This document shows, one piece after another, positions 1-64,000 of a stretch of DNA of 64,000 nt. The DNA is from an uncultured Gemmatimonadales bacterium. Its GTDB lineage: Bacteria > Gemmatimonadota > Gemmatimonadetes > Gemmatimonadales > GWC2-71-9. The stretch spans positions 704,001 through 768,000 of the forward strand of contig CAWHFW010000002.1 of the NCBI GenBank assembly GCA_963828735.1, in the 5' to 3' direction. Within the stretch, counting starts at the first letter, position 1. Each line of letters begins with the position of its first letter. The notes beneath the pieces were generated by a model. The model was not told the DNA's origin, made no database searches, and saw only the letters and a list, made by a program, of their open reading frames with translations. Position numbers and translations under genes: made by a program.

Positions 1-471
1 GCGCTGGTTCTGCTCGCCGGTCAGGCTCGCCCTCTTGGCGGCGCCGCCGAGTTCCAACTCGCCAACATGATCCGCCGCGACACGACGCTGACTCCGTCCG
101 AGCGGGAGGCCAGGCTCGCCCATGTCCCAGCCCAGCTCGATTCTCTCGCGGCGGCAGATCCGTACATGAAGTTCATGTTCCACTACGAGCCCGCCATCGA
201 CGCCCGCAAAGTGAGCAAACCTGCGATCCTCATTCTCACCGGTGAGACTGACCGTCAGGCCGATGCCACTCAGGTCGGTGAATGGGTCGCCGCCTTCGAG
301 GCCGGTGGCAATCGAGACGTGACCGGTAGGATGCTTCCGGGGCTGAACCACCTCTTCATTCCCGACCCAGATGGCTTCCCGGGTGGCTACGCCACGCTTC
401 CGCCACCACTCAGAGTGGACCCCTCGGTGGTGGGCATGGTCGCCGACTGGCTCGCTCAGAAACTTCGTTAG
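1..471 (+). CDS. alpha/beta hydrolase family protein, C-terminal part (5' truncated by window edge)
   Basis: Frame open from base 1 (ALVLLAG...); PAILILTGETDRQA and LPGLNHLF resemble the catalytic Asp/His segments of alpha/beta hydrolases. Confidence 0.75.
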   Translation, partial: ALVLLAGQARPLGGAAEFQLANMIRRDTTLTPSEREARLAHVPAQLDSLAAADPYMKFMFHYEPAIDARKVSKPAILILTGETDRQADATQVGEWVAAFEAGGNRDVTGRMLPGLNHLFIPDPDGFPGGYATLPPPLRVDPSVVGMVADWLAQKLR

Positions 472-633
472 GCGCTCCGCGCCCGGGCCACGACTACGCA
501 CGCCGGCGCGCGCAGCCCCCCAACGACCCGGCAGCGTCGGCACCGGGCGCCACGCGACGACACGCAGCGACCCTCCGCCCCCCTGAGCACGCCAACGACT
601 CGGCGAATTCGGTAGCCAACCCCTTAGACCCCC

Positions 634-662
634 TTGACAATAAAAGTTGTCAATGATATTGT
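634..662 (+). promoter_or_regulatory. sigma70 promoter overlapped by inverted-repeat operator; probably leaderless transcript
   Basis: TTGACA 634-639, 17-bp spacer, TG-n-TATTGT 654-662; palindrome TTGACAA-N6-TTGTCAA 634-653; ATG at 669 with no Shine-Dalgarno. Confidence 0.75.
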
Positions 663-668
663 CTCCCC

Positions 669-1271
669 ATGCTCGACATCCAAATCATCGATGATCCGGC
701 GGCGGCCACGGTGGCCTTGGAGCCGATGCGAAGCCGACTCCTCTCCGAGCTGGCCGCGCCCGCCTCGGCGGCGACGTTGGCCACGCGAGTCGGCTTGGCC
801 CGGCAGAAGGTCAACTACCACCTGCATGCGCTGGAGGCGCACGGGCTGGTGCGGCTGGCCGAGGAACGCAAGTGGGGCGGGCTGACGGAACGGCTGCTCG
901 TTGCGACGGCCGCTTCCTACGTCGTTTCGCCGGGCGCCTTGGGCCCGGTCGCCGTCGACCCGAATCGGGAAGTCGACCGGCTGTCCGCGAGTTATCTCAT
1001 CGCCCTGGGCGCTCGGGTCGTCCGCGAAGTGGGCGACCTCGTTCGTCGCGCGAAAGAGGCGGGCAAACGCCTGGCGACGCTGGCGGTGGATACCGAGGTT
1101 CGCTTCCGGTCGGCGGCGGACCGGGCGGCTTTCAGCAAGGAGCTCACCGAAGCCATCGCGACACTCGTTTCGAAATATCACGATGCATCCGCCCCCGGTG
1201 GCCGCGCGCATCGCCTGGTCGTCATTGCGCACCCCCTACCCCAGAAATCCCAGCCCAAGGAGTTGTCATGA
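669..1271 (+). CDS. ArsR-like winged HTH transcriptional regulator
   Basis: ALEPMRSRLL...SAATLA..GLARQKVNYHLHALEAHGLV HTH; first gene of operon. Confidence 0.85.
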   Translation: MLDIQIIDDPAAATVALEPMRSRLLSELAAPASAATLATRVGLARQKVNYHLHALEAHGLVRLAEERKWGGLTERLLVATAASYVVSPGALGPVAVDPNREVDRLSASYLIALGARVVREVGDLVRRAKEAGKRLATLAVDTEVRFRSAADRAAFSKELTEAIATLVSKYHDASAPGGRAHRLVVIAHPLPQKSQPKELS

Positions 1272-2095
1272 GCGCGAAGCAAGAAGCCTCCGGACGCCGT
1301 TCCGTTCAGGTCGAATTCGAGGTCCCCGGCACGCCGGAGGAAGTCTGGCAGGCCATCGCCACCGGGCCGGGGATTTCGTCCTGGTTCGTGCCGGCTGAGG
1401 TAGCGGAGCGCGGTGGGAAGCCCGTCGCAATGAAGTTGAACTTCGGCCCGGGCATGGAAGCCCGTTCTGCCCTGACGGCCTGGGATCCGCCGCGGAGGTT
1501 CGTCGCGCAGGGCGAGGGGTGGGCTGGCTCGCCGCCCATCGCAACCGAGTGGACCGTCGAAGCGCGCGGAGGAGGCATCTGCATCGTCCGCGTTGTCCAT
1601 AGCCTTTTCGCCAGCACGGACGATTGGGACAACCAGCTGGAGGGCGCCCAGTCCGGATTGTCGGGTTTCTTGAGCACCCTGCGGGTCTATCTCACGCACT
1701 TCCGCGGACAACGATCCGCGATCATGCAGATCATGGCTCCCGTCGCGGGTTCGGACGCGGAGGCCTGGGAGGCCTTAACCACGGCATTGGGGGTGAAAGG
1801 CTTGAGCGTCGGGCAGCGTTGGACGGCGCCGGCAGGTGTCCCCGCGTTCGGAGGCGTGGCGGAGCACGTCACCCAGAGTCCGTACGACGCCCTGCTGCGG
1901 CTCGACAAGCCCGGGCCGGGCATAGCCGCCCTTGGCGCGTTCACCTTCCCCGACGGCCGGACCATGGTTGCGATGAACTTCTACCTGTACGGCGATCAGG
2001 CGACCGAACGGGTTGCCCGCGAGACGCCGCTGTGGCAGGCGTGGATGCAAGAGCGCTTTCCGATGCCGACGGAGCAGAGTGGGGCAGTCACATGA
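1268..2095 (+). CDS. SRPBCC/AHSA1 domain protein
   Basis: RSVQVEFEVPGTPEEVWQAIATGPGISSWF; ATGA overlap with upstream gene; AAGGAG RBS. Confidence 0.85.
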   Translation: MSAKQEASGRRSVQVEFEVPGTPEEVWQAIATGPGISSWFVPAEVAERGGKPVAMKLNFGPGMEARSALTAWDPPRRFVAQGEGWAGSPPIATEWTVEARGGGICIVRVVHSLFASTDDWDNQLEGAQSGLSGFLSTLRVYLTHFRGQRSAIMQIMAPVAGSDAEAWEALTTALGVKGLSVGQRWTAPAGVPAFGGVAEHVTQSPYDALLRLDKPGPGIAALGAFTFPDGRTMVAMNFYLYGDQATERVARETPLWQAWMQERFPMPTEQSGAVT

Positions 2096-2673
2096 GACAG
2101 CTCAGGATCATCGAACACATCTCGCTGGACGGCGTGATCCAACACTCGCACGATGACGACGCTTTCCCCTACAGCGACTGGACCGCGCCCTATCGGACCC
2201 CCGCCGGCCGAGACGCAGTGATGGCCGCGCATGGCGAGCGTTTTGATCTGCTCCTTGGCCGTCGCACCTACGATATCTGGTCGGGATTCTGGCCAAAGGC
2301 GCCGAGCACTCCGATCGGGGACAGGCTCAATGCGGCAACGAAGTTTGTCGCTACGCACCGTCCGGAAAGCCTTGCATGGGGTCCGTTCGAGGGCTTTGGA
2401 CCGGACATCGTCGAGGGCGTTCGCCGCATCCAGTCGCAAGACGGCCCGAACCTCGTCATCTCGGGCAGCTCGACGCTGACATCGACAATGCTCGAGCACG
2501 GGCTCGCGGATGACGTCGTGCTGATCGTCTCTCCGGTGCTGCTGGGCACCGGGAAACGCTTCTTTGCAGAGGGAACCCCGGCACGTGCATTCGAGCTCGT
2601 CAGCACGCAAACAACGCCGACTGGCGTCATCCTCAGCACGTACAAGGTCGCCGGGCCTTTGAAGGCCGCGTAG
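2092..2673 (+). CDS. dihydrofolate reductase family (RibD C-terminal-like) protein
   Basis: EHISLDGVIQ, LLLGRRTYDIW, GSSTL, PVLLGTGKRFF motifs; ATGA overlap. Confidence 0.85.
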   Translation: MRQLRIIEHISLDGVIQHSHDDDAFPYSDWTAPYRTPAGRDAVMAAHGERFDLLLGRRTYDIWSGFWPKAPSTPIGDRLNAATKFVATHRPESLAWGPFEGFGPDIVEGVRRIQSQDGPNLVISGSSTLTSTMLEHGLADDVVLIVSPVLLGTGKRFFAEGTPARAFELVSTQTTPTGVILSTYKVAGPLKAA

Positions 2674-2739
2674 TTCGCCGACAGCGGCCACACGGCGCGA
2701 TCGATTCGCGTGTGTCCCTACATCCTGGAGTGCTGCATG
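2646..2739 (+). repeat. direct repeat copy 1 (partner 3521-3588)
   Basis: GGTCGCCGGGCCTTTGAAG (2646-2664) and CATCCTGGAGTGCTGCATG (2721-2739) both recur exactly. Confidence 0.85.
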
Positions 2740-3537
2740 CACGTTCGTTCGATCCGTCTTCAGACCTTCGCCCTGCCGTCGCTCGCTGCACTCGCGCAAT
2801 CATCCCCGGTCATCGCCCTGGGCTGTGGTGTGTCGAGTGCAGCGGCACAGACGGATACGTACCCGAGGATGGCGGCGATCAGTGAATATCAGATGGAAGA
2901 AAGCGCCGAGATTCAATTGGCGCGAAGCGCCGCCCCAAACTCCATATCCGGCGACGCGACGATCCTGGTTCTGGGACGTCAGGGATACGAGACAGCCGTT
3001 GAGGGCAAGAACGGGTTTGTCTGCATCGTGGCAAGAAGTTGGATGGCCGCGTTCGACTGGCCCGAATTCTGGAACCCGCGAGTGAGAGCCGCCGACTGTA
3101 TGAACCCCCAGTCCGCACGTTCGATATTACCGATCGCTTTGTTGCGCAGCAGGATGGTGATGGCCGGTCGTTCCAAGGCGGAGATCCTATCGGCGGTCAA
3201 AGCGGCGTTCGAGAACAGGCAAGTGCCGAGGTTCGAGAGTGGCGCGATGGATTACATGATGTCGAAATCGGCCTATCTGACCGACGAGGGCGACCACAAC
3301 GCGCCTCATCTGATGTTCCTCACTACCGGCGTCGACGCCAAGGACTGGGGCTCTGGCGCGGCGGGCTCGCCGCTCATGTCGGCCCCCTATTGGTTCTTCT
3401 CGTCGAAGGAACCATCGCGAATGAAAGGGCTGCCACCGATTCTTGTGTTCCTAGTCGGGGTGGCGACTTGGTCCGACGGAACGCCTGTGGGCAAGGATGT
3501 GACTGATGAAGGCGCCGTGCGGTCGCCGGGCCTTTGA
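2737..3537 (+). CDS. hypothetical secreted protein
   Basis: GGAG RBS then ATG 2737; signal-like N-terminus; EIQLARSAAP...GKNGFVCIVARSW...YMMSK...PHLMF. Confidence 0.7.
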   Translation: MHVRSIRLQTFALPSLAALAQSSPVIALGCGVSSAAAQTDTYPRMAAISEYQMEESAEIQLARSAAPNSISGDATILVLGRQGYETAVEGKNGFVCIVARSWMAAFDWPEFWNPRVRAADCMNPQSARSILPIALLRSRMVMAGRSKAEILSAVKAAFENRQVPRFESGAMDYMMSKSAYLTDEGDHNAPHLMFLTTGVDAKDWGSGAAGSPLMSAPYWFFSSKEPSRMKGLPPILVFLVGVATWSDGTPVGKDVTDEGAVRSPGL

Positions 3538-3588
3538 AGTCCGGATAGTTCGACACCTTTGAATCCCGCCATCCTGGAGTGCTGCATG
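3521..3588 (+). repeat. direct repeat copy 2
   Basis: Same two 19-mers at 3521-3539 and 3570-3588. Confidence 0.85.
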
Positions 3589-3600
3589 TGCGGGTTAGGC
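3581..3600 (-). mobile_element. attC remnant (R''/L'' half only)
   Basis: GCTGCATGTGCGGGTTAGGC matches the end of the intact attC repeats. Confidence 0.6.
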
Positions 3601-3654
3601 AACTCGCCCTCGGGACCACCGCAGGCCTGGGACGCCTCGATCTTTTGGGGAGTT

Positions 3655-3795
3655 GCCTTACGGATGCCGCATCAGCTTCAAGCGATTAGGCTTAACATCC
3701 ACACCATTGGACGTTCCGTACCTCATCACCGGAGTTCGGCGCCCGCCTGGCGCCTCACGCGGGACGCGCTTGTCGCCTGCATGCGGGGGTCAGGC
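3655..3795 (-). mobile_element. degenerate full-length attC site
   Basis: GCCTTACGGATGCCGCATCAGCTTCAAGCGA...TGTCGCCTGCATGCGGGGGTCAGGC, 141 bp; both core boxes mutated. Confidence 0.7.
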
Positions 3796-3875
3796 CGCGG
3801 CCAAGCGCGATGCCCACACCAGCGGCGCCAGGAACTGCCGTCGAGCGAATGGTGTTAGAATGACATATGCCTAAC

Positions 3876-4085
3876 ATGACGAAACCCGACCCGCGCCCGC
3901 TGTTCACCCCCAGCACCGTCCCGCAACCCGGTGCGCCCGATCCCGTAGTCGCATTTATCGAAGACGCTCTGCTCGCCATCGCCAACCGCCAGGATGAAGC
4001 GGAGATCCGCGAGCTCCGCGAGGATGAGGCGGTGATCCGTGAGCTCCGCCAGGATGAGGCGGAGATCCCGGAGCCGTCGGCCTAA
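3876..4085 (+). CDS. small hypothetical acidic protein with 10-aa tandem repeats (start 3867 or 3876)
   Basis: QDEAEIRELR/EDEAVIRELR/QDEAEIPEPS; stop TAA lies in the GCCTAAC box. Confidence 0.45.
   Translation: MTKPDPRPLFTPSTVPQPGAPDPVVAFIEDALLAIANRQDEAEIRELREDEAVIRELRQDEAEIPEPSA
3986..4074 (+). repeat. 30-bp tandem repeat, ~3 copies
   Basis: AGGATGAAGCGGAGATCCGCGAGCTCCGC-like unit starting at 3991, 4021 and 4051. Confidence 0.9.
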
Positions 4086-4145
4086 CGGGTTGCAATAAGC
4101 TGCAGGACCTCAAGCCCGCGCCCGCACCACTGAACGATTCCACTC
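4080..4145 (-). mobile_element. truncated attC (R'/L' half)
   Basis: GCCTAACGGGTTGCAATAAGCTGCAGG...CGCGCCCGCACCACTGAACGATTCCACT aligns to the first half of intact repeats; other half absent. Confidence 0.75.
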
Positions 4146-4179
4146 CCTGACTACTAGGAGATCCGAACCAGGAGGCCGT

Positions 4180-4431
4180 ATGGCAAAGGGTCGCGACCAC
4201 CTCAGCGAACCCCACTGCTTTTGAGCGCACCAGCAAGCGGCGCAAGGGGTTCTTGTCGGAGACGCGCGTGAAGCGGGGAACCCGCGTGGTGCACGGCGAC
4301 AAAGAGCTCCTCGAGAAGCTCGGTCGAAACGACCTGTGCCCATGCGGCTCCCGGCGGCGGTTTCAAGCGCTGCTGCCTCGGCAGCGGTAAGTACGACGGG
4401 GTTCTTCGGGACTACTACTTTTAGGGACTGA
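4180..4431 (+). CDS. SEC-C (SecA C-terminal-like) zinc-motif small protein encoded across +1 frameshifts at TTT codons (recoded gene or pseudogene)
   Basis: AGGAGG RBS 4170-4175 and ATG 4180; segments [14 protein letters not shown] / [10 protein letters not shown]...[17 protein letters not shown] / [19 protein letters not shown] / RD*; joins rebuild GRNDxCPCGSxxxFKxCC. Confidence 0.75.
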
Positions 4432-4442
4432 TCGACCAATGG

Positions 4443-4480
4443 AGAGCGGACTCAGCACACGGGTTCGCTCTTTCCTTTTG
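4443..4480 (+). terminator. intrinsic terminator after the SEC-C gene
   Basis: AGAGCGGACTC-loop-GGGTTCGCTCT stem followed by TTCCTTTT. Confidence 0.75.
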
Positions 4481-4488
4481 AGCCGTTC

Positions 4489-4566
4489 GCCTAACGACTT
4501 GCGCATCAGCTGCAGGCCTTCGAGCCCGCGCCCGCCCTGCCTGGCGGCGGCATGCGCGGGTTAGGC
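4489..4566 (-). mobile_element. attC site (short, 78 bp)
   Basis: GCCTAAC...GCGCATCAGCTGCAGG...GCATGCGCGGGTTAGGC. Confidence 0.8.
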
Positions 4567-4587
4567 GGCTGCCGGATCCACCCGCAC

Positions 4588-5007
4588 TTAGTCCCAGGGG
4601 TAGAAGCAATCGTAATTGCGTATAGCCACGATCTTGCCGTTGCGAAGCTCGAAGACCTGCGCGAATCGGGTGCGCAGCTGGGTGCCCGCCCTGAACGGCC
4701 CCGCATCGCGAGCGACTCGACCGCGCCACTCGGCCTCCACCACCACCTTGCTACCACCCGCCATGAGGCCCAACAACTCGAACTCCTGCTCAGCCATCAG
4801 TGCTTGGCCTCGTTGAGCGGCCTCCTGCATGCCCCGGAGGTCGCGACGAGTGCCAGTCGGGAGGAGACGGTTGGGGAATTCCTCTTGGACGACGTCGGGC
4901 GCGAACCACTTCTCCCAGTCAACTGTGGCGGGACCGTGAGCGATGGCAGCGTAGTAGCTGCGGATCACGGCGAGATTCCCAGCTTCTTCAGAGGCAGCAG
5001 CCCTCAC
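4588..5007 (-). CDS. SnoaL-like / NTF2 family protein (gene cassette)
   Basis: NLAVIRSYYAA...FAPDVVQEEFPNRL...KVVVEAEWRG...VFELRNGKIVAIRNYD; flanked by attC sites. Confidence 0.8.
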   Translation of the reverse strand: MRAAASEEAGNLAVIRSYYAAIAHGPATVDWEKWFAPDVVQEEFPNRLLPTGTRRDLRGMQEAAQRGQALMAEQEFELLGLMAGGSKVVVEAEWRGRVARDAGPFRAGTQLRTRFAQVFELRNGKIVAIRNYDCFYPWD

Positions 5008-5026
5008 CGGAGTTCCTTTGGCAGAC

Positions 5027-5168
5027 GCCTAACGGATTGCAAATCAGCTGCAGGCGACGATCTCACCGCCCGCACAAATGAACGCCTCCACTGCTCGGCC
5101 TCGAGGAGAGCCGCGCCCATTTGGAACTCCGGCCACCCCGGCCTGTCGGCTGCATTTGCGGGTTAGGC
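5027..5168 (-). mobile_element. attC site (142 bp)
   Basis: GCCTAACGGATTGCAAATCAGCTGCAGGCG...GCCTGTCGGCTGCATTTGCGGGTTAGGC. Confidence 0.9.
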
Positions 5169-5186
5169 TGCAGCGGGCCGTGCGGC

Positions 5187-5438
5187 TCATGGGTGTGGCG
5201 CTTGGTCCGGGTGCTTCGCCCAGTAGAGTACGTCCTGATACTTGTGCTGGGCCGCGGCGAGGAAGTAGCCCAGACGGCCGAGATTGCCGCCACTCAGGGC
5301 GAGCATCGCACGCCGTACATGCTCGACATCACGCTCATGTGGCGACATGCCATACTGCGACAGCATCACGTGCGCTTGGCGCCGGTCGGCCGGGGCGAAG
5401 CGCTCGGCGAGTTCGTGTTCGAGAGCTGCTGAGAGCAT
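5187..5438 (-). CDS. small hypothetical protein (gene cassette)
   Basis: MLSAALEHELAERF...EHVRRAMLALSGGNLGRL...YQDVLYWA; lies between attC sites. Confidence 0.6.
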   Translation of the reverse strand: MLSAALEHELAERFAPADRRQAHVMLSQYGMSPHERDVEHVRRAMLALSGGNLGRLGYFLAAAQHKYQDVLYWAKHPDQAPHP

Positions 5439-5450
5439 GTGTGTCAAAGT

Positions 5451-5523
5451 ACGCTTCGAGGGACGGGGCGCCCGAGCGGAGCTCGGGACCACCTCCGGCC
5501 GTCGCTGCATGCGCGGGTTAGGC
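5451..5523 (-). mobile_element. degenerate/partial attC (R''/L'' half)
   Basis: CCGGCCGTCGCTGCATGCGCGGGTTAGGC at the end; GCCTAAC half missing. Confidence 0.65.
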
Positions 5524-5549
5524 CCCATTCACACCGGGAAGTCCGCTCG

Positions 5550-6008
5550 TTACCCGAGACGGGTGTACGTGAGCTGGAGGTCTGGCTCCCAGCGGTCACC
5601 ACGATTCAACTCGCCCTGCCCCACCATGCGCTTGCCCCCATCGACAAGTCTACCGGTAAATCGTTGAGAGAAGCCAGGAGTGTCACGCCACCACTGCCAC
5701 TGGTCGCTGCGCAGCGCAACGGCGTAGCGCAGCGAAACCCCCCGCTCGTCGAAATACAACATGGAACATTCCTTGGCATCGTCGTCGGTGCCGAAGATCC
5801 CGATGCCACTTGGAATGTCTGGTTCGTCGATCTCCGAGCGCATGACGAGGAAAGCCCCGCCGTCGGACCACGGGAAGCTGGTGCGACCATGAAGAGTTTT
5901 GCCCGGCAACATGGGGTGCGAGCCTTCAGTGCGCCATTCGCCGACAAGGAAGTCAAGAGGCTTCAGGGCCGGGTTTGGAATGGCAGCTTCGTAGCCGATA
6001 ATAGCCAT
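5550..6008 (-). CDS. hypothetical protein, possibly DUF1579-like beta-barrel (gene cassette)
   Basis: LKPLDFLVGEWRTEG...MLYFDERGVS...FSQRFTG...DLQLTYTR. Confidence 0.7.
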   Translation of the reverse strand: MAIIGYEAAIPNPALKPLDFLVGEWRTEGSHPMLPGKTLHGRTSFPWSDGGAFLVMRSEIDEPDIPSGIGIFGTDDDAKECSMLYFDERGVSLRYAVALRSDQWQWWRDTPGFSQRFTGRLVDGGKRMVGQGELNRGDRWEPDLQLTYTRLG

Positions 6009-6066
6009 GCGACACAGTACCGAAGATGAGGGGAGTGTGGCCGGATGCGGATCCGGGGTGAATGCG

Positions 6067-6210
6067 GCCCAACGGATTGCAAATCAGCTGCAGGCGATCA
6101 GCCTCGCGCCCGCACCAATCAACGCTTCCACTGTTTGGCCTCGAGGAGCGCCGGCGCCCGGGCGGAGCGCGGGCCCGCTCCGGCCTGTCGGCTGCATTTG
6201 CGGGTTAGGC
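6067..6210 (-). mobile_element. attC site (144 bp)
   Basis: GCCCAACGGATTGCAAATCAGCTGCAGGCG...GCCTGTCGGCTGCATTTGCGGGTTAGGC. Confidence 0.9.
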
Positions 6211-6244
6211 GGCGCAATCGCACGCGGCGAGCTCCGACGCGCGT

Positions 6245-7753
6245 TCAATGTGCTTTGGCATACGCCTGGGCTCCGCGCAGCAGGTGGTCAAGATCCTTCC
6301 GCGTCAGGAGGTGTCCGTTCACGACGACCGCCCGAATGCGGGAGGCGTTGTGGACGTCCGTGAGCGGATTCGCGTCGAGTAGCACGAGATCGGCGAGCTG
6401 GCCAACGGCGATGCTACCCAGCGAGTCGGTCGCCTGGAGGAACCGGGTCGGAGCCGTGGTGGCTGCGGCTACGGCGGATCGCGGTGACAGCCCCGCCTCG
6501 ACGAGGGCGGAGATCTCCTCGTGTAGGCTGAACCCGGGGTAGACGTGGGGATCGAGCACGTCTGAGCCTGCCAGCAGCGGCACCCCGGCGCGCCCCATCG
6601 CCGCGACGATACGAAGGGAGCCGCCATACAGTTCCTGGAGGCTCGCGAAGTCTTCGCTCGACATGTCCTTGAGGCGGTCGTCGTTGCGGGGGTCCCATTC
6701 CCACCGGAGCTTGGTCGTGGCGTAGCGCAGATAGGGATCGCGGCTGGCGTCGTATTCCTTCACCCAAGCGATGCTGCGCAGCGTAACCAGAGTCGGCACC
6801 TGCCAGGTGTCGTTCTGCACGAGCCGCGCGAAGTACGGCTGGCAGGCTGCCTCGTCGAATGTGCTGACGCCGAGGTGGTTGATGGCGCGCGTCAGCATCG
6901 CGCGGTGCGTCGCGGAGGTGTCGCGCGCCCGCGTGGCGCGGAGCGAGAGGACAGAATCGGGCTGGCTGGTGCACTCCCGGCTGGCGCCCTGCAGGTGCTC
7001 GATGCTGCGTTGCCCCGAGTCCGAGACATCGCGCGGGCTCACACCGGCCGGCACGTGCCCCGCAACCGGCAGCCCGTTCGCGCGCGCGGCCCGGAGGAGC
7101 GCGAAGTAGGCCTCTGGCAGAATGTCGCCGATGACCTTGATGAAGTCGGCACCCTGCTCCTTGGCGTGCCGGACCGCAGCTATGGCGTCGGCGCTGTCCC
7201 GAACGGCATGGGTCCCTGGAAAGGGCGGCGGCTTGGCCCCCCTGAGAGCGTTCCCCGCCACGACGAGGCGCGGACCCAATAGCGTGCCGGCGGCAATGTC
7301 GTGCTTCCATGTCCGCACCACCGATGCGGGCGGGGCCACACCGGCCGAGTCGGTCCCGGCACAGATGCTCTCGCAATCACCCCACATGTCGCGGAGGCCA
7401 GTGACACCGTTGGCGAGGTACAGCGGGAACATCAGCGAGCGGGTCGTAGAATCGTCGGGCAGGTGCGCGTGCATGTCCCAGAGGCCGGGGAGGAGGAACT
7501 TGCCATTAGCAGCGACCACACGGCTGCCCGCTGGGACGTCGAGGGTCGCCGACGGGCCGAGGCCGACAATGCGACTGCCCCTGATGACGACACTCTGATC
7601 CACCAGCGATGGACTGTCGGACATGGTTAGGACAGTCACGTGTGTGAACACGACCGGAGGGACGGCCTGTTGAGCCAAAAGGCCGGTCGCAGGTGCAACG
7701 CTTGCAACACACAGAACAGCGTTCGCCGTAATGTTCCAGGATCGCATTCGCAT
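6245..7753 (-). CDS. secreted amidohydrolase family protein (gene cassette; start approximate)
   Basis: FLLPGLWDMHAH, GADFIKV, SIEHL, LLAGSD, GSIAVGQLADLVLLDANPL. Confidence 0.9.
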   Translation of the reverse strand: MRMRSWNITANAVLCVASVAPATGLLAQQAVPPVVFTHVTVLTMSDSPSLVDQSVVIRGSRIVGLGPSATLDVPAGSRVVAANGKFLLPGLWDMHAHLPDDSTTRSLMFPLYLANGVTGLRDMWGDCESICAGTDSAGVAPPASVVRTWKHDIAAGTLLGPRLVVAGNALRGAKPPPFPGTHAVRDSADAIAAVRHAKEQGADFIKVIGDILPEAYFALLRAARANGLPVAGHVPAGVSPRDVSDSGQRSIEHLQGASRECTSQPDSVLSLRATRARDTSATHRAMLTRAINHLGVSTFDEAACQPYFARLVQNDTWQVPTLVTLRSIAWVKEYDASRDPYLRYATTKLRWEWDPRNDDRLKDMSSEDFASLQELYGGSLRIVAAMGRAGVPLLAGSDVLDPHVYPGFSLHEEISALVEAGLSPRSAVAAATTAPTRFLQATDSLGSIAVGQLADLVLLDANPLTDVHNASRIRAVVVNGHLLTRKDLDHLLRGAQAYAKAH

Positions 7754-7773
7754 CATCACTCCGGAGGGGGTCC

Positions 7774-7915
7774 GCCTAACGGATTGCAAATCAGCTGCAG
7801 GCGATCATCTTACCGCCCGCACAAGTCAACGCTTCCTCTGCTCGGCCACAGGTGCGCTGCGCCCGCGAGGAGCGCCGGCCCGCCCCAGCCTGTCGGCTGC
7901 ATTTGCGGGTTAGGC
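7774..7915 (-). mobile_element. attC site (142 bp)
   Basis: Same consensus; TAA stop of the preceding cassette gene lies in the R'' box. Confidence 0.9.
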
Positions 7916-8497
7916 GGCGCCGTCGATAATCTTTAGTGCTTCTCGGTTCTCGAGCCTCAGCCAATAGATCGTTTGGGTGACTGCTCCAACGATATCGTAA
8001 AACTCTGACTGAAATGGGATAGCCATGTACTCGTGTTCCATCCAGCGCGAGTACTCTTCAGTCTTGTCGCGATGCGTATGAGCCAAGCCGCCATAGAGAA
8101 AGACGTCAAGAATTCGGCGGCGACTCACCGGTTGCTTCTGCCAGACAATCGGGCTTTCCCGGTCCAGGTAGGTGTTCATCTTGTTTCGAATCCCCGAGAC
8201 GCGGTCGGTTAACGAGGCTAGTTCGGGCGCATCGGCGTAGAGCGCCGCGAGGCGGCGAATCGAAATTGGCTCGTTGTCTTGGATGAAGAGTCGAAACGTC
8301 AGAACAAAGGCATCCACCTCATCCACGGTAGCAAGATCGCCAGTAACCTGCATGGGTTTGCCGACGCGGCCCTCGAACTTGTACGAACCCTTGCCGGCTC
8401 TCAGGGCAGCTAGGAACTGCAGCCCATTAAGTTTTTCGGCCTTCTCGTTGAAGAGCCGGAGGGTCCGGCGGACATCGCTTAGGTCGCTATCAGACAT
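7910..8497 (-). CDS. hypothetical protein, lower GC, possibly HEPN-like (gene cassette)
   Basis: Intact 195-aa ORF exactly between two attC sites; FRLFIQDNEPISIRRL...DVFLYGGLAH. Confidence 0.75.
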   Translation of the reverse strand: MSDSDLSDVRRTLRLFNEKAEKLNGLQFLAALRAGKGSYKFEGRVGKPMQVTGDLATVDEVDAFVLTFRLFIQDNEPISIRRLAALYADAPELASLTDRVSGIRNKMNTYLDRESPIVWQKQPVSRRRILDVFLYGGLAHTHRDKTEEYSRWMEHEYMAIPFQSEFYDIVGAVTQTIYWLRLENREALKIIDGAA

Positions 8498-8509
8498 GGT
8501 CGTGCGTCC

Positions 8510-8652
8510 GCCTAACGGATTGCAAATCAACTGCAGGCGATCACCTTCACGCCCACACTAATCAACGCTTCCACTGCTGGGCCTACCGGAGGGCCGCGCC
8601 CGCACAGAGCTCCGGCCCGCCCCGGCCTGTCGGCTGCATGCGCGGGTTAGGC
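8510..8652 (-). mobile_element. attC site (143 bp)
   Basis: GCCTAACGGATTGCAAATCAACTGCAGGCG...GTCGGCTGCATGCGCGGGTTAGGC. Confidence 0.9.
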
Positions 8653-8680
8653 AGCAGCCCGGGCGAGTCCACCCATCGCC

Positions 8681-9358
8681 TCACCAAAGGCCCGGCACGA
8701 GCCGGGAGCGAACGCGCCCCGCATACTCCGTATACGCCGGCAGCGCTTGGACCAGTACCCGCTCCTCCAACACGAGGCGCAGGGCGAGCAAGCCGATCGG
8801 AATGAGCGCTACCCCGAGACCGATCGGCGAGCGGAGCCAGATGGGAACCCCCAGCAGCGCCGCCACTAGGCCGGCATACATCGGGTGGCGCACCACACCG
8901 TAGACGCCCGCGTCCACCACGGTGTGTCTGCGCTCCGGTTGATGACGCACGACGGTCGTGGCATAGGCGTTCGTTTCGAGCGCGCGCATGACGAGCATCC
9001 ATCCCACAGCGAAGAAGGCGAGCCCGAACCAGGCGAGCATCGGTGATAGGGCCGTCGCCCAGCGCCAGCGTTGCCGGTCCAGTCCCGTCAGCACCAATTC
9101 ACCTGCGTAGGAAGCCATGAAGGCCAGGAGGAGGATCTTGTCCGACAGCGGCTGGCCGGGCTGCCACGGTCCCTTGGCCCGCTCGGGCAGCAGGCCTGGG
9201 TTGGCTCGAACAATCCGGACGGTGCCAATCATGTGGATCACGAGGTAAAGGCCAACGAGTACCCAGGCGCGCCCCCAACTCCAGGCGCCCGTAGGGCCGA
9301 GGAGGGCGGCACCGAAGAGAAGCGTGGCGAACAAGGTGTTCAAGAGCGCTCGGAACAT
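8681..9358 (-). CDS. isoprenylcysteine carboxyl methyltransferase (ICMT/PEMT) family membrane protein (gene cassette)
   Basis: Multiple TM helices; HTVVDAGVYGVVRHPMYAG, EERVL...YTEY...RLVPGLW. Confidence 0.88.
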   Translation of the reverse strand: MFRALLNTLFATLLFGAALLGPTGAWSWGRAWVLVGLYLVIHMIGTVRIVRANPGLLPERAKGPWQPGQPLSDKILLLAFMASYAGELVLTGLDRQRWRWATALSPMLAWFGLAFFAVGWMLVMRALETNAYATTVVRHQPERRHTVVDAGVYGVVRHPMYAGLVAALLGVPIWLRSPIGLGVALIPIGLLALRLVLEERVLVQALPAYTEYAGRVRSRLVPGLW

Positions 9359-9405
9359 GGTGTTCAGCGGCTTTCCGTGTGCAAGTCGGGGTGCTGGTTG
9401 CTGCT

Positions 9406-9534
9406 GCCTAACGACATGCTAATCAGCTGCAAACGACCTTAGATAACCTACGGTCCGTTGTTGTCGCTGGGAGGGGCGGATGCGGGCGGAGTGCGGCTCC
9501 GCCCGCGTTTGTCGGCTGCATTAGCGGGTTAGGC
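9406..9534 (-). mobile_element. attC site, divergent subtype (129 bp)
   Basis: GCCTAACGACATGCTAATCAGCTGCAAACG...CGTTTGTCGGCTGCATTAGCGGGTTAGGC with compensatory stem changes. Confidence 0.88.
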
Positions 9535-9963
9535 CGCGCGGCGCTCCCAGGCACGCACGCGACCGCGCACCATGCGGAATAGTGGGTGAGCGGCCGGATG
9601 GCGAGTCGTCACCAGCTGTTGGTAACGCTCCGGGGCCCGTTGCCGGAGTTTACTCAACAAGTGCACCCATTCGGCGGCCAATTGTCCTGTAGTTTCCGTA
9701 ATCCGCAGGCCCGAGCGGGCACGCCCGAGCTTTTTCGGGTCGAAAGCGTACCCGCGACGGCAAGCCTCCACGTACACGGCCGCCAGGTACTGGTTCAGAG
9801 ACTCCACCGGACGGGCCTGCTCCCGGAATCGCGTCAGTTGGGGGTGGTGCCGGTAACCCCGGGTGCCGCCGCGGAGCACGGCCCGGGCGAGCAGCGCCTC
9901 GCGCCAGAGAGCCACCAACCCGCGGGCGTCCAGGTATTTTGGGTGCACGGTCCAGAGCCGCAT
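9529..9963 (-). CDS. pyrimidine dimer DNA glycosylase / endonuclease V-like protein (gene cassette)
   Basis: MRLWTVHPKYLDARGLVALWREALLARAVL.G.TRGYRHHPQL. Confidence 0.88.
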   Translation of the reverse strand: MRLWTVHPKYLDARGLVALWREALLARAVLRGGTRGYRHHPQLTRFREQARPVESLNQYLAAVYVEACRRGYAFDPKKLGRARSGLRITETTGQLAAEWVHLLSKLRQRAPERYQQLVTTRHPAAHPLFRMVRGRVRAWERRAA

Positions 9964-9982
9964 TCCTAGATCTCCGGCGTCG

Positions 9983-10125
9983 GCCTAACAGATTGCAAAT
10001 CAGCTGCAGGCGAGCATCTTCACGCCCGCACTATTCGACGCTTCCACTGTTTGGCTACGAGGAGCGTCGGGCCCGCACGGAACGCCGGCCCACCCCGGCC
10101 TGTCGGCTGCATTTGCGGGTTAGGC
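9983..10125 (-). mobile_element. attC site (143 bp), first of the array
   Basis: GCCTAACAGATTGCAAATCAGCTGCAGGCG...GTCGGCTGCATTTGCGGGTTAGGC. Confidence 0.9.
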
Positions 10126-10266
10126 CGCTTCCCCGCGCGGATGGCGGCTTGCGTCGGCAGTCGATCATACGAGCTGTCCTATCCGACTGCCTGGTCGCGG
10201 GTGACCCCAGCACCCGATGCGTACCGGAAGCCCGCCGCGTCACGTCGCCTCGGACACCTCCCCGAT

Positions 10267-10524
10267 CTACAGCCGCACCGGCGGCCGCGGCCTGGCCACG
10301 CCTGGTCCCCAATCGTCGCCCTCGAATCCGTCCTCCGGCGCCCGTCCGCTCTCGAGCTCCCGCACCTCCTCCTCCGCCGCCTCGAGCTCCTCCCGGTCGA
10401 TACCGTCGTCGCCGACGAGCCGTGGACCCGGGTGGCGCGGACGCCGCACCAGCCACACCGCCAGCGACGTGATCGCCGCGGCCGCCACCAGCAACGTTCC
10501 CACCGGCCCGGTCACGAACGGCAC
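10267..10524 (-). CDS. small single-TM hypothetical protein
   Basis: Hydrophobic N-terminus and acidic tail; starts 1 bp after the phosphorylase stop. Confidence 0.65.
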   Translation of the reverse strand: MPFVTGPVGTLLVAAAAITSLAVWLVRRPRHPGPRLVGDDGIDREELEAAEEEVRELESGRAPEDGFEGDDWGPGVARPRPPVRL

Positions 10525-10525
10525 G

Positions 10526-11860
10526 TCAGTCCACCGCCGCCAGGACCTCGACGCCGCGCGCCGTGATCCGGTGCGAGATCAGCGGCGTGAGGCGGCCGGC
10601 GTCGCCGATGGACACGGCCTCGCCCAGCGCGGTAGTACCCAGCGCGATCCCGGCATCGTCCCGCGCGAAGATAGAGGCGATGGGCTCCCCCGCGCGCACG
10701 GGATCCCCCGGCTTCACCGTGATGACGAAGCCCACCGTCGGGTCCACCGCATCCTCGACCGCCATGCGCCCGCCACCCAGCTCGACGATGGCGCGGCCGA
10801 TCCGTCGCGGCTCCACCGCGACAACCACTCCGGTCCGCGCCGCGCGATAGACCTCCACCGCCTGCGCCTGGGGCAGCACGCCCGGGTCCTCGATCACGCC
10901 CGGGTTGCCGCCCTGGGCCTCGACCACCCGCGCGAAGGTCTCGAGCGCACGGCCCGACGTGACCGCCTTCTCGAGCCGGGTCCGCGCCTCCTCCAGGCTC
11001 GCCGCCGCGCCCACCAGCACCAGCATCTCGGCGCCGAGGGCGTAGGTGACCTCCAGCAGGTCGGCCGGCCCGCTGCCGCGGAGCCCTTCGATCGCCTCTT
11101 CCATCTCGAGGGCGTTGCCGCAGGCGCGCCCCAGCGGACGATCCATCGCCGTGAGCAGCGCGACCGTGGGACAGCCGCGCGCCTCACCCAGCCCGATCAT
11201 TGTACGGGCCAGCTCGATGGACTTGGAGAGGTCGGTCAGGAACGCGCCGCTCCCCGTCTTCACGTCGAGCACCAGCCCGTTGAGCCCTTCGGCCAGCTTC
11301 TTCGACATGATGCTCGCGGAGATGAGCGGGATGGATTCCACGGTCGCGGTCACGTCGCGCAAGGCGTAGAGCCGCTTGTCGGCCGGCGCGATCTCCGGCG
11401 TCTGGCCCAGCATGGCGCAACCCAGCCGGTCGATCTGGGCGCGCGCCTCCCGCAGGGAGAGGTTGGTGCGGAACCCGGGAATGGACTCGAGCTTGTCGAG
11501 CGTGCCGCCGGTGTGGCCCAGGCCGCGCCCCGACATCATCGGGACCGCCACGCCGCAACTCGCGACCATCGGGGCGAGCAGGAGGGAGACCTTGTCACCC
11601 ACGCCGCCGGTGGAATGCTTGTCGACCACCGGACGCGCATAGCCGTCGAACCGCAGCCGGTCGCCCGAGTCGATCATCGCGTCGGTGAGCGCCGCCAGTT
11701 CCGCCGGCTCGAGGCCGCGGAAATAGATGGCCATGAGCAGCGCGGACAACTGGTAGTCCGGTACCTGCCCCGCGACATAGGCGCGGATCAGCTCGGACCA
11801 TTGAGCGGGTGTGAGCGCGCCGCCGTCCCGCTTGTGCTCGATGAGCGCCGGAATCACCAT
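10526..11860 (-). CDS. pdp: thymidine / pyrimidine-nucleoside phosphorylase
   Basis: VDKHSTGGVGDK, MMSGRGLGHTGGTLDKLESIPG, SIMSKKLAEG, LDVKTGSGAF. Confidence 0.95.
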   Translation of the reverse strand: MVIPALIEHKRDGGALTPAQWSELIRAYVAGQVPDYQLSALLMAIYFRGLEPAELAALTDAMIDSGDRLRFDGYARPVVDKHSTGGVGDKVSLLLAPMVASCGVAVPMMSGRGLGHTGGTLDKLESIPGFRTNLSLREARAQIDRLGCAMLGQTPEIAPADKRLYALRDVTATVESIPLISASIMSKKLAEGLNGLVLDVKTGSGAFLTDLSKSIELARTMIGLGEARGCPTVALLTAMDRPLGRACGNALEMEEAIEGLRGSGPADLLEVTYALGAEMLVLVGAAASLEEARTRLEKAVTSGRALETFARVVEAQGGNPGVIEDPGVLPQAQAVEVYRAARTGVVVAVEPRRIGRAIVELGGGRMAVEDAVDPTVGFVITVKPGDPVRAGEPIASIFARDDAGIALGTTALGEAVSIGDAGRLTPLISHRITARGVEVLAAVD

Positions 11861-11886
11861 TCGGAATCATCCTCGACCAGGACCCA

Positions 11887-12684
11887 TTGCCTCGTCACGC
11901 GTCGATCCGACTCGCCGCCCTGCTCTCGATCGCTGCCGCGGCCGCCGCCGCGCCGGTTTCTGCGCAGGGCGTGCGCGACCACGTCTCCCTGGGCACCTCG
12001 GCCCTGCAGGTGCACGACCTGCCCACCGCCCTCGCGCACTACGAGGCGGCGCTCGCGCTCGACTCCACCGACTACGAGGCGAACTGGCGCGCCTCGATCG
12101 TCCTGCTCGACCAGGGCGAGCAGATCCCCGACAGCATCCGGAGCCCCGAGCGCGACTCGCTCTACGCCCGCGCTGAGCGCCTCGCCCGGCGGGCCGTGGC
12201 CGCCGACTCGCTCGGCGCCGACGGGCATTTCGCGCTCGCGGCGTCCGTGGGGCGCGCGTCGCTCAGCATGGGGAAGAAGGAGCGGATCCGCCGGGCCAAG
12301 GTCATCCGCGAGGAGGCCCTCCGCACCATCGCCCTCGACCCGCGCCACGACGGGGCCTACCACATCCTCGGACGGTGGAACGCGGAGATCATGCGGCTCT
12401 CGGGGCTCAGCCGCTTCTTCGCGAAGTCGCTCCTCGGCGCCGGGATCTTCGGCGAGGCGTCCTGGGACGGCGCCGTCTCGAACATGGAAAAGGCGGTCGC
12501 GCTGGACCCGGGGCGCCTCTACCACCGGCTCGAGCTGGCCGAGATCTACGTGGACCGGAAGCGCTACGACGACGCGCGGGCGCAGCTGAAGGAGCTCGAG
12601 GCCCTGCCGGATCGGGAGATCATGGACAGCGTGTACCGTCGCGAAGCGGAGGCGCTGGGCCGCCAGATCGCCGACAAGAAGTGA
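11887..12684 (+). CDS. secreted tetratricopeptide repeat protein
   Basis: Signal peptide (AAAPVSAQ); repeated helical ALALD/AVALDP units. Confidence 0.8.
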   Translation: MPRHASIRLAALLSIAAAAAAAPVSAQGVRDHVSLGTSALQVHDLPTALAHYEAALALDSTDYEANWRASIVLLDQGEQIPDSIRSPERDSLYARAERLARRAVAADSLGADGHFALAASVGRASLSMGKKERIRRAKVIREEALRTIALDPRHDGAYHILGRWNAEIMRLSGLSRFFAKSLLGAGIFGEASWDGAVSNMEKAVALDPGRLYHRLELAEIYVDRKRYDDARAQLKELEALPDREIMDSVYRREAEALGRQIADKK

Positions 12685-12883
12685 TGCTCGACGCGCCCCG
12701 GCGCGCGGGCTCCCTGCAACCTACCCCCGTCCGGTGAAGCGTCAACCATCATGACACCATAGACTTTTGACAGATAGGCTGCACATTCCTTCATGAGTTT
12801 TCGGGTAGGGGCCGCCGTCGTATACTGGTGCAGGCGGCGCCCCTCCGGGGGCCCGTGTCGGCCCCTTAAATCCAGGACGCCCA

Positions 12884-15675
<2,792 letters not shown>

Positions 15676-15713
15676 CTTCGAGCGCCTCCACTCACCCCGA
15701 CACCGGTATCGCG

Positions 15714-16289
15714 ATGACCGCACAGCCGTCTCACCCGCACCGTCCCGGGGTTCGCCTGGGCCGCAAGGTCCTCCATCAGCTTCGCGCCGCGCTCGAGCGC
15801 GACACGGGGCTCCAGGCCGCCAGCTACCTGCAGGAGGCGGGCTTCGCCGGCGGGGAGGAGCTGTACGGGGAGTTCGCGGAGTGGCTGCTGGCGACGCGCG
15901 GTGTGGAGCGGCCGACGGACCTCGACGCCCAGTATCTGAACGAGATCCTGTCGCAGTTCTTCACCGAGCTGGGCTGGGGCTCCCTCTCGGCGACGGCGCT
16001 CGGCTCGGCCGTGCTGGCGCTGGATTCCACTGAGTGGGCGGAGGCGTCGGACGAGGCCCGCGGCGAGTTCCCGTCGTGCCATCTGACCTGCGGCTTGCTG
16101 GCGGACTTCTTCGGGCGCCTCTCCGACGGGCTCGTCGCCGTGATGGAGGTGGAGTGCCGGTCCCGGGGCGACGCCCGCTGCCGATTCCTCGCAGGCGCCC
16201 CCGAGACCCTCAGCTCGCTGTACGAGCGCATGGCGCAGGGCACCAGCTACGCCGACGCCCTGGGGGTCAATTCGCCTTCAGCAGCTTGA
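15714..16289 (+). CDS. V4R domain protein
   Basis: LGWG...PSCHLTCGLLADFF...EVECRSRGDARCRF. Confidence 0.85.
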   Translation: MTAQPSHPHRPGVRLGRKVLHQLRAALERDTGLQAASYLQEAGFAGGEELYGEFAEWLLATRGVERPTDLDAQYLNEILSQFFTELGWGSLSATALGSAVLALDSTEWAEASDEARGEFPSCHLTCGLLADFFGRLSDGLVAVMEVECRSRGDARCRFLAGAPETLSSLYERMAQGTSYADALGVNSPSAA

Positions 16290-17343
16290 TGCCGCCGGAC
16301 CCGGTCTCGATCGCGATCGATCCCTCCCCGTCCCCGATCGTCCCCACCATGTGATCCCGGCTCTGCCGGGTGACCTGCAGCGGAAAATCGGTCTCGATGT
16401 CGCCGCTGGAGGTCTCGATCTCCACCGCCGCGCCGAGCGTGGCCGGGGCGCGGATCGCGATGTCGCCCGAACCGGTCTCCACCGCGAGCGAGGACACGTC
16501 CCGGCGGAGGTCCGCCGTGATGTGGCCGCTCCCCGTCTCGAGCGAGAGGCGCGGCGATGTCACGTTCGTGAGCTTGACCTCGCCGGACCCGGTGTCCACC
16601 GACAGCTCGTCGCTCACGAGATCGCTGCCGGTCACCTCGCCGGAGCCCGTGTCGATCGAGAGCACCGTACCCTGGAAGCCGGTCACCTCCACGGCGCCCG
16701 AACCGGTATCCACGTCCACGTCGCCCCGCGCCTGCGTGATTCGCACGTCGCCCGCGCCCACGTCTACACTGAGCGTGCCCCGGGTCCCGGAGGCGGTGAC
16801 CGGCGCGCTGTGCGTGTCGAGCGTGAGCTCGCCGTCCACGTTCGTGACGGTGACCGAGCCGATCGCGAGGTACACGGCCAGCTGGGCGCCCTTGGGCATC
16901 CGGACGAGCAGGTCGGCGCGGGCGTCGAGGCCCTCCGTGCCGTCGGAGATGGTCACCCGGCGCCCTTCCTCCCAGCGATGGTGGTCCGTGTGGCCATGCT
17001 GGTACTGGTCGTGGTCGCCGAAGGTCCCGTCGTCGCGCACGCGAAGCTGGGTGGACCCGTTGCTCCGGATGCTGCCCGATCGGACCCGGTCGCTCGGATA
17101 GACGACGCGCAGCGTCGAGCGGCCGTCGATGTCTCCCTGACCAATCTTGAGCTGGGCGGCATCGGCGCCGGCGCGGGTCACCTGCACGACGACCGCGCCT
17201 TCGCCGGGCTCGATGCGGAGCGCTCCGACCAGGTTGTACACGGCGGCGGGACCCTCGTCGAGGGTATAGCGCTCGGATTGCTGCGCGCACAGCGCGGCCG
17301 GCAGGCCGAGCACCAGGCAGGATACTATCGGAAACCGCATCAT
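16267..17343 (-). CDS. DUF4097-like beta-strand repeat (adhesin-like) protein
   Basis: Repeated VDTGSGxV motifs; signal peptide. Confidence 0.85.
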   Translation of the reverse strand: MMRFPIVSCLVLGLPAALCAQQSERYTLDEGPAAVYNLVGALRIEPGEGAVVVQVTRAGADAAQLKIGQGDIDGRSTLRVVYPSDRVRSGSIRSNGSTQLRVRDDGTFGDHDQYQHGHTDHHRWEEGRRVTISDGTEGLDARADLLVRMPKGAQLAVYLAIGSVTVTNVDGELTLDTHSAPVTASGTRGTLSVDVGAGDVRITQARGDVDVDTGSGAVEVTGFQGTVLSIDTGSGEVTGSDLVSDELSVDTGSGEVKLTNVTSPRLSLETGSGHITADLRRDVSSLAVETGSGDIAIRAPATLGAAVEIETSSGDIETDFPLQVTRQSRDHMVGTIGDGEGSIAIETGSGGIKLLKAN

Positions 17344-17434
17344 CAGGGGCGCTCCAAAGGAGGGGACCCCGCTTGGATGGGCCGGACGCCTGCAGGGTTG
17401 CAGGGTGCCTGGGCGCGCCGGTGGAGCGGCCGGT

Positions 17435-17941
17435 TCAGGAGAGGCGGGCGGCGTAGTCCGGGCGGACGACCAGCTCGCCGCCCTGGATGATTTCGCGGTC
17501 CCAGGGGAGGATGATGAAGCTTTCGGTCTCGAAGGCGTGATAGTCGGGCGCGTACTCGCCCGTCTTGAACGACACCGCGGAGCGGACCTCGGCGGGCTTG
17601 AGGGCCCGCACTTCGCTGAGGGCGAGCCGCATCGTGCTGCCCGATTCGCAGGTCTCGTCCACCACGAGGATGCGGCGGCCGCGGATGCTGGCCGGCGGAC
17701 CGGACACCAGCACCGGGGCGGCGTCCTCCTCCCGGCGCGTCAGCGTCATCGAGGTGAACTCGCATTGCAGGATGGAGGCGACCACGACGCCGGGAATGAC
17801 CCCGGCGCGGGCCACGCCGAGCACGATCTCGGGCTGGTAGTCGCGGGCGACGCGCAGGGCCAGCGCGCGGCAGATCTCGCCGAAGAACGGCCAGTCCACC
17901 TCGAGCACTCCCCGCGGCCCGCTGGGTACGGAACGGCGCAC
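17435..17941 (-). CDS. phosphoribosyltransferase family protein (start approximate)
   Basis: VLGVARAG, RILVVDETCESGSTM PRPP loop, FIILPWD. Confidence 0.85.
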   Translation of the reverse strand: MRRSVPSGPRGVLEVDWPFFGEICRALALRVARDYQPEIVLGVARAGVIPGVVVASILQCEFTSMTLTRREEDAAPVLVSGPPASIRGRRILVVDETCESGSTMRLALSEVRALKPAEVRSAVSFKTGEYAPDYHAFETESFIILPWDREIIQGGELVVRPDYAARLS

Positions 17942-18099
17942 GTCGTCATCCTCCCGTCGAGTTGTCCCCAACCTACGCCCGTCGGGCCGGGTCAGCAACC
18001 GCGTACCGTCGCGTTGCGGCACCTCCTCACGCGGGATATCTTTGCCGAAGGCCAACACATTGTGCCCGTTCGACTTTGCTCGGAGAATCGCCCTCGCCC

Positions 18100-18543
18100 A
18101 TGAGCTTCTGGAACCGCCTGTTCGGCAAGGAGAGTCGGGAGGCGCTGCAGCCGCAGCGCCTCGACTATCTCAACGAGGGATTGGCGCTGGAGCGCCAGGG
18201 GGACTTCGAGGCCGCGCTCACGTCCTACCGGCTCGCCTTCCGGGACAATCCCACGGATTCGCGCATCCTGCTCAACATGGCCATCGCGTTCACTAAGACC
18301 GGCCAGCCGGAAGAGGCCATCCGCCACTACAAGCGCGCGCTCGAGCTGGACGACAGCCTCGTCGGCGCGCACTACGGCGTCGCGTTTCTGCTCCTCAAGC
18401 GCGGCGACTCGCAGCAAGCGGCCGAGCACCTGCGGGCCTTCCTGGCGCGGCCGCCGCGAGGGCCCGATGCCGAGCGATGGGTTCGCCACGCGGAGACCGC
18501 GCTGCGCGAGATCGCGGGCAGCCCGGCCCCGGAGACGCTGTGA
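18100..18543 (+). CDS. tetratricopeptide repeat protein
   Basis: Three TPR-like units (EEAIRHYKRALELD). Confidence 0.85.
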   Translation: MSFWNRLFGKESREALQPQRLDYLNEGLALERQGDFEAALTSYRLAFRDNPTDSRILLNMAIAFTKTGQPEEAIRHYKRALELDDSLVGAHYGVAFLLLKRGDSQQAAEHLRAFLARPPRGPDAERWVRHAETALREIAGSPAPETL

Positions 18544-19235
18544 GGCGTGCGCTCGGGTACTTGCTCGCGGCCATGACGGCAGGATGCAGCGGATTGACGG
18601 AAGACGAAGGCGGGGTCGTGGGAATCGAGGTGCAGGTGCCGGGCCCCGACAGCCTCGAGGTGGGGGAATCGATCCAGCTCGCCGCCCGGCCGCTCGACAA
18701 GAATGGCGACAGCGTCGCCGCCACGGTCGTCTGGGTTTCCGTTGACCCTACTGCCGTGATCGATGCCTCGACGGGCGTGCTCACCGGCGTGAGCGTGGGC
18801 TCCGCGCGCGTGCAGGCGACCGTCGGGAGCCTCGGCTCGAATCTCATCACGTTCAGCGTCGTCCCTCCGGCCGACACGCTGACCATCTCGGGTGACTCGG
18901 TCTTCGTTTCCCCCGTCGATGCCGCGACCCTGCCGGACTTCGTCACCCTGGTCAGCAGCTTCAACCCGCCCGGGCCGGTGCCCAATCTGGGCGTGATCTA
19001 CGCCATCACCGATCCCGACCCGCTCACCACGACACCGGCGGTGGTGCTCAACACCAACGGACAGTCCACCGACACCGTTCCGACCGGATCGGACGGCACG
19101 GCGCGCTCCGCGCTCCGCCTCCTCCCGGGCGTGACACCTCCCGAGAGCGTCATCGTCGCCGTTGGAGCCACGCGCATCCACGGCGTACACGTCCCCGGCT
19201 CTGGCGCGCGGTTCATCCTCCGGTTCCAGCAGTAG
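18540..19235 (+). CDS. Ig-like domain lipoprotein
   Basis: Lipobox-like TAGC; VVWVSVDPTAVIDASTGVLTG...GSARVQAT Big_2-like segment. Confidence 0.7.
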   Translation: MRRALGYLLAAMTAGCSGLTEDEGGVVGIEVQVPGPDSLEVGESIQLAARPLDKNGDSVAATVVWVSVDPTAVIDASTGVLTGVSVGSARVQATVGSLGSNLITFSVVPPADTLTISGDSVFVSPVDAATLPDFVTLVSSFNPPGPVPNLGVIYAITDPDPLTTTPAVVLNTNGQSTDTVPTGSDGTARSALRLLPGVTPPESVIVAVGATRIHGVHVPGSGARFILRFQQ

Positions 19236-19243
19236 GAGGCGTC

Positions 19244-21049
19244 ACGCCCAGCACGCTGACCGAGCTCTATTTCGGGGCCGTCGAGCGGTTCGCGGCCCGA
19301 CCCGTCGCCATGCGGATCCGGCGCCAGGGCCGCTGGACCGACCTCTCTTATCACGCGCTCGCCGAGCAGGTGCAGGCGGCCAGCGTGGGGCTGTGCGAGC
19401 TCGGCCTCCGCGACGGCGACCGGGTGGCGATCCTGTCCGAGAATCGGCCGGAGTGGGCCATCGCGGACTACGCCTGCCTTGCCGCGCGATGCACCGACGT
19501 GCCGATCTATCCCACGCTTCCCGCCCGTCAGGCCGAGTACATCCTGCGCGACTCCGGCGCCACGGTGCTCCTGGTCTCCTCCGCCGCCCAGCTCGAGAAA
19601 GCGCTCGCGATCCGCGACGGGCTGCCGGCGCTCCGTCACATCGTGGCGTTCGACGAGGGCGTGCGCGGGCCGGACGTGCTCAGCTTCGGAGAGTTGCTGG
19701 CCTGCGGGCGCGCGGCGCTCGCACGCCACCCGGACTGGCGCGCCCGCGCGCTCGGCGCCGGCCCGGATGATCTCGCCACGCTGATCTACACCTCCGGGAC
19801 CACCGGCGACCCCAAGGGCGTCATGCTGACGCACGGGAACATCGCGTCCAACGTCACCAGCTGCGTCGGGCTGTTCGATTTCCGCGAGAGCGACGAGTGC
19901 CTCTCCTTCCTGCCGCTGTCCCACATCTTCGAGCGGATGTTCGGACATTATTCGATGTTCCACGCCGGCGTGCTGATCAACTATGCCGGCGGCATCGATA
20001 CCGTGGCCGCCGACATGCAGGAGCTCCGGCCCACGATGATGGCCTCGGTGCCGCGGCTCTACGAGAAGATCTTCGCGCGCGTGCTCGACAGCGTGCGCGC
20101 GAGCTCGCCACCTCGGCGCCACATCTTCAGCTGGGCCCGCAAGGTCGGGGAGACGTGGGTGGAGCGGCGCCTCTCGGGCGGCCCGGTTCCGGCGGGGCTC
20201 GCCCTCCAGCGTCGCGCGGCGGATCGGCTCGTGTTCTCCAAGCTTCGCGCGCGCACCGGCGGGCGCATCCGGTTCTTCATCTCGGGCGGCGCGCCGCTCG
20301 CGCCCGAGATCGCCAGGTTCTTCTTCGCCGCCGGCATGCCGATCCTCGAGGGCTACGGCCTGACCGAGACGTCGCCCGTCATGGCGGTGAACGTGTTCGG
20401 CCAGACCAAGCTGGGGACCGTGGGCCGGCCGATTCCCGGCGTGGAGGTGCGCATCGCGCCCGACGGCGAGATCGTCACCCGGGGACCCAACGTGATGCAC
20501 GGGTACTACGGGAAGCCGCAGGCGACGGCCGAGGCCGTCGATCCAGACGGGTGGTTTCACACGGGCGACATCGGACTGCTCGACGCGGAGGGCTACCTCC
20601 GGATCACCGATCGGAAGAAGGACCTGATCGTGACGGCGGGCGGCAAGAACATCGCGCCGCAGCCGATCGAGAACCTGGCCAAGACCAGCAAGTACGTCTC
20701 CAACGCGGTGATGATTGGCGACCGCCGGCCCTTCCCCGTCATGCTCGTCGTGCCCAACGCCGAGCCGCTCAAGGCGTGGGCCGCGCGCGCGGGGCTTCCC
20801 ACCGACGATCTCGAGCGGCTGGTCAGCGACGGCCAGGTGCAGGCCAAGCTCGAGCGCGAGGTGCAGCGCACGCTCCGTGACCTCGCGCAGTTCGAGATGC
20901 CGAAGAGGTTTTTGATCCTGTCGCGGGATTTCAGCGTGGAAGGCGGGGAGCTGACGCCGACCCTCAAGGTCAAGCGGCGGATCGTCGAAGAGCGCCATCG
21001 GGCGGCGATCGACGCCCTGTACACGGAGCGAGCCGCGGAATCGTCCTGA
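19244..21049 (+). CDS. long-chain fatty acid-CoA ligase (first ATG 19310; probable start ~19244)
   Basis: YTSGTTGDPKG, EGYGLTET, WFHTGDIG, ITDRKKD, ELTPTLKVKR. Confidence 0.93.
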   Translation, partial: TPSTLTELYFGAVERFAARPVAMRIRRQGRWTDLSYHALAEQVQAASVGLCELGLRDGDRVAILSENRPEWAIADYACLAARCTDVPIYPTLPARQAEYILRDSGATVLLVSSAAQLEKALAIRDGLPALRHIVAFDEGVRGPDVLSFGELLACGRAALARHPDWRARALGAGPDDLATLIYTSGTTGDPKGVMLTHGNIASNVTSCVGLFDFRESDECLSFLPLSHIFERMFGHYSMFHAGVLINYAGGIDTVAADMQELRPTMMASVPRLYEKIFARVLDSVRASSPPRRHIFSWARKVGETWVERRLSGGPVPAGLALQRRAADRLVFSKLRARTGGRIRFFISGGAPLAPEIARFFFAAGMPILEGYGLTETSPVMAVNVFGQTKLGTVGRPIPGVEVRIAPDGEIVTRGPNVMHGYYGKPQATAEAVDPDGWFHTGDIGLLDAEGYLRITDRKKDLIVTAGGKNIAPQPIENLAKTSKYVSNAVMIGDRRPFPVMLVVPNAEPLKAWAARAGLPTDDLERLVSDGQVQAKLEREVQRTLRDLAQFEMPKRFLILSRDFSVEGGELTPTLKVKRRIVEERHRAAIDALYTERAAESS

Positions 21050-21096
21050 GAGCACTGCCTGACCGCACCGCGCCCGCTAACCGCTGGCCCTGCCGT

Positions 21097-21681
21097 CTAC
21101 CGTCGTAGGGTCCCCACCCAAACCCCATCCGCGCTGGCCATGAGGTCGATGGTCTCGGCCGAGGGGTCGGGTCCCTCCCCCACGACGCGCAGGCCCGGCA
21201 ACAGAACACGCGCCGCCTCCTCGACCCACCCGGCATCCCCACCATACGGCGCGCCGAGCACAACCCCTCGCATCGAGTGCGCCTTGAGCGGCAGGCGGCC
21301 GCTCCGAATCACGCTGATGCCCGGCTCATCCGCGACGCTGCCGGGCGGGTTGACCGCCACCAGGCCCACGCCCGGAATCAGCGTCGCAATGTCGCGCCAC
21401 TGTTCCGCCGGGCCGCCGACCAGGACCAGGTAGCCGCCCGGGCCGCCCAGGCCCACGAGCGGCGCGACCGCCGCCGGCGACAGCCGCGTCGCTGGCGGCG
21501 GTCCGGACCCGTCGCCCGTGTCGAAGACGCCATCGAGCACGGCAAAACGCCGGTCGCAGACCGGACAGCCGAGGGTCCCGGACCGCACCGACCGTCCGTC
21601 GAGCTGATCGGGGAGTAACACCAGGAACGCCTCGTCGTGCTCGACCGGACAGCGGAGGTGGTCCGTGAGCTCGATGAACAT
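21097..21681 (-). CDS. hypothetical protein with Trm112-like zinc N-terminus
   Basis: LRCPVEH...GTLGCPVCDRRFAVLDG. Confidence 0.7.
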   Translation of the reverse strand: MFIELTDHLRCPVEHDEAFLVLLPDQLDGRSVRSGTLGCPVCDRRFAVLDGVFDTGDGSGPPPATRLSPAAVAPLVGLGGPGGYLVLVGGPAEQWRDIATLIPGVGLVAVNPPGSVADEPGISVIRSGRLPLKAHSMRGVVLGAPYGGDAGWVEEAARVLLPGLRVVGEGPDPSAETIDLMASADGVWVGTLRR

Positions 21682-23255
21682 CAGGGCTTGAACACCACCC
21701 AGGTGAGCTTGCCGGCCTCCACGGTCACGTGGCGGTACACCTTCTTCCCGCCGATCTCCGTTCCGATCACGTACTCGCCCATCGGCACGTCGCTCACGGC
21801 GAAGTGCTCGTCGTAGAGCGGGTGGCCGTGCGCCTTGTCGCCGTAGGTCTCCGCGTACGAGAAAGGAGTCTCGACGGGGTCCCGCTTCACCAGGCCGTAA
21901 ATGCGCGCCTGTGGGACCGGCGCCCCGCTGGCGTCGAACACCTGGCCCGCCACGATGCCCGTATTCGGCAGCGGCTCGAGCCAGAGCTCCGGGTTGACGG
22001 TGTACGGCGGGAACCGCTGCAGGGAGTCCACGATCGCCCCGATCGAGTCGGTCGGCGAAGCGGCGAGCTCGAAGTGCAGGTGATCGTTCGTGGCCCGGCC
22101 GGTGTTGCCGACTCGGGCGATCACCTGCCCCGTCTTGACGGTCTGCCCCACCTTCACGGCGAGCGACGTGTTGTGGTAGTAGATGGAGTAGAGCCGGAAC
22201 GTCTTGCCGTGGGCCTTCACCGTCGTGTCGTGCCGGATCGCGACCGTGTTGGCCCCCTCCTCCGCCCGACCGGCGTACACGACCCGGCCCCGCAGCGCCG
22301 CCATCACCGGCGTCCCATCGGGGTTGTTGAATTCGACGCCCTGGTGCTGCTGGAAGAACCCGCCCATGGTGGAGCCGTACCGGTACGTCTGGTCGATGTA
22401 GGCGTTGTCGGTCCGCGCGATCGGCCGCTTGAGCCAGACGGTGAGCGGGTCCTTAGGTGCACCCGCGTCCGGCGCGGTCCGCTGGAAGCACGGCAGCGTA
22501 TCGGTGGCCGGTCGCAGTCCGCATTGCGTGCCGCGGTACTGCACCCGTCCGATCAGCACGGCGTTCGCCGGGGGAAACGCCGCCGCGGCGAGCGGCTGCG
22601 CCTTCCAGCCGGCCTCGGTGTGCACCAGCCGCTGGTTCCCGCGGAGGGTGGTCACGTTCCAGCCACGGCGGTCGGGCGCCAACCGTCGCACGTACTCGTT
22701 GGTGAGCAGCGGCAGGGCCGTGTCCGCCGGACCGCGCGCGGGCGGACCGACCGCGTCGCCGATCGCCGTCCAGTGCGCGCCATCGTCCGTGGTGATCTGG
22801 AGGCCATCCGCCGTCGCCACCACGGTCGTGTCCCCGCGGATGGCGATCCCCGCCGGGATCACGTACTGCCATTCCGGCCCGAGCTGGTCGTAGGTCCAGT
22901 TCCGCCAGGTCCGGCCACCGTCGAGCGACAGCCCCCACCCGTTGCCCACGGTCCCGTACCACGCCTCCCCCTTCGGGCCGAACGCGATGGCCTGCACGAA
23001 GTCCATCGAGATCGAGGTCGCCGTCGTGTCGTGGCGAATGGACTCCCAGGCGGTGGCGCCGGGAGGGAGACGGTAGATGCCCTCGCCGTAGGTTCCGACC
23101 CAGAGCGTGCCGCCGGGATCACGCACGACGGTGAGGACGTGAACGCCCCAGCCGGCGCTGTCGGGCAAGGCCGGGAGTGCGCCCTGCGCCCCGAGCGTGG
23201 GCGCGGCGAGGATGAGGGCAGCGATGACGGCGAGGACGAGCCGGCGCAGGCGCAT
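21681..23255 (-). CDS. M23 family metallopeptidase with N-terminal beta-propeller
   Basis: HQGVEF, YYHN, GNTGRATNDHLHFE; propeller repeats (LWVGTYGEG, SLDGGRTW). Confidence 0.88.
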   Translation of the reverse strand: MRLRRLVLAVIAALILAAPTLGAQGALPALPDSAGWGVHVLTVVRDPGGTLWVGTYGEGIYRLPPGATAWESIRHDTTATSISMDFVQAIAFGPKGEAWYGTVGNGWGLSLDGGRTWRNWTYDQLGPEWQYVIPAGIAIRGDTTVVATADGLQITTDDGAHWTAIGDAVGPPARGPADTALPLLTNEYVRRLAPDRRGWNVTTLRGNQRLVHTEAGWKAQPLAAAAFPPANAVLIGRVQYRGTQCGLRPATDTLPCFQRTAPDAGAPKDPLTVWLKRPIARTDNAYIDQTYRYGSTMGGFFQQHQGVEFNNPDGTPVMAALRGRVVYAGRAEEGANTVAIRHDTTVKAHGKTFRLYSIYYHNTSLAVKVGQTVKTGQVIARVGNTGRATNDHLHFELAASPTDSIGAIVDSLQRFPPYTVNPELWLEPLPNTGIVAGQVFDASGAPVPQARIYGLVKRDPVETPFSYAETYGDKAHGHPLYDEHFAVSDVPMGEYVIGTEIGGKKVYRHVTVEAGKLTWVVFKP

Positions 23256-23279
23256 GGTCGGTCGAGTCGGGTGGCGGGG

Positions 23280-23969
23280 TCAGATCGGGCCGAGCCGCAG
23301 CCAGTCGATCAGCACGTGCGGCGGGCGGGTGGCAACGAACAGCACGGCATCGGCGACATCGCCGGGCCGAAGCATCCTGGCCCGGCTCGGAAACCCCTCG
23401 CGGTGGTCGGGGTCGAATGGCTCCCAGGCGTCGGTGTCGGTCGGCCCGGGAGAGACGAGCGTCAACCGCACGCCGCTGCCGCGATACTCGGCGGCGAGCG
23501 TCTCGTGCAGTCCGCGGAGCCCGTACTTGCTCGCCGCGTAGGCGGCATTCTCCGGAAACCCCACGTGGTCCGCCACGCTGCCGACGCTGATGAAGGACCC
23601 GCGTCCGGCGTCGCGCTGCAGCGGCAGGATCGCCCGCGCGAGCGTGAAGGCCGCGCGCAGGTTGATGGCGAGGAGCGCGTCGAACTCCTCGACCGTCGTC
23701 GCCTCGAGCGGCCGGAGCAGGAACCCGCCGGCATTGCTGACCACCACGTCGGGAACCCCGGCCGCGCGCTGCAGCCGCCCGGCGAGCTCGCCAACCTGTC
23801 CCGCGTCAGCCAGATCGGCCGGCAGATCGATGTACCCCTCTGCCGGCGCCAGCGACCGCGCCACGCGCACCACCCGCGCGCCGGCGTCCCTGAGGACCTC
23901 GGCGGTGGCCGCGCCGATGCCGCGGGACGCCCCGGTCACCAGCGCGACGCGGCCGTCGAGCGGCCTCAC
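23280..23969 (-). CDS. short-chain dehydrogenase/reductase
   Basis: [17 protein letters not shown]. Confidence 0.9.
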
Positions 23970-24583
23970 TCGGCCAGCTTGCCCCCGTGCGCCAGCCGGA
24001 GGAACTCGACGCGCGTCTTCGAGTCGTCGCGGAAGATGCCGCGGAGGGCGCTCGTCACCGTGCGCGAGTTCTGCTTCTCGACCCCCCGCATCATCATGCA
24101 GAAGTGGGCCGCCTCGATCACGACGCCTACCCCGGTCGGCCGAAGCACGTCCATGATCGCGTCCGCGATCTGGTCCGTGAGCCGCTCCTGGACCTGGAGG
24201 CGCCGCGCGAAGACGTCCACGATGCGCGCGACCTTCGAGAGACCGAGGATCTTGCCGTTGGGGATGTAGGCCACGTGCGCACGGCCGAAGAACGGCAGCA
24301 GGTGGTGCTCGCACAGCGAGTAGAGCTCGATGTCGCGCACCATGATCATGCTCTGGTGCCGCTCTTCGAACACCGCGTCCCCGATCACATCGGCGACCGA
24401 CTGGCGGTAGCCCTGGGTGAGGAACCGGAGAGATGACTCGACGCGCTCCGGCGTCTTGACCAGCCCTTCCCGCCCCGGATCCTCGCCGATCGCGCCCAGG
24501 ATCTCGCGGACCTTGTCGGCGAACGGCTCGAGGTGGGCGTCCCTCCGCTCCACATGGGCCACTCCCTCGCGCGCGGGCCGCAT
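23966..24583 (-). CDS. folE: GTP cyclohydrolase I (start approximate)
   Basis: [42 protein letters not shown]. Confidence 0.96.
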
Positions 24584-24602
24584 GGGGGCGGGGGCCCCAT
24601 CG

Positions 24603-25016
24603 TCAGTCGCCTTCGTAGTCGACATAGTTCCTCGGTGTTTCCCACAGGCGCAGGTGCAGGGACAGGTTGGCCGGAAGCGCCGCACGGAGCTCCCGCCAAC
24701 AGACCACGGCGATGTTCTCGGACGTGGGGACGAGATCCCGGAACCACGGCACGTCCAGGTTCAGGTTCTTGTGGTCCAGGTGCCGCAGCAGGCGCTCCTG
24801 GGCGAGGTCTTTGAGGTGGTTCAGGTCCATCACGTAGCCGGTCTGTGGATTGATCTCCCCTGCTACCGACAGATCCAGCTCGTAGTTGTGCCCGTGGTAG
24901 TTGGGGTGATTGCACACCCCATAGGTCGCCTGGTTCCATGCCTCGGTGGCGTCCGGATTGTGGAGGCGGTGTGCGGCGTTGAAGTGTACCCGCCGCGTCA
25001 CTCGGCATCGGGGCAT
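24603..25016 (-). CDS. 6-pyruvoyl-tetrahydropterin synthase (PTPS-II type, Cx5HGH)
   Basis: [40 protein letters not shown]. Confidence 0.9.
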
Positions 25017-25335
25017 GGCCGGTCCCAGGACAAGGGTTGTTGAGGAAGTAGGCGGGAGCCTGAAGGAAGGTCAAGCCGGGTAAAGACACGTGCGCCGACC
25101 GGAGATCCGATCGGCGCACGGCGGTACGGCAACGAGGAGGATTATTGAAGCCCAATGAGAACTTGCGGCGCCCTCACCTTGGCTCCTGCCTTCCCCCGGG
25201 GGGCATGACATCGGCCACGGCATTCGGGCCCATCACTGGACCTGTTGGCTCAATAATGTGGCTCCCCGCTACCGCGTGCACTAAGATAGGAGTGCCCGTC
25301 AGTGGAATCAACCGACGAGAAAACGGACTCTCGAT

Positions 25336-25497
25336 ATGGCATCGACGTTGCTGACATCCACGCTCGTCGTGGCGATTACGGCCCTGGTCGCGTGGGCGTT
25401 TCTCATTTTTGGCCGGTTGACGACCTCGGGTGTGACACATCTGTTGCTTGCCGTAGGTAGCGTACTCCTCGTCCGGTGGTGGGCTCTGCGCGCCTGA
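25336..25497 (+). CDS. 53-aa two-TM membrane protein (below ORF-track cutoff)
   Basis: MASTLLTSTLVVAITALVAWAFLIFGRLTTSGVTHLLLAVGSVLLVRWWALRA*. Confidence 0.6.
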   Translation: MASTLLTSTLVVAITALVAWAFLIFGRLTTSGVTHLLLAVGSVLLVRWWALRA

Positions 25498-25646
25498 CCC
25501 TGTAGCGGTCTGCGAGTGCCATGTGGGTGGCCTACCACACGAACCCGCAGAGCTCCTGGAAAACGACAGTTGAACTTCATAGTTAATCCGTTGCTACGCA
25601 ACGGTTTACATAGGTGCAAGCTCGTGCTCTCCAGCCTACCCCTCCC

Positions 25647-25662
25647 GGGCATAGATCGTGCT
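25647..25662 (+). promoter_or_regulatory. putative sigma54 -24/-12 promoter
   Basis: GGGCATAGATCGTGCT (GG-N10-GC) upstream of the priming sugar transferase. Confidence 0.5.
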
Positions 25663-25775
25663 AAAACGGGCGCGTGGCCGACGTGCGCCGCCGAGCCTCC
25701 CCGCAAGGTCGCTCGTCACGAGTGGAATCGGTGGCCCCTTTCTCACGAACTCGAGAGACACGGACGATTCACGCG

Positions 25776-26543
25776 ATGCGTTCGAACGAAGCGCTGACCG
25801 CGCGCGCCGAAAGCTCTGCGATTCGCCCCGGCCAGGATGACCCCTGGTCCGGCGCGGGAGCGCGCTCGCCCGACGTCGCCTCATCGGACGCCGCGAGCGA
25901 ACGTCGTCAGCTCGCCACGCGCGCGCTGAACGTCGTGCTCGCCGTGCTGGCGCTGCTGGCCCTGCTGCCGGTGTTCCTCATGCTGGCCGTGATCATCAAG
26001 CTCACCTCCCGCGGCCCCGTGTTCTACCTCCAGGAGCGCGTCGGGCTCGATCGCCGCACCCCTGGCCCGGACGACCACAATCACCGCCGCTCCCAGGACC
26101 TCGGGGGCCGGCCGTTCACGATCTACAAGTTCCGCACGATGCACGTCGACGCCGAGCGCCACAGCGGCGCCGTCTGGGCCGCCGAGGCCGATCCCCGGGT
26201 CACCCTGGCGGGCCGGGTGCTGCGCCAGTACCGGCTCGACGAGCTGCCCCAGCTGCTCAACGTGCTCCGGGGCGAGATGAACATCGTGGGCCCCCGCCCC
26301 GAGCGGCCCACCATCTTCGCCGAGCTGCGCAGCCACATCGCCGAGTACCCGCTGCGCCAGCGGGCCAAGCCGGGCATCACGGGGCTGGCCCAGATCAACC
26401 ACCACTACGACCGCTCGCTGGACGACGTGCGGACCAAGGTGACCTACGACCTGGAGTACATCCGCCGCCAGAGCCTGCGCGAAGACCTGCGCATCATGCT
26501 CAAGACCATCCCCGTCATCCTCCTCCGCCGCGGCGGCTGGTAG
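25776..26543 (+). CDS. priming sugar (polyprenyl-phosphate) transferase
   Basis: GPVFYLQERVG, IYKFRTM, LDELPQLLNVLRGEMNIVGPRPERP, KPGITGLAQ. Confidence 0.93.
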   Translation: MRSNEALTARAESSAIRPGQDDPWSGAGARSPDVASSDAASERRQLATRALNVVLAVLALLALLPVFLMLAVIIKLTSRGPVFYLQERVGLDRRTPGPDDHNHRRSQDLGGRPFTIYKFRTMHVDAERHSGAVWAAEADPRVTLAGRVLRQYRLDELPQLLNVLRGEMNIVGPRPERPTIFAELRSHIAEYPLRQRAKPGITGLAQINHHYDRSLDDVRTKVTYDLEYIRRQSLREDLRIMLKTIPVILLRRGGW

Positions 26544-26711
26544 GACCCATCCGGCCACACATCCACCGGCCTACAGGGTCGGTCCCATCCGCCCGCAGGC
26601 GCCGCCATCGCATGTCTGCTAGACTTGTCACGTCGGCGACGGGCCGCCGGGCGCCCGCGCGCCCGACCCTGGACCTCGAGCGACCTCGCCATCACGCGAT
26701 CAGAGGGCGTC

Positions 26712-28262
26712 ATGCACGTTGAGCAGCCTCGGCCGGTAGTCGAACCTTCCTCGAGCCCCGAGCCCGTCGCATCTCCGCCGGCTCAGGAAGGCCGGCCAGG
26801 GTGGCGGCCCGCCATCATCGTCGCGGGGCTTACGCTGCTGGCCGCGATCCTCCGTTTCTACCGGCTCGGCGCGTGGGGCATGGACAGCGACGAGGTGTTC
26901 ATGCAGCGGGATTCCATCGACCTGCGGTTCACCAATCCGCGTCCGCTGATGTACGCCCTCAATCACTACCTCATCCAACCCCTGCATCCCCTGAACGAGC
27001 TGGGGGTCAGGATCCTGCCGGCGATCGCCGGCGTCCTCGCCGTGCCGGCGTTCTTTCTGGTTGCTCGACGGCTGGTTGGCGCGCGCGCCGCGCTGTTCGG
27101 CGCGTTTCTGGTCGCCACCAGCGCGCTCCTGGTGTACTACTCGCAGTTTGGCCGCTACTGGACCCTCGTCTTCCTGTTCTCGTCCATCTACCCGTACGCC
27201 CTGTATCTGGCCCTCCGCGACGGCGATCGCCGCATGCTGGCGTGGGGAATCATCGCCGGACTGCTGGCCGTCGTTGCGCACCCCGTGTCCGTCATCCTGC
27301 TCGGCGGATTCGGCCTGTGGCTGGTCTTGGCCTATCTGAGCCGGGATCAGATGGCACGCCTCTGGAGAGACCCGGCCGCCCGCTGGGGACTCTTGATCTG
27401 CGGGATCGTGGCCGCCTTGATCGCGCTGCGGTTCGTTCCCGTCCTCCAGCACTGGATCGCGGTGCACGACAAGGTGCCGCTCAGCGAAAGAGGCGGCGAG
27501 TTTCTCCTGCACCGGCCCGGCGGACGGGCCGCAAAGCAGGCCGCGCTCCTCCTGGCTTACGTGGTCAACCTCACGCCGGCATTGGTGCTGGCCGGGATCC
27601 TGGGCGTGTGCATCCTGTGGCAGAGCCGGGACCGAACCCTGGCGAAGCTCCTCGTCTACCTCATCTGCTTCCATATCGGGTTCATCGCGCTCGTCTCGAT
27701 CCGGACCGCGGTGTCGACGTTCTATCTCGTGCCTGCCATCCCCGTGCTGTTCATCGGCGCCGGAGTCTTTCTGGATCGCCTGATCGGGACCGGGTCGGGG
27801 ATTCGGCCCCCGTGGCTCCTGTCGGCGGTCGTGACCACCATGATCCTGGCCGCCGGCCTGCCCACGCTTATTTCCCAGTATCGGGACGGGCAACGATGGG
27901 ACTTTCGCGGCGCCTCGGAATGGCTTCACAGCCGCCTCGCGGCCGGCGACGTCATCTATTCAGACCAGCCCCAGGTCGTCGCGCACTACCTGCCCGACCA
28001 GCAGGTCTACCGGCTCGTGGCGGACTCAGTCCGGCTCGCTCGCGCGGCACAGATCGTACAGGAACGTGGCGGGAAGGCGCTGTGGATCGTCTCGCCGGCC
28101 CCCTCGCATGCGTTCAGGACCAATCCCAGGCTCAACAGCCTGACTACCTGGATCTACGACAACTGCCAGCTCCGCAGCACCATCGGGGTCGGGCGGGTGG
28201 ACTTTCGCCAGAACTTCCTGCAGGTCTACCGGTGCCCCCCGGTCGTTGGCTCCCCTCGCTGA
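26712..28262 (+). CDS. GT-C fold membrane glycosyltransferase (ArnT/PMT-like)
   Basis: LRFYRLG..GMDSDE, VYYSQFGRYW, many TM helices. Confidence 0.8.
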   Translation: MHVEQPRPVVEPSSSPEPVASPPAQEGRPGWRPAIIVAGLTLLAAILRFYRLGAWGMDSDEVFMQRDSIDLRFTNPRPLMYALNHYLIQPLHPLNELGVRILPAIAGVLAVPAFFLVARRLVGARAALFGAFLVATSALLVYYSQFGRYWTLVFLFSSIYPYALYLALRDGDRRMLAWGIIAGLLAVVAHPVSVILLGGFGLWLVLAYLSRDQMARLWRDPAARWGLLICGIVAALIALRFVPVLQHWIAVHDKVPLSERGGEFLLHRPGGRAAKQAALLLAYVVNLTPALVLAGILGVCILWQSRDRTLAKLLVYLICFHIGFIALVSIRTAVSTFYLVPAIPVLFIGAGVFLDRLIGTGSGIRPPWLLSAVVTTMILAAGLPTLISQYRDGQRWDFRGASEWLHSRLAAGDVIYSDQPQVVAHYLPDQQVYRLVADSVRLARAAQIVQERGGKALWIVSPAPSHAFRTNPRLNSLTTWIYDNCQLRSTIGVGRVDFRQNFLQVYRCPPVVGSPR

Positions 28263-28379
28263 CTTGGACCGGCCGGATGGCATCGCATCGGGACCCTTCC
28301 GCCTCTTGCCCGTGGCGGTGAAGCGCGCCGCGCGCCTTGCGGCCGCACCCCGCGGCGGCGCCTGACCACGCCGGCACTC

Positions 28380-29519
28380 ATGGCCGCGAGCGGAGCCATC
28401 GCCTTCTTTCTGCCCTCGCTTGTCGGAGGGGGCGCGGAACGTGTGACCGTCAACCTGGCGGAAGCGATCACCCAGCGCGGCCTCCCGGTCGATCTCGTCC
28501 TCGTGGCGGCTGAGGGTGTGTTTCTGGACCAGTTGTCCCCGAGTGTTCGGGTCGTGGATCTGCATGCCCGCCGCACATTGCGCAGCATCGGACCCCTGGC
28601 CAGTTATCTCCGGCGTGAGCGACCCCGGGTATTGGTGTCATCCATGGGGCATGCGAACCTGGTCGCGCTCTGGGCAGGCAGGCTGGCACGTCAGGTGGCG
28701 CCCATCGTCGTCGTGGAGCACAACACGCTCTCCCAGGAGGCGGGACAGGAGCGTCGGCTTGCCGGCCGCATCTGGCCTCAGCTCCTGCGCACGTTCTATC
28801 CGTGGGCCGATCGGATTGTCGCCGTTTCCCGGGATGCTGCCGACGACCTGGCCCGCACCTCGGGGCTGGCTCGGGACAGCATAGAGGTGGTGTACAACCC
28901 GGTGATCACGCCGAGCCTGCTGGGCTCCGCCCGAGAAGTTCCCGACCACGCCTGGTTCGGCCCGGGCGAGCCGCCCGTCGTGCTCGGCGTCGGCCGCTTG
29001 ACCCGGCAAAAGGACTTCGGTACGCTGCTGCGCGCGTTCGCCCAGGTTCGACGCCAACGACCCGCCCGCCTGCTCATCCTGGGCGATGGCGAGGAGCGAG
29101 CCGCCCTGCAGGCGCTCGCCGGCCAGCTTGGTGTAGTCGAGGACGTATCCCTGCCAGGCTTCCACCAGAACGCGCTGGCGTACATGGCCGGTGCGGCCGT
29201 GTTCGCGCTCTCGTCGGCGTGGGAGGGACTTCCGACCGTGCTGATCGAGGCGCTGGCGATGGGTGCACGCGTGGTGTCTACGGACTGCCCGAGCGGGCCC
29301 AGGGAGATCCTTCAGGACGGCAGACTCGGGACGCTGGTGCCGGTCGGCGACCCCGTGGCACTGGCGACGGCGATTCTCCAGGCCCTGGACCGGCCGGCGA
29401 GCGGTGCTCCGATGGATGCGCTTGCCCCGTTCACTCGCGACGCCTCGGTTGACCACTACCTGCGGGTGATCGAGAGCGTCTCCCCCTCCAACGCTCCTGC
29501 GGGAATGCCCCTTCGATGA
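28380..29519 (+). CDS. glycosyltransferase family 4
   Basis: GGGAERV, GRLTRQKD, SSAWEGLPTVLIEALA. Confidence 0.92.
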   Translation: MAASGAIAFFLPSLVGGGAERVTVNLAEAITQRGLPVDLVLVAAEGVFLDQLSPSVRVVDLHARRTLRSIGPLASYLRRERPRVLVSSMGHANLVALWAGRLARQVAPIVVVEHNTLSQEAGQERRLAGRIWPQLLRTFYPWADRIVAVSRDAADDLARTSGLARDSIEVVYNPVITPSLLGSAREVPDHAWFGPGEPPVVLGVGRLTRQKDFGTLLRAFAQVRRQRPARLLILGDGEERAALQALAGQLGVVEDVSLPGFHQNALAYMAGAAVFALSSAWEGLPTVLIEALAMGARVVSTDCPSGPREILQDGRLGTLVPVGDPVALATAILQALDRPASGAPMDALAPFTRDASVDHYLRVIESVSPSNAPAGMPLR

Positions 29520-30336
29520 CGCCTAAAGTGAGTGTGGTCACGACCGTCTACAACGGGGAGCCCTACGTCGACCGCGCCATCCCCGGCATCCTCGGGCAGA
29601 CGTTCAAGGACTTCGAATGGGTCCTCGTGAATGACGGCTCGCAGGATCGCACAGGAGAGATTCTGGACGAGCTGGCGCGCCGTGACCCGCGGGTGCGGGT
29701 CTTCTCGCCCGGTCGCCTCGGCATCTCGGCGGCAGCCAACTACGGCGTCGGCCAGGCGAGGGGGAATACATCGCCCGCCAGGACTTCGACGACCGCAGCT
29801 ATCCGGACCGGCTGCGGCTGCAGGTGGAGGCCCTGGACGCGGATCCGAAGCTGGGGGTGGTGGGCGGGCAGTACGTGCTGGTGGACGAGAATCGGAATGA
29901 ACGGTATGTGAGGATCCCGCCTGCCGAGCACTCCGCGATCGTGGCATCGATGGCGAAAGGCATTCCCTTCGCGAATACGCTCGTCGCCTTCCGCCGGCAG
30001 GCCTGGACCGAGGTCGGCGGGTACCCCGACGTGGCCGATCTCGAAGACTTGCTGCTCTGGATCAAGATCGCGAACCGGGGATGGCGGTTTGGCTCCATCT
30101 CAGAGCCGCTGGGCGAGCACTTCGTCCACCCCGCCAGCTTCTTTCACCGTTCCTTCAAATATGCGCAACGGCAGCGGGGGCTCGCGAAGGTGCAGGCACA
30201 GGCCGTTCGCGAGCTCGGACTTCCGAGTTGGATGCACGTGTTCGCGCTCGGACGATACGCCTATGCATACTGTCCAACGATCCTGAAGCGCGCGATGCGC
30301 CGCGTGCTCGCCGGCTCACAGGAGCGGGACTTCTGA
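29516..30336 (+). pseudogene. glycosyltransferase family 2, frameshifted at G-tract 29760-29764
   Basis: VSVVTTVYNGE...VNDGSQD...ARG continues as EYIARQDFDD in another frame; one G missing. Confidence 0.85.
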
Positions 30337-30425
30337 TCGTTCAGGGTCGAACCCGCAGACTCTGACTTGGGTCAGGCCCCGAGCGTGCCGGCCCTCTGAG
30401 GCGGGTGGTCAGGCGTGGCAGTCCG

Positions 30426-31592
30426 TCAGAGAGATGTGCGGCCCGCGACTTGGGCAAACGGCCTCGGGGACGGCAATGTGATCCCCTTGCGGGCCGAGGC
30501 CTCTCGATAGACCTCCTCCCATTGCTCGACCACCCGGGCCAGCCCGTACCGCGCTCCAACATGATCCCTTCCGCGGGCGCCCAGCCTCTCCCGCTCGCCG
30601 GCCGGTAGCTCCATCACACGCGTCATGGCCGACGCGAGCTTCTGGTGGTCCCGCGGGGCGACCAGAAAGCCCGTCTCGCCGTCCAGCACGGCCTCGGCGT
30701 TGCCGCCTACGTTCGTCGTGACGACAGGGAGGCCGCTCGCCGAAGCCTCGAGCAGCACCATGGGGAGCCCTTCCCACGCCGACGACATCACATAGCCATC
30801 CGCCGCGTTGAGCAGCGCGGGGACGTCGTCGCGAACGCCGAGAAAGCGAACCGCGGAGTCGAGATGGAGCTCGCGCGCCAGCGCCTCGGTCTCGTCCTGC
30901 AAGGCGCCCCGTCCCGCCAGCAGCAGCACGGTCTCCGGATGCCGCTGCCGCACGAGGGCGAAAGCGCGCAGCATGTTGGGGTAGTCCTTCGCGATCTCGA
31001 ACCGTCCCACCGCGAGCCACGCAAACGCCTGGCCGACGCCCAAGTCCTGCCGCACCCGGTCCCGGAACCCGGCGGGCTGCCGGTAGAGCGCGGAGTCCAC
31101 GCCGTTCGCAACGACCCGAAGAAGGTGTGGAGGAACGATTCCCTCGCGAACGAAGCGCTCGGCGGCGGCCTCGCTGATGATGGTCATGTGATCGACCAGA
31201 CCATTCGTCAGCCGGTACGCGCCCATCAGCAGCCAGCCGCCCTCGTAGATGTTGTGAATGGTGGAGACGAGGACCGGTACCGGCGCGACGAGCCGGACCG
31301 CACGCGCCATGAGGTTGGCGTGAACCATGTGGCTGTGCAGCACGTCCGGACGCCAGGCGCGGATCAGCCGGGCGAGCTGCAGCAGGCCTCGAGGGTCCGG
31401 AATGCCCCGCGGCATCTCGAGGGACGTCGTCGGGATCCCGAGGTCCCGCGCCCGCAGGCCCATTGGGCCGAGGGTCGTCAGCGAGACAATCTGCACCTCG
31501 TGACCGCGTGCCAGAAACTCCTGAGCCGCGGCGAGCAGCTGGCTGTCCGCGCCGCCCATTCCCATGCTCGAGGACAGAAACACGATCTTCAT
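30426..31592 (-). CDS. glycosyltransferase family 4
   Basis: GGADSQL, VGRFEIAKDY, SSAWEGLPMVLLEASA. Confidence 0.92.
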   Translation of the reverse strand: MKIVFLSSSMGMGGADSQLLAAAQEFLARGHEVQIVSLTTLGPMGLRARDLGIPTTSLEMPRGIPDPRGLLQLARLIRAWRPDVLHSHMVHANLMARAVRLVAPVPVLVSTIHNIYEGGWLLMGAYRLTNGLVDHMTIISEAAAERFVREGIVPPHLLRVVANGVDSALYRQPAGFRDRVRQDLGVGQAFAWLAVGRFEIAKDYPNMLRAFALVRQRHPETVLLLAGRGALQDETEALARELHLDSAVRFLGVRDDVPALLNAADGYVMSSAWEGLPMVLLEASASGLPVVTTNVGGNAEAVLDGETGFLVAPRDHQKLASAMTRVMELPAGERERLGARGRDHVGARYGLARVVEQWEEVYREASARKGITLPSPRPFAQVAGRTSL

Positions 31593-31611
31593 CGCCGGCC
31601 GTCCCGGTGCG

Positions 31612-32868
31612 TCATCTCCTCGGGCCCATCCCGAGGCGTCCCCCGACGGGTCTCGGCGGGTGGGACCCGGCGACCACCGGCGGTTCCCACATGGCGGGAT
31701 CCGGGCTCCCGCGCTCGAGGGACAGCTTCTGGCGCACGAGCATGGGCGTGGAGAACCCGACCAGCCATGCGGTCACGAACCAGACCTGCTTCTGATCCTC
31801 CCACGAGAGCGGGAGCATGGCCATGGTCAGAGTCGCCATGAGAATGAGCGCGAATCGTCGCTCGGGATTTGGCAGTCGCAGAATGGAGAAAAAGACCGAC
31901 GCGATCATCGTGGTGTACAGCACAAGTCCCACGATCCCCTCTTCGACGAGCACGGACAGGTACGAGTTGTGGGCCACATTGGCGTCGGGTCCGACTTCGG
32001 GTGTGATCGCTGCCCTAAACGACCCGACGCCGTAGCCCATCATCGGTCTTCGCGCGAACGCGTGAACACCCGCCCTCCAGAGCCTGAATCGTCCCCCGAA
32101 ATCGACATTCTCCACCGACGATCCGGTCGTGCCGAGTCGCTGTGCGACCTTGTCGGGCAGGTACACCACCACGAGGGTGGCGGACACGGCCAGCAGTCCG
32201 ATCGCGGCAGCGAGCCTGCCAGGCGACAGCACCATCGTGAGGGGGATGATCGAGAGCGCAACGATCCACGCCAACATACCTCCGCGGGAGCCCGTGAGCG
32301 CCGAAGCCAGCAGGCCGATCGGCAGATAGGCACGCAACAGGGTCCGAACCAGGGGTCGCTGCGTGGTCATGGCGAGGTACCACGCCATCGGCATTGCGAG
32401 CGCCAGGGTCATCGCGAGGCTGTTGGCGTCCGCACCCCCCGCGGAGAACCGCCGCAGCGAACCGCCCACCTTCGCGTACAGCATGATCGTGGCGATGGCG
32501 GGGACCGTGGCGCCCATCACGTACGCCATCAGGAGCCCGCGCAGCCGTTGCGGCGTCGGCGCGAGCTCCCAGATCATCCAGACCACCGCGAAGAGCTGGA
32601 TGAACGTGAAGTACTTCAGCGGGATCGTCGTGCCGCCCTGGACGAACCACACCTCGAAACCGGCCCACAGCATGAACAGCAGCCCCGCGATCTGGAAGAG
32701 ACGCCACCGCCGGACCCGTCCCGAGACGACAATGGCGAAGATCGCGAGCCCGAGGGCCAGCCCACCGGTCAACTTGGTGACGATGTTGACGCCCGGCAGA
32801 GCGATGAGCCTGTCCCATGGCACCGCGAAAACGAAAATCCACAGCGCGCGATAGGCGATGGTTGTCAT
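31612..32868 (-). CDS. O-antigen ligase / Wzy-like polymerase
   Basis: LTGSRGG, GRFRLW, GYGVGSF, AHNSYLSVLVEEGIVG. Confidence 0.88.
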   Translation of the reverse strand: MTTIAYRALWIFVFAVPWDRLIALPGVNIVTKLTGGLALGLAIFAIVVSGRVRRWRLFQIAGLLFMLWAGFEVWFVQGGTTIPLKYFTFIQLFAVVWMIWELAPTPQRLRGLLMAYVMGATVPAIATIMLYAKVGGSLRRFSAGGADANSLAMTLALAMPMAWYLAMTTQRPLVRTLLRAYLPIGLLASALTGSRGGMLAWIVALSIIPLTMVLSPGRLAAAIGLLAVSATLVVVYLPDKVAQRLGTTGSSVENVDFGGRFRLWRAGVHAFARRPMMGYGVGSFRAAITPEVGPDANVAHNSYLSVLVEEGIVGLVLYTTMIASVFFSILRLPNPERRFALILMATLTMAMLPLSWEDQKQVWFVTAWLVGFSTPMLVRQKLSLERGSPDPAMWEPPVVAGSHPPRPVGGRLGMGPRR

Positions 32869-32914
32869 ACACGCGCTCCCGGCCGTGGGCGAACCGAGCG
32901 ACGTCGGGCGTTCG

Positions 32915-34543
32915 TCACTTCGAGCTCCCTCCGCCGACGCCGGCCATTTCCCCCTCCTCGACAGACGCGGCGCGAGCGCCTCGACGAGCGCCACGCGACA
33001 CCAGTTCCTTGGCCTGACGCTGCGCCCATATGCCATGCGGCCCCAGGAACACCGCGGGGTACAGCCAAGCCGCCGCTGCGGTGGCGGCCAACGCTGCCAG
33101 CGCCGCGACGAGGAGGACCGGGATGTGGCCCAGATGGGCCCAGCGGCCGGCTTCCGCGCCCACCTCCGCGGCGACCCCGATGAGCACGGCCAGGAGCATG
33201 CCGGGCGTGTGCGCCACGAGGAAGCGCACCCACGTGAGGCCCGTCACCGAGCGGCCCAAGTAGGCGGTATTGAGCCAGTCGCACGCCATCGCGAAGGACA
33301 CGCAGATGGCGACGCCGCCGACGCCCCAGCGCTGTCCGATGATCGCTCCGCCGACCACCAGGCCCGCGTAGACGAACTGGAAAAGGGCCAGGGCGTAGAC
33401 CTGGCCGGTCGCCTTGATGCAGGCCTGGCTGATCTTGCTGCCCATCCGGAAGAGCAGGCTGATCGTGAACAGGCGGAAGGGCAGCACGACCTCTCCCCAG
33501 GCGGGCCCGAGCACGATCGGGATGAACTCCGGCGCGACCACCCAGAGGAACGCGCTGGTCGGAAGCGACACCAGGGCGACGACCGCGACGGCGCGCTCGT
33601 AGGCGTTGACGAGGCGGTGACGCTCGTTCTGCACCTGGGCCATTACCGGGAACAGCACCCGGTTCACGATTCGGCCGAACACGGTGGCGGGCATCACCAT
33701 CAGGTTGTAGGCGCGTCCGTAGATCCCGAGGGGCGCCGGGCCCAGCCAACGGCCGACGACCATGTTGTCGCCCTGCTGGGAGAGCAGTGTGCCGATCTGG
33801 GCCATCGAATGCCCGGCGCCGAAGCTCAGCAGTCCCTTTCCCGCCCGGAGATCGAGACTGGGCCGGAGGGTGTGCCGGACGGCGAGATACATGGCGAGCG
33901 TCCGGAGGGACAGCTGCGCGAGGTTCGCGATCACCAGCGCCCAGACCCCGAATCCGAGCCATGCCAGCACCACGGCCACGCAGGCGTACCCGACGATGAA
34001 GCTGCCGACGTCCAGGGCGATGAACAGCCGGAAACGCAGCTGTCGGGTGAGGAGGGACTTCGCGACCGTGTTGAGCCCGTCGAGCGGGAAGAGGAAGGCG
34101 ACGGCGCGAAGAATCGGCTCGAGCTCGGGGATGTGATACGCCTTCGCGATCGCCGGCGCACCGAAGAACACCGCCGCCCCCAGGAGGCCGCCAAGGACCA
34201 TCGACAGCGTCACCGCCACGCGGATGTGAACGGTCTCCAGCTTCTTCCGCTGAATGATCGCGGGTCCGACGCCGATCTGGGACACGATCTGCGAGAAGGC
34301 GACGACCACGCTCGCGGCCGACATCAAGCCGAACTCGGTGGGCGTGAGCAGGCGTCCCAGCGCCATGATGGCGACGAGCTGCACGGCCGCCTGGACCCCG
34401 GTACCCGAGAACGTCCAGAACATCCCGCCGAGGGCGCGGCCGGTGAGCCCGGGGCGGGCGCCGGCAGTCGGCCGATTCGGCCGTGGAGGCGGCTCGCCCG
34501 GCCCCTTCGTGTCGAGGTCGTCCATGCCGCTGTCCGAAGTCAT
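32915..34543 (-). CDS. Wzx-type polysaccharide flippase
   Basis: LGRLLTPTEFGL, GVGPAIIQ, GFGVWALV, LGIYGRAY. Confidence 0.9.
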   Translation of the reverse strand: MTSDSGMDDLDTKGPGEPPPRPNRPTAGARPGLTGRALGGMFWTFSGTGVQAAVQLVAIMALGRLLTPTEFGLMSAASVVVAFSQIVSQIGVGPAIIQRKKLETVHIRVAVTLSMVLGGLLGAAVFFGAPAIAKAYHIPELEPILRAVAFLFPLDGLNTVAKSLLTRQLRFRLFIALDVGSFIVGYACVAVVLAWLGFGVWALVIANLAQLSLRTLAMYLAVRHTLRPSLDLRAGKGLLSFGAGHSMAQIGTLLSQQGDNMVVGRWLGPAPLGIYGRAYNLMVMPATVFGRIVNRVLFPVMAQVQNERHRLVNAYERAVAVVALVSLPTSAFLWVVAPEFIPIVLGPAWGEVVLPFRLFTISLLFRMGSKISQACIKATGQVYALALFQFVYAGLVVGGAIIGQRWGVGGVAICVSFAMACDWLNTAYLGRSVTGLTWVRFLVAHTPGMLLAVLIGVAAEVGAEAGRWAHLGHIPVLLVAALAALAATAAAAWLYPAVFLGPHGIWAQRQAKELVSRGARRGARAASVEEGEMAGVGGGSSK

Positions 34544-34619
34544 CGACCATTCCTCGTCTGAACCGGCGTCATGGCTGGAATCATGAAGGTGGCGTGGAGG
34601 TGGGTGTCGGGTGCGGCGC

Positions 34620-35540
34620 TCAGCGCGTCACGGACCTGGGGACGTCCTCGCCCAGGCGAGACACCTCGTAGCCGTAGCGCACCAGGTCCTCGTGCAGGAG
34701 CCCGTCGAGGATTCGCTGTTGGGCGACGGTGAGACCGTCCCGCCACCGCTCGTTCGTATTCCTGATCGGGGCGGCGGCGATTTCCCGCTCGAATGCCGGC
34801 GGGCTCGGCAGCTCCGAGAATTCGAGGACCTGGCGAACGGTCTCCAGCGGGCGCTCGCAGAAGGCCTCGTACTTGATCTCGAGAAACTGCGACGGATCCA
34901 GCGCTCGCCGCGCGGCCTCCATTGCCCGCATCTGAATGCGCCACTCGATGGCCGCCAGCGCCACGAACGAACGGTCGTAACTCTCCCAGGCCGCGAGATC
35001 CTCCGCCGACAACTGCCCGGCCCTCCAGCCCTGCGGCCCCCGCCATCCGCGCCAAAAATCGACGTGCAGCAGCGAGTTGGCCACCGCGCGGCCGTCGCGG
35101 ACCAGATGAATGAACTTCGCGTCCTCGAAGATCTCGTTGAGATAGCCCAGGCGTGGCCAGCCCGTGATCTTGATCAAGAGACGATGGCGGGAGGCCGTCA
35201 GCATCGACTCCATCACGCCCCGGACCTGCTTCTTCACCCGGGTGGTGACGTCGGCGCGAACCAGATCGCGGCAAGGCTCGGAAAAGCCGAACGCATGCCG
35301 ATCCCAGAAGTCGTAGCACTCCCCCGGCTGGATCTTCCAGCCGAGGAAGCGGCGCAGCAGCGGGTTGCCCATCGCCTCGACCGCACGCCGGTTCCATTCG
35401 GGCCGCGTGGGGTAGTGATCGCAGAATCCCGAGAGCCACATCACACCGGGATGCTTGGCCAAGAGCCGGTGAAACACGGTCGAGCCGCACCGCCCGGTCC
35501 CCACGATGATGATGGGCTTGGTGAGCTTCGTCGTCGTCAC
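34620..35540 (-). CDS. sulfotransferase
   Basis: PIIIVGTGRCGST 5'-PSB loop; FIHLVRDGRAVANS 3'-PB motif. Confidence 0.9.
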   Translation of the reverse strand: MTTTKLTKPIIIVGTGRCGSTVFHRLLAKHPGVMWLSGFCDHYPTRPEWNRRAVEAMGNPLLRRFLGWKIQPGECYDFWDRHAFGFSEPCRDLVRADVTTRVKKQVRGVMESMLTASRHRLLIKITGWPRLGYLNEIFEDAKFIHLVRDGRAVANSLLHVDFWRGWRGPQGWRAGQLSAEDLAAWESYDRSFVALAAIEWRIQMRAMEAARRALDPSQFLEIKYEAFCERPLETVRQVLEFSELPSPPAFEREIAAAPIRNTNERWRDGLTVAQQRILDGLLHEDLVRYGYEVSRLGEDVPRSVTR

Positions 35541-36544
35541 GCCGGCACCCGGGGGGCGTGGGGGGATTTGGCGCGGTCTTCGACCGCGCCGTCCGGCCAA
35601 CGGAACCCCAGCGTCCGGCTGACGGGTCCCGTGATCCGGGTGATGACCTCCAGCTCGCCCGGGCTGAGACGCGTTTGCCACGAGAGGTCTTCACGAATCT
35701 CGTTCAGGGCCTTCAACCGCATCGGATTCCCGATGACGTGCCGATTGCCGTCACGAGGGTTCAGGTTCAGCGTGGCCGGTCCGACGCCCAGGAACGCGGA
35801 GATGCGGTCGAGCGTGGCGCCGGGGTCGGCACACAGCTCCTCGTAGTGCAGCATCATCCAGGACTCTGGCGGAAGGTATCGCCGAACCCGTGCCGCCTCC
35901 CTGTTGTAGTGCGTCCACTGGCGGGCCGCCGTCGCTGCATCCAGGCCCGCGTGCTTCATGATGCTCGCCGAATTCCCGCGCGCATCCCGGACGAGATGGA
36001 TGACCTTGACGTCGAGGCGCGGATGCCGCACCAGATACTTGGGGCGCTGGTGATCCCGCGCCGTGTCCACGAAGACGCGCTTCCCGGTCCGCTCGAGTAC
36101 GGCCGTGGCCAGGCTCCAGGTATTCCAGCCGGCCTGCTCGATGGCGCGACGGACGGGCCCTACCTTGTCCACCAGGGCATCCCGAACGGCGTTCACGCGA
36201 TCGGAACCGAGCGAACGAACGAGCAGCGCGTTGATCGCGCGGTTGTGGGACAGCCGGAGCTGCGTGTTCCAGAAGTTGGTCCGAAAGACGCTCACCGGGT
36301 GGCCGAGCGCCGCCGTCCTGGCCTCGATCTGCCTCCAGAACTCACACTCCCGGAACAGGGCTCCGCACGAGCACGCGTAGGTCACCAGGTCGGTCTTCTT
36401 GATCAGACCGGTCGCCGCGCCGATCGACGCACATTCCGGGTGCCGGTCGAGCAGCAAGCCCAACAGGGTCGATCCCGTGAACGGACTACCGGGCATGCAG
36501 ACGTAGGAAATACGCCGCGCGTCAGGCCCTGCTGCGTCGGTCAC
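35537..36544 (-). CDS. sulfotransferase
   Basis: GSPFTGSTLL; VIHLVRDARG; HYEELCADP. Confidence 0.85.
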   Translation of the reverse strand: MTDAAGPDARRISYVCMPGSPFTGSTLLGLLLDRHPECASIGAATGLIKKTDLVTYACSCGALFRECEFWRQIEARTAALGHPVSVFRTNFWNTQLRLSHNRAINALLVRSLGSDRVNAVRDALVDKVGPVRRAIEQAGWNTWSLATAVLERTGKRVFVDTARDHQRPKYLVRHPRLDVKVIHLVRDARGNSASIMKHAGLDAATAARQWTHYNREAARVRRYLPPESWMMLHYEELCADPGATLDRISAFLGVGPATLNLNPRDGNRHVIGNPMRLKALNEIREDLSWQTRLSPGELEVITRITGPVSRTLGFRWPDGAVEDRAKSPHAPRVPA

Positions 36545-36819
36545 AAAAGCCAAGTGCGGGGATCCTTCCCAAAGTTGAGTGCACCGCCGAAATCGCCTGG
36601 GAGGAGCCCCCCACCTCTCGGCCCGGCGGGGGCCCATCCACGGCGGCGCAAGCACGATCTATGCCCCGGGGGCGTATCAAGATAACCCTCCCCCCACCCC
36701 AGCCCGGAGCGCGATGCCGGAGACACCGTGTTGGCCTGATGTTGCGCGCCTGCAACAGGGTGCGACCTCAGGCCGGGACTTGCCGACCGGTGAGCCGTCG
36801 AAGCCGGTGGCTTGTCAGG

Positions 36820-37695
36820 CTATAGCCAATCGTCGAGACTCCGGCCGATGAGGTCGGAGGTTCGCAGGATGTCGTCCCGAAACTGGGCCGTCAGCTCGGC
36901 CCTGAGATCCTTGGGGAGACTGGGGAGGGGACGCATGGTCCGCGTGCGAAGTCGTCGAACCCAGTTGATCACCCGCTTCGGCATCCACGGCTCCAGGGCG
37001 GAGCGCACCGCGGAGCTCGTGAACACCTTCTCGAGCACGGGGCTCGCCGGGTCGCCGCCCACGTTGTGCGGGGTATCGAAGTCGGGCGAGAACGAAGGAT
37101 CCACTCCGATGAACCGATACAACTCCTGGACGGCCCCTACGGCATTTCGCTTGAGATCGCCCGTGAGCATGACATGGAGCTGCGGCCGCGGAAAACGCTC
37201 GTAGTACCGCAGGAGCTGGGGGTGGTATCGACCCAGCTGCATCCAGCGGGAGTCCGGCCGGGCCCAGTCCGCCGTGCGGCTCAGGTCGCGCGCCGGATCG
37301 AAGGGGCGGTTGCGTCGCCTGATGTACATCAGGTAGTCCGAGAACGCCCGGTCGACCGGGTGCCGAAGGGTGCAGACGAGCCTCACGTCGGGAATCAGGC
37401 TTCGGATCCGGTCGGCGGACTGCGGACATTCGAGGTAGATGGGCGATGCTTCGCCGATCGCGACCGCCCCCGACGCGTCCGAGAACAGCGCCTCGTATTC
37501 GGGCAGGGTCGTGATCGGGAACCGGTGGACATCCGGATCACCGTACAGGAGGTTCCCCAACGCGTCGCGTCCGTACGCGAAATAAAAGGTCTCCTTCACC
37601 GGGCTCATGAACACGGAAGGGTGCTCGGCGCAATACCAGTACAGGGCCGTGGTGCCGGCCTTCGCCGCCCCGATGATGATGAACGTCGGCAGCAT
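36820..37695 (-). CDS. sulfotransferase
   Basis: FIIIGAAKAGTTAL, KETFYF, GEASP.Y, LRHPVDRAFS; GGAGGAG RBS. Confidence 0.92.
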   Translation of the reverse strand: MLPTFIIIGAAKAGTTALYWYCAEHPSVFMSPVKETFYFAYGRDALGNLLYGDPDVHRFPITTLPEYEALFSDASGAVAIGEASPIYLECPQSADRIRSLIPDVRLVCTLRHPVDRAFSDYLMYIRRRNRPFDPARDLSRTADWARPDSRWMQLGRYHPQLLRYYERFPRPQLHVMLTGDLKRNAVGAVQELYRFIGVDPSFSPDFDTPHNVGGDPASPVLEKVFTSSAVRSALEPWMPKRVINWVRRLRTRTMRPLPSLPKDLRAELTAQFRDDILRTSDLIGRSLDDWL

Positions 37696-37985
37696 CAAGA
37701 CTCCTCCAACGCTAGAAACACGCGCGTGGCCGCGGGCGAATGGCGCACCGCTCACCGCTCGCCCTCTTGCTGCCCCGCCAACCCGGCTCGTTTATATTCA
37801 TTCCCGTCCTCGTCGCTCTTACCCCTCGCTCCAGCTCGTTTCGAGCTCGCGGCAGCCATTGCCAGTCCGGTGGTGGCCAGGTATCCGCGGCGACCCGGCG
37901 GCAGGCAGGGGCTCCGAGTGCGACAGGGTATCCGCCCGTCTCCCGACGGAACTCGTGCATGGCGGCGAGAGAGTGAGGCACCATA

Positions 37986-38423
37986 GTGCGCAACAAGACG
38001 GCGATCTCCCTCTTCATCCTGCTCGTCCTCGCCCTGCATGCCGTCCCGGTGCTGTCCTACCAGGGCGTCCGGCAGACCCGCTGGCCGTTCTTGGCCTGGG
38101 CGATGTACGCAAAGTCCTATCCGCCGGGCCCGATCGTCGCCGCGATCCGCAAGGTCTTCGCGACCTCGGCGCTCGGCAAACACCAGGAAGTGACCCCACG
38201 GGTCGTGGGACTGAGCGGACCCGCCTTTCGGAACACGTACATGGTGCCGCTGGAGCGTGACGATACGATGGCGGCCAGGAAACTCATGGGCCGGCTCAAT
38301 CGCGAACGGCGGGACTCCGTCGTGCAGCTCCGGCTGGAGCTGACGCAATATAGACTCGTCGATAGCGGAGTCGCCGTGGACTCGGCGTCCGCCAAGGTCT
38401 TTCCACCCTCCTCCGACCGTTGA
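37986..38423 (+). CDS. hypothetical membrane-anchored protein
   Basis: N-terminal TM, WPFLAWAMY; stop overlaps next gene start. Confidence 0.65.
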   Translation: MRNKTAISLFILLVLALHAVPVLSYQGVRQTRWPFLAWAMYAKSYPPGPIVAAIRKVFATSALGKHQEVTPRVVGLSGPAFRNTYMVPLERDDTMAARKLMGRLNRERRDSVVQLRLELTQYRLVDSGVAVDSASAKVFPPSSDR

Positions 38424-39412
38424 GCACACCCCTACCATCGATGCAGCGGCTCATCACCTGGTGGAATGCGTATTGGTTTCCACCCTCCTCGACTCTGAAC
38501 CTGGCCGGCGCCCGAATCGTCGCCCTGGCTGTTGCGATGGTCGTCTCGTTCCCTTCCCTCGGGTACAACATCGGTTTGGCCGTCAAGAACTCGGATTTCG
38601 TCGATCCGCAGCCGTTGATCCGCGCGATCGCTGCCTTCGTTCCGCGGCACGTACTGTTCACGGCCGACGGTCTGACCGCGGTGTACCGGGTCAGCATGAT
38701 CGCTGGCGCGATGGCGCTCGTCGGCCTGTTCACGCGGACCGCGCTCTTCGTGTTCGCGCTCGGGTTCACCTTCTTCGTGAGTCACGTCTATTCCTACGCG
38801 GACGTGCACCACCGGGAGGCACTGCTCGTCTTTTTCCTGTTTTCCCTCGCGCTCGCGCCAGCAGGAGACAGCCTGTCGGTGGACGCCCTCCTCCGGCGTC
38901 GGCGGGCCCGACAACAGGGCCAGACGGTCGACGGCGTACACGTACTGGACACCGCCATGTGGCCGCTCAAGTTCATCCATGTGCTCCTGTCGATCACCTA
39001 CTTCTCGACCGGCATCACCAAGGTGATCGCGGGCGGCCTGCGCTGGATGAACGGCTACACGCTCCAGAACTACATCTTCATCACCGGCATCAATCGCGAG
39101 ATCCCCCTGGGCGTGTGGATGGCTGAGCACCACACCCTGTGCATCCTGCTCAGCGTGGGCACGTTGGTGTTCGAGCTGTTCTATTTCGTCTCACTGTTCC
39201 TGCCCCGAATCGCCCCCCTGTTCTTCATCGGCGGCATCCTGTTCCACGTTTCGCTCTATCTGACGGCGGGACACCCGTTCTTCGAGCACATCCTTCTGAA
39301 CGCCATTCTCCTCCTGTTTCTCGATCGGGAATGGTTCCCCGCGCAAGTGCGCCGGGTGTCCCCGCGCGTTCTCCGGCTCTTCGGGCAGGAGCCGGCTCGT
39401 CACCCGGCCTGA
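38420..39412 (+). CDS. HTTM-like multi-pass membrane protein
   Basis: LVGLFTR, DSLSVDA, YFSTGITK...WMNG, LVFELF, GILFH. Confidence 0.7.
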   Translation: MSTPLPSMQRLITWWNAYWFPPSSTLNLAGARIVALAVAMVVSFPSLGYNIGLAVKNSDFVDPQPLIRAIAAFVPRHVLFTADGLTAVYRVSMIAGAMALVGLFTRTALFVFALGFTFFVSHVYSYADVHHREALLVFFLFSLALAPAGDSLSVDALLRRRRARQQGQTVDGVHVLDTAMWPLKFIHVLLSITYFSTGITKVIAGGLRWMNGYTLQNYIFITGINREIPLGVWMAEHHTLCILLSVGTLVFELFYFVSLFLPRIAPLFFIGGILFHVSLYLTAGHPFFEHILLNAILLLFLDREWFPAQVRRVSPRVLRLFGQEPARHPA

Positions 39413-39451
39413 CGCCTGACGGCCAACCGAACCTTTCTTCTTCGAGCTCCC

Positions 39452-40360
39452 ATGGTAGCTGCACGGCCTAATTTCTTCATCGTTGGCGCGCCGAAGTGCG
39501 GGACGACGGCACTCTACGAGTACCTGCGCCCGCACCCGCAAATCTTCCTGCCGAGGCTCAAGGAGCCGCACTTCTTCGCCAAGGACCTAGGCACGTACCC
39601 CGCCGTCAAGACGCCGGAGGCCTATGCGGCGCTCTTCGCCGACGCCACCGCCCGCCATCTCAGGGTGGGCGAGGCGTCGGTCTACTACCTGCGCTCGTCG
39701 ACGGCGATTCCCAACATCCGCGAGTACAATCCCGACGCCAAGCTCATCGCCATGTTCCGGAACCCGGTCGACATGGTCTACTCGTTCCACTCGCAATTGC
39801 TTTACGTGTCACAGGAGAACGTCCGCGACTTCGAGACCGCCTGGCGCTTGCAAGGCCGGCGCAGCCAGGGATTGGACCTGCCGCGCCGCTCCCGTGGGGG
39901 CTTCCTGCTGCAATACGAGGACATGGGACGATTCGGCACTCAGGCTCGGCGGTTGCTGGCCACCTTCCCGGCAGCGCAGGTGAAGATCATCCTGTTCGAT
40001 GACTTTTCCGCCACCCCGCAGCTGGTCTACGACGAGATCATCGACTTCTTGGAGCTTCCCCACGACGGCCGCGCCCAGTTTCCCCGCATCAACGAGAACA
40101 AGCGGGCCCGAATGGCGTGGCTCAGGAAGCTCATGGTGAACCCGCCGTACAAGGCGCGTAGCGCGTACCGAAGCTTCAAGCAGGCGGTGGGCGGAAAGCA
40201 CCTCGACGCGACGAAACAGTGGCTCATCGACCGCATCACCGTGCGCGAGCGCCGCCCGCCGCTCTCGCCCGAGTTCCGCGCCGAGCTCGTCGAGACCTTC
40301 CGGGAGGAGGTCGCCCTGCTGTCGCAGCTTCTGAATCGAGACCTGAGCCACTGGTCCTAG
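39452..40360 (+). CDS. sulfotransferase
   Basis: PNFFIVGAPKCGTTAL, KEPHFF, GEASV.Y, RNPVD. Confidence 0.92.
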   Translation: MVAARPNFFIVGAPKCGTTALYEYLRPHPQIFLPRLKEPHFFAKDLGTYPAVKTPEAYAALFADATARHLRVGEASVYYLRSSTAIPNIREYNPDAKLIAMFRNPVDMVYSFHSQLLYVSQENVRDFETAWRLQGRRSQGLDLPRRSRGGFLLQYEDMGRFGTQARRLLATFPAAQVKIILFDDFSATPQLVYDEIIDFLELPHDGRAQFPRINENKRARMAWLRKLMVNPPYKARSAYRSFKQAVGGKHLDATKQWLIDRITVRERRPPLSPEFRAELVETFREEVALLSQLLNRDLSHWS

Positions 40361-40435
40361 CGCACTCGCTGCAGCCCGAACACCCTCCCAACGCGCGTCG
40401 CGCTTCACCCCCAGCTCCCCCCAAGGGAGCCCTGC

Positions 40436-41512
40436 TCAGGCCCCGAGCTCGGAGCCGCCCGCGAAGACCCTCGCGTTAGTCGGCGCGACGTACACGCGCT
40501 GGCCCTTGGTGACGGACAGCGGATCGAACTGGCTCCGCGGGAGGTGCGCCTCGATCGTCCGCCCGTCCGCGACGAGATCCAGCTCGACCCGGATCACCGG
40601 TCCGAACGTGCGCACGTGGCGGACGACCGCCTCCAGCGATCCCTCCACCAGCGGAGCCGGGTGGAGCTGGAGGTCGTGCGTGCGGACGTAGGCTACGGCG
40701 GCCTGATCGCGCGCCCCGACCCACTCCGGCGCCTCGAGCTCACCGGCGCCGATGCTCACCCGGCCGTGGTTGATGCGACCGTGGAACAGGTTGACATCGC
40801 CGAGGAACCCGTAGACGAACGGCGTCGCGGGTCGATCGTACACCTCCTCCGGCGTGCCGCTCTGCTCCACGCGGCCCTCGTTCATGATCACCACCCGGTC
40901 GGAGACCTCCAGCGCCTCCTCCTGGTCGTGCGTCACGAACACGCTGGTGACGTGCACCTCCTCGTGCAGCCGGCGCAGCCAGCGGCGCAGCTCCTTTCGA
41001 ACCTTCGCGTCGAGCGCGCCGAAGGGCTCGTCGAGCAGCAGCACCTTGGGCTTGACCGCCAGCGCGCGCGCCAGCGCGACCCGCTGCCGCTGGCCGCCCG
41101 ACAGCTCCGACGGCCGCCGCTTGGCGAGCACGTCGAGCTGCACCAGCTTGAGCAGGCCCATGACGGTGTCCCGGATCTCCGCCTCGGAGGGGCGGACGGG
41201 CTTCGGGCGGACCCGGAGCCCGAACGCGATGTTCTCGAACACGCTCATGTGCCGGAACAGGGCATAGTGCTGAAACACGAACCCGACCTGGCGCTCGCGC
41301 ACGGGCTGCGTGGTCGCGTCCTCGCCGTGGAAGTGGATCGTTCCCTGATCGGCGGGCTCCAGGCCCGCGATGATGCGGAGCAGCGTGGTCTTGCCCGAGC
41401 CCGAGGGGCCGAGCAGCGCGACCAGCTCGCCCCCGGGCACGTCCAGGCTCACGTCGTCGAGGGCCACGAAGCTGCCGAACGCCTTGCGCAGATGGCGGAC
41501 CTGGATGCTCAT
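40436..41512 (-). CDS. cysA: sulfate ABC transporter ATP-binding protein
   Basis: [40 protein letters not shown]. Confidence 0.95.
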
Positions 41513-42423
41513 GCGGCGATCCTTTCCGTTGAGGTGATCTCGTCGGCGCGGTCCTCGACGGCCCGCCGCTGTTGCCACTCGACCAGGGTCTTGAGGGCGA
41601 GGGTCACGAACGCGAGCAGGGTGAGCACCGAGGCCACGGCGAAGCTCGCCGCGAAGGCGTACTCGTTGTAGAGGATCTCGACGTGCAGGGGCAATGTGTT
41701 GGTCTCGCCCCGGATGTGGCCGGACACGACCGATACGGCGCCGAATTCGCCCATTGCGCGGGCGTTGCAGAGGATGAGGCCGTAGAGCAGCCCCCACTTG
41801 ATGTTGGGCAGCGTGACCCGCCAGAACATCTGCCACCCGCCCGCCCCAAGCACGATCGCGGCTTCCTCTTCTTCCGTCCCCTGCTCCTGCATGAGCGGGA
41901 TGAGCTCTCGCGCGATGAAGGGCGCGGTCACGAACGTCGTGGCGAGCACCATGCCCGGCACCGCGAAGATGATCTTGACGTCGTGGTCGAACAACCACGT
42001 CCCGAACCAGCCGTGCAGGCCGAACAGCAGCACGAAGATCATGCCGGAGATGACCGGCGAAACGGCGAACGGCAGGTCGATCAGCGTGATCAGCAGATTC
42101 CTGCCGCGAAAGTCGAACTTGGAGATGCACCACGCCGCGGCGACGCCGAAGACCAGGTTGAGGGGCACGGCGATGCCGGCGATGAGGAGCGTCAGCTTCG
42201 CGGCACTCAGCGCATCGGGCTCGCGGATGGCGGCCAGATAGGCCGCCAGGCCCTTGGTCAGCGCCTCGTGGAAGACCAGGATCAGGGGCAGCACCAGCGT
42301 CAGGGCGAGAAAGGCCAGGGCGATGGCGGTGAGCGTCCAGCGCACCGCCCGCGTTTCGCCCGTCGCGCGGGTGATCTTTCGCGGCGCGGCAGTGGCCGGG
42401 CGGGCAGCGGCGATTGTCGCCAT
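41509..42423 (-). CDS. cysW: sulfate ABC transporter permease
   Basis: [31 protein letters not shown]. Confidence 0.95.
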
Positions 42424-42425
42424 GA

Positions 42426-43259
42426 TCAGACCCCCACACGACGACGCGCCGCCCACTGCATCAGGTTGATGGCGAGCAGCAGAGCGAACGAGACCAGCAG
42501 CATGACCAACGCCACGGCCGTGGCGCCGGCGTAGTCGTACTGCTCGAGCTTCGTGATGATGAGAAGGGGCACGATCTCGGTCTTCATCGGCATGTTGCCC
42601 GAGATGAAGACCACGGAGCCGTATTCGCCGATCGCCCGCGCAAAGGCGAGGGCGAACCCGGTGAGGAGCGCCGGGGCCACCGTCGGCAGCACGACCCGGG
42701 TGAAGGTCTGCCAGCGCTGCGCGCCGAGGCTGGCGGCGGCCTCCTCGACGTCGACCTCGAGGTCGTCGAGCACCGGCTGCACCGTCCGCACCACGAAGGG
42801 CAGGCCGATGAAGATCAGCGCCACGGTGATGCCGAGCCAGGTATAGGACACCTTGATCCCGAAGGGCTCGAGGTAGCGACCGACCCACCCGTTCGTGGCG
42901 TAGAGAGTGGTGAGCGAGATGCCCGCCACCGCGGTGGGGAGCGCGAATGGCAGGTCAACCATCGCGTCGACGATCCGGCGCCCCGGAAACCGGTAGCGCA
43001 CCAGCACCCACGCCACCAGGAGACCGAACACCGTGTTGATCAGCGCCGCGACGAACGAGGCGCCGAAGGTGACCCGGTAGGATGCCAGGACCCGAGGGTT
43101 CGTCACGGTGCCCCAGAACTCGGCCCAGGAAAGATCGGCCGTGCGCGTGAACACCGTGGCGAGCGGGAGCAGCACCATGAGACTGAGATAGGTGCAGGTG
43201 ATCCCCAGGCTGAGACCGAATCCGGGGAGCACGCGTCGCGAGGACTGCCGCATCGTCAT
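42426..43259 (-). CDS. cysT: sulfate ABC transporter permease
   Basis: [34 protein letters not shown]. Confidence 0.95.
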
Positions 43260-43288
43260 CCCTTCGTAGGGGTAGACATGTGCCGGGG

Positions 43289-44320
43289 CTAGTGCCCCGG
43301 CTGGTAGATCTGATCGAACAGGGCCCCATCGGCGAAGTGGGTGGCATGCGCCTTCTTCCACCCGCCGAACACCGCGTCCACCGTGACCAGGTCGATCTTG
43401 GGGAACTGCGCGGCGTACTTGGCCGCTACCGTCGCGTTGCGCGGACGATAGAAGTGCTTTACGACGATCTCCTGACCAACGTCCGTGTAGAGGTACTCGA
43501 GGTACGCCTGGGCCACGGCCTTGGTCCCGTGCTTGCCCGCTACCTTGTCCACCACCGCGACCGGCGGCTCGGCGAGGATGCTGAGCGAGGGCGCCACGAC
43601 CTCGAACTTGCCCGGGCCCAGCTCCTTGATGGCGAGCAGGGCCTCGTTCTCCCAGGCGATCAGGACGTCGCCGATGCCACGCTCGACGAAGGTCGTCGTG
43701 GATCCGCGCGCGCCCGCGTCGAGCACCGGCACGTTTTTGTACAGCCGGGCCACGAAGTCCTTGGCCGTGGCCTCGGTCCCGCCTGGCTGCCGCATCGCCC
43801 AGGCCCAGGCGGCCAGGTAGTTCCAGCGCGCGCCACCCGACGTCTTCGGATTGGGCGTGATGACGGAAACGCCGGGCTTGGCGAGATCGCCCCAATCCTT
43901 GATGTGCTTCGGGTTGCCCTTCCGGACGAGCAGCACGATGGTCGAGGTGTAGGGCGCGCTGTTGTTGGGCAGGCGGGACTGCCAGCTCGCCGGCAATAAG
44001 CCGGCTTTGGCCGCGATCTCGTCGATGTCGTAGGCCAGCGCGAGGGTCACGACGTCGGCGCCGAGTCCGTCGATGACCGAGCGCGCCTGCTTGCCCGAGC
44101 CCCCGTGCGATTGGCGGATCGTCACCTCCTGGCCGGTCTTGCCTTTCCAAAAGGTCGCAAACTGCTGATTGAAGTCCTCGTAGAGCTCACGCGTCGGATC
44201 GTACGAGACGTTGAGCAGCGTCACGGGCTTGGCGCTCTGGGCGCCGGCCTGGCCGGCGCCACCCATCAGGGCGAGGAGGAGCGCGGAGCCGGCGGCAAGT
44301 CGAGCGAGCATGATCTTCAC
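43289..44320 (-). CDS. sbp: sulfate-binding periplasmic protein
   Basis: [37 protein letters not shown]. Confidence 0.95.
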
Positions 44321-44340
44321 TGGGCCTCTCCTGGAGGTCA

Positions 44341-45729
44341 TCAGAAGGAGTACTGGATACGGGTGACGACGAAGTTCTCCGGCTCGCGATCTTCCGTGCC
44401 GGCGCCCCCGGTGAACGTCGTGCGCTCGTAGTCGAGAACGGTCTTGATGCTCTTGGCGAGATACCAGTTGAGGCCCACCGCCCACGCCCTGGCCTTGCTC
44501 GGCGTGGTCGCGGAGGTGGCGTAGGCCGGGAACGTCGCGTCGTCGATGCTGAGCTCGCTGTACCGCGCGGCCAGCTCGAGCGCCCCGAACGTGCCGGCCT
44601 TGGGATCGAACGGCTTCTTCGGGGCGGCGCTGCGCCAGGAGTTCTTCTCGCCCGTCAGGAAGTAGGACCCCGTGGCCTGCCACGCGGTGTGCTTGAGCTT
44701 GACCGTGGCGAAGGTGTTCCGGTTCACTTCCTGCCACGACGTGATGTATTCGCCATGGATCCCGAGCGCCCCGGTGTAGAAGTAAGCCTGCGGCGCGAGA
44801 CGCTGGCGGACCCCGTCGGCGAACGCATTGCTCGCCGGCGCGGTAGTGCTCGAGGCGTAGCGGAACCAGGTCTGTTGCCCGCCGGTGCGGTAGGCAGCGA
44901 GCTGCGGCGCGGCCGTCGTGCCTCGCTCGAGACCCGTGCTGCCGGCGATGCCGACACCCAGGCCCCGGAGCGAGCCGCTCTTGAACGGCTGGAGGAAAAC
45001 GCGGCCGACGAAGTCCTTGGCGTCGCTCACGTCGCCGTCGCCGTTGCCGAGATCGGGCACGCCGTTGAAGATCCCGGCCTGCCATGCGAGGAGACCGCTC
45101 GAGATGTCGCCGGAGATCTGAAGGCCGACGTCGCGGTTGGGCGCCAGATTCGTAGCCAATGAGCGCTCGGCGAACACGATGTCGCTCGCGGACTGCAGGC
45201 GCTCGAGATCCACCGGCGGCTTGAACTTGCCGACCCGGACGGCAAAGGCCGGCGATACCTTCACATCGGTGTAGGCGTCGAACAGAACCGTGGTCCCCTG
45301 GCCGAAGTCCGGTTGGAGCCGCATCTCGAGGTATTTGCCGACGGTGGCCTCGAGGATGGGTCTGGCTCGGCGAAGGAAGAACGTGTTGGTAACGGGCACC
45401 GCGTTGTCGTCCAGGAAGAATCGTCCGTCGGTCTGCACCAGGCCCTTGAGCCGTACCGCGAACTTCCCGTCCGCCGATTTGATGCTGAAGCCGTCCTTCG
45501 TGCTCGCCGTCGCGGAGACCTTGTCCTTGGCCGCCGCGGCGGCGCTGTCGGCCGCCAGCTCCCGCAGTCGCTGAAGGATCCGGACCTGTTGGTCCAACTC
45601 ATCCACCCGGCGCTCGAGCGACGCGCTATCCGGGGTAGCCCCCTCCTGTTGCGCCATGGCCTGTGGCGCCACCGCCACGGTTCCCGATGCCAAGATGATT
45701 CCGCCGACCCAGTTCCGGACCGCACGCAT
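44341..45729 (-). CDS. OprO/OprP-like anion-selective porin
   Basis: [37 protein letters not shown]-terminal F; AAGGAGG RBS. Confidence 0.88.
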
Positions 45730-45758
45730 TCGACTGCCTCCTTGAGCAACGATGTGGC

Positions 45759-45783
45759 GGACTTCCGGCGATCCGGTCAGTCC
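45759..45783 (-). promoter_or_regulatory. candidate RNA hairpin between the YezD-like gene and the porin
   Basis: Minus strand GGACT-GA-CCGG-ATCG-CCGG-A-AGTCC. Confidence 0.4.
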
Positions 45784-45826
45784 TAGGGCGCGGCACCCGG
45801 GATGGGTGATCCGCGCGGACGTCCTG

Positions 45827-46039
45827 CTACCGTCGGTGTTCTGTAAGCTCATGATCGAAGCGCACTTTCTCCCTGCGCTCGAGCTGGACAACCCTGCCGT
45901 CGTGGATCACGAGCTCGACTGTCCCGTAGCGGATCGCACGAAGCGCCTCCCGAAGGGCTCGCAGGAGCGCCGGCGAGAGGGGTAACTGCTCCTGGGTTCC
46001 GGCTTCCTGGCCCGCCGGGAGGGCTGAGTTCATGGCCAT
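45827..46039 (-). CDS. YezD/DUF2292 (OscA-like) small protein
   Basis: ALRAIRYGTVELVIHDGRVVQLERREKVR; first gene of the sulfate uptake operon. Confidence 0.85.
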   Translation of the reverse strand: MAMNSALPAGQEAGTQEQLPLSPALLRALREALRAIRYGTVELVIHDGRVVQLERREKVRFDHELTEHRR

Positions 46040-46042
46040 GAT

Positions 46043-46077
46043 CCTATTTACCCTATCTGTTTGATCGAGTAAATAGG
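46043..46077. promoter_or_regulatory. inverted-repeat operator, probably bound by the adjacent Rrf2 regulator
   Basis: CCTATTTAC-cctATCtgtttGATcga-GTAAATAGG, an AT-rich palindrome in GC-rich DNA. Confidence 0.7.
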
Positions 46078-46119
46078 CAATAGACATGCCACGAAGAGCA
46101 ACGAGGAGTGCAAAATCCG

Positions 46120-46566
46120 TCAGTGGGTGGCGGTTAGCTCCGAGGCCCTCTCCACCTGCCGGCGCAGGGAGGCAAGGCTGGTTCCGTCCAGGACCTTCGC
46201 GGTAGCGTCGCGGACGGCCTTCATGGCGAGGTGGACGCCGCACACCGCCTCGTTGGGGCAGTCGGCGCACGGGACGTAGGCGGTCTGGCTGGCGCACGGC
46301 ACGGGGGCGAGGGGCCCGTCGAACATTCGGACGATCTGGCCCAGGTACACGTCCTTGGGATCCCGGGCCAGCAGGTAGCCCCCGCCCTTCCCTTTCCGGC
46401 TCTGGAGGACCCCGTGATGCTTGAGCACCAGCAGGATGAGCTCGAGGAACTTGGGCGGGATTTGTTCTTCTCGCGCCAAGTCGGCGATCCGCATCGGCTC
46501 CTCACCCTGGCGCTCGGCGAGGGCGAGGAGGGCCTTGATGGCGTATTTGGCCCGCTTGGTCAGCAT
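46120..46566 (-). CDS. Rrf2 family transcriptional regulator
   Basis: MLTKRAKYAIKAL, IPPKFLELIL, SRKGKGGGYLL, Cys cluster C..C..C..C. Confidence 0.92.
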   Translation of the reverse strand: MLTKRAKYAIKALLALAERQGEEPMRIADLAREEQIPPKFLELILLVLKHHGVLQSRKGKGGGYLLARDPKDVYLGQIVRMFDGPLAPVPCASQTAYVPCADCPNEAVCGVHLAMKAVRDATAKVLDGTSLASLRRQVERASELTATH

Positions 46567-46570
46567 GCGG

Positions 46571-47452
46571 TTACATGTATCCGTCGCGTCGGAGGACTTC
46601 CAGCCCACCGCCGCCGGCCTTGTCCTGCGCCCGCCCCGACCGCTCGGCGATGTTCGCGAACTTCCCCGACTGGAGCTCGAGGATGATGTCGTCCACGTTG
46701 CGCGCCTCCGATTCGACGGCCTGGGTGCACGGCCAGCACCCCAGCGAGCGATACCGCTTGCCGTCGCCCTTGTTGTAGTAGAGCGAGACCGTGGGAATGT
46801 TCTCCCGCTTGATGTACTCCCAGATGTTGAGCTCGGTCCAGTCCAGCAGCGGGTGGATGCGCAAGTGGGTCCCCGGCGCGAATTCGGTCTTGAACTGATT
46901 CCAGAACTCCGGCGGCTGGTCGCCGACATCCCAGTGCGACTGGGCGTTGCGCGGCGAGAAGTAGCGCTCCTTGGACCGGCTCCCCTCCTCGTCCGCGCGC
47001 GCGCCGACGATCACGCCCGTGAACGCCTCGGTGTTCCGGTCGATCTCGTACACCCGCTTCGTGTGATTCAGGCGGTAGCGCGGCCACTCGCCGCTCAGCG
47101 TGTACTTGAGCGCGTCGGTCTTGAGCGCCTTGCAGCAGGCGATGCGGTCCACCGCCCCGTCCGGGTACGTCTGCTTCTCATCGAGCGCCTCGCGGTTCTG
47201 GCCGTAGATCATCGTCAGGTGCCACTCGAGGGCCAGGCGGTCCCGGTACTCGATCATCTCCGGGATCTTGTAGGCGGTGTCGATGTGGATGAGCGGCATC
47301 GGGACGTGGCCGAAGAACGCCTTTCGGGCCAGCCAGAGGAGGACCGTGCTGTCCTTCCCGATGGACCAGAGCATTCCCAGGTTCTTGAAGTTGGCGTACG
47401 CCTCCCGAAGGATGTGCACGCTGCGGTTCTCGAGTTGGTCGAGATGATCCAT
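46571..47452 (-). CDS. cysD: sulfate adenylyltransferase subunit 2
   Basis: [30 protein letters not shown]. Confidence 0.93.
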
Positions 47453-47463
47453 CGTTCCTGCGG

Positions 47464-47991
47464 TCACGATTGGCCTCCCACGCGCTCCAGCACCGCCGCC
47501 ACGCACTGGTCGACGGAGAGGGCGCGGGTGTCGAGTGTCAGCTCGGGGCGCTCAGGCGCCTCGTACGGGTCGTCGATCCCCGTGAAGTTGCGAATTTCCC
47601 CGCGGCGCGCGCGGGCATACAGACCTTTCACGTCGCGACGCTCGCATTCCTCCAGCGGCGTGGCCACGTAGATCTCCACGAACGCAGGGCACAGCCGGCG
47701 GACGAAGTCCCGCGACTCGCGATACGGCGACACGAACGACGCGACCACCGTGACGCCGTGCGCGGCCAGGCGGCTCGCCATGTACCCCGTGCGCCGCAGG
47801 TGCTCTTCCCGGTCGGCCCGGGTGAAGCCGGTATTGGGAAACACCTCGCGCAACGCATCGCCGTCGACGTACTCGATCTCCACCCCGCGCCGGGCCAGGG
47901 CCTCGTGAACCCGGACCGCGATGGTGCTCTTGCCGGACCCCGACAGCCCGGTGAACCACAACACGGGCGCCGGCGACTTCGTTCCCCTCAC
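47464..47991 (-). CDS. cysC: adenylyl-sulfate kinase
   Basis: [36 protein letters not shown]. Confidence 0.94.
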
Positions 47992-48749
47992 AGCCCGATG
48001 ACGAAGCTGGAGTTCCGAAGGTCGGGCTTGTTGTAGGTCAGTGGCGACGGTCGCTCGCCGTCGCGCCCGGACTGGCGGTACACGCAGTCGCCGGCCGCCA
48101 CGTCCCATTCCATCGTGGGCCCGAGCCGTGGGTAGATGTCGGCACGGCCCTCGGCCACCCAGCAGAACTTGAGCGAGCTCCCGGCCTTCACCCGGCGCGC
48201 CACCGGAATCGTCTTGAGGTACTCCTCGAGCTCGGGCGACGGGTGGGAGAGACTCTCGACCACCGTGAGCGGCGTTCCGGGCGCGGCCTCGGTCGAGTAA
48301 ATGCGCTCCGGAGCGCCTCCCTTCTCCTCGCGCCACGCGCCGCCGCCCTTGACCGCCCAGTAGAGCAGGTCCAGCGCTGGCGCGAGCACCACCCCGAATA
48401 CGGGCTCGCCGTCCTCGATGAGGCCGAGGTTGACCGTGAACTCCGCCCGGCGCTTGATGAACTCCTTCGTGCCGTCCAGCGGATCGACCAGCCAGAATCG
48501 GCGCCAGCCGCGGCGGGCCTCGAAGTCGGCGGCCGCGGCCTCCTCGCTCACCACAGGAGTGGCGGGGTCGAGCCGGTGCAGGCCCTCGACCAGGATCCGG
48601 TGCGCGACCTCGTCGGCCAACGTCACCGGGCTGCGGTCGTCCTTTTCGCGAACCGCCGCGTCGACCGTGCCGTCGTAATACGTCATGGTCGCGCGGCCGG
48701 CCGCGCGCGCGAGGTCGATCACCGCGGACCGGAGCTGGGGACTTACCAT
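47988..48749 (-). CDS. cysQ: 3'(2'),5'-bisphosphate nucleotidase
   Basis: [43 protein letters not shown]. Confidence 0.95.
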
Positions 48750-50578
48750 GGGCGGAAGATGATCCCCTTGTCCTGCAGGTGCGCCTTGAGCTGGTCCACC
48801 GCTTCGGGTACCGCGCCGCCGGGCAGCTGCAGATCGACCGCCAGGTCGGTCGTGATCGTGTCACCCGCCCAGATAGTCTCGATCCAGTCCGGCTGCACGG
48901 CGGTCTTGATCACCTCGAGATCGTCCTGCGTGAGCTCGGCTGCCGCGACGACGAGGATCATGCCGGCGTCGAGCATCAGGTTGGCCACCTCGGCGAGGCG
49001 CCGCATGTGCTCCAGGCGGTTCTCCGGCTTCCGCGCGATGTCGGCATCGACGCCGTAGAGCACGCTGCCAATGCCGACGAAGTAGACCACCTTCCCGTCC
49101 TCGAAGAGCTTGCTCTCGATGGCCTTGGCCACGCCCTTCCGGTCGGCTTCGTCCTCGCCGGTGACCAGAATGAGCGCGGCCTTCTGGTTGTACTTCTCCG
49201 CCCGCCGCTCGGGCTGAATGACGCTCGGCTCCCACTTATAGTTGCGCAGCAGGACCTGGTCGCGGACCGATGCCTGGCGATCCGGCAACGCCTCGCGGAC
49301 GATGCCGCCGCCCCGGATCTCGAAGTCGTCGACGATCACGAACCGGCTGGTGGACGGAACATCCTCCGCCAGGTCACAGGCGATCGCCCGGTCGAGCTTG
49401 AGGACGCACTCCGCCACGTCGTGCCGTTGAATCACGGCGTGCTGGTCGGTGTTGCCGAGCGTGGACGCGTCCATCACGCGGGTGATCTCCTCGAGGCGGG
49501 CCGTTACCCGGGCCGTACCCAGCTTGAGGAGATACTCCTTCCGCTTCACCATGGGGTCCTTGCCGAGCCAGAAGAGGCTCACCCGAAGGCGCGTGGTGAC
49601 CTGCGGACGGGGCTCGGTCTCGAGGGTCGCCACCTCACCCCGAGTGATGTAGATCTGCTCGTTCATCGTGAAGCCGACCGCGTAACCCGCTTCCGCCCGG
49701 GTCTCGATCGGCCGGTTGAAGGCTTCGATGCTCTTCACCCGACTCTTCTTGCCCGAGGGATAGAAGATCACGGGGTCACCCACCTTCACGGAGCCGGAGT
49801 CGATGGTGCCCGCGACGATCCGCCGGTCATCACCCTGCTTGGTAAACTTGTAGACGTCCTGGACCGGCATCCGGAACGGACGATCGATCGGCATCGGCTC
49901 GCTGCGGAACGCGTCGAGCGCATCGAGCACGGTCGGCCCCTGGTACCAGCCAAGGTGCGAAGAGCGGTCCGCGATGTTGTCGCCGCCGCGACCGGAAACG
50001 GGAATGAACGCCGACGGCCGGATTCCGACCTGGTCGAGAAATGTGCCGTACTCGCGCCGGATGCGGTCGAATACCTCCTGGTCCCAGTTCACCAGGTCCA
50101 TCTTGTTCACCACGACCGCGAGCTGCCGAATGCCCAGCAGCGAGACCATGTACCCATGGCGCCGCGAGTTTTCCTGCACGCCCTCGGCGGCGTCGATCAC
50201 GAGCAGCGCGGCCTCGGCGCGCGCGGCGCCCGTGATCATGTTCTTCAGGAACTCGATGTGGCCCGGAGCGTCGAGGATCAGGTACGGTCGCCGGCTGCTC
50301 TTGAAGAACACCCGGGCAGCGTCGATGGTGATGCCCTGTGCCTGCTCGTCCTTGAGGGCGTCGAGCAGGAAGGCGTACTCGAACGGTTTCGAATTCAGCT
50401 CGCACTGGGCCCGGATCTGCTCGAGTTTCCCTTCCGGCAACGAGTGGGTGTCGGCGAGGAGTCGGCCGATGACCGTGCTCTTCCCATGGTCGACGTGGCC
50501 GACGATCACGATGTTCATGCGCTGGGTCGCCGCTGGGGCGGCCACGCGCGGTTCGGGCCGTGCGATGGAAGACGACAT
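48743..50578 (-). CDS. cysN: sulfate adenylyltransferase subunit 1 with degenerate C-terminal APS-kinase-like domain
   Basis: [25 protein letters not shown]-terminal domain lacks a P-loop. Confidence 0.9.
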
Positions 50579-50760
50579 GGGCCTGAAACGTTCCTCCGTG
50601 AGTCGAAGTCGCCAAACGCGCGCGACCTGTTCGAGCAGGCCGGCCCGGATTTCGAGCCGGCCTGCGTCAACGAGTGGCTACTGCCGTGCTGTCAACGTCG
50701 ATTGTCCGTCACGCGATCAGGACGACTGAAGACGGCCCTGGGGCGCCCCGGAGGGACGGG

Positions 50761-53163
50761 TCACTGCTCCTCCGCGGCGTAGTCGTACGGATAGTAGTAG
50801 TCGCCTTCCTTCGCGACCTGGCCGCCCGGATCGTTCAGCACCGTGCCGATGACCCGGGCGCCCACGTTGGCGAGCTGCTGACACGCGCGCTGCGCCGCGT
50901 TCTTGTCGGTGGCGCCGGCCCGCACGACGAGCAGCACGCCGTCGGTGAGCGACGCCACGATGCCGGCGTCAGCGGTGGCGAGCACGGGGGGTGTATCGAG
51001 CACGATGATGTCGTACTGCTCCCGGAGCTCCTGGAGCAGCACTTTCATCCGGGTCCCGCTCAGCAGGTTCGCGGCGTTGGACGGCAGCGCCCCACACGGC
51101 AGCACCGAGAGTCCGACGACGGACGTATCACGAATGGCCGGCAGGCGGGGGGCGCCCGGCGCCGAGGATGCCGTCAGCAGTTCCATGAGACCGGGCGCGC
51201 GCGGCAAGTGGAACAGGCCATGGACCCGGGGCCGCCGGATATCGCAGTCCACCAGCAACACGCGAAGCCCGTCGTACGCCAGCGTGACCGCGAGGTTGGC
51301 CGCGGTCAACGTCTTGCCTTCACCCGGCGCGGCGCTCGTCACGACCAGACTCTTGAGGGCCTCGCCGCCGTCGGACCAGATGAGGCTGGTGCGGAGATTC
51401 CGGAACGCCTCGATACCGATCGAGAACGTCTGGCCGCCGGACATGGGCGAGCCGGCACTCGGCCGTGAGCCCTTGCCGGCGCCCAGCAGCCCGCGCAGGC
51501 GGCCGCGGCCGTTGCCGGAGCCACCGCTGATCCGCGGAATCACCGCCAGGCCGGGCACGTGCAGCACCGCCTCGAGATCCTCGGGGCGCCGCACGGAGGT
51601 GTTGAGCGCCTCGAGGAGATAGGCTAGCAGCAGTCCAAGCATGAGTCCGAGCACGAGCCCCAGCGCGAGCTTCACGGCCGAGGCTGTGAGGACCGGGGCG
51701 TATGGCACGTCGGCCATGTCCACCACGTCCACGTCGCCGGCCTCGACAGTCTCCGCCATCCGGGCCCGGTTATAGTCCTTGCGCAGGTCGTCGCCCAGGC
51801 CGGCCAGGGCATCCACGCGCCGGTTGAGCCGCATCTCCTCTTCCGCCATGGCGGGCAGGACTTCGATGGACGCGCCGCTCTTTCGACGCAGCGCCGCAAG
51901 GGCGTCCATGCGCGCATTCAGCGTCTTCAGCTGGCTGCTGACGGCGTCCTCGAGCTTCGCCTGGGTGGAGGCGGTCAGTCCCTTCAACTGCACGACGTCC
52001 GGATTGTTGGGGGACGCCCTCCAGGGACCGGTCATCATCGAATCCAGCCGATCCTGATAAATCAGCAGCTGATGGTAGATGGTCCCGATCGCGGCGTTGT
52101 CGGCCATGCCTGGGGCCGTGCCGAGGGCGCGAACCGCCTGCGCGCGGGTCTCCTCGTCGCTCGACTTGAGCTGCTGTTGCAGCGCCGCGAAGGTCCCCCG
52201 GTCCGCGTCGAGCTCAGCCATGCGGGTCTCGATCTGGAGCGCGGTCTCCTGCTCCGCCTTCAGCTTGTCGCTACTGCTCGCCAGCTGCTGGCGACTGCGG
52301 AAATTCGCGAGCTCCGACTGCGCCCGCGCCAGCATGCTGTCGGTCTGGGACAACTGCTCACCCAAGAATTCCCGCCGGCGCCGCGACCGCTCGCGCGCCC
52401 ACTGGACGTTGAGCGCCTGAAACGCCTGCACCGTCGAGTTCACGACGCGCTGCGCCGAGATGGGATCGTACGCGGTGTAGCCGACGTCGATCACGTCCGT
52501 TTCGGCCCGGGGGGCGACGAGCAGGCCGCCGAGCAGCGCGTCGATCGCCGGCTCATGGCCGCCGATGCCGAGCGTGGCGGTCTCGATGGTCGGCCGTGAG
52601 CGCACGCTGAGCTGGACCACGCCGAGATTGATGATCTGGCCGTAGGGCGCCGTAACCACCCGATCGGCGCGCCGGGCCACGACGTCATTCGGCCGAAACG
52701 TGAGCACGACGGAGTCACCCGCCGCGCGCGGGTCGACGTGCACGTTCTCGAGCGATCCCGTCGTGAACTCCTCGGTCATGCTCTGCAGCTGGAGGCCCAG
52801 CGTATCCACGACGAGCCCCGCCACGGTCCGGCTCCGGATGAGCTGAACGATGGACATCAGCGGGTCCGTGGTCTTGGGCAGTCCGTTGGGCTCTTCGTCG
52901 TCACCGGTGATCGCTTGCCGCTCACCCGCGAATCGGAGCATGGCGTTGGCGTGATACGTCGCCGGCTCCCTCGACGCGAGGAACAGCCCAATGGAGGCAC
53001 CGACGAGCGTCATCGCCAGGATGAGCTGGTACCGCCGGCGCAGCACCGTGAGGACTTGCCGGAACGTCACCGAGTCGCCGCCTTCGGCCGCGGTCTCGAC
53101 CGGTCGGTACGGCCCTCCCGGCGGCCCGGGCAGCATGCGATTGGACGGGGTCATGGGCGACAT
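50761..53163 (-). CDS. wzc: Wzc-like polysaccharide co-polymerase / tyrosine autokinase
   Basis: Two TMs, EAFRNLRTSL, APGEGKT, DCDIRRP, DTPP, Tyr-rich tail YYYPYDY. Confidence 0.92.
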   Translation of the reverse strand: MSPMTPSNRMLPGPPGGPYRPVETAAEGGDSVTFRQVLTVLRRRYQLILAMTLVGASIGLFLASREPATYHANAMLRFAGERQAITGDDEEPNGLPKTTDPLMSIVQLIRSRTVAGLVVDTLGLQLQSMTEEFTTGSLENVHVDPRAAGDSVVLTFRPNDVVARRADRVVTAPYGQIINLGVVQLSVRSRPTIETATLGIGGHEPAIDALLGGLLVAPRAETDVIDVGYTAYDPISAQRVVNSTVQAFQALNVQWARERSRRRREFLGEQLSQTDSMLARAQSELANFRSRQQLASSSDKLKAEQETALQIETRMAELDADRGTFAALQQQLKSSDEETRAQAVRALGTAPGMADNAAIGTIYHQLLIYQDRLDSMMTGPWRASPNNPDVVQLKGLTASTQAKLEDAVSSQLKTLNARMDALAALRRKSGASIEVLPAMAEEEMRLNRRVDALAGLGDDLRKDYNRARMAETVEAGDVDVVDMADVPYAPVLTASAVKLALGLVLGLMLGLLLAYLLEALNTSVRRPEDLEAVLHVPGLAVIPRISGGSGNGRGRLRGLLGAGKGSRPSAGSPMSGGQTFSIGIEAFRNLRTSLIWSDGGEALKSLVVTSAAPGEGKTLTAANLAVTLAYDGLRVLLVDCDIRRPRVHGLFHLPRAPGLMELLTASSAPGAPRLPAIRDTSVVGLSVLPCGALPSNAANLLSGTRMKVLLQELREQYDIIVLDTPPVLATADAGIVASLTDGVLLVVRAGATDKNAAQRACQQLANVGARVIGTVLNDPGGQVAKEGDYYYPYDYAAEEQ

Positions 53164-53170
53164 AGGCTAC

Positions 53171-53827
53171 CTAATTGGTGCGATTGATGCGGTCGACGAG
53201 CAGGCCCAGCGACGCGATGGATCCGACGATGCCGAGGGCGGGTATGAGAAAGTCCTTGAAGAACGACCGCTTGCGATCGACGATGATCTGGTCGCCTGAG
53301 CGGAGCGCCAAGGTGGCCTGCGAGCTCTTGACGTCCGAGAGGTTCAGGAGGAAGGTTTCCTGCTGCCCGGTCGAAGAGAGACGCAGGAGGCGAATCCGGT
53401 TGTTGGCGCCGTCCTTGGTGAGGCCACCCGCGCGGGCGAGCGCCTCGCCCACATTCGTCTCCGGACGGGTCGCGAACACACTTGGCCGCTCGACCTCTCC
53501 CGAGACCGCGAGGCGGATCAGCGGCTCCATCACGAACTGCGGGTTGTCCTCGAACTGCGAGAGGAACGTACGCAGGTTGCTCTCCGCCTTGGCAAACGGC
53601 AAACCGGCGATCTTCACCGACCGGAATAGGGGATGGGTGATGGTCCCGTCGGGGGCGATCACGAAATCCCCACTGAATTCCGGCTTTCGCCATACCACGA
53701 TGCGAACCGAATCCCCAGGGGTCAGCACGGTCTGCGCTGCTCCGGACGGCTGCTGAGCCGCAGCCGGGAGGGCAAAGGCAAACAAGCCGAACGTGAGACT
53801 GAGGATCAGTGTACGCATAGTGGTCAT
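53171..53827 (-). CDS. polysaccharide export (Wza/SLBB) family protein
   Basis: LTPGDSVRIVVWRKPEFSG...PDGTI; GEV; AGGLT; LRSGDQIIV. Confidence 0.85.
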   Translation of the reverse strand: MTTMRTLILSLTFGLFAFALPAAAQQPSGAAQTVLTPGDSVRIVVWRKPEFSGDFVIAPDGTITHPLFRSVKIAGLPFAKAESNLRTFLSQFEDNPQFVMEPLIRLAVSGEVERPSVFATRPETNVGEALARAGGLTKDGANNRIRLLRLSSTGQQETFLLNLSDVKSSQATLALRSGDQIIVDRKRSFFKDFLIPALGIVGSIASLGLLVDRINRTN

Positions 53828-53906
53828 GCGGTCCCCGAGTAAGGTTGGCGGTATCCATCCGGAGGGTCCCCATGTGACCTCCCGGGCCTGTGAAGCCCGT
53901 CGGCAA

Positions 53907-53922
53907 GGCAGGTTCCGTGCCC
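53907..53922 (-). promoter_or_regulatory. putative sigma54 -24/-12 promoter
   Basis: Minus strand GGGCACGGAACCTGCC (GG-N10-GC) ~80 bp upstream of the export gene. Confidence 0.5.
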
Positions 53923-54087
53923 GTAAGCCCAACGTTGGCAATCTATCACGGCCCACACGCCGGTGCACCTCGGACCGGTCACTGGAACGCTACAAACACC
54001 CGCTCTTGTGCTGCCTGGCCCTACCCCCCGCACCAGTTGTTGTTGCGCGGACTCAACACCTCCAGCGACGGGGAAGGTCCGGGCCCC

Positions 54088-54130
54088 AAAATGCCGGACC
54101 GGCCGGAGGGAGTTCCTCCGGCCGGCCGGC
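54088..54130 (-). terminator. GC-rich hairpin terminator
   Basis: CCGGCCGGAGG/CCTCCGGCCGG stem followed by ATTTT on the minus strand. Confidence 0.65.
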
Positions 54131-54205
54131 GCGCCACGACTACTCCATCGGCTGCCACCAAGCTGTCGGTCATTTAAAGAACAAGCCCAGAGGCAGTTTC
54201 AATGC

Positions 54206-56023
54206 TCAGGCGCGCGCGCAGCTCCTGCGCTGGAGCTTCGCCGCCGAATCCGCAACCGTGCGGAACGCCGCCTGGTTGTCGGTCCGGCTGAAGAACGTGT
54301 CGTCGTACTTCCACAGCGTGAGGAAGCAGCCGCTTCCCACCAAGGCCTGACCCCATGCCTTCACCTGGTCGGCGGTCATTCCGCAGGTCGTGCTGCGCGT
54401 GCCGATGCCACCTTGGCCGGCGCCAGCGCAGTCGTAGGTTCCATCGTTGTCGGGCACACCACCGGACAGGATGTTCATACTGAAGGCCGGGGTCCAACCC
54501 TCCGCGGCCGCCCGGGCCAGCACGTTGCGCTTGTAGGCCGCCACGTCGCCCTTCGTGGCGTTGTAGTTGTACTGGCTGATGACGTAGTCGACGACCTTGT
54601 ACGACTCGCTCGTCCGCCAGGTGTACGAGCCTGCACCGCCGTGGTTCACACCCACCGGGACCGTGGGGAAGCGGGCTTTGACGTACGCAGCCATCTCATC
54701 GAGCATGGGCTTGGTAATGTTCCCGCCCCAGTCCTTGTTCTCCGGCTCGTCAATAAGCGAGCTGCCGATCACGGTGCCATCCGCGACGCCTTGCGCCACC
54801 GCGTTCTTGATGGTGGTGGTGGCGAACGCATCGACGCCCGACTTCCACTTGCCCATGTCGAACTGGCCGTTCGTCTTCCACGCGTCGTGGCCGCCCTGCG
54901 GGATGAACAGGATGAGCCGCTGGCCGCGGGTACGGGCCGACGAGATCATCGAGGCCATGGTGGACGGCGGGGTGGATTGGATGCTCACGGTGAAGGGGGC
55001 CGGACCCCACTGCGGGGTCGTGCCGTTCCAGAGGGCGAACGGGCCGAACGGAACGCCGAGGCCGGTCGACGCAGCGGGCGCGGGCGCCGGGGCGGGCGAG
55101 GTCACGGTGACCGCCGACGTGTCGGCCTGACCACTGGAGGGCTCCTTCGCCACCACTCGGAACGATCCGCCCGTCGCGCCGGCGGTGTAGAGGCCCGATG
55201 AGGTGACGGTACCACCGGTCGCCACGAAGGTGACGGCCACGGCGATGCTGTCACCGTTGGAATTCTTTCCATAGGCCTTGAACTGCCGGCTCGCGCCGGC
55301 GTCGAGCGTGGCGGACGCCGGGGTGACGTACACCGCAGTCAGGGTCGGAGCTGGAGGAGGTGGCGGCGGGTCGGATGGCGCCGCGTCGCTGATCGTGACC
55401 GTCGAGGTATCGGCGGCCGTGCCGGCGGTGTTGGCCGCGATCACGCGATACGTCCCGGGAGAGCTTCCCGCTTTGAACGCCCCAGCCGCGTCGATGTCCC
55501 CGCCGGTCGCAGTCCAGGTCACCCCCACGGTCGCCGTCTTCCCGTCCGGGAGATAGGCGGTCGCGGAAAAGGTGGTCGTGTCGGCTGCACTCAGAGCGAT
55601 ACTGCTGGGAGAGACCGCGATGCGTGCAACACTGTCCGTGGATGGAACCACCACGACGATGGCCGTGTCCGCGTGCTTCCAGCCACGGCCGCGTCCAATC
55701 ACCTTGAAGGTCCCGATACTCGCGGACATGAAAGTCCCGTCCGCGGTCACCTTGCCACCGGTCGAACGCCAGGTGGTGGGAATGAACCGCGCGTGGCCGT
55801 CAAAGTCTCGCGGCCTGAGGTGGAACTGAATCGGCTGATTGACTTCTGCGGTAACGCTGCGGGGCGACACAATCATCGCAGCGGGTAGAGATGTGATCTG
55901 GTCGCCACCTTCGGGTGCAGTCGCGCTATCGCCCGAGCATGCGGCGAGGACGGCGATCATCGCAAGCATGGCACATTCTCGCGAAGCAGCCAACCTTCGC
56001 GCAAGCTTGAAGGTGTACGTCAT
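54206..56023 (-). CDS. lipoprotein with three Ig-like repeats and a possible glycoside-hydrolase TIM-barrel domain
   Basis: Lipobox LAAC; (W/F)xxTGGx(V/I)...Gx(F/Y)(K/R)V repeats; Pro-rich linkers; LIDEP motif. Confidence 0.75.
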   Translation of the reverse strand: MTYTFKLARRLAASRECAMLAMIAVLAACSGDSATAPEGGDQITSLPAAMIVSPRSVTAEVNQPIQFHLRPRDFDGHARFIPTTWRSTGGKVTADGTFMSASIGTFKVIGRGRGWKHADTAIVVVVPSTDSVARIAVSPSSIALSAADTTTFSATAYLPDGKTATVGVTWTATGGDIDAAGAFKAGSSPGTYRVIAANTAGTAADTSTVTISDAAPSDPPPPPPAPTLTAVYVTPASATLDAGASRQFKAYGKNSNGDSIAVAVTFVATGGTVTSSGLYTAGATGGSFRVVAKEPSSGQADTSAVTVTSPAPAPAPAASTGLGVPFGPFALWNGTTPQWGPAPFTVSIQSTPPSTMASMISSARTRGQRLILFIPQGGHDAWKTNGQFDMGKWKSGVDAFATTTIKNAVAQGVADGTVIGSSLIDEPENKDWGGNITKPMLDEMAAYVKARFPTVPVGVNHGGAGSYTWRTSESYKVVDYVISQYNYNATKGDVAAYKRNVLARAAAEGWTPAFSMNILSGGVPDNDGTYDCAGAGQGGIGTRSTTCGMTADQVKAWGQALVGSGCFLTLWKYDDTFFSRTDNQAAFRTVADSAAKLQRRSCARA

Positions 56024-56321
56024 CTGTCTTTCTGCCTTTCTCGACTCTCCTTCCGATGGCACCCAACCGTTCCCCGGAGTTCCACCACCACCCTTGGGCT
56101 GGTACCTAATTAGGATCAGGCCGGGGGAAACTCAATGCCTAATAACGATACGATATGTTAATGCTCCGATAAAACGCGGCGAGGCAATTGACGGTTTATC
56201 ATGGACTTACCGCAGACAACGAAGATGCATTGTAACAAAATATCGACGTATTATTTGACGGTTGTCGAAGAGAGTGTGCAGGGATAGCCCCGGAAGAAGG
56301 CTGCTCGCAGGGCTTGGCGCT

Positions 56322-57179
56322 TCACACGACGTCGAAGTCCAGGAACTCGAACCGACGGGCCGCGAGATACCCGCGCAGCTGGGGGGTCAGGGAGGCGTCG
56401 CCGAAGACGCGGAACACATACTCGAGTGGGCTCGGCCGGAAGCGATCCGGGACCGGCAGCCCCCCACCCACCCTGGCTCCAAATGAGGCATAGAGACGCG
56501 GAATCCAGGAGGCCGGATGAGGGAGTGACAATGCTTGCACTATCCCGACCGGAAGGCCGGTGGAAAGGATCCCATCCAGGGGCAATCCGAGATGGTGCAG
56601 GCGGACCGTGAGGGCGCCACGCGCTCCACCCCCGAACGCGGTGACGCCCGGGCGCGCGGTCCGCCAGGCCAGGTAGGGGGGGTCGTCGGCTAACGCCCTC
56701 GGGGCCGCCACGACAGGCCACGTCCCGGGCGCATACGCCGTGAGCGACAGGCGACCCAATGCCTGGAAACCCAGGACGCGCACGAAGCCCTGGAACGAGT
56801 TCTCGTTGGTAATTCCCACCACGAGTACGGGGCCATCCGCCTGCAGTTGGCGGTACAGTGCCCTCGTCGTGGCGATCATCAAACCCGGCACCGTCGCAGT
56901 GGGATCGGCGACCACATTGAGCGACAGGTACGTGCCCGCGAGAGGCACTACCGGCTCCGCCAGCGCTGGCGTAGGCAAGACCGCATAGTGCGCGATCAGC
57001 TTGCCCTGCGCGTCGTAGGCGTTGACGTAGCGCGCCAGGCCGGAAGGATTCCGGAGGTATTGCCACTCGAGATCGGGTTTCCAGGGCCGATCCCGTGGAG
57101 ACACCCGCTCCAGAAGCCCGGCGATCTCCGACAGCGCGTCGGCCGAAGCCAAAGCGGGAGGGGCGATTCGAAGCGTCAT
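56322..57179 (-). CDS. GNAT-like N-acyltransferase
   Basis: LEWQYLRNPSG, LIAHYA, VVGITNENS..GFVRVLGF. Confidence 0.7.
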   Translation of the reverse strand: MTLRIAPPALASADALSEIAGLLERVSPRDRPWKPDLEWQYLRNPSGLARYVNAYDAQGKLIAHYAVLPTPALAEPVVPLAGTYLSLNVVADPTATVPGLMIATTRALYRQLQADGPVLVVGITNENSFQGFVRVLGFQALGRLSLTAYAPGTWPVVAAPRALADDPPYLAWRTARPGVTAFGGGARGALTVRLHHLGLPLDGILSTGLPVGIVQALSLPHPASWIPRLYASFGARVGGGLPVPDRFRPSPLEYVFRVFGDASLTPQLRGYLAARRFEFLDFDVV

Positions 57180-57195
57180 GGGTTGGAGCGCGCGC

Positions 57196-58473
57196 TCACG
57201 ATCCTCGCACGCGCACGCGGCGGAGCATGTCGTCGACCAGATGGAAGCCGTCCCACACGACATCGAACGCTAGCGCCTCGCCGATGGGCACCAGTCGGTC
57301 GAGTCCACGGGCTCCAGCCTCCGTCGCGACCTCGCGGAGCGTGTCGCCGTCGATTCCCCAGTGCGTAAGAGTCTGGTCGCCCTCTTCGATGAACGGGAGC
57401 ACGTCGCCCGCCCGTGCCACCGGCACATGACGAATCAAGCCTCCACCGCACATGTCCTTGTCGAGCGCGGCGGCGTCGTGGATGTGAACCCCGACGAATC
57501 CGGGATGCCCGAGCACGACGCGGGCATCCGTCGACGCGGCCAGCCCGAACGCGTAGGCGCGGCGGTGCACCGCGCTCGACACCGGCGGCACGAAGTCCCG
57601 CCGTTCGACCTCCGTCTGCAGCGCTCGCTCGAACTCGGCGGCGGCTTGGTCCGCGATCGCCGGCGGCCCAACCCAGAACACCACCTGCGGTGACGAACAG
57701 GCCATCTGGTCGAACCAGAACACGTCGTTGAAGAAACCAGACGCAACGCGGGCCCGAGTCTCCGATGGGGCGGCTTGGTATGCCGCGGCATCGATCACGG
57801 CGAACGAGTATTTGCTCCCGAACACCCGTTCGCTTGCATGCGACGGAAGCGGCAATGGCCGGATGGCAGCGACGGTCTCGTCGCCGCCCCAGATCACTCG
57901 ATGGCTGCACCATGCGGAGAGTGCCGTCGTAATGGCTTCATCGTGCCCGTAGGTCAGGAACCGGTTCGAATCCCGCAGCTCCGAGTCCTCCGAGGCCACC
58001 GAGCCGATCACCCGGAGAAGGGCCTGGACGACGATACCGGACTCCTGAGAAAGCCGGACCACGCTCGCGTTGCCGCAGAGGTACGCCAGTGCCCAGGAGT
58101 AGATGAAGAGGGTGTCCACGTTCGAGGGTGCAAGGTGCAGCACGCGACCCACCGGCACGCGCACGACGTCGGGCTCGGCCGCGGCCCGACGCGCCTGTTC
58201 ATCGGCGAGTCGGGCGAGCTGACCGCGGCGCAGCCAGTACGCAACCGCCACGCTGGCGGGATCTTGCCGAAGCACTCGATCGGCGAGCAGTGCCGCGGAG
58301 AGACGTGCCAGCGTGTCCATCCGGGCCGCGCTGAACGGCGACGCGCCGGCGCGGCCCGTGCGGTCCAGGAAGGTGCCGAGGTCGACCGCGTCATCGGCGG
58401 GCGCCAACACCCGGATCCGGTCAGCGACCGCATGCCACGGCTCTGCGCGAGTGGGCACTGGGGCGTCGCTCAT
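57196..58473 (-). CDS. LuxC-like acyl-CoA/acyl-protein reductase
   Basis: GRVLHLAPSNVDT, VIWGGDETV, FDQMACSSP, RGLDRLVPIG. Confidence 0.88.
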   Translation of the reverse strand: MSDAPVPTRAEPWHAVADRIRVLAPADDAVDLGTFLDRTGRAGASPFSAARMDTLARLSAALLADRVLRQDPASVAVAYWLRRGQLARLADEQARRAAAEPDVVRVPVGRVLHLAPSNVDTLFIYSWALAYLCGNASVVRLSQESGIVVQALLRVIGSVASEDSELRDSNRFLTYGHDEAITTALSAWCSHRVIWGGDETVAAIRPLPLPSHASERVFGSKYSFAVIDAAAYQAAPSETRARVASGFFNDVFWFDQMACSSPQVVFWVGPPAIADQAAAEFERALQTEVERRDFVPPVSSAVHRRAYAFGLAASTDARVVLGHPGFVGVHIHDAAALDKDMCGGGLIRHVPVARAGDVLPFIEEGDQTLTHWGIDGDTLREVATEAGARGLDRLVPIGEALAFDVVWDGFHLVDDMLRRVRVRGS

Positions 58474-59558
58474 GCCCTGGCCGCGAACGTGTCGCTGCAG
58501 CCCCGCAGCTCGGTCTTGGGCACGCGGCCCAGGATCTCGAAATACCGGCCGCCCATGCCGGTGTCGTCCGGGTCCGCTCCGCGGATGACACCGAGATCTT
58601 CCGTAAGCAAGGAATGACCCGGATAGCTGGTGGGCAGGCAGCTCAGCACCTGCACCAGGCCGGGCTGCCCGTCCGGCAAGGGCTCGAGCGTCACCGGGTC
58701 GCGCACGATCACCTCGGAGTAGATCGGCGCGTGAAGGTAATGCAGCGGGTTCTCGAAGTAGACGCCACCGACCTGCTCGACCATGCCGTAGAAGTTGATG
58801 ACCCGGTCGACGCCGGTGGCCGCTCGCACGCGCTCGCGGAACTCGCGCGCGTCGACCGCCGCTTCCTGCAGCTTCTTCCAGCCGCCCGAATGGATGAGGA
58901 TGCTTCCCGGCAGGTCGAAACGCAGCTGCTCACGCTCGAGAGCCTGGACGAAGTGCTGCCACACCATGAACGTGAAGCCGAACAAGAGCACACGCCGACC
59001 CGCGACCCCGTTCAGATACGCTCGAAGGCCCTCCACGTCGAGACTCATGTCCTCACGCAGCGCGTAGAATGGACGATGGCCAAACTGCGCCATGCCCAGA
59101 ATCCCCGCGCCCCGCGCCGAGTAGCTCCGGCGATCGCGAACGACGCCGGCGTGGTCGAGAATCACCATCGGCAGTCGTTCCTTGCCGAGGAAGTGCTGGG
59201 CGACCTTCACGAGCACGGCCGATTGGACGGTTGCCGTCTCCGCATCGAGAAAGATGCGACTCGGTTGCTGGCCGGTAGTGCCGCTCGAGGTGAGCACCTT
59301 CACCACTTCGGCCTCGGGCACGCTCGACAGGGTGTGGGTCTTGAAGAGCGTCACGGGGAGAAACGGGACGTCCTCCAGGCGATCCACGCGTCGGGCACCG
59401 TTCCCGAACACGCGGTGCAGCACGTTCCGGTAGGGCTCACAGCGCTCCGCGTGATGGCGTGTGAGGGTCTGCAGCATCGGCAGCAGGCGCTCCCGCTTTT
59501 CGGCCTGGCGAAGGCCATACGGCGGCAGCTCCAGCAGCGCCCGGGCCGGACTCGTCAC
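58470..59558 (-). CDS. LuxE-like acyl-protein synthetase
   Basis: PFLPVTLFK, TSSGTTG, GGWKK, YGMVE, PGHSLLTEDLG, ELRGCS. Confidence 0.9.
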   Translation of the reverse strand: MTSPARALLELPPYGLRQAEKRERLLPMLQTLTRHHAERCEPYRNVLHRVFGNGARRVDRLEDVPFLPVTLFKTHTLSSVPEAEVVKVLTSSGTTGQQPSRIFLDAETATVQSAVLVKVAQHFLGKERLPMVILDHAGVVRDRRSYSARGAGILGMAQFGHRPFYALREDMSLDVEGLRAYLNGVAGRRVLLFGFTFMVWQHFVQALEREQLRFDLPGSILIHSGGWKKLQEAAVDAREFRERVRAATGVDRVINFYGMVEQVGGVYFENPLHYLHAPIYSEVIVRDPVTLEPLPDGQPGLVQVLSCLPTSYPGHSLLTEDLGVIRGADPDDTGMGGRYFEILGRVPKTELRGCSDTFAARA

Positions 59559-60967
59559 CGGGCGCCCTCCAACGCCTTGTAATCCTTCTTGCCGGCCGAA
59601 GTGAGCGGCATCTCGGCAATTCGCCGGAGCACGATCGCCGAGGGGGGCACCGCGAGGAACCGCGCAAGATGGGCGACAGCGGCCTGATCCTGGAGAGCAC
59701 CGTCGACGACGACGGAGACCAGGAGACCGTCGCTGCGCTCTGTGGCGATCGCCCGCAACGGGAACGCGGTTTCCAGCTCCCGCTCGACATCCTCGAGATT
59801 GACGCGGCGCCCGAAGAGCTTGGCGAACCGCTTGAGTCGCCCGACGAGGGTAAAGAAACCCTCGTCGTCGACCGTGCCCAGATCGCCCGTGCGGAGCACC
59901 CCCTGCTGCACGTCGCCGAGCCCCAGGTCGGCCAAGGATTCGGCATACCCGAGCATGACGTTCTCACCCTCGTACACCAGCTCGCTGGCACCGGTCTCCA
60001 GGCCTTCCACCCGTTCGAGGCGCAGGGTACCCCCGGGAATCGGGATGCCGATGCTGCCGATCTTCTCGCCCAGGCGCTCCGGCGGCACGTAGCTGATCCG
60101 GGCGGTGGCCTCGGTCTGCCCGTACATGACCACCAGTCTGGCGCCGGCCTCAGTCACGCGGGCGTGAAAGTGGGCGATCAGGTCGCGCCGCAGGGCGCCG
60201 CCCGCTTGGGTGAAGGTCCGAAGCGTCGGATGGCGCGCCGGATCGAATCGCAGCCGGTGAAGAGTCTCGTACATGTAGGGCACACCGGCAAACGAGGTCG
60301 CCCGTTCCTGGTCGGCATCGCGCCAGAACTCGGGGCGCATGAACGAGTGCGGAGTCAGGACGACGGTCCCACCCGCGACCAGATGAGAGTTGAGCACGGA
60401 CAGCCCGTAGCTGTAGTGCATGGGCAGGCTCTGGGCGGCGCGCTCGCCTGTATTCAGGCCGAGATACTCGGCGATTCGCGAGGCGTTGGACAACAGATTG
60501 CGGGTCGTGAGCCGCACCAGCTTGGGACTGCCGGTGGAACCGGAGGTAGTGAGTAGCAGCGCCAGGTCCGGGTGGAGGGCCGGTTCGAGCAATTCGACGG
60601 CCAGGGCGGCTCTATAGCCCTGCTGCGACAGAGCACAGGAGCGCCATCCGTCGGGCATCGTGAGAGCGTCGGGGGCGAGCACCAACGCCGGGCGGTAGAT
60701 GTGCGCAAGGCGTGCGAGCGGGTCGGGCTGCAGCTCGACAAGACAGATCGGCAGGCCCGCATGCAGGCACCCAAGGTACAGAACGACGGCTTCCACGTCG
60801 GGACCCGGCGCCAGGAAGACCAGGCGGCGCCCTCCGGTGATCCGGCGCAACTCCTCCGCCGCCTGGTTCACCCGCTCGGTGAGCTCGCCGTACGTCACCC
60901 GAGCGCCCTGGGCGGGAGCAACCAGCGCCACACGCTCATCCCGGCGCCGCAGCACCGCATCGATCAC
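59555..60967 (-). CDS. AMP-binding (adenylate-forming) enzyme
   Basis: TSGSTGSPK, MYGQTEAT, LRTGDLG, GRLKRFAK, GKKDY. Confidence 0.9.
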   Translation of the reverse strand: MIDAVLRRRDERVALVAPAQGARVTYGELTERVNQAAEELRRITGGRRLVFLAPGPDVEAVVLYLGCLHAGLPICLVELQPDPLARLAHIYRPALVLAPDALTMPDGWRSCALSQQGYRAALAVELLEPALHPDLALLLTTSGSTGSPKLVRLTTRNLLSNASRIAEYLGLNTGERAAQSLPMHYSYGLSVLNSHLVAGGTVVLTPHSFMRPEFWRDADQERATSFAGVPYMYETLHRLRFDPARHPTLRTFTQAGGALRRDLIAHFHARVTEAGARLVVMYGQTEATARISYVPPERLGEKIGSIGIPIPGGTLRLERVEGLETGASELVYEGENVMLGYAESLADLGLGDVQQGVLRTGDLGTVDDEGFFTLVGRLKRFAKLFGRRVNLEDVERELETAFPLRAIATERSDGLLVSVVVDGALQDQAAVAHLARFLAVPPSAIVLRRIAEMPLTSAGKKDYKALEGAR

Positions 60968-61701
60968 GGCGTCATGCCTCCGTCGACCCCGATCACCTGC
61001 CCGGTGACGTATCGCGCCAGATTCGAGGCCAGGAATACGGCGACCCCCGCCACGTCGTCAGGCGTGCCGACACGGCCCATGCGAATCTGCGGGACTCGAC
61101 GCTCCGGCCACGCCGCCGCCACGTCATGCATCATTTCGGTGTCGATGAGACCGGGTGCGATGGCGTTCACGCGGATGCCCTTGGGGGCGAGCTCCTTGGC
61201 GCTCGACAGCGTATACCCCACGACGGCCGCCTTGGACGCGGCATACGCGGCCAGCCCTTCCGCCCCCTGAATCCCGGCGATGGAGGTGAGATTCACGATG
61301 CTCGGCAATTCGCTCCGCTCCATCGCACGCGTGGCGTACTGCGTGAGCACCATGAGGGCGAGCACATTCACGTTCAGCATCTCCCGCATGTGCTCCACGG
61401 AGGTCATGCCGATGAGTCCCTGCCGCAGAACGCCCGCGTTGTTCACGAGAACGTCCAGTCGCCCGTGCTCCCGGCGGATCGACGCGACCACGTCGCGGGA
61501 GAACGCATGGTCGTTGATATCACCGCGCAGGACGCGCGCCGGGCGCTCGGGCGTGCTCAGCTCGGCGGCCACGGTCTCGACGCTTTCGCTGCGGGCACAG
61601 AGGACGAGGGTCGCGCCCTCACTGGCGAACGCGCGCGCCACCGCGGCACCGATGCCTCGGCTGGCGCCCGTCACCAAGCTGACGCGCCCTTCAAGCAGCA
61701 T
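60964..61701 (-). CDS. FabG-like 3-oxoacyl-ACP reductase (SDR)
   Basis: [38 protein letters not shown]. Confidence 0.92.
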   Translation of the reverse strand: MLLEGRVSLVTGASRGIGAAVARAFASEGATLVLCARSESVETVAAELSTPERPARVLRGDINDHAFSRDVVASIRREHGRLDVLVNNAGVLRQGLIGMTSVEHMREMLNVNVLALMVLTQYATRAMERSELPSIVNLTSIAGIQGAEGLAAYAASKAAVVGYTLSSAKELAPKGIRVNAIAPGLIDTEMMHDVAAAWPERRVPQIRMGRVGTPDDVAGVAVFLASNLARYVTGQVIGVDGGMTP

Positions 61702-61936
61702 CGAAGCTCACTCCAAGGCCGGTCAGGATCTCGCGAGCCCTGGCGACGGTGCTCATGCCCAGGATGTCGTCCGTGTCGAACATGACGTCGAATTCGGTCT
61801 CGAGCTCCACGACCAGGGCCATGTGAGCGACCGAGTCCCACTCCTTGAGGCTGTTGTAGGCGAGATCGTCGGTGACCCGCTCATGAGGAATCCCGAGCGA
61901 CCGACTGAAGCAGTCCCGGAGCTTTTCTGCGTTCAT
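61691..61936 (-). CDS. acyl carrier protein
   Basis: WDSVAHMALVVELETEFDV phosphopantetheine site; 81 aa, acidic. Confidence 0.88.
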   Translation of the reverse strand: MNAEKLRDCFSRSLGIPHERVTDDLAYNSLKEWDSVAHMALVVELETEFDVMFDTDDILGMSTVARAREILTGLGVSFDAA

Positions 61937-62074
61937 GCTGGTCTCCATACCTGCGAGGCTCGTGCGAACAGGAGCGTTCGCCGTGCAGCAGCGGTGATGG
62001 GCAACTGGCCGGCTCAGGCACACACACGTGCCCCGCCCCCGCTTGCCCGGCGAGCCCATCGCCGATGGGCGAAG

Positions 62075-62914
62075 TCATGTGGCCGACAATTGACCGTCCG
62101 CGAGCAGCCGCCGCGCCGACGTGAACGAGAACTCGCTCATCAGGCGGCGCAGCCGCTCTTCCGTTTTCTCCAGGTTGTTGTATTGCCGAAACCGGCTCGC
62201 CCAACTCATCCCGGGAACCCGGGGCTGCTCCGGATCCAGCTCCCACGGATGCAGATAGAACATAACGGGCCGCCCCTGCTCGTTACACTTTCGCATGAGC
62301 CAGCGGGTGACCCGATAGGGGTACAGCCGGAAATATCCGCCGCCGCTGCAGGGAATCTTCCGTCCGAGGAGCTCGGTGACCCCCATGGGCAGCTCGACCA
62401 GGCCTTCCGCGAGCTGATGCGGTCGCAGGTCCGCGTCGGGCATGCCGTAATCGGGGTGGTATTCCATCGGGAAGATGGACGAGTCGTACTGAATGCCAGT
62501 CTCGCGCAGGATGTCGACGGCCCACAACGTCTCGGGCGTCAGCGAGAAGGACGGCGCCCGGAATCCGCGGACGTCCTGCCGAGCCGTCTTCGCCAGGACC
62601 TCGAGCGACCGGTTGAGATCGGCCCGGAACTCCTCGGGCCTCATGAAGGTCAACAGCCGGTGGGAGTACCCATGCGACGCGATCTCGTGCCCGTCGCGCT
62701 CGATTTCCCTCACGAGGTCGGGAAATCGGTCCGCCACCCAGCCCAGGACAAAGAACGTCGCCTCGACCTGATGCTGCCGAAAAAGCTCCAGGAGTCGCAA
62801 CGTGCTGCGCTCGACTCGGGACTCGCACGCGTCCCAGTCTTCGTAGCGGATTAGCCGGCTCAGGTTGTAGACACAAAACCAGTCCTCAACGTCAATAGAC
62901 ATGACGTTGTTCAT
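62075..62914 (-). CDS. polysaccharide deacetylase (PEP-CTERM-locus/DUF3473 type)
   Basis: SIDVEDWF, ATFFVLG, HEIASHGYSH, GFRAPSFS, GGGYFRL, FYLHPWELDP. Confidence 0.92.
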   Translation of the reverse strand: MNNVMSIDVEDWFCVYNLSRLIRYEDWDACESRVERSTLRLLELFRQHQVEATFFVLGWVADRFPDLVREIERDGHEIASHGYSHRLLTFMRPEEFRADLNRSLEVLAKTARQDVRGFRAPSFSLTPETLWAVDILRETGIQYDSSIFPMEYHPDYGMPDADLRPHQLAEGLVELPMGVTELLGRKIPCSGGGYFRLYPYRVTRWLMRKCNEQGRPVMFYLHPWELDPEQPRVPGMSWASRFRQYNNLEKTEERLRRLMSEFSFTSARRLLADGQLSAT

Positions 62915-63426
62915 CGTCCAGCCTCCGGTTCCCACCCACGGTGGGCCTGACTCCGTTTCATCGCCATGGTTTCCCGCCGAGCCCCGGCAGTAGCGAACTC
63001 GCGCGCCGAGCCCGGGGCTGGAGTGGGGCTCACCGCGACTTCAAAGGCTCTGGCGTTGGCAGCCGCTCTGTCAGCCGCGCTCGTGACGCGGGCGAGCATG
63101 ACATTTGCAGCTTCAACCCCGTGCCGGAGCTCATGTTCGGAGACTTGGAAGCGAGCACTCGGACCGCGCCCGACCGTACGTCCGGCAGGGCGAATGAGGG
63201 CGGCCAGCATCCCCAAAGGTTCGCAGGACCCACAGTCTCCGCGCAACCCTGGAGAGACCATTCGCAAAGATCTTTCGGGGCCCACGGCCGGATGGCCGCG
63301 TGAGCGCCCCCGCAGCTCGCCCGATATATTTCCGCCCCCCGCTATCATCGCTGGGGCCGAGCCCCCACCTGGACTCTTCCCGAACGCGTAGGTCGGGCAC
63401 CAGCGAAGCAACCGGAGGTGCGTGGA

Positions 63427-64000
63427 GTGAAGATCACTTACGTCGTGACCCGTGCGGATCCTATCGGCGGGGTTCAGATCCACGTCAAGGACCTGGCGTT
63501 CGCGGCGCAGGCGCAAGGGCACAAGGTCACGGTTCTGACCGGTGGCCGCGGGCCTTTCGTCGACGCGCTTCGGGCACAGGGCACGCCGACCGTGACCCTC
63601 CGGAACCTGATCGTTCCGATCAGTCCGGTGCGCGATCCCCTGGCATTGAGGGAGATCTACGGTCTCGTGAAGGGATTGCGTCCGGATCTACTCGCTCTCC
63701 ATTCCGCCAAGGCTGGAGTGATCGGTCGAGTGGTCGGGAAGTGGCTCGGTATTCCCGCCGTGCTCACGGCACACGGCTGGACCTTCACCCCCGGATTTCC
63801 CGAGGCGCAGGCCGCGGTGTATCGCAGGGTCGAGCGTCTGGCGGGTCCGTTGACCAGCAAGATCATTGCCGTATCCGAGTTCGATCGCCGGCTGGCGCTC
63901 GAGGCCGAGATCGTCCCAGCGGACCGCATCGTCACGGTGCACAACGGCATACCCGATGTGCCGCTGACCCTGCGAGCGGACCCGGGTCGGGTACCACCTC
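63427..64000 (+). CDS. glycosyltransferase family 4, N-terminal part (3' truncated; absent from ORF track)
   Basis: GGAGG RBS, GTG start, VKITYVVTRADPIGGVQIHV...HSAKAG...TAHGW...IIAVSE...VHNGI. Confidence 0.85.
   Translation, partial: MKITYVVTRADPIGGVQIHVKDLAFAAQAQGHKVTVLTGGRGPFVDALRAQGTPTVTLRNLIVPISPVRDPLALREIYGLVKGLRPDLLALHSAKAGVIGRVVGKWLGIPAVLTAHGWTFTPGFPEAQAAVYRRVERLAGPLTSKIIAVSEFDRRLALEAEIVPADRIVTVHNGIPDVPLTLRADPGRVPP

Follow-up and report, generated by a model that had tools for sequence, protein, structure and literature searches.

A Widespread Family of Small SEC-C Proteins Predicted to Require Serial +1 Frame Changes at UUU-Y Codons

A small SEC-C gene in an uncultured Gemmatimonadales bacterium (GWC2-71-9) is almost certainly real and conserved and dependent on serial +1 frame changes. 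It lies on contig CAWHFW010000002.1 of assembly GCA_963828735.1, within a 64,000-nt stretch (positions 704,001–768,000, forward strand) that was analyzed as a whole and is referred to here as the window. Sequence comparison places the gene, as a functional member, in a family of basic SEC-C proteins of roughly 80 aa that is widespread but patchy in its distribution; full synthesis of these proteins is predicted to need two to four, usually three, +1 frame steps. Ribosomal slippage is very probably the route of these steps, and we assign a probability of about 0.6 to the reading that the sites in series form a general conditional stress gate. To our knowledge, programmed frameshifts in bacterial cellular genes are few, with one site per gene; here, about three slips are needed within 250 bases, across a family encoded in at least 574 stretches of GTDB species genomes (574 of the 600 listed).

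The Host Locus

The locus is organized as follows.

4170–4175, + strand: Shine–Dalgarno (SD) sequence AGGAGG, 4 nt 5′ of the ATG, read from the sequence
4180–4224, + strand: segment 1, a 14-codon leader from ATG 4180 to TTT-TGA (4219–4224)
4216–4225, + strand: shift site 1, TGC_TTT_TGA_G, present in 68 of 73 rebuilt genes
4223–4363, + strand: segment 2, 47 codons that encode the basic core and the first part (half) of the SEC-C motif
4358–4367, + strand: shift site 2, CGG_TTT_CAA_G, coinciding with the aromatic residue that is conserved in the motif, present in 69 of 73 genes
4365–4421, + strand: segment 3, the two closing Cys and a DG..R..Y/F tail, 19 codons
4416–4431, + strand: shift site 3, TAC_TTT_TAG, followed by Arg-Asp and a TGA stop that ends at 4431, present in 58 of 73 genes
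about 4441–4479, + strand: terminator-like hairpin with a short T run, −18.7 kcal/mol
4080–4165, no strand assigned: upstream attC-like repeat, left part only, lacking the right arm that the other copies have; repeat families D4 and D7 present, D5 absent
4489–4566, no strand assigned: downstream attC-like repeat, complete (GCCTAAC...GTTAGGC), the bottom strand forming one long hairpin, −24.7 kcal/mol

When the frame is advanced by +1 at each of three in-frame UUU-Y codons (4219, 4361, and 4419), the gene reads as an 82-aa protein with a complete SEC-C motif. The original prediction, made from the letters of the sequence, had foreseen a protein of about 80 aa in which the motif is completed, and its placement of the AGGAGG, the ATG, the three TTT-Y sites, the 47-codon segment, and the terminal Arg-Asp-TGA holds throughout. 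The sequence also agrees with its statement that the middle frame lacks an upstream start codon, as ATG, GTG, and TTG are absent between the upstream stop of the core frame and the junction, and with its observation that every in-frame TTT sits at a frame break, the remaining Phe codon being TTC. If site 2 is left unshifted, a stop is reached at 4388–4390 and the last two Cys are absent. The Pfam SEC-C match improves from E 1.4e-4 (model positions 1–12 of 19) without the shift to 1.9e-7 (1–17 of 19) with it, and SEC-C membership is reached only after shift 2 (31.2 bits vs a Pfam cut-off of 20.4). TTT-Y accounts for 6.8% of Phe codons in the 1318 long ORFs of the host, a rate at which at least three of four Phe codons would be TTT-Y by chance with p about 0.001. 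Family conservation is the stronger argument that the UUU-Y placement is probably nonrandom.

Downstream of the gene, the predicted intrinsic terminator stands as a hairpin followed by a short T run but fails as a consensus call, since a terminator and promoter consensus scan of 3800–4800 gave 0 matches. An Rfam search of the window also returned 0 matches. Folding of the 70 nt 3′ of the stop codon gave z < −2 for 40 of 72 loci and only −1.5 for the host locus.

Family Extent

A query with the 48-aa core retrieved 599 protein matches. Among the best 120 database proteins, 78 run off frame after the Phe of site 2, 35 stop there, and 6 have the two Cys in frame (1 other). With 113 of these 120 matches ending at site 2 or leaving the frame there, the family is mis-annotated wherever it is present. 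The most nearly whole natural ORF, used as a query, gave a complete in-frame C-terminus in 1 of its best 120 matches.

For locus analysis, the 80 best GTDB stretches were taken, and the sample therefore leans toward close relatives of the core. The locus set numbers 85 (L001–L087 without L006 and L007, which repeat L004 and L002). The 73 genes rebuilt from it span 15 phylum-level groups, with 7 lacking a phylum assignment. Distribution is patchy: a copy is carried by 3 of the 60 host-genus genomes and by 6 of the 121 from the genus to which L013 belongs. Cultured carriers include Caulobacter vibrioides OR37, Chthoniobacter flavus, and Sphingobium aquiterrae. Among viral sequences, only 3 of 80 loci (L085–L087) were accepted as family members; named phages yielded only pieces of YecA, and plasmids gave 2 unannotated matches.

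Frame Tests Across Loci

Rule-free block finding located the core in 77 of the 85 loci, and all best offsets were 0 or +1, never −1. The Cys pair lies at +1 in 68 of these loci and at 0 in 9, and the DG block at +1 in 19 and at 0 in 57 (missing in 1). Of the 77 loci, 73 have an SD-backed start, whose best offset is +1 in 68 and 0 in 5. Of the 9 loci without site 2, 7 have a break before the DG block, vs 12 of the 67 that have the site.

A single rule, in which any in-frame TTT-Y is read as Phe and followed by a +1 step, could be applied to 79 of the 85 loci (four had no core and two no start). It rebuilds the whole protein in 73 of 79, whereas the control rules TTTR, TTCY, CTTY, CCCY, and no shift each rebuild 0 of 79, and the partial rules TTTT alone and TTTC alone rebuild 9 and 25 of 79, respectively. 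Three steps are taken in 57 of the rebuilt genes, two in 12, and four in 4, for a total of 211, all of which are UUU-Y by construction of the rule. The six failures comprise a contig end (L008), a CUU-C variant (L035), a missed start (L081), two loci where TTT-TTC must be read in frame (L042 and L086), and a break without TTT-Y (L056).

A further 34 loci were treated in the same way. Eleven had no core by pattern and 17 of the 23 tested pass, one of these (L167) being a repeat of L013; 0 are whole without a shift. Among the failures and pattern misses are breaks at CUU-C, UUG-U, UAU-U, and UUU-G, a core that contains one UUU-C read in frame, one locus without a stop after the last shift, one contig end, one SecA gene, and six loci with extra breaks elsewhere. 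Exceptions to UUU-Y are thus CUU-C at three loci and UUG-U, UAU-U, UUU-G, and UUC-A at one each, and in-frame UUU-Y must stay unshifted at three loci (L042, L086, and L180).

The comparison of homologues suggested by the original prediction found the TTT-Y breaks kept at the same positions across 15 phylum-level groups. Its view that the breaks are unlikely to be random decay is borne out by the recurrence of the same Phe codons across phyla, steps of +1 and not −1, and purifying selection downstream. Two of its reservations can be dropped. The second shift had been thought ambiguous by a few codons, and the family fixes it at site 2 (69 of 73); the third had been called the least supported and proves well supported, as detailed below.

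Two variations in layout were seen. In L035, L083, and L173, the frame continues unbroken through site 2 and breaks immediately downstream of the two Cys, where CUU-C is the simplest position. Five rebuilt genes lack site 1 (L033, L044, L058, L063, and L068), and all five lie in tRNA arrays or share array neighbors.

Selection on the Reconstructed Protein

Values of pN/pS were computed as pairwise, uncorrected averages over related sequences. For segment 2, the core, pN/pS is 0.20 in the proposed frame vs 1.9–2.0 in the other two, and for segment 3 it is 0.39 vs 1.2–1.3; nonproposed frames overall range from 0.9 to 2.8. The leader has a pN/pS of 0.92 and is therefore under little constraint at the protein level. 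The four Cys and the Ser of the SEC-C motif, including both closing Cys, are invariant in 73 of 73 genes.

The third shift is supported by the residues that follow it. The last two residues have a pN/pS of 0.24 in the proposed frame, and the Arg after site 3 is found in 97% of rows. This Arg is encoded by AGR in 43 of 46 cases vs 109 of 848 other Arg codons, a choice by which the A-site codon becomes UAG or CAG. Several loci without site 3 end in the same residues, in frame.

Site 2b requires 13 changes for 14 rows, no fewer than shuffles, on a tree that was built from the 132-nt core and is mostly unresolved (7 of 70 branches starred). A trade-off between site 2b and site 3 has a Fisher p of 3.6e-6, in which kin are not independent, and is not significant over independent pairs (p 0.125).

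Context of the Shift Sites

TTT is preceded by C at 65 of the 68 first sites and at 56 of the 60 last sites, and a C in this position would disfavor a −1 slip. The A-site codon is most often TGA (32) or CGA (21) at the 68 copies of site 1 and CAA (53) or TAA (10) at the 69 copies of site 2. Over all 211 steps, stop codons are represented by TGA (39), TAG (37), and TAA (10), and the rest are sense codons, including CAA, CGA, CAG, and UUU. Host usage of CAA and CGA is 2.4 and 6.4 per 1000 codons, respectively; their presence in the A site is partly forced by the Lys and Glu that follow.

An SD-like word within 16 nt 5′ of the shift was found at 16 of 68 copies of site 1 and 10 of 69 of site 2, and at 0 of 14 and 0 of 60 of the others. 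The alignment revealed no conserved nucleotide element beyond the codons of the protein itself, and no upstream operator or sigma-54 motif is shared among the loci. UUU-Y alone is no signal, because 852 of 1318 long host ORFs carry TTT-Y in frame (1560 codons); context or condition must therefore matter.

Product and Neighbors

Confidence in the predicted structure is limited to the metal knuckle (pLDDT about 80 at residues 41–60 only; mean 58.9). A model of a nearly whole natural homologue (pTM 0.38) had no structural match at Z ≥ 2 among 48,161 chains, a result that is silent on fold novelty. SEC-C matches to solved SecA and YchJ peptides were obtained, and structure matches in the Atlas were to SEC-C clusters only. 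According to the accessible part of 10.1101/613315, SecA-like domains bind ribosomes and prefer iron. As the least certain element of our account, and by analogy, the product might bind Zn or Fe, with the basic arm and SecA-like domain contacting the ribosome or RNA during translation stress.

The neighbor scan covered 261 predicted neighbors at 82 loci, and tRNAs were scanned at all 85. RtcB, RtcR, TROVE, Hen1, or Thg1 adjoins 8 of 85 loci and at least three tRNA genes occur at 7, so that repair genes or tRNA arrays are found at 12 of 85 taken together. The gene rsgA occurs at 2 of 85 and the end of an rRNA operon at 1. About 15 of 85 loci thus have an RNA-repair, tRNA-array, rsgA, or rRNA context and about 70 have unrelated neighbors, counts that come without a background rate. 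The host gene stands alone, with no link to rtcB, rtcR, TROVE, or a tRNA array, and no RtcB was found in the host genome (97.5% complete). The host has miaA, miaB, and a frameshifted prfB, and its single tRNA-Phe has A37 and a normal 7-base loop.

Other features were observed beside family genes. Genes for tRNA-Phe with G37 adjoin the family gene in L044 (2344–2418), L068 (240–314), and L085 (1461–1534 and 1620–1695); G37 tRNA-Phe in arrays goes unmentioned in the searched portion of PMC8421152. The copies on viral contigs L085 and L087 lie among 12 and 5 tRNA genes, respectively, and L085 also carries three tRNA-Phe genes and an EF-Tu-like gene. A neighbor of about 240 aa recurs at L033, L044, L058, and L051 (starts 3077, 3065, 3176, and 6182), with no Pfam match in the two copies scanned. 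An apparent cluster of 5S rRNA-like neighbors was rejected as an artefact of ORFs overlapping the gene itself; among 20 loci scanned, only L045 follows a 5S rRNA.

Relation to Known Systems

Each site appears to work like that of prfB (CUU_UGA_C), where the ribosome likewise slips +1 on a pyrimidine run that precedes a slow A-site codon (often UGA), with conservation across phyla. Two defining prfB features are missing. Whereas prfB has one site and a hyper-conserved SD-like stimulator and senses its own product, the family has two to four UUU-Y sites, no conserved SD-like element, A-site codons that also include UAG, CAA, and CGA, and a product that is not a release factor. Judged by prfB-type features, the slippery P-site codon was found (73 of 79), and the SD-like element and the RF2 stop UGA-C were not. 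The host prfB retains its CTT-TGA-C site; in this gene (L252), TTT precedes CTT-TGA-C, and no AGGGGG-type element is evident. A tRNA-Phe version of the prfB site exists in 21 genomes, as reported in the accessible part of PMC12421855.

Many copies of site 1 share C_UUU_CG, with no evident stimulator, with the UCC_UUU_CGU of influenza PA-X and amalgaviruses (PMC5009743, in part). Those are eukaryotic viruses in which one site yields a second product, whereas in the family the slips are needed for the only conserved product. The exact site-2 context, UUU-CAA, is where tRNA-Phe slips +1 in Salmonella frameshift-suppressor mutants, according to the available text of PMC3617221; there it is an engineered test site, and here natural genes depend on the shifts. 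Multiple conserved frameshifts in coding genes are also known from Euplotes and Perkinsus mitochondria, where the sources, available in part, describe frameshifting as common genome-wide; in contrast, ordinary genes of our host read UUU-Y in frame.

The CXCX8CC spacing, conserved Ser, and aromatic residue are those of the SEC-C domain (PF02810) of SecA, YecA, and YchJ. Unlike in these proteins, the family SEC-C stands alone on a basic arm without Pfam or structural match, and a frameshift splits the motif internally. The portion of PMC8421152 consulted describes long tRNA arrays with rtcB that are induced by translational stress, as in the Anabaena trn operon. A minority of family copies lie in such arrays or beside rtcB, while most, including that of the host, are alone. 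The main text of PMC8421152, as far as available, does not mention SEC-C or a frameshift, and SEC-C is absent from the main text and two of three supplements of PMC3711429. A search of titles and abstract openings, in which subscription journals are mostly outside coverage, found no description of the family.

A Conditional Gate and Its Alternatives

In the favored reading, with its probability of about 0.6, a peptidyl-tRNA-Phe on UUU would slip to the overlapping UUU or UUC while the A site holds a stop codon (UGA, UAG, or UAA) or a rare codon (CGA or CAA). A slow A site of this kind looks at least as important as the tRNA. As no SD stimulator is present, each slip should be rare in healthy cells, and sites in series would form an AND gate with an output of about p cubed. 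The gate would open when termination, tRNA supply, or P-site grip is impaired, and a failed slip would leave either a short product or a motif that lacks the final two Cys. Such conditions have precedent in the available text of PMC3617221, where a low level of Gln-tRNA lets tRNA-Phe slip +1 at UUU-CAA and slippage in the P site is promoted by loss of ms2/ms2io6 at A37; in the prfB context, UUU_U is much weaker than CUU_U (PMC5009743, in part). If the series is a stress gate, the family would offer a naturally occurring sensor that takes several inputs on translation quality, and could serve directly as a reporter of how tRNA modification, release factors, and antibiotics affect the reading frame.

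More tentatively, and with rather less than even odds, the family may count decoding failures, each of two to four unstimulated +1 sites being opened by a different shortage to give a steep switch. The inputs would be RF2 at UGA, RF1 at UAG, tRNA-Gln at CAA, tRNA-Arg at CGA, and a loose tRNA-Phe, and the output a ribosome-binding metal protein made only in a translation crisis. Hydrophobic C-termini tend to make proteins unstable and charged ones to be protective; the last slip may exchange an end of the first kind for one of the second. Where present, G37 tRNA-Phe from stress arrays may be the trigger.

The slips could instead be programmed and constitutive, the series only keeping a potent or harmful small protein very low, as for PA-X, and sensing nothing. 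This is unlikely. It would suit the lack of an SD or other stimulator, the unrelated neighbors at most loci, and the frequent site-1 form (U/C)(G/C)C_UUU_CGA, akin to the PA-X site UCC_UUU_CGU, which works at a very low rate with no evident stimulator (PMC5009743, in part). However, three unstimulated slips at an assumed 1% or so each would yield about 1e-6, a level difficult to reconcile with purifying selection; strong SD sites are retained, a weak promoter would cut the dose more simply, and some loci sit in RNA-repair operons and tRNA arrays. Nor do we favor a specific sensor of the state of tRNA-Phe, a quite improbable reading in which the signal would be the loss of ms2i6A37 (through the Fe–S enzyme MiaB without iron) or G37 tRNA-Phe from a stress-induced array, with an iron-binding ribosome factor as the product. 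In its favor, UUU-Y is used at all 211 steps of the 73 rebuilt genes (as the rule dictates), the host has both miaA and miaB, four adjoining tRNA-Phe genes carry G37 (L044, L068, and two in L085), and SecA-like domains prefer iron (10.1101/613315, in part). Against it stand the CUU-C variant at three loci, selection that favors a stop codon or CAG as the A-site codon, the A37 and 7-base loop of the host tRNA-Phe, and the 261 neighbors, among which no link to iron genes stood out. The original prediction of stress- or slippage-dependent synthesis accordingly stands as to the frame layout; its narrow form, a sensor of tRNA-Phe position 37, does not, given CUU-C, unshifted UUU-Y, and the commonness of TTT-Y.

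Removal of one U at the RNA level, by RNA polymerase slippage or editing, would make the same protein; the DNA comparison is compatible with such a route because deleting one T per run gives an identical product. We consider it very unlikely, as many sites have only three T (TTT-C: CAA 56, CGA 28), a run that is short for RNA polymerase slippage, the phase is tied to the Phe codon, and the synonymous Arg choice tracks the A-site codon. In addition, RNA-library contigs bridge site 1 gap-free (X1 record 1; X3 record 9, repeated by X4), although these come from relatives, do not span the gene, fail the 31-base rule at both site 2 and site 3, and, as contigs, drop rare variants and may contain DNA. 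Pseudogene decay, sequencing error, or use of the middle segment alone from an internal start is extremely improbable: extra breaks away from UUU do occur in some metagenome loci (L087, L190, L193, L195, L196, L198, and L209) and some relatives have a Met just 5′ of the basic motif, but the same breaks recur in records not labeled as metagenome-assembled (L013, L015, L039, and L060) and in 15 phylum-level groups, the sequence 3′ of the breaks is under purifying selection, and just 1 of the 120 best matches to the most nearly whole natural ORF completes the C-terminus in frame. A four-base suppressor tRNA-Phe, or an attenuation leader for downstream genes, is hardly credible. A few copies lie inside RNA-repair operons (L018, L028, and L051), but the host tRNA-Phe loop is normal and ordinary genes use TTT-Y freely, and attenuation is at odds with a next gene on the opposite strand in 38 of 72 loci and, in the host, with a copy followed by a hairpin and an attC-like site.

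The attC-like Array

The host gene is flanked by attC-like repeats, a half one upstream and a complete one downstream, a setting that the original prediction had missed. The repeats belong to an array at 2716–10125 with 7 complete members by pattern and 10 right arms by repeat search. Viewed as an integron cassette, whose flanks would be attC sites (RYYYAAC...GTTRRRY, with a bottom-strand hairpin), the gene has a complete downstream site and an upstream site without its right arm, and neither has a covariance-model match (Rfam 0 in the window). The best integron integrase score in the host genome (TIGR02249) is 94.4 vs a cut-off of 265, and the array fits an integrase-less attC cluster.

The upstream attC-like site joins the gene just before the SD sequence (4080–4169), where the genus relatives L002–L005 have their own upstream hairpin. 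The host copy therefore seems to have lost its native upstream region. Just upstream, a 72-aa ORF at 3867–4085, for which no Pfam match was found, contains three 29-nt repeats at a 30-nt spacing.
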